A stretch of 1,240 bases of DNA, from the NCBI GenBank assembly GCA_000004985.1, contig GG739484.1; one strand, written 5' to 3'. This document shows positions 1 to 1,240 of this stretch, piece by piece. The DNA comes from Naegleria gruberi (Eukaryota). A program made the translations under genes and the position numbers. The notes beneath the pieces are model-generated. The model saw only the letters and a list, made by a program, of their open reading frames with translations. It did no database searches and was not told the origin of the DNA. Numbering within the stretch: position 1 is the stretch's first letter; each line of letters begins with the position of its first letter.

Positions 1-1
1 A

Positions 2-109
2 CATATTGTTTTGTGTCTTTCAGGTGATGAATGTAATCCTTTAAGATTAGCAATTTTTGTCAATGATTATGAAGGTGAAGATTCACAGGTTGCATTGGAG
101 CTTGAATAG
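2..109 (+). CDS. Possible 3' end of a gene entering from the left edge (35 codons plus TAG); product unknown
   Basis: The frame starting at position 2 is open from the window edge and reads HIVLCLSGDECNPLRLAIFVNDYEGEDSQVALELE*, with stop TAG at 107-109. The peptide is not low-complexity. It uses the same preferred codons (ggt, gaa, gat, tta, aga, att, gtt) as the two complete ORFs. Its orientation is convergent with the 309..524 ORF, leaving about 200 bp for two 3' UTRs. Caveats: only 35 codons are visible, and the opposite strand is also open over 63..173. Confidence 0.35.
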   Translation, partial: HIVLCLSGDECNPLRLAIFVNDYEGEDSQVALELE

Positions 110-260
110 CATCATCCACCAATCCAAATTGTTTTTTTAATTCCTCAATATCAGTTGCACCATCATATGTTCTTCACAAAATGAAACAAGCTGATAGTGA
201 ACACATCAGATTCTGCAAATACTGGAACATTTGATTTTCAACTCTTTGTTATTATTTTGG

Positions 261-272
261 TTTTATTTACAA
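261..272 (-). terminator. Putative polyadenylation / 3'-end element TTGTAAATAAAA (contains AATAAA) for the 309..524 ORF
   Basis: The minus strand reads TTGTAAATAAAA, beginning 36 nt after the TAG stop of the 71-aa ORF. An identical 12-mer lies 40 nt after the stop of the 97-aa ORF (1074..1085). Confidence 0.45.
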
Positions 273-308
273 TGAATGCCTAGGGTTCAAAATGATGAGT
301 TGGGGAGA

Positions 309-524
309 CTACCACTTTTTGAATTTTTTGTTTCTCATTTCCAAAGTGTTATGTGATTGAGATTTGGAAGTTTTGCTTGTTTCACTTCCAATAGAATTCA
401 ATGTTTTGTAATCAATTAAATTTCTTCTTCTTGTTCCACCCACAATATTATCCAATGAAATTTCGGAATTAAATTGTGAAGTGTTATTGGAGGAATTATA
501 CATATTTCTCCTTGTTGAGACCAT
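309..524 (-). CDS. Small basic Ser/Asn/Lys-rich protein (71 aa) with a CHZ-like motif (SLDNIVGGTRRRNLIDYK); paralog of the 740..1033 ORF
   Basis: Complete ORF from ATG (524-522) to TAG (311-309). The start context is AAGAAAATGG, with A at -3. An in-frame TGA lies 11 codons upstream, so this is the first ATG. The motif encoded at 405..461 matches 11 of 19 residues of the motif in the divergent ORF, including a shared nucleotide 9-mer GGAACAAGA (429..437 reverse complement versus 881..889). The N-terminus (RNxxNSS) and C-terminus (NKKFKKW versus NKKITKSKKM) also align. By length alone a 71-codon frame is only modestly unusual in AT-rich DNA. The paralogy is the main support. Confidence 0.6.
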   Translation of the reverse strand: MVSTRRNMYNSSNNTSQFNSEISLDNIVGGTRRRNLIDYKTLNSIGSETSKTSKSQSHNTLEMRNKKFKKW

Positions 525-533
525 TTTCTTATT

Positions 534-550
534 GTTATTTTCTTTTGTTG
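534..550 (-). promoter_or_regulatory. Conserved leader element CAACAAAAGAAAATAAC (copy upstream of the 71-aa ORF)
   Basis: The minus strand reads CAACAAAAGAAAATAAC and ends 9 nt before the ATG. It matches CAACAAAACAAAATAAC at 701..717 on the plus strand at 16 of 17 positions. Confidence 0.45.
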
Positions 551-583
551 GTTTTCATTAAATTTCTTTCATCAAAATATTAA

Positions 584-591
584 TATAAAAA
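584..591. promoter_or_regulatory. TATA-box-like element TATAAAAA, overlapping the 10-bp palindrome ATATTAATAT (577..586)
   Basis: It matches the TATA(A/T)A(A/T)(A/G) consensus. It lies 60 bp upstream of the minus-strand ATG and about 150 bp upstream of the plus-strand ATG. TATA-like strings are common in AT-rich DNA, so this is weak. Confidence 0.3.
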
Positions 592-609
592 TTCAAACTT
601 CTTGTGATG

Positions 610-624
610 AGTGGAAAATCCACT
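610..624. repeat. Perfect short palindrome/hairpin AGTGGA-AAA-TCCACT
   Basis: The 6-bp arms at 610..615 and 619..624 are exact reverse complements separated by a 3-nt spacer. Confidence 0.6.
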
Positions 625-651
625 AAAAATCGGAATCATAAAATTAGTGGA
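619..651. repeat. Inverted repeat TCCACTAA ... TTAGTGGA (8-bp arms, 17-nt spacer)
   Basis: 619..626 and 644..651 are exact reverse complements. The centre (about 635) is close to the midpoint (632) between the two ATGs. The left arm overlaps the right arm of the 610..624 palindrome. Confidence 0.6.
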
Positions 652-701
652 ATCATCATGGAAATAAATAGATAATTGGTATCGGATGATGATATTTCCA
701 C
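647..701. repeat. Imperfect inverted repeat GTGGAATCATCAT ... ATGATGATATTTCCAC
   Basis: The left arm at 647..659 is GTGGAA-TCATCAT. The reverse complement of 686..701 is GTGGAA-ATA-TCATCAT. That gives 13 matched positions with one 3-nt indel and a 26-nt spacer. The direct repeat GGAATCAT also occurs at 632..639 and 649..656. Confidence 0.55.
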
Positions 702-717
702 AACAAAACAAAATAAC
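701..717 (+). promoter_or_regulatory. Conserved leader element CAACAAAACAAAATAAC (copy upstream of the 97-aa ORF)
   Basis: It matches the reverse complement of 534..550 at 16 of 17 positions and ends 22 nt before the ATG at 740. It is followed by a local ATAAC duplication (ATAACTAAATAAC). Confidence 0.45.
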
Positions 718-739
718 TAAATAACAAATACTAATCAAA

Positions 740-1033
740 ATGCCAGCTAGAAATACTTCATCAAATTCTTCATCTTCCGAAGATAGAATTCCAACAAAAA
801 CAGTCTGGTCAAGATCTAAACCAATCGATTTATCTAAAAGATTACCATTATTTGATATTGATACATCTAATATTATTAGTGGAACAAGACATCGTAATAA
901 TATTGATTATCATCATGCAAATTTAAATGGTAAACAAATTTCAGTGAAAAGATCTTCTAAAAATTCAATTGAAAAGAGAGCTAAACAATCAACCACCACT
1001 AATAAGAAGATTACCAAATCGAAAAAGATGTAA
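740..1033 (+). CDS. Small basic protein (97 aa) with a CHZ-like (Chz1-type histone H2A.Z-H2B chaperone) motif DIDTSNIISGTRHRNNIDYHH; otherwise uncharacterised
   Basis: Complete ORF from ATG 740 to TAA 1031-1033. The start context is ATCAAAATGC, with A at -3, and an in-frame TAA lies 6 codons upstream. A 97-codon open frame is uncommon in DNA this AT-rich because stop codons are AT-rich. Codon use is strongly biased (all 5 Pro are CCA, 7 of 8 Arg are AGA, all 4 Leu are TTA). The motif at 857..913 resembles the Chz1 CHZ motif as I recall it. It is paralogous to the divergent 71-aa ORF. The Lys/Arg-rich C-terminal third (KRSSKNSIEKRAK...NKKITKSKKM) is NLS-like. Confidence 0.72.
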   Translation: MPARNTSSNSSSSEDRIPTKTVWSRSKPIDLSKRLPLFDIDTSNIISGTRHRNNIDYHHANLNGKQISVKRSSKNSIEKRAKQSTTTNKKITKSKKM

Positions 1034-1073
1034 ATTACACTGAAATATTGAATCACTTTTAAATTATCCTAAT

Positions 1074-1085
1074 TTGTAAATAAAA
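1074..1085 (+). terminator. Putative polyadenylation / 3'-end element TTGTAAATAAAA (contains AATAAA at 1079..1084) for the 740..1033 ORF
   Basis: It begins 40 nt after the TAA stop and is identical to the 12-mer on the minus strand at 261..272. A second AATAAA lies at 1109..1114. Confidence 0.45.
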
Positions 1086-1089
1086 AAAG

Positions 1090-1119
1090 AAAATTGAGAT
1101 TTATTTCGAATAAAATTGA
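1090..1119 (+). repeat. Direct repeat of the octamer AAAATTGA (1090..1097 and 1112..1119)
   Basis: Two exact copies start 22 bp apart in the region downstream of the 97-aa ORF. Function is unknown. Confidence 0.4.
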
Positions 1120-1156
1120 TATCTTGCACGATTTTCCAGTTCTATCATAAATGCAC

Positions 1157-1240
1157 TCACCCAGCACAAATGACAATATGTATATCATTACAAAAAAACA
1201 ATATATTCGGATAATGACAAGTTGCACATCTCTCTAATCG
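1157..1240 (-). CDS. Very tentative 3' end of a minus-strand gene entering from the right edge (27 codons plus TGA); product unknown
   Basis: The minus-strand frame is open from the edge and reads RLERCATCHYPNILFFCNDIHIVICAG*, with stop TGA at 1159-1157. It would be convergent with the 97-aa ORF, and an AATAAA lies on the minus strand at 1100..1105. It is short and uses codons not seen in the other ORFs (cga, ccg, ggg, ata), so it could easily be noncoding. Confidence 0.2.
   Translation of the reverse strand, partial: RLERCATCHYPNILFFCNDIHIVICAG

What the first reader, a model, noticed from the sequence alone, without database searches (positions are those of the whole stretch)
309..1033. 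Head-to-head pair of diverged paralogous mini-genes (inverted duplication including UTR elements)
The 71-aa and 97-aa ORFs face outward from a shared promoter and align along their whole architecture. N-termini: M..RNxxNSS...SE, including a shared TCCGAA (Ser-Glu). Core motif: ISLDNIVGGTRRRNLIDYK versus IDTSNIISGTRHRNNIDYH, 11 of 19 identical, with a shared GGAACAAGA at nucleotide level. Both then have an LN / NSI segment. Lys-rich ends: NKKFKKW* versus NKKITKSKKM*, with AAAAAG-nTG-TAn shared at nucleotide level. Noncoding elements on both sides (a 17-mer in the leaders, a 12-mer in the 3' UTRs) are also mirrored. This indicates an inverted duplication of a whole transcription unit. Afterwards the unstructured parts diverged strongly while the motif and the flanking regulatory elements were retained. 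Retention of two copies under a common bidirectional promoter suggests co-regulated, possibly co-acting, products.
Basis: seen in the sequence. Interest (0 to 1): 0.65.

Follow-up and report, generated by a model that had tools for sequence, protein, structure and literature searches.

The report
Paired tiny CHZ-motif genes in Naegleria
The two back-to-back small ORFs are real, conserved sister genes of the amoeba Naegleria; each encodes a tiny, basic, disordered protein carrying the short histone H2A-H2B docking motif known from the yeast chaperone Chz1, and one of the two is missing from the reference genome annotations that could be checked.

Summary
The window is Naegleria DNA from the gruberi group. 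It carries a 71-aa ORF (524-309, minus; "L") and a 97-aa ORF (740-1033, plus; "R"), head to head across 215 bp.

Their similarity is far beyond chance (0 of 5000 shuffles) and lies in a CHZ-type motif. R matches Pfam CHZ above threshold and is 15/23 identical to the yeast Chz1 motif.

The same L/R pair occurs head to head in three further lineages, including N. fowleri. Both genes are under purifying selection (dN/dS about 0.2-0.5; two L alleles differ by 7 synonymous and 0 non-synonymous changes). Family profiles reveal a second shared, colinear motif (S-x-N-T/S-L/I/V-E-x-R-x-K).

An ancient inverted tandem duplication is therefore well supported. The "mirrored UTR elements" are not good evidence for it. 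The A/C-rich leader and TGTAAATAAA occur at unrelated Naegleria genes. N-terminal and Lys-tail likenesses are not significant.

Both proteins are basic (pI 10-11), predicted disordered, and lack the acidic and DEF/Y regions of Chz1. They are most likely minimal H2A(.Z)-H2B binders; this function is inferred.

L is unannotated in the N. fowleri reference. Natural deletion alleles remove L in one contig and R's start in another, suggesting redundancy. Interest is moderate.

The parts
309..524 (-). Gene L: 71-aa basic, disordered mini-protein (CDS including stop)
   Evidence: ORF. Orthologues of 70-74 aa: P0006, P0007, P0008. dN/dS 0.24-0.5, and 7 synonymous / 0 non-synonymous differences between L004 and L005. 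pI 10.5. AF2 mean pLDDT 54.
405..464 (-). CHZ-like motif of L (residues 21-40, EISLDNIVGGTRRRNLIDYK)
   Evidence: Pfam CHZ 21.1 bits, below the 23.3 cutoff. 10/23 identical to yeast Chz1 motif, E = 0.003. Motif-only profile comparison with R: E = 1.7e-11.
327..356 (-). Second conserved motif of L (SHNTLEMRNK, residues 57-66)
   Evidence: SHNTLEMRN is invariant in all four L orthologues. Aligns colinearly with R's SKNSIEKRAK, P = 2.3e-4 on C-terminal halves alone. AF2 places a short helix at 61-68.
525..739 (.). Shared 215-bp intergenic region, presumed bidirectional promoter plus the two 5' leaders
   Evidence: Intergenic length is 179-254 bp in the orthologous loci. Conserved blocks are visible. 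Seven 7-mers are shared by all five lineages against 0.27 expected. Promoter function is inferred.
611..651 (.). Central symmetric element: GTGGAAAATCCAC (611-623) and TCCACTAA-N17-TTAGTGGA (619-651)
   Evidence: GAAAATCCAC and GTGGAA are conserved in the gruberi-group contigs. ATTTCCA/GTGGAA-type words occur in all five intergenic regions. Its centre (about 634) is close to the midpoint of the two ATGs (632). A role as a transcription-factor site is inferred.
534..550 (-). A/C-rich leader element of L (sense strand CAACAAAAGAAAATAAC)
   Evidence: Inverted repeat I5, 94% complementary to 701-717. 5 of 500 shuffles reach the score. Similar leaders occur at unrelated Naegleria genes.
701..717 (+). 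A/C-rich leader element of R (CAACAAAACAAAATAAC)
   Evidence: ACAAAACAA is conserved upstream of R in all lineages, but this type of leader is generic in Naegleria.
740..1033 (+). Gene R: 97-aa basic, disordered mini-protein (CDS including stop); orthologue of N. gruberi XP_002674900.1 / NAEGRDRAFT_69990
   Evidence: ORF. Homologues at 69-95% identity. Accessions. dN/dS 0.16-0.38. pI 10.9. AF2 mean pLDDT 58.
788..847 (+). R-specific conserved block (IPTKTVWSRSKPIDLSKRLP, residues 17-36), absent from L
   Evidence: Most conserved stretch of the R family, K-T-E-W-x-R-S-x-P-I-D-x-x-K-R-L-P. No counterpart in the L alignment. Function unknown.
848..913 (+). CHZ motif of R (residues 37-58, LFDIDTSNIISGTRHRNNIDYH)
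   Evidence: Pfam CHZ 25.9 bits, above the 23.3 cutoff. 15/23 identical to yeast Chz1 residues 92-114, E = 3e-5.
953..985 (+). Second conserved motif of R (SSKNSIEKRAK, residues 72-82)
   Evidence: Conserved in all R orthologues except the L007 variant. Aligns with L's SHNTLEMRNK.
261..272 (-). TTGTAAATAAAA, 37 nt after the L stop: probable polyadenylation signal
   Evidence: TGTAAAT(AA) also follows the L orthologue in L006 and unrelated genes in L006 and L009. The poly(A) role is inferred.
1074..1085 (+). TTGTAAATAAAA, 41 nt after the R stop: probable polyadenylation signal
   Evidence: TGTAAATAA is conserved after R in L001, L002 and L003. The poly(A) role is inferred.

Best explanation
The window holds a conserved, divergently arranged pair of paralogous Naegleria genes. 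They arose by an inverted tandem duplication before the N. gruberi / N. fowleri split. The products are small (70-100 aa), strongly basic and intrinsically disordered. Each is built around a CHZ motif, the short bipolar peptide (acidic/hydrophobic half, then an Arg-rich half ending in I/L-D/N-Y) by which yeast Chz1 and human HIRIP3 dock on H2A(.Z)-H2B dimers. About 17-20 residues further on, each has a second shared short helical motif (S-x-N-T/S-L/I/V-E-x-R-x-K) and a Lys/Arg-rich tail.

The most likely mechanism is that both proteins enter the nucleus via their basic tails and bind H2A-H2B or H2A.Z-H2B through the CHZ motif. They would act as minimal, partly redundant histone-dimer escorts or binders. 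The pair would be transcribed from one roughly 200-bp bidirectional promoter with a symmetric GTGGAA/TTCCAC core.

Shown: the genes exist, are paralogous, are syntenically paired, are under purifying selection and carry a CHZ-type motif. Inferred: histone binding, nuclear localisation, shared promoter and redundancy.
For: - Motif identity: Pfam CHZ hit above threshold for R. R is 15/23 and L 10/23 identical to the structurally defined Chz1 motif of 2JSS/6AE8.
- Paralogy: BLASTP E = 9e-8. 0 of 5000 shuffles reach the score. hhalign E = 8e-10. A second colinear motif gives P = 2.3e-4.
- Conserved pairing in L004, L006, L007 and L009. L007 and L009 are N. fowleri.
- Purifying selection on both genes; L004 and L005 differ by 7 synonymous and 0 non-synonymous changes.
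- Disorder and basic charge.
- The CHZ motif is necessary for H2A-H2B binding in HIRIP3 (PMC10854748) and is described as a common histone-dimer binding device across eukaryotes (PMC6544321).
- Reciprocal natural deletions of L or of R's start.
- Conserved central intergenic words.
Against: - There are no transcript, proteomic or binding data.
- The proteins lack the acidic N-terminal helix and the DEF/Y motif, which give Chz1 much of its affinity and its DNA-shielding activity (PMC6544321, PMC3395605). HIRIP3 needs about 124 residues around the motif for full affinity (PMC10854748).
- Most orthologues score below Pfam's CHZ threshold, and P0007 does not hit at all.
- The deletion alleles come from short metagenome contigs of unknown zygosity.
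- The leader and poly(A)-like similarities are generic.
Confidence: 0.6

Rival explanations
1. They bind chromatin rather than soluble histones. The Arg-rich half of the motif would act as an arginine anchor on the H2A-H2B acidic patch of assembled nucleosomes, and the basic tails would contact DNA, as in small architectural or reader proteins (HMGN-like, or like the 53BP1 UDR peptide).
For: - Strongly basic, with no acidic stretches that could shield histone DNA-binding surfaces.
- The best PDB match of the L-family profile is the 53BP1 UDR peptide ADISLDNLVEGKRKRR. Its basic stretch contacts the acidic patch on the nucleosome (PMC5458496).
- The CHZ motif lies on the H2B alphaC helix and reaches H2A alpha2, on the same histone-dimer face (PMC10854748).
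Against: - The UDR match is not significant (E = 0.16).
- Pfam CHZ does not recognise the UDR sequence.
- R is much closer to the Chz1 motif, which binds free dimers.
Confidence: 0.22
2. The motif resemblance to CHZ is only a compositional or short-linear-motif coincidence. The proteins would do something unrelated to histones, for example nucleolar or RNA-binding basic peptides, or an NLS-type signal.
For: - The motif is short.
- Most orthologues fall below Pfam's gathering score, and one L orthologue gives no hit.
- No PDB hit was found with single sequences.
- The conserved R-specific block KTEWxRSxPIDxxKRLP has no known counterpart.
Against: - IDTSNII is identical in R and yeast Chz1, with the same G-x-R-x-R...IDY continuation.
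- Two gruberi-group R proteins pass the curated threshold.
- The motif is the most strongly conserved shared part of both families.
Confidence: 0.12
3. L is not a functional gene. It would be a decaying relic of the duplication or a chance ORF in AT-rich spacer DNA, with R the only functional gene.
For: - L is absent from the NCBI-sourced proteins the searches returned for N. gruberi, and no gene is called at its site in the N. fowleri reference.
- One gruberi-group contig has lost its 5' half.
- The window's L scores below the Pfam threshold.
Against: - The ORF is intact, with the same start (MVS/CTR), similar length and in-frame indels only, in four lineages whose synonymous sites are near saturation.
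- dN/dS is 0.24-0.5. The 7:0 synonymous-to-non-synonymous split between L004 and L005 has a chance of about 2e-5 under neutrality (my estimate from the site counts).
- SHNTLEMRN is invariant.
Confidence: 0.03
4. L and R are not products of a local inverted duplication. They would have come to lie head to head by rearrangement, or acquired the motif independently.
For: - N-termini and tails are not significantly similar.
- R has a 20-residue conserved block that L lacks.
- DNA-level symmetry is weak and made of generic elements.
Against: - Two colinear shared motifs.
- Adjacency and orientation are conserved in all lineages, while the outer flanks are not.
- MVSRT (R in L006 and N. fowleri) resembles MVS/CTR (L) at the start.
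Confidence: 0.03

Closest known systems
Saccharomyces cerevisiae Chz1 (YER030W), H2A.Z-H2B chaperone; PDB 2JSS, 6AE8, 8QZ0
   Same: Same CHZ motif. R is 15/23 identical to Chz1 residues 92-114, including IDTSNII and G-x-R-x-R...IDY. Both are small and intrinsically disordered when free (PMC6544321).
   Different: Chz1 is 153 aa and has an acidic N-terminal helix region, H2A.Z-specific contacts and a C-terminal acidic DEF/Y motif (PMC6544321, PMC3395605). The Naegleria proteins are 70-100 aa, have pI 10-11, and have only 4-7 acidic residues and no DEF/Y. They have their own second motif and, in R, a KTEWxRSxPID block.
Human HIRIP3 and plant AtChz1/OsChz1 (CHZ-motif proteins of higher eukaryotes)
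   Same: They carry the CHZ motif and lack the H2A.Z-specific elements and DEF/Y. The motif is indispensable for H2A-H2B binding, and they show little or no preference for H2A.Z (PMC10854748, PMC6544321). This is the nearest functional analogy.
   Different: They are large proteins (HIRIP3 is 556 aa) with Glu-rich and poly-Ser regions and an extended binding domain of about 124 residues (PMC10854748). The Naegleria proteins are motif-plus-tail mini-proteins and occur as a linked paralogous pair.
N. gruberi predicted protein XP_002674900.1 / NAEGRDRAFT_69990 (UniProt D2VM29), with partial XP_002668573.1
   Same: Orthologue of gene R (90-91% identity). It already carries an automatic Pfam CHZ assignment.
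   Different: It is uncharacterised. Its 116-aa model has a C-terminus that disagrees with all other orthologues and is probably mis-modelled. No partner gene L is among the database proteins found.
53BP1 ubiquitylation-dependent recruitment (UDR) peptide, PDB 5KGF chain L
   Same: ADISLDNLVEGKRKRR resembles L's SEISLDNIVGGTRRRN. Both are hydrophobic/acidic followed by an Arg-rich run, and the UDR basic run binds the H2A-H2B acidic patch (PMC5458496).
   Different: The match is not significant (E = 0.16). Pfam CHZ does not hit the UDR. The UDR works on ubiquitylated nucleosomes next to a Tudor domain.

Membership tests
Pfam CHZ (PF09649) motif family | Score against the curated Pfam model at or above the gathering threshold (23.3 bits) | tested here: inconclusive
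   R passes: window 25.9 bits, P0003 25.4 bits. L does not: window 21.1 bits. Other orthologues score 11-21.6 bits, and P0007 gives no hit. So R is a member by Pfam's rule; L is tied to it only through homology with R.
Pfam CHZ (PF09649) motif family | Sequence correspondence with the structurally defined CHZ motif of yeast Chz1 (residues 94-115) | tested here: met
   R: 15/23 identical, E = 3e-5. L: 10/23 identical, E = 0.003. R-family profile: P = 1.8e-4.
Fungal Chz1-type H2A.Z-specific chaperone | Negatively charged N-terminal helix region preceding the motif, which binds basic histone surfaces | tested here: not met
   The regions before the motif are S/T/N-rich and basic. Whole proteins have 4-7 D+E against 10-22 K+R, and pI 9.9-11.1. 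The feature is defined in PMC3395605.
Fungal Chz1-type H2A.Z-specific chaperone | C-terminal DEF/Y motif (run of D/E followed by Phe/Tyr) | tested here: not met
   The C-termini are KKITKSKKM (R) and RNKKFKKW (L). No acidic run is present in any orthologue. The feature is defined in PMC6544321.
Fungal Chz1-type H2A.Z-specific chaperone | Preferential binding of H2A.Z-H2B and delivery to SWR1 | not testable with these tools
   Needs ITC or pull-down with Naegleria histone dimers.
HIRIP3 / plant Chz1-type CHZ proteins | Large multidomain protein with Glu-rich and poly-Ser regions and an extended CHZ domain of about 124 residues | tested here: not met
   L is 70-74 aa and R is 88-100 aa in total. 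The feature is described in PMC10854748.
53BP1 UDR-like nucleosome/ubiquitin reader peptide | Significant sequence match to the UDR | tested here: inconclusive
   The L profile against 5kgf_L gives E = 0.16. Ubiquitin or nucleosome binding cannot be tested here.
Inverted tandem duplicate (divergent paralogue pair) | Homology of the two products and conserved head-to-head adjacency in related genomes | tested here: met
   hhalign E = 8e-10 with two colinear motifs. The pair is present head to head in L004, L006, L007 and L009.
Inverted tandem duplicate (divergent paralogue pair) | Mirror-image homology of the noncoding parts (promoter, leaders, 3' ends) beyond generic signals | tested here: inconclusive
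   The leader match reaches p of about 0.01, but the same kinds of element occur at unrelated genes. The central symmetric GTGGAA/TTCCAC element is conserved but could be a palindromic factor site rather than a duplication relic.

The most novel reading that the evidence does not exclude
Naegleria's L and R could represent a distinct class of 'CHZ-only' basic microproteins. In this reading they work differently from acidic histone chaperones, for example as NLS-bearing import adaptors for H2A-H2B dimers or as acidic-patch readers on nucleosomes. The CHZ motif and the 53BP1 UDR would then be versions of one ancient nucleosome or histone-dimer docking peptide. The pair would be a natural minimal system for dissecting what the CHZ motif does on its own.
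Probability: 0.15. Interest if true: 0.6.

Novelty: new variant of a known kind. Interest (0 to 1): 0.38.

Why it matters
The CHZ motif is known from large or acidic histone chaperones (Chz1, HIRIP3, plant Chz1). What the motif does by itself is still debated.

Here an early-branching eukaryote, including the pathogen N. fowleri, keeps two tiny basic proteins that are little more than the motif, a short helix and a basic tail. They have stayed a linked pair under purifying selection across the genus.

One of the two is an unannotated microprotein gene, which is a concrete correction to the N. fowleri annotation and probably to that of N. gruberi. The pair also offers a minimal natural test case for CHZ-histone recognition and for redundancy after an inverted duplication.

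This is not a new kind of system, and no function has been shown.

Tried and rejected
- Exact look-ups of both window proteins, and of the two N. gruberi entries, found no contig.
- The word-indexed protein search with L found nothing. Only the exhaustive HMMER search found L orthologues.
- Two scans of JGI metagenome contigs, with the R and L profiles, returned no confirmed relatives.
- PDB searches with R alone and with the R profile (ATP synthase b at E about 0.1) were uninformative.
- AF2 models of both proteins had low confidence (pLDDT 54-58), so no fold search was run.
- Rfam and tRNA scans of the window found one weak sub-threshold snoRNA-like hit and nothing else.
- The flanks of the window were compared with all loci and with V-ATPase d, which is the neighbour of L in N. 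fowleri. No shared synteny was found outside the pair.
- The Willaertia magna region around V-ATPase d has no L/R pair within the 14 kb read.
- An apparent echo of R's motif DNA in the intergenic region (638-665 against 870-922) was tested and is not above shuffles.
- Pfam scans of the flank ORF fragments and of the 53BP1 UDR gave nothing.
- Literature searches for the locus tags, and for Naegleria together with CHZ, found no prior study.
- The bacterial promoter/terminator scan was not used, because the DNA is eukaryotic.
Full report
**What is in the window**

The 1240-bp window is AT-rich (about 29% GC). It holds a 71-aa ORF on the minus strand (524-309, "L") and a 97-aa ORF on the plus strand (740-1033, "R"). 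They face away from each other across 215 bp.

R is 88-95% identical to five database proteins. Two of them are Naegleria gruberi predicted proteins: XP_002674900.1 / NAEGRDRAFT_69990 and the partial XP_002668573.1. The window is therefore Naegleria DNA of the gruberi group.

**Checking the observation**

The core similarity is real.
- BLASTP aligns L residues 21-67 with R residues 39-83, 20/47 identical, E = 9e-8.
- The local score of 82 was never reached in 5000 shuffles (mean 33, max 63).

Within the window alone, the other likenesses are not beyond chance.
- N-terminal likeness: p = 0.09-0.19.
- Lys-rich C-terminal likeness: p = 0.26-0.32.
- DNA match over the motif: 38 of 500 dinucleotide shuffles reach it.
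- Leader match: marginal, 5 of 500 shuffles.

**What the motif is**

Both ORFs hit a single Pfam family, CHZ (PF09649, the histone chaperone domain of Chz1). R scores above the curated threshold (25.9 against 23.3 bits). L scores just below it (21.1 bits).

I retrieved the yeast Chz1 motif from solved structures: 2JSS chain B, 6AE8 chain C and 8QZ0 chain K, sequence DDLAEIDTSNIITSGRRTRGKVIDYKKTAEELDKKE. R is 15/23 identical to it, including IDTSNII and the G-x-R-x-R...IDY continuation (E = 3e-5). L is 10/23 identical (E = 0.003).

**Are both ORFs genes, and is the pair conserved?**

The word-indexed search found nothing for L. The exhaustive HMMER search found three proteins of nearly the same length: P0006 (72 aa), P0007 (70 aa) and P0008 (74 aa).

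On their contigs, each L orthologue lies head to head with an R orthologue, 179-254 bp away.
- L004.
- L006, a 15-kb contig.
- L007.

L007 is N. fowleri. Its neighbouring V-ATPase subunit d is 100% identical to FDP41_006170. The same pair sits in the N. fowleri reference contig VFQX01000051.1 (L009). There R is annotated (6978-7280, 100 aa), while L (7535-7756, identical to P0008) has no gene call.

Both genes are under purifying selection.
- Nei-Gojobori dN/dS is 0.16-0.38 for R and 0.24-0.50 for L.
- Synonymous divergence is about 1 or higher (near saturation) in the comparisons with the L006 and N. fowleri lineages.
- The two L alleles of L004 and L005 differ by 7 synonymous and 0 non-synonymous changes. 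Given 45 synonymous and 171 non-synonymous sites, the chance of this under neutrality is about 2e-5 (my calculation).
- All length differences are in frame. The start MVS/CTR and the block SHNTLEMRN are invariant.

L is therefore a real, conserved microprotein gene, not a relic.

Outside the pair, the flanks are not shared between the window, L006 and N. fowleri. The pair itself is the conserved unit.

**How far does the paralogy extend?**

Profile-profile comparison of the L family (A3) and the R family (A4) gives E = 8e-10 over 48 columns. I split the alignments to see where the signal lies.
- Motif alone: E = 1.7e-11.
- C-terminal halves alone: KSQSHNTLEMRNKK aligns with KRSSKNSIEKRAKQ at P = 2.3e-4.
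- Cross controls give nothing.
- N-terminal parts do not align.

There are therefore two colinear shared motifs. This supports a whole-gene duplication rather than a shared short motif only.

R orthologues in L006 and N. fowleri begin MVSRT, close to L's MVS/CTR. This is suggestive but was not tested.

R also has a strongly conserved block, KTEWxRSxPIDxxKRLP, which L lacks.

**The noncoding "mirror" elements**

ACAAAACAA-type words are conserved in the R leader and, in reverse complement, in the L leader of all five lineages. However, unrelated N. fowleri and L006 genes have the same kind of A/C-rich leader directly before the ATG, for example GCAACAAAACAAA-ATG and CTCCAACAACAAAAAA-ATG.

TGTAAAT(AAA) also follows unrelated genes. 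It contains AATAAA and is most simply a polyadenylation signal (inference).

These elements are real and probably functional, but they are generic. They do not show that the UTRs were co-duplicated.

The centre of the spacer carries a symmetric element, GTGGAAAATCCAC and TCCACTAA-N17-TTAGTGGA at 611-651. It is conserved in the gruberi-group contigs. ATTTCCA/GTGGAA words are present in all lineages. It is a candidate bidirectional promoter element (inference).

**Properties and likely mechanism**

- All L and R proteins have pI 9.9-11.1, with 10-22 K+R against 4-7 D+E, and are S/T/N-rich.
- AlphaFold models are low-confidence, with only short helices. One helix lies over the second motif.

In yeast Chz1, the bipolar CHZ motif (residues 94-115) docks on the H2A.Z-H2B dimer by complementary charges (PMC3395605). 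It lies on H2B alphaC and reaches H2A alpha2. In HIRIP3 the motif is indispensable for H2A-H2B binding (PMC10854748). CHZ-motif proteins outside fungi bind both H2A-H2B and H2A.Z-H2B with lower affinity and little preference (PMC6544321).

The best-supported reading is therefore that L and R are minimal H2A(.Z)-H2B binders. This is an inference.

They lack Chz1's acidic helix region and DEF/Y motif (PMC6544321). They should not be filed as Chz1-type chaperones. They may work differently, for instance on assembled nucleosomes.

The best PDB match of the L profile is the 53BP1 UDR peptide ADISLDNLVEGKRKRR (E = 0.16). Its basic run binds the nucleosome acidic patch (PMC5458496). This match is not significant, and Pfam CHZ does not hit the UDR. 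It is a lead only.

**Natural variants**

- A gruberi-group contig (L001) lacks window 380-566. This is a 187-nt deletion between TTTCA repeats. It removes L's leader, start codon and CHZ motif, while R is intact.
- Contig L005 lacks 92 nt that include R's leader and start codon, with no in-frame Met left. Its L is intact.
- The metagenome-derived N. fowleri contig L007 has an in-frame 36-nt deletion that removes R's second motif.

These variants suggest that each gene is individually dispensable. That fits redundancy better than obligate co-action. Zygosity is unknown.

**Verdict**

The proposal is partly supported, with three corrections.
- The shared motif is the known CHZ histone-binding motif.
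- The UTR "mirror" elements are generic signals.
- Co-action is unsupported.

R was already in the databases with an automatic CHZ tag. L is unannotated in the N. fowleri reference, and no N. gruberi protein matching L was found in the searched databases.

The pair is a new, minimal, basic variant of a known motif family. It is of moderate interest, and no function has been demonstrated.

Noticed in passing
L001:1-120 versus window 316-620: A closely related contig carries a 187-nt deletion (window 380-566) flanked by a TTTCA microhomology. It removes the leader, start codon and CHZ motif of gene L. The last 23 codons stay almost unchanged, so this looks like a recent loss-of-function allele.
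   Followed up: partly
L005 (reverse-complemented) about 795-800 versus L004 (reverse-complemented) 615-706: The sister contig of L004 lacks 92 nt that cover gene R's leader, ATG and first ~15 codons, with no in-frame Met left. Its L gene is intact and differs from L004 by synonymous changes only.
   Followed up: partly
N. gruberi XP_002674900.1 (P0004), corresponding to window about 985-1110: The 116-aa reference model leaves the conserved C-terminus (…KKITKSKKM*) after EKR-x-K. It continues with residues (…FVNKKR…) that correspond to the window's 3' UTR read in another frame. This is probably a mis-modelled intron.
   Followed up: partly
L009:7535-7756 (N. fowleri VFQX01000051.1): The 74-aa L orthologue is present and intact in the N. 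fowleri reference genome, between the annotated R gene and V-ATPase subunit d. No gene is called there.
   Followed up: yes
L007:600-1000 versus L009:6880-7290: Two N. fowleri-type sequences are identical from R's ATG through L and V-ATPase d. Across the R coding region they are only about 93% identical, with in-frame indels including a 36-nt deletion of the second motif. Beyond R's stop they do not align. L009 has a reverse-transcriptase/endonuclease element (4334-6778) next to R. This could be a haplotype boundary, a recombination breakpoint or an assembly chimera.
   Followed up: no
window 405-470 (L motif); PDB 5kgf chain L: The L-family profile's best match among solved structures is the 53BP1 UDR peptide ADISLDNLVEGKRKRR (E = 0.16, not significant). 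That peptide binds the nucleosome surface and acidic patch. Pfam CHZ does not recognise it.
   Followed up: partly
window 611-651: There is a palindromic GTGGAAAATCCAC and an 8-nt inverted repeat, TCCACTAA-N17-TTAGTGGA, at the centre of the spacer. The centre (about 634) is close to the midpoint of the two start codons (632). The element is conserved in the gruberi-group contigs.
   Followed up: partly
window 788-847 (R residues 17-36): The best-conserved stretch of the R family is not the CHZ motif. It is the block K-T-E-W-x-R-S-x-P-I-D-x-x-K-R-L-P just before it. L lacks this block, and it matches no Pfam or PDB entry.
   Followed up: no
window 1-308 and 1100-1240: The flanks hold only short ORF fragments running off the window, for example the minus-strand …TYDGATDIEELKKQFGLVDDAIQAPMQPVNLHLHNH* ending near 60. 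None has a Pfam match. There is a weak sub-threshold snoZ168-like hit at 73-121 (E = 0.29). L001 stops resembling the window after about 1113.
   Followed up: partly

What the first reader, a model, noticed from the sequence alone, without database searches (positions are those of the whole stretch)
405..461. Second, more degenerate copy of the motif keeps the basic core and IDY but loses the IDTS head
The 71-aa ORF encodes ISLDNIVGGTRRRNLIDYK. NI-x2-GTR-x-RN-x-IDY is retained, including the GGAACAAGA nucleotide string. The DIDTS segment of the partner is replaced by EISLD. Conservation of exactly this block, when the rest of the two proteins has drifted to near-unalignable low complexity, argues that the block is the functional unit under purifying selection in both copies. 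The differences in the head could reflect subfunctionalisation, for example different histone-variant preference.
Basis: partly seen in the sequence, partly recalled or inferred. Interest (0 to 1): 0.5.

Follow-up and report, generated by a model that had tools for sequence, protein, structure and literature searches.

The report
Unannotated mini CHZ-motif gene in Naegleria
The motif is real and lies in a small, conserved but unannotated Naegleria gene that is an ancient mirror-image duplicate of its neighbour; both encode tiny basic proteins with a histone H2A-H2B-binding (CHZ) motif, which makes this an ordinary new family member rather than a new kind of system.

Summary
Window 405-461(-) encodes ISLDNIVGGTRRRNLIDYK inside a 71-aa ORF (309-524, -), which is transcribed divergently from a 97-aa ORF (740-1033, +) carrying FDIDTSNIISGTRHRNNIDY. 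The window comes from a Naegleria gruberi-like amoeba.

Both ORFs hit Pfam CHZ (PF09649). The long one scores above the gathering cut-off and the short one just below. Profile comparison of the two families gives 96% probability of homology.

The short ORF is a real gene:
- Same-sized orthologues (68-74 aa) sit next to a long-paralogue orthologue in at least four other Naegleria lineages, including N. fowleri.
- Overall pN/pS is 0.37. Two close variants differ by 7 synonymous and 0 non-synonymous changes.
- It is absent from the N. fowleri gene calls.

- The motif is not the only conserved block. The C-terminal SHNTLEMRN (pN/pS 0.035) and the N-terminal MV[SC]TR are conserved more strictly.
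- The "lost" head is a paralogue-specific head, SE[IV]Sx[DE], that is itself conserved.
- Individual copies do decay: a 187-nt deletion in one close relative and a nonsense codon in one N. fowleri copy. The unit is multi-copy in N. fowleri.

Both proteins are strongly basic and lack the acidic helix and DEF/Y motif of yeast Chz1. Histone binding and variant preference are untested.

The parts
309..524 (-). Short paralogue: 71-aa ORF plus stop codon. Intrinsically disordered and basic (pI 10.5).
   Evidence: The ORF is listed. Orthologues of 68-74 aa are P0006-P0008 (E = 5e-16 to 2e-6) and L009-L011. pN/pS is 0.37, p = 5e-9. L004 and L005 differ by 7 synonymous and 0 non-synonymous changes. AlphaFold2 gives pLDDT 54. 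pI is.
387..467 (-). CHZ-type motif of the short paralogue, residues 20-46: SEISLDNIVGGTRRRNLIDYKTLNSIG. The finding's span 405-461 lies inside it.
   Evidence: Pfam CHZ matches residues 21-40 at 21.1 bits, E = 2e-4, against a gathering score of 23.3. Residues invariant in the short family are S20 E21 S23 N26 I27 G29 G30 T31 R32 R34 Y39 N43 G46.
327..356 (-). C-terminal conserved block SHNTLEMRNK, residues 57-66. It is the only segment predicted helical.
   Evidence: S57-N65 are invariant in all five short orthologues. pN/pS is 0.035, with 12 synonymous and 2 non-synonymous changes. The block aligns with SSKNSIEKRAK of the long paralogue. AlphaFold2 predicts a helix at residues 61-68.
510..524 (-). 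Conserved N-terminus MVSTR.
   Evidence: MV[SC]TR is present in all short orthologues and in the truncated contigs L002 and L003. The block shows 0 non-synonymous changes.
525..739 (.). 215-nt divergent intergenic region, presumably a shared bidirectional promoter plus the two 5' leaders. The leaders mirror each other. It contains the palindrome GTGGAAAATCCAC at 611-623.
   Evidence: Inverted repeat I2, 532-554 / 705-727, is 78% complementary. It is conserved in L001 and L003, and partly in L002 and L004. Spacer lengths of 185-260 nt in other lineages include both start codons. Promoter function is inferred.
740..1033 (+). Long paralogue: 97-aa ORF plus stop codon, basic (pI 10.9). It is an orthologue of N. 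gruberi 'predicted protein' entries carrying PF09649.
   Evidence: The ORF is listed. Homologues P0001-P0005 are 69-95% identical, and two are named N. gruberi. dN/dS is 0.16-0.31. pI is.
854..910 (+). CHZ motif of the long paralogue, residues 39-57: DIDTSNIISGTRHRNNIDY.
   Evidence: Pfam CHZ scores 25.9 bits, above the gathering score of 23.3. A PDB profile search aligns it to yeast Chz1 'AEIDTSNIITSGRRTRGKVIDYKK' in 2JSS_B and 6AE8_C. These are the top hits, but E is only 0.3-0.4.
953..985 (+). Second shared block of the long paralogue, SSKNSIEKRAK, residues 72-82.
   Evidence: It aligns to the short paralogue's SHNTLEMRNK. It is conserved in long-gene orthologues except for an in-frame loss in the L007 copy.
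380..566 (.). Segment missing in the close relative L001. It covers codons 1-48 of the short gene, including the start codon and the motif, plus 42 nt of leader.
   Evidence: Pairwise alignment maps window 317-379 to L001 1-63 and window 567 onward to L001 64 onward. The junction has a 5-nt TTTCA microhomology and no GT..AG or CT..AC ends. No ATG remains in frame.

Best explanation
The 71-aa ORF is a genuine, conserved and so far unannotated protein-coding gene of Naegleria. It arose by an old inverted duplication of the neighbouring 97-aa gene. The duplication included the 5' leader and predates the split between the N. gruberi and N. fowleri lineages. The two genes are now transcribed divergently across a spacer of about 200 nt.

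Both products are tiny, intrinsically disordered, strongly basic proteins. Their conserved core is a bipolar CHZ motif: an acidic or polar head, then N-I, then the basic G-T-R-x-R, then [DN]-Y. This motif is homologous to the one in yeast Chz1 and in HIRIP3.

By inference from those proteins, the motif docks on an H2A-type/H2B dimer. The arginines would contact acidic histone residues near H2B alphaC and H2A alpha2, and the head would contact basic residues. A second shared element, S-x-N-[ST]-[LIV]-E-[KM]-R, is predicted to be a short helix. Together with the invariant N-terminus it probably supplies additional contacts or partner binding.

Shown here: the ORF, its paralogy, its conservation, purifying selection, the CHZ homology, the charge, and predicted disorder. 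Inferred: expression, histone binding, and any division of labour between the two paralogues.
For: Organism and long gene:
- The 97-aa ORF is 88-95% identical to N. gruberi proteins and metagenome proteins carrying PF09649.

CHZ homology:
- Pfam CHZ hits both ORFs and 9 of 10 family members.
- The best PDB profile hits are yeast Chz1 chains, aligned on IDTSNII..G.R.R..IDY.
- Paralogy is supported by BLASTP E = 9e-8, hhalign 96.4%, and DNA inverted repeats covering both the motif and the 5' leader.

Short ORF orthologues:
- An exhaustive HMMER search found three same-sized orthologues.
- Their contigs each carry the long paralogue divergently upstream: L004, L006 and L007.
- L007 is N. fowleri.
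- The N. fowleri assembly GCA_008403515.1 has four more copies of the unit next to actin.

Selection on the short ORF:
- L004 versus L005: 7 synonymous, 0 non-synonymous changes.
- Pooled pN/pS is 0.37, p = 5e-9. By block it is 0.035 for the C-block, 0 for the N-terminus, 0.365 for the motif and 0.53 for the linkers.
- All indels between orthologues are in frame, and the start and stop positions are conserved.

Disorder and charge:
- pLDDT is 54, matching Chz1 being unstructured when free (PMC6544321).

Role of the motif in characterised proteins:
- The CHZ motif is required for H2A-H2B binding by HIRIP3 (PMC10854748).
- It is described as a general H2A/H2A.Z-H2B binding device across eukaryotes (PMC6544321).
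Against: - The short ORF's Pfam score (21.1 bits) is below the gathering cut-off of 23.3. PDB hits to Chz1 are not significant on their own, at E = 0.3-0.8.
- No transcript, proteomic or binding evidence was available.
- Both proteins are strongly basic, with net charge +6 to +14 and pI 10-11. They lack the acidic N-helix and the DEF/Y motif that give yeast Chz1 much of its affinity and its ability to compete with DNA (PMC3395605, PMC6544321). A classical chaperone role is therefore doubtful.
- Single copies are dispensable. L001 has deleted the short gene's 5' two-thirds. One N. fowleri copy has a nonsense codon. L005 has deleted the 5' end of the long gene instead.
- The pN/pS partition pools four pairwise comparisons that share sequences, and dS between distant lineages is near saturation.
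Confidence: 0.6

Rival explanations
1. The gene is real and conserved, but the CHZ-like block does not act as a histone-dimer chaperone motif. In such a basic, acid-poor mini-protein it could instead serve as a nuclear or nucleolar targeting signal, as a binder of the acidic patch on assembled nucleosomes, or as a nucleic-acid-binding segment. In that case the invariant C-terminal SHNTLEMRN block would be the main functional element.
For: - pI is 10-11, with no acidic helix and no DEF/Y motif (sequence).
- The C-block and the N-terminus are constrained more tightly than the motif.
- The short ORF falls below the Pfam gathering score.
- Published data show that regions outside the CHZ motif are needed for full affinity and for specificity (PMC10854748, PMC6544321).
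Against: - The motif's diagnostic positions (N-I, G-T-R-x-R, [DN]-Y) are invariant in both paralogues across all lineages.
- The long paralogue shares IDTSNII and IDY with yeast Chz1 and passes the Pfam threshold.
Confidence: 0.25
2. The 71-aa ORF is a decaying relic, a pseudogene, of the inverted duplication. Its resemblance to the partner would then be leftover similarity rather than maintained function.
For: - It is not annotated in the N. fowleri gene calls.
- Its Pfam score is sub-threshold.
- L001 lacks its 5' two-thirds, and L008 carries a premature stop.
- An ORF of this length is not rare by chance in this base composition.
Against: - The ORF is intact, with conserved start and stop, at seven other loci spanning N. 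gruberi-like and N. fowleri lineages.
- Non-synonymous changes are strongly depleted: pN/pS 0.37, p = 5e-9, and 7 synonymous versus 0 non-synonymous changes between L004 and L005.
- Nine consecutive residues of the C-block are invariant despite 12 synonymous changes.
- The long gene shows an equivalent copy loss in L005, so the loss of single copies says nothing specific about the short gene.
Confidence: 0.07
3. The ORF is not a stand-alone gene. It would be an exon or upstream ORF of a larger transcript, for example one spliced to sequence further downstream on the minus strand.
For: Naegleria genes can contain introns. An open frame also exists on the minus strand at window 63-176.
Against: - The stop codon falls 4-5 codons after the conserved EMRN[KR] in every orthologue.
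- The downstream flanks are unrelated between lineages: a 600-aa gene in L006, V-ATPase d in L007, and actin in L008-L011.
- The window's downstream frames have no detectable homologue.
Confidence: 0.05

Closest known systems
Saccharomyces cerevisiae Chz1 (YER030W), the H2A.Z-H2B chaperone; PDB 2JSS, 6AE8, 8QZ0
   Same: Both share the bipolar CHZ motif. Yeast has AEIDTSNIITSGRRTRGKVIDYKK, the Naegleria long paralogue has FDIDTSNIISGTRHRNNIDYHH, and the short paralogue has SEISLDNIVGGTRRRNLIDYKT. Both are small, and both are disordered when free (PMC6544321).
   Different: - Yeast Chz1 is 153 aa (chain 8qz0_K) and has a negatively charged helix on the N-terminal side of the motif (PMC3395605).
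- It also has a C-terminal helix that reads H2A.Z G98, and a C-terminal DEF/Y motif (DDDFKE) (PMC6544321).
- The Naegleria proteins are 68-100 aa and have pI 10-11.
- They have no acidic run, and their C-termini are basic (KKFKKW, KSKKM).
- The motif itself lacks the two one-residue insertions seen in yeast.
HIRIP3 (mammals) and AtChz1/OsChz1 (plants): long CHZ-motif proteins
   Same: The CHZ motif is the only region shared with yeast Chz1. These proteins also lack the H2A.Z-specificity elements and the DEF/Y motif. They bind both H2A-H2B and H2A.Z-H2B (PMC6544321, PMC10854748).
   Different: HIRIP3 is 556 aa, with Glu-rich and poly-Ser regions. It needs an extended region of about 124 residues for full affinity (PMC10854748). 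The Naegleria proteins are little more than the motif plus one short helix.
Naegleria gruberi and N. fowleri 'predicted/hypothetical protein' entries with PF09649 (P0002, P0004, P0014-P0016; for example CAG4712597.1, XP_044560021.1)
   Same: They are direct orthologues of the window's 97-aa gene and paralogues of the 71-aa ORF. They show the same divergent arrangement.
   Different: Those entries are the long paralogue. The short paralogue lacks the 20-residue IPTKTEWTRSKPIDLSKRLP insert and has its own head, SE[IV]Sx[DE]. No gene is called at its position in the N. fowleri records.

Membership tests
CHZ motif/domain family (Pfam PF09649) | Match to the PF09649 profile at or above the curated gathering score (23.3 bits) | tested here: not met
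   The short ORF scores 21.1 bits, E = 2.1e-4, over residues 21-40 and profile positions 8-29 of 34. This is just below the cut-off. Its divergent partner scores 25.9 bits and passes. Nine of 10 members of the two families match at E <= 1.
CHZ motif/domain family (Pfam PF09649) | Demonstrable homology to a protein that does meet the family threshold | tested here: met
   Short versus long ORF by BLASTP gives E = 9e-8. Short-family versus long-family profiles by hhalign give 96.4% probability and E = 1e-9 over 46 columns.
CHZ motif/domain family (Pfam PF09649) | Bipolar motif: acidic or polar head, N-I, a basic G/x-R-x-R core, then [IV]-[DN]-Y | tested here: met
   The short ORF has S-E-I-S-L-D-N-I-V-G-G-T-R-R-R-N-L-I-D-Y. 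N26, G30, T31, R32, R34 and Y39 are invariant across both paralogue families. The motif aligns to yeast Chz1 IDTSNII..G.R.R..IDY.
CHZ motif/domain family (Pfam PF09649) | Motif-dependent binding to H2A-H2B and/or H2A.Z-H2B dimers | not testable with these tools
   This needs pull-down, ITC or NMR with Naegleria histones. It has been shown only for yeast Chz1, AtChz1b and HIRIP3 (PMC6544321, PMC10854748).
Fungal Chz1-type H2A.Z-specific chaperone | Acidic N-terminal helix flanking the motif that covers the DNA-binding surface of the dimer | tested here: not met
   There is no acidic run. The short protein has 5 D/E against 13 K/R and pI 10.5. The long protein has 7 against 21 and pI 10.9.
Fungal Chz1-type H2A.Z-specific chaperone | C-terminal DEF/Y motif: consecutive D/E residues followed by F or Y | tested here: not met
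   The C-termini are ...EMRNKKFKKW and ...KKITKSKKM. No D/E run is present in any orthologue.
Fungal Chz1-type H2A.Z-specific chaperone | Preference for H2A.Z-H2B over H2A-H2B | not testable with these tools
   This needs biochemistry. Published work attributes the preference to elements that are absent here (PMC6544321).
HIRIP3/AtChz1-type long CHZ proteins | Large protein (about 400-550 aa) with Glu-rich and Ser-rich regions and an extended CHZ region of about 120 aa | tested here: not met
   The complete ORFs are 68-74 aa (short) and 88-100 aa (long), with conserved starts and stops.

The most novel reading that the evidence does not exclude
Naegleria's mini-CHZ proteins could be a distinct functional class. 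They would be minimal, basic, acid-free CHZ-motif proteins that do not shield histones from DNA as Chz1 does. Instead they would use the arginine core to bind the acidic surface of H2A-type/H2B dimers, possibly on assembled nucleosomes. They would be encoded as co-regulated divergent pairs, with paralogue-specific heads and the 20-residue insert giving the two members different histone or partner preferences.
Probability: 0.12. Interest if true: 0.55.

Novelty: new member of a known kind. Interest (0 to 1): 0.3.

Why it matters
- It adds a conserved small gene that current Naegleria fowleri annotations miss. The short ORF lies unannotated between actin and the long paralogue at four loci, and between CAG4712597.1 and CAG4712598.1 at a fifth.
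- It shows that the CHZ histone-binding motif can exist in a near-minimal protein of about 70 aa, in a basic context, in a discoban (Heterolobosea). That offers a natural minimal system for asking what the CHZ motif does without the acidic flanks and DEF/Y motif of yeast Chz1.
- The practical value is modest: better annotation, and a candidate pair for histone-binding assays.

Tried and rejected
- **Exact-protein look-ups.** Look-ups of both window ORFs and of the N. gruberi proteins P0002 and P0004 found nothing on record. N. gruberi reference DNA could therefore not be examined.
- **Word-index homologue search.** The search with the 71-aa ORF found nothing. The exhaustive HMMER search was needed.
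- **JGI metagenome scans.** Scans with the long-family and short-family alignments both returned no relatives.
- **PDB searches.** Single-sequence searches gave no hits. The profile search gave Chz1 as top hits, but non-significantly.
- **Intron hypothesis for L001.** The segment missing in L001 has no GT..AG or CT..AC boundaries in any register allowed by the 5-nt microhomology, so this was rejected.
- **Left flank of the window.** The frames at 11-109(+) and 63-176(-) have no detectable homologue and no similarity to the other loci.
- **RNA genes.** Rfam and tRNA scans found nothing. One sub-threshold snoRNA match at E = 0.29 was ignored.
- **Structure.** The AlphaFold2 model was too low in confidence (pLDDT 54) to justify a fold search.
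- **Literature.** No paper links Naegleria with Chz1, CHZ or HIRIP3.

Full report
**Observation**

The window is AT-rich, at 24-33% GC. It holds two divergently oriented ORFs: 309-524(-) of 71 aa, and 740-1033(+) of 97 aa.

Translating 405-461(-) gives exactly ISLDNIVGGTRRRNLIDYK. The partner encodes FDIDTSNIISGTRHRNNIDY.

GGAACAAGA occurs at 429-437(-) and 881-889(+). None of 200 shuffles gave two matches. The string is simply the Gly-Thr-Arg codons. One relative uses ACT for the Thr, so the nucleotide string carries no meaning of its own.

The two ORFs are 43% identical over 47 aa, E = 9e-8. The motif-coding DNA is independently reported as an inverted repeat, 409-450 / 868-909, 74% complementary. 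So are the two 5' leaders, 532-554 / 705-727. ORF length alone is not evidence, because 20% of simulated windows hold an ORF of at least 71 aa.

**Origin**

The 97-aa protein is 88-95% identical to proteins named 'predicted protein [Naegleria gruberi]' and to metagenome proteins carrying PF09649. The window therefore comes from an N. gruberi-like heterolobosean amoeba.

**What the motif is**

Pfam's CHZ model (PF09649, 'Histone chaperone domain CHZ') is the only hit for either ORF:
- Long ORF: 25.9 bits, above the 23.3 gathering score.
- Short ORF: 21.1 bits, E = 2e-4, just below it.

Nine of 10 members of the two families match CHZ. A profile of both families has yeast Chz1 chains (2JSS_B, 6AE8_C, 8QZ0_K) among its best PDB hits, aligned on AEIDTSNIITSGRRTRGKVIDYKK. 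The E-values of 0.3-0.8 are not significant on their own.

**Is the short ORF a gene?**

The word-index search found nothing. The exhaustive HMMER search found three same-sized orthologues:

| Protein | Length | Identity | E-value |
|---|---|---|---|
| P0006 | 72 aa | 69% | 5e-16 |
| P0007 | 70 aa | 55% | 7e-9 |
| P0008 | 74 aa | 50% | 2e-6 |

Their contigs (L004/L005, L006, L007) each carry an orthologue of the long gene divergently upstream, with a 185-260-nt spacer counted including both start codons.

L007 is N. fowleri. Its long gene is CAG4712597.1, and the next gene is V-ATPase subunit d, CAG4712598.1. The short ORF lies between two consecutively numbered entries, so it is unannotated there.

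The N. fowleri assembly GCA_008403515.1 holds four more copies of a unit arranged as actin(-), short(-), long(+) (L008-L011). No gene is called at the short ORF in any of them. The motif regex finds exactly one short-type and one long-type motif per complete locus. The duplication therefore predates the split between the N. gruberi-like and N. fowleri lineages.

**Selection**

Nei-Gojobori counts:
- L004 versus L005 short gene: 7 synonymous and 0 non-synonymous differences.
- Window versus L004/L005: dN/dS 0.24-0.31.

Pooled over four comparisons:

| Region | pN/pS |
|---|---|
| Whole short ORF | 0.37 (binomial p = 5e-9) |
| N-terminus MV[SC]TR | 0 |
| C-block SHNTLEMRN[KR] | 0.035 (12 synonymous, 2 non-synonymous) |
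| Motif, residues 20-46 | 0.365 |
| Linkers and tail | 0.53 |

Residues invariant in the short family are M1 V2 T4 R5 S20 E21 S23 N26 I27 G29 G30 T31 R32 R34 Y39 N43 G46 and S57-N65. Across both paralogues the invariant residues are M1 N26 G30 T31 R32 R34 Y39 G46 S57.

Two caveats apply. The comparisons share sequences, and dS is near saturation for distant pairs.

1. The motif is not the only conserved block. A second block, S-x-N-[ST]-[LIV]-E-[KM]-R, is shared by both paralogues. In the short gene it is more strictly conserved than the motif.
2. The N-termini are also related. The short gene has MV[SC]TR, and the long gene has MVSRT in L006 and L007.
3. The main structural difference is a 20-residue insert, IPTKTEWTRSKPIDLSKRLP, found only in the long paralogue.
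4. The head is not degenerate. SE[IV]Sx[DE]NI is conserved in every short orthologue, and [DN]I[DN]x[SC]N in every long one. This is paralogue-specific constraint.

**Copy decay**

- L001 is a close relative, with its long gene 95% identical. It lacks window 380-566, which covers the short gene's start, its motif and 42 nt of leader. The junction shows 5-nt microhomology and no splice-like ends, and no ATG remains in frame. The retained 63 nt differ by three synonymous changes and one non-synonymous change, by manual reading. This suggests a recent loss.
- L008, one N. fowleri copy, has a CAA to TAA change at codon 39.
- L005 shows the reciprocal pattern. Its short gene is intact, but 92 nt covering the long gene's start codon and first 15 or so codons are deleted.

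With at least five copies in N. fowleri, the loss of single copies is expected. It does not contradict purifying selection on the family.

**Mechanism**

Shown in characterised proteins:
- The CHZ motif is bipolar and binds H2A.Z-H2B by complementary charges (PMC3395605).
- It lies over H2B alphaC and reaches H2A alpha2. It is indispensable for HIRIP3 binding to H2A-H2B, but it does not distinguish H2A from H2A.Z (PMC10854748).
- In yeast, specificity comes from the flanking helices and a C-terminal DEF/Y motif. CHZ proteins that lack these bind both dimers (PMC6544321).

Observed here:
- The Naegleria proteins have pI 10-11 and net charge +6 to +14.
- They have no acidic helix and no DEF/Y motif.
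- The short protein is predicted to be disordered, with pLDDT 54, apart from a helix at residues 61-68 in the C-block.

Inferred: the motif tethers these mini-proteins to H2A-type/H2B dimers. Whether they act as chaperones, as nucleosome binders or as something else is open. Variant preference determined by the head is unlikely on current literature, but it is untested.

**Other checks**

- No RNA family or tRNA was found.
- The left flank has no detectable homologue.
- Two JGI metagenome scans were empty.
- No paper links Naegleria to Chz1, CHZ or HIRIP3.

**Verdict**

This is a new, unannotated member of the known CHZ-motif family, with an unusually minimal and basic architecture. Interest is modest.

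Noticed in passing
L005:1-330 versus L004:90-520 (L004 206-297 is missing in L005): This is the reciprocal of the L001 deletion. In this close variant the short gene is intact, but 92 nt are deleted. The deletion covers the long paralogue's start codon, its first 15 or so codons and 47 nt of leader, and no in-frame ATG is left.
   Followed up: partly
L008-L011 (N. fowleri GCA_008403515.1) and L007: The short/long pair is multi-copy in N. fowleri. Four copies sit in a duplicated unit arranged as actin(-), short(-), long(+), and a fifth lies next to V-ATPase subunit d. The short ORF is not among the called genes at any copy. The L008 copy has a CAA to TAA nonsense codon.
   Followed up: partly
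window 611-623 (within the intergenic region 525-739): A perfect palindrome, GTGGAAAATCCAC, lies midway between the two start codons. It is conserved exactly in L001 and L003 and as GAAAATCCACC in L002 and L004. It is not recognisable in L006, L007 or L009. It is a candidate shared promoter element in the N. gruberi-like clade.
   Followed up: partly
window 532-554 and 705-727: The 5' leaders just upstream of the two ATGs are inverted copies of each other (23 nt, 78% complementary). An AAAACAAAA[TC]AAC element upstream of the long gene's ATG is conserved in all lineages. The ancestral inverted duplication therefore included the leader.
   Followed up: partly
L007:708-974(-), compared with P0015 and P0016: The V-ATPase-adjacent N. 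fowleri copy of the long paralogue (88 aa, CAG4712597.1) has an in-frame 12-residue loss that removes the second conserved block (KNTLEKRS...). The block is present in the 100-aa actin-adjacent copies.
   Followed up: no
window 1-180: Two overlapping open frames run to or near the window's left end. One is on the plus strand, after a possible splice acceptor, ending at 109 (...GDECNPLRLAIFVNDYEGEDSQVALELE*). The other is on the minus strand at 63-176. Neither has a detectable homologue, and the flank is not shared with the other Naegleria loci, so what lies downstream of the short gene here is unknown.
   Followed up: partly
window 510-524(-) and 740-754(+): The extreme N-termini are unusually conserved for disordered proteins. 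All short orthologues have MV[SC]TR, and the long orthologues have MVSRT or MPARN. The function is unknown and was not examined further.
   Followed up: no
L001:610-661 versus window 1114 onward: Beyond the long gene's 3' flank, L001 stops aligning with the window. L001 therefore differs structurally from the window at two places within 661 nt. This could reflect a rearranged paralogous copy or a different strain, and assembly chimerism cannot be excluded.
   Followed up: no
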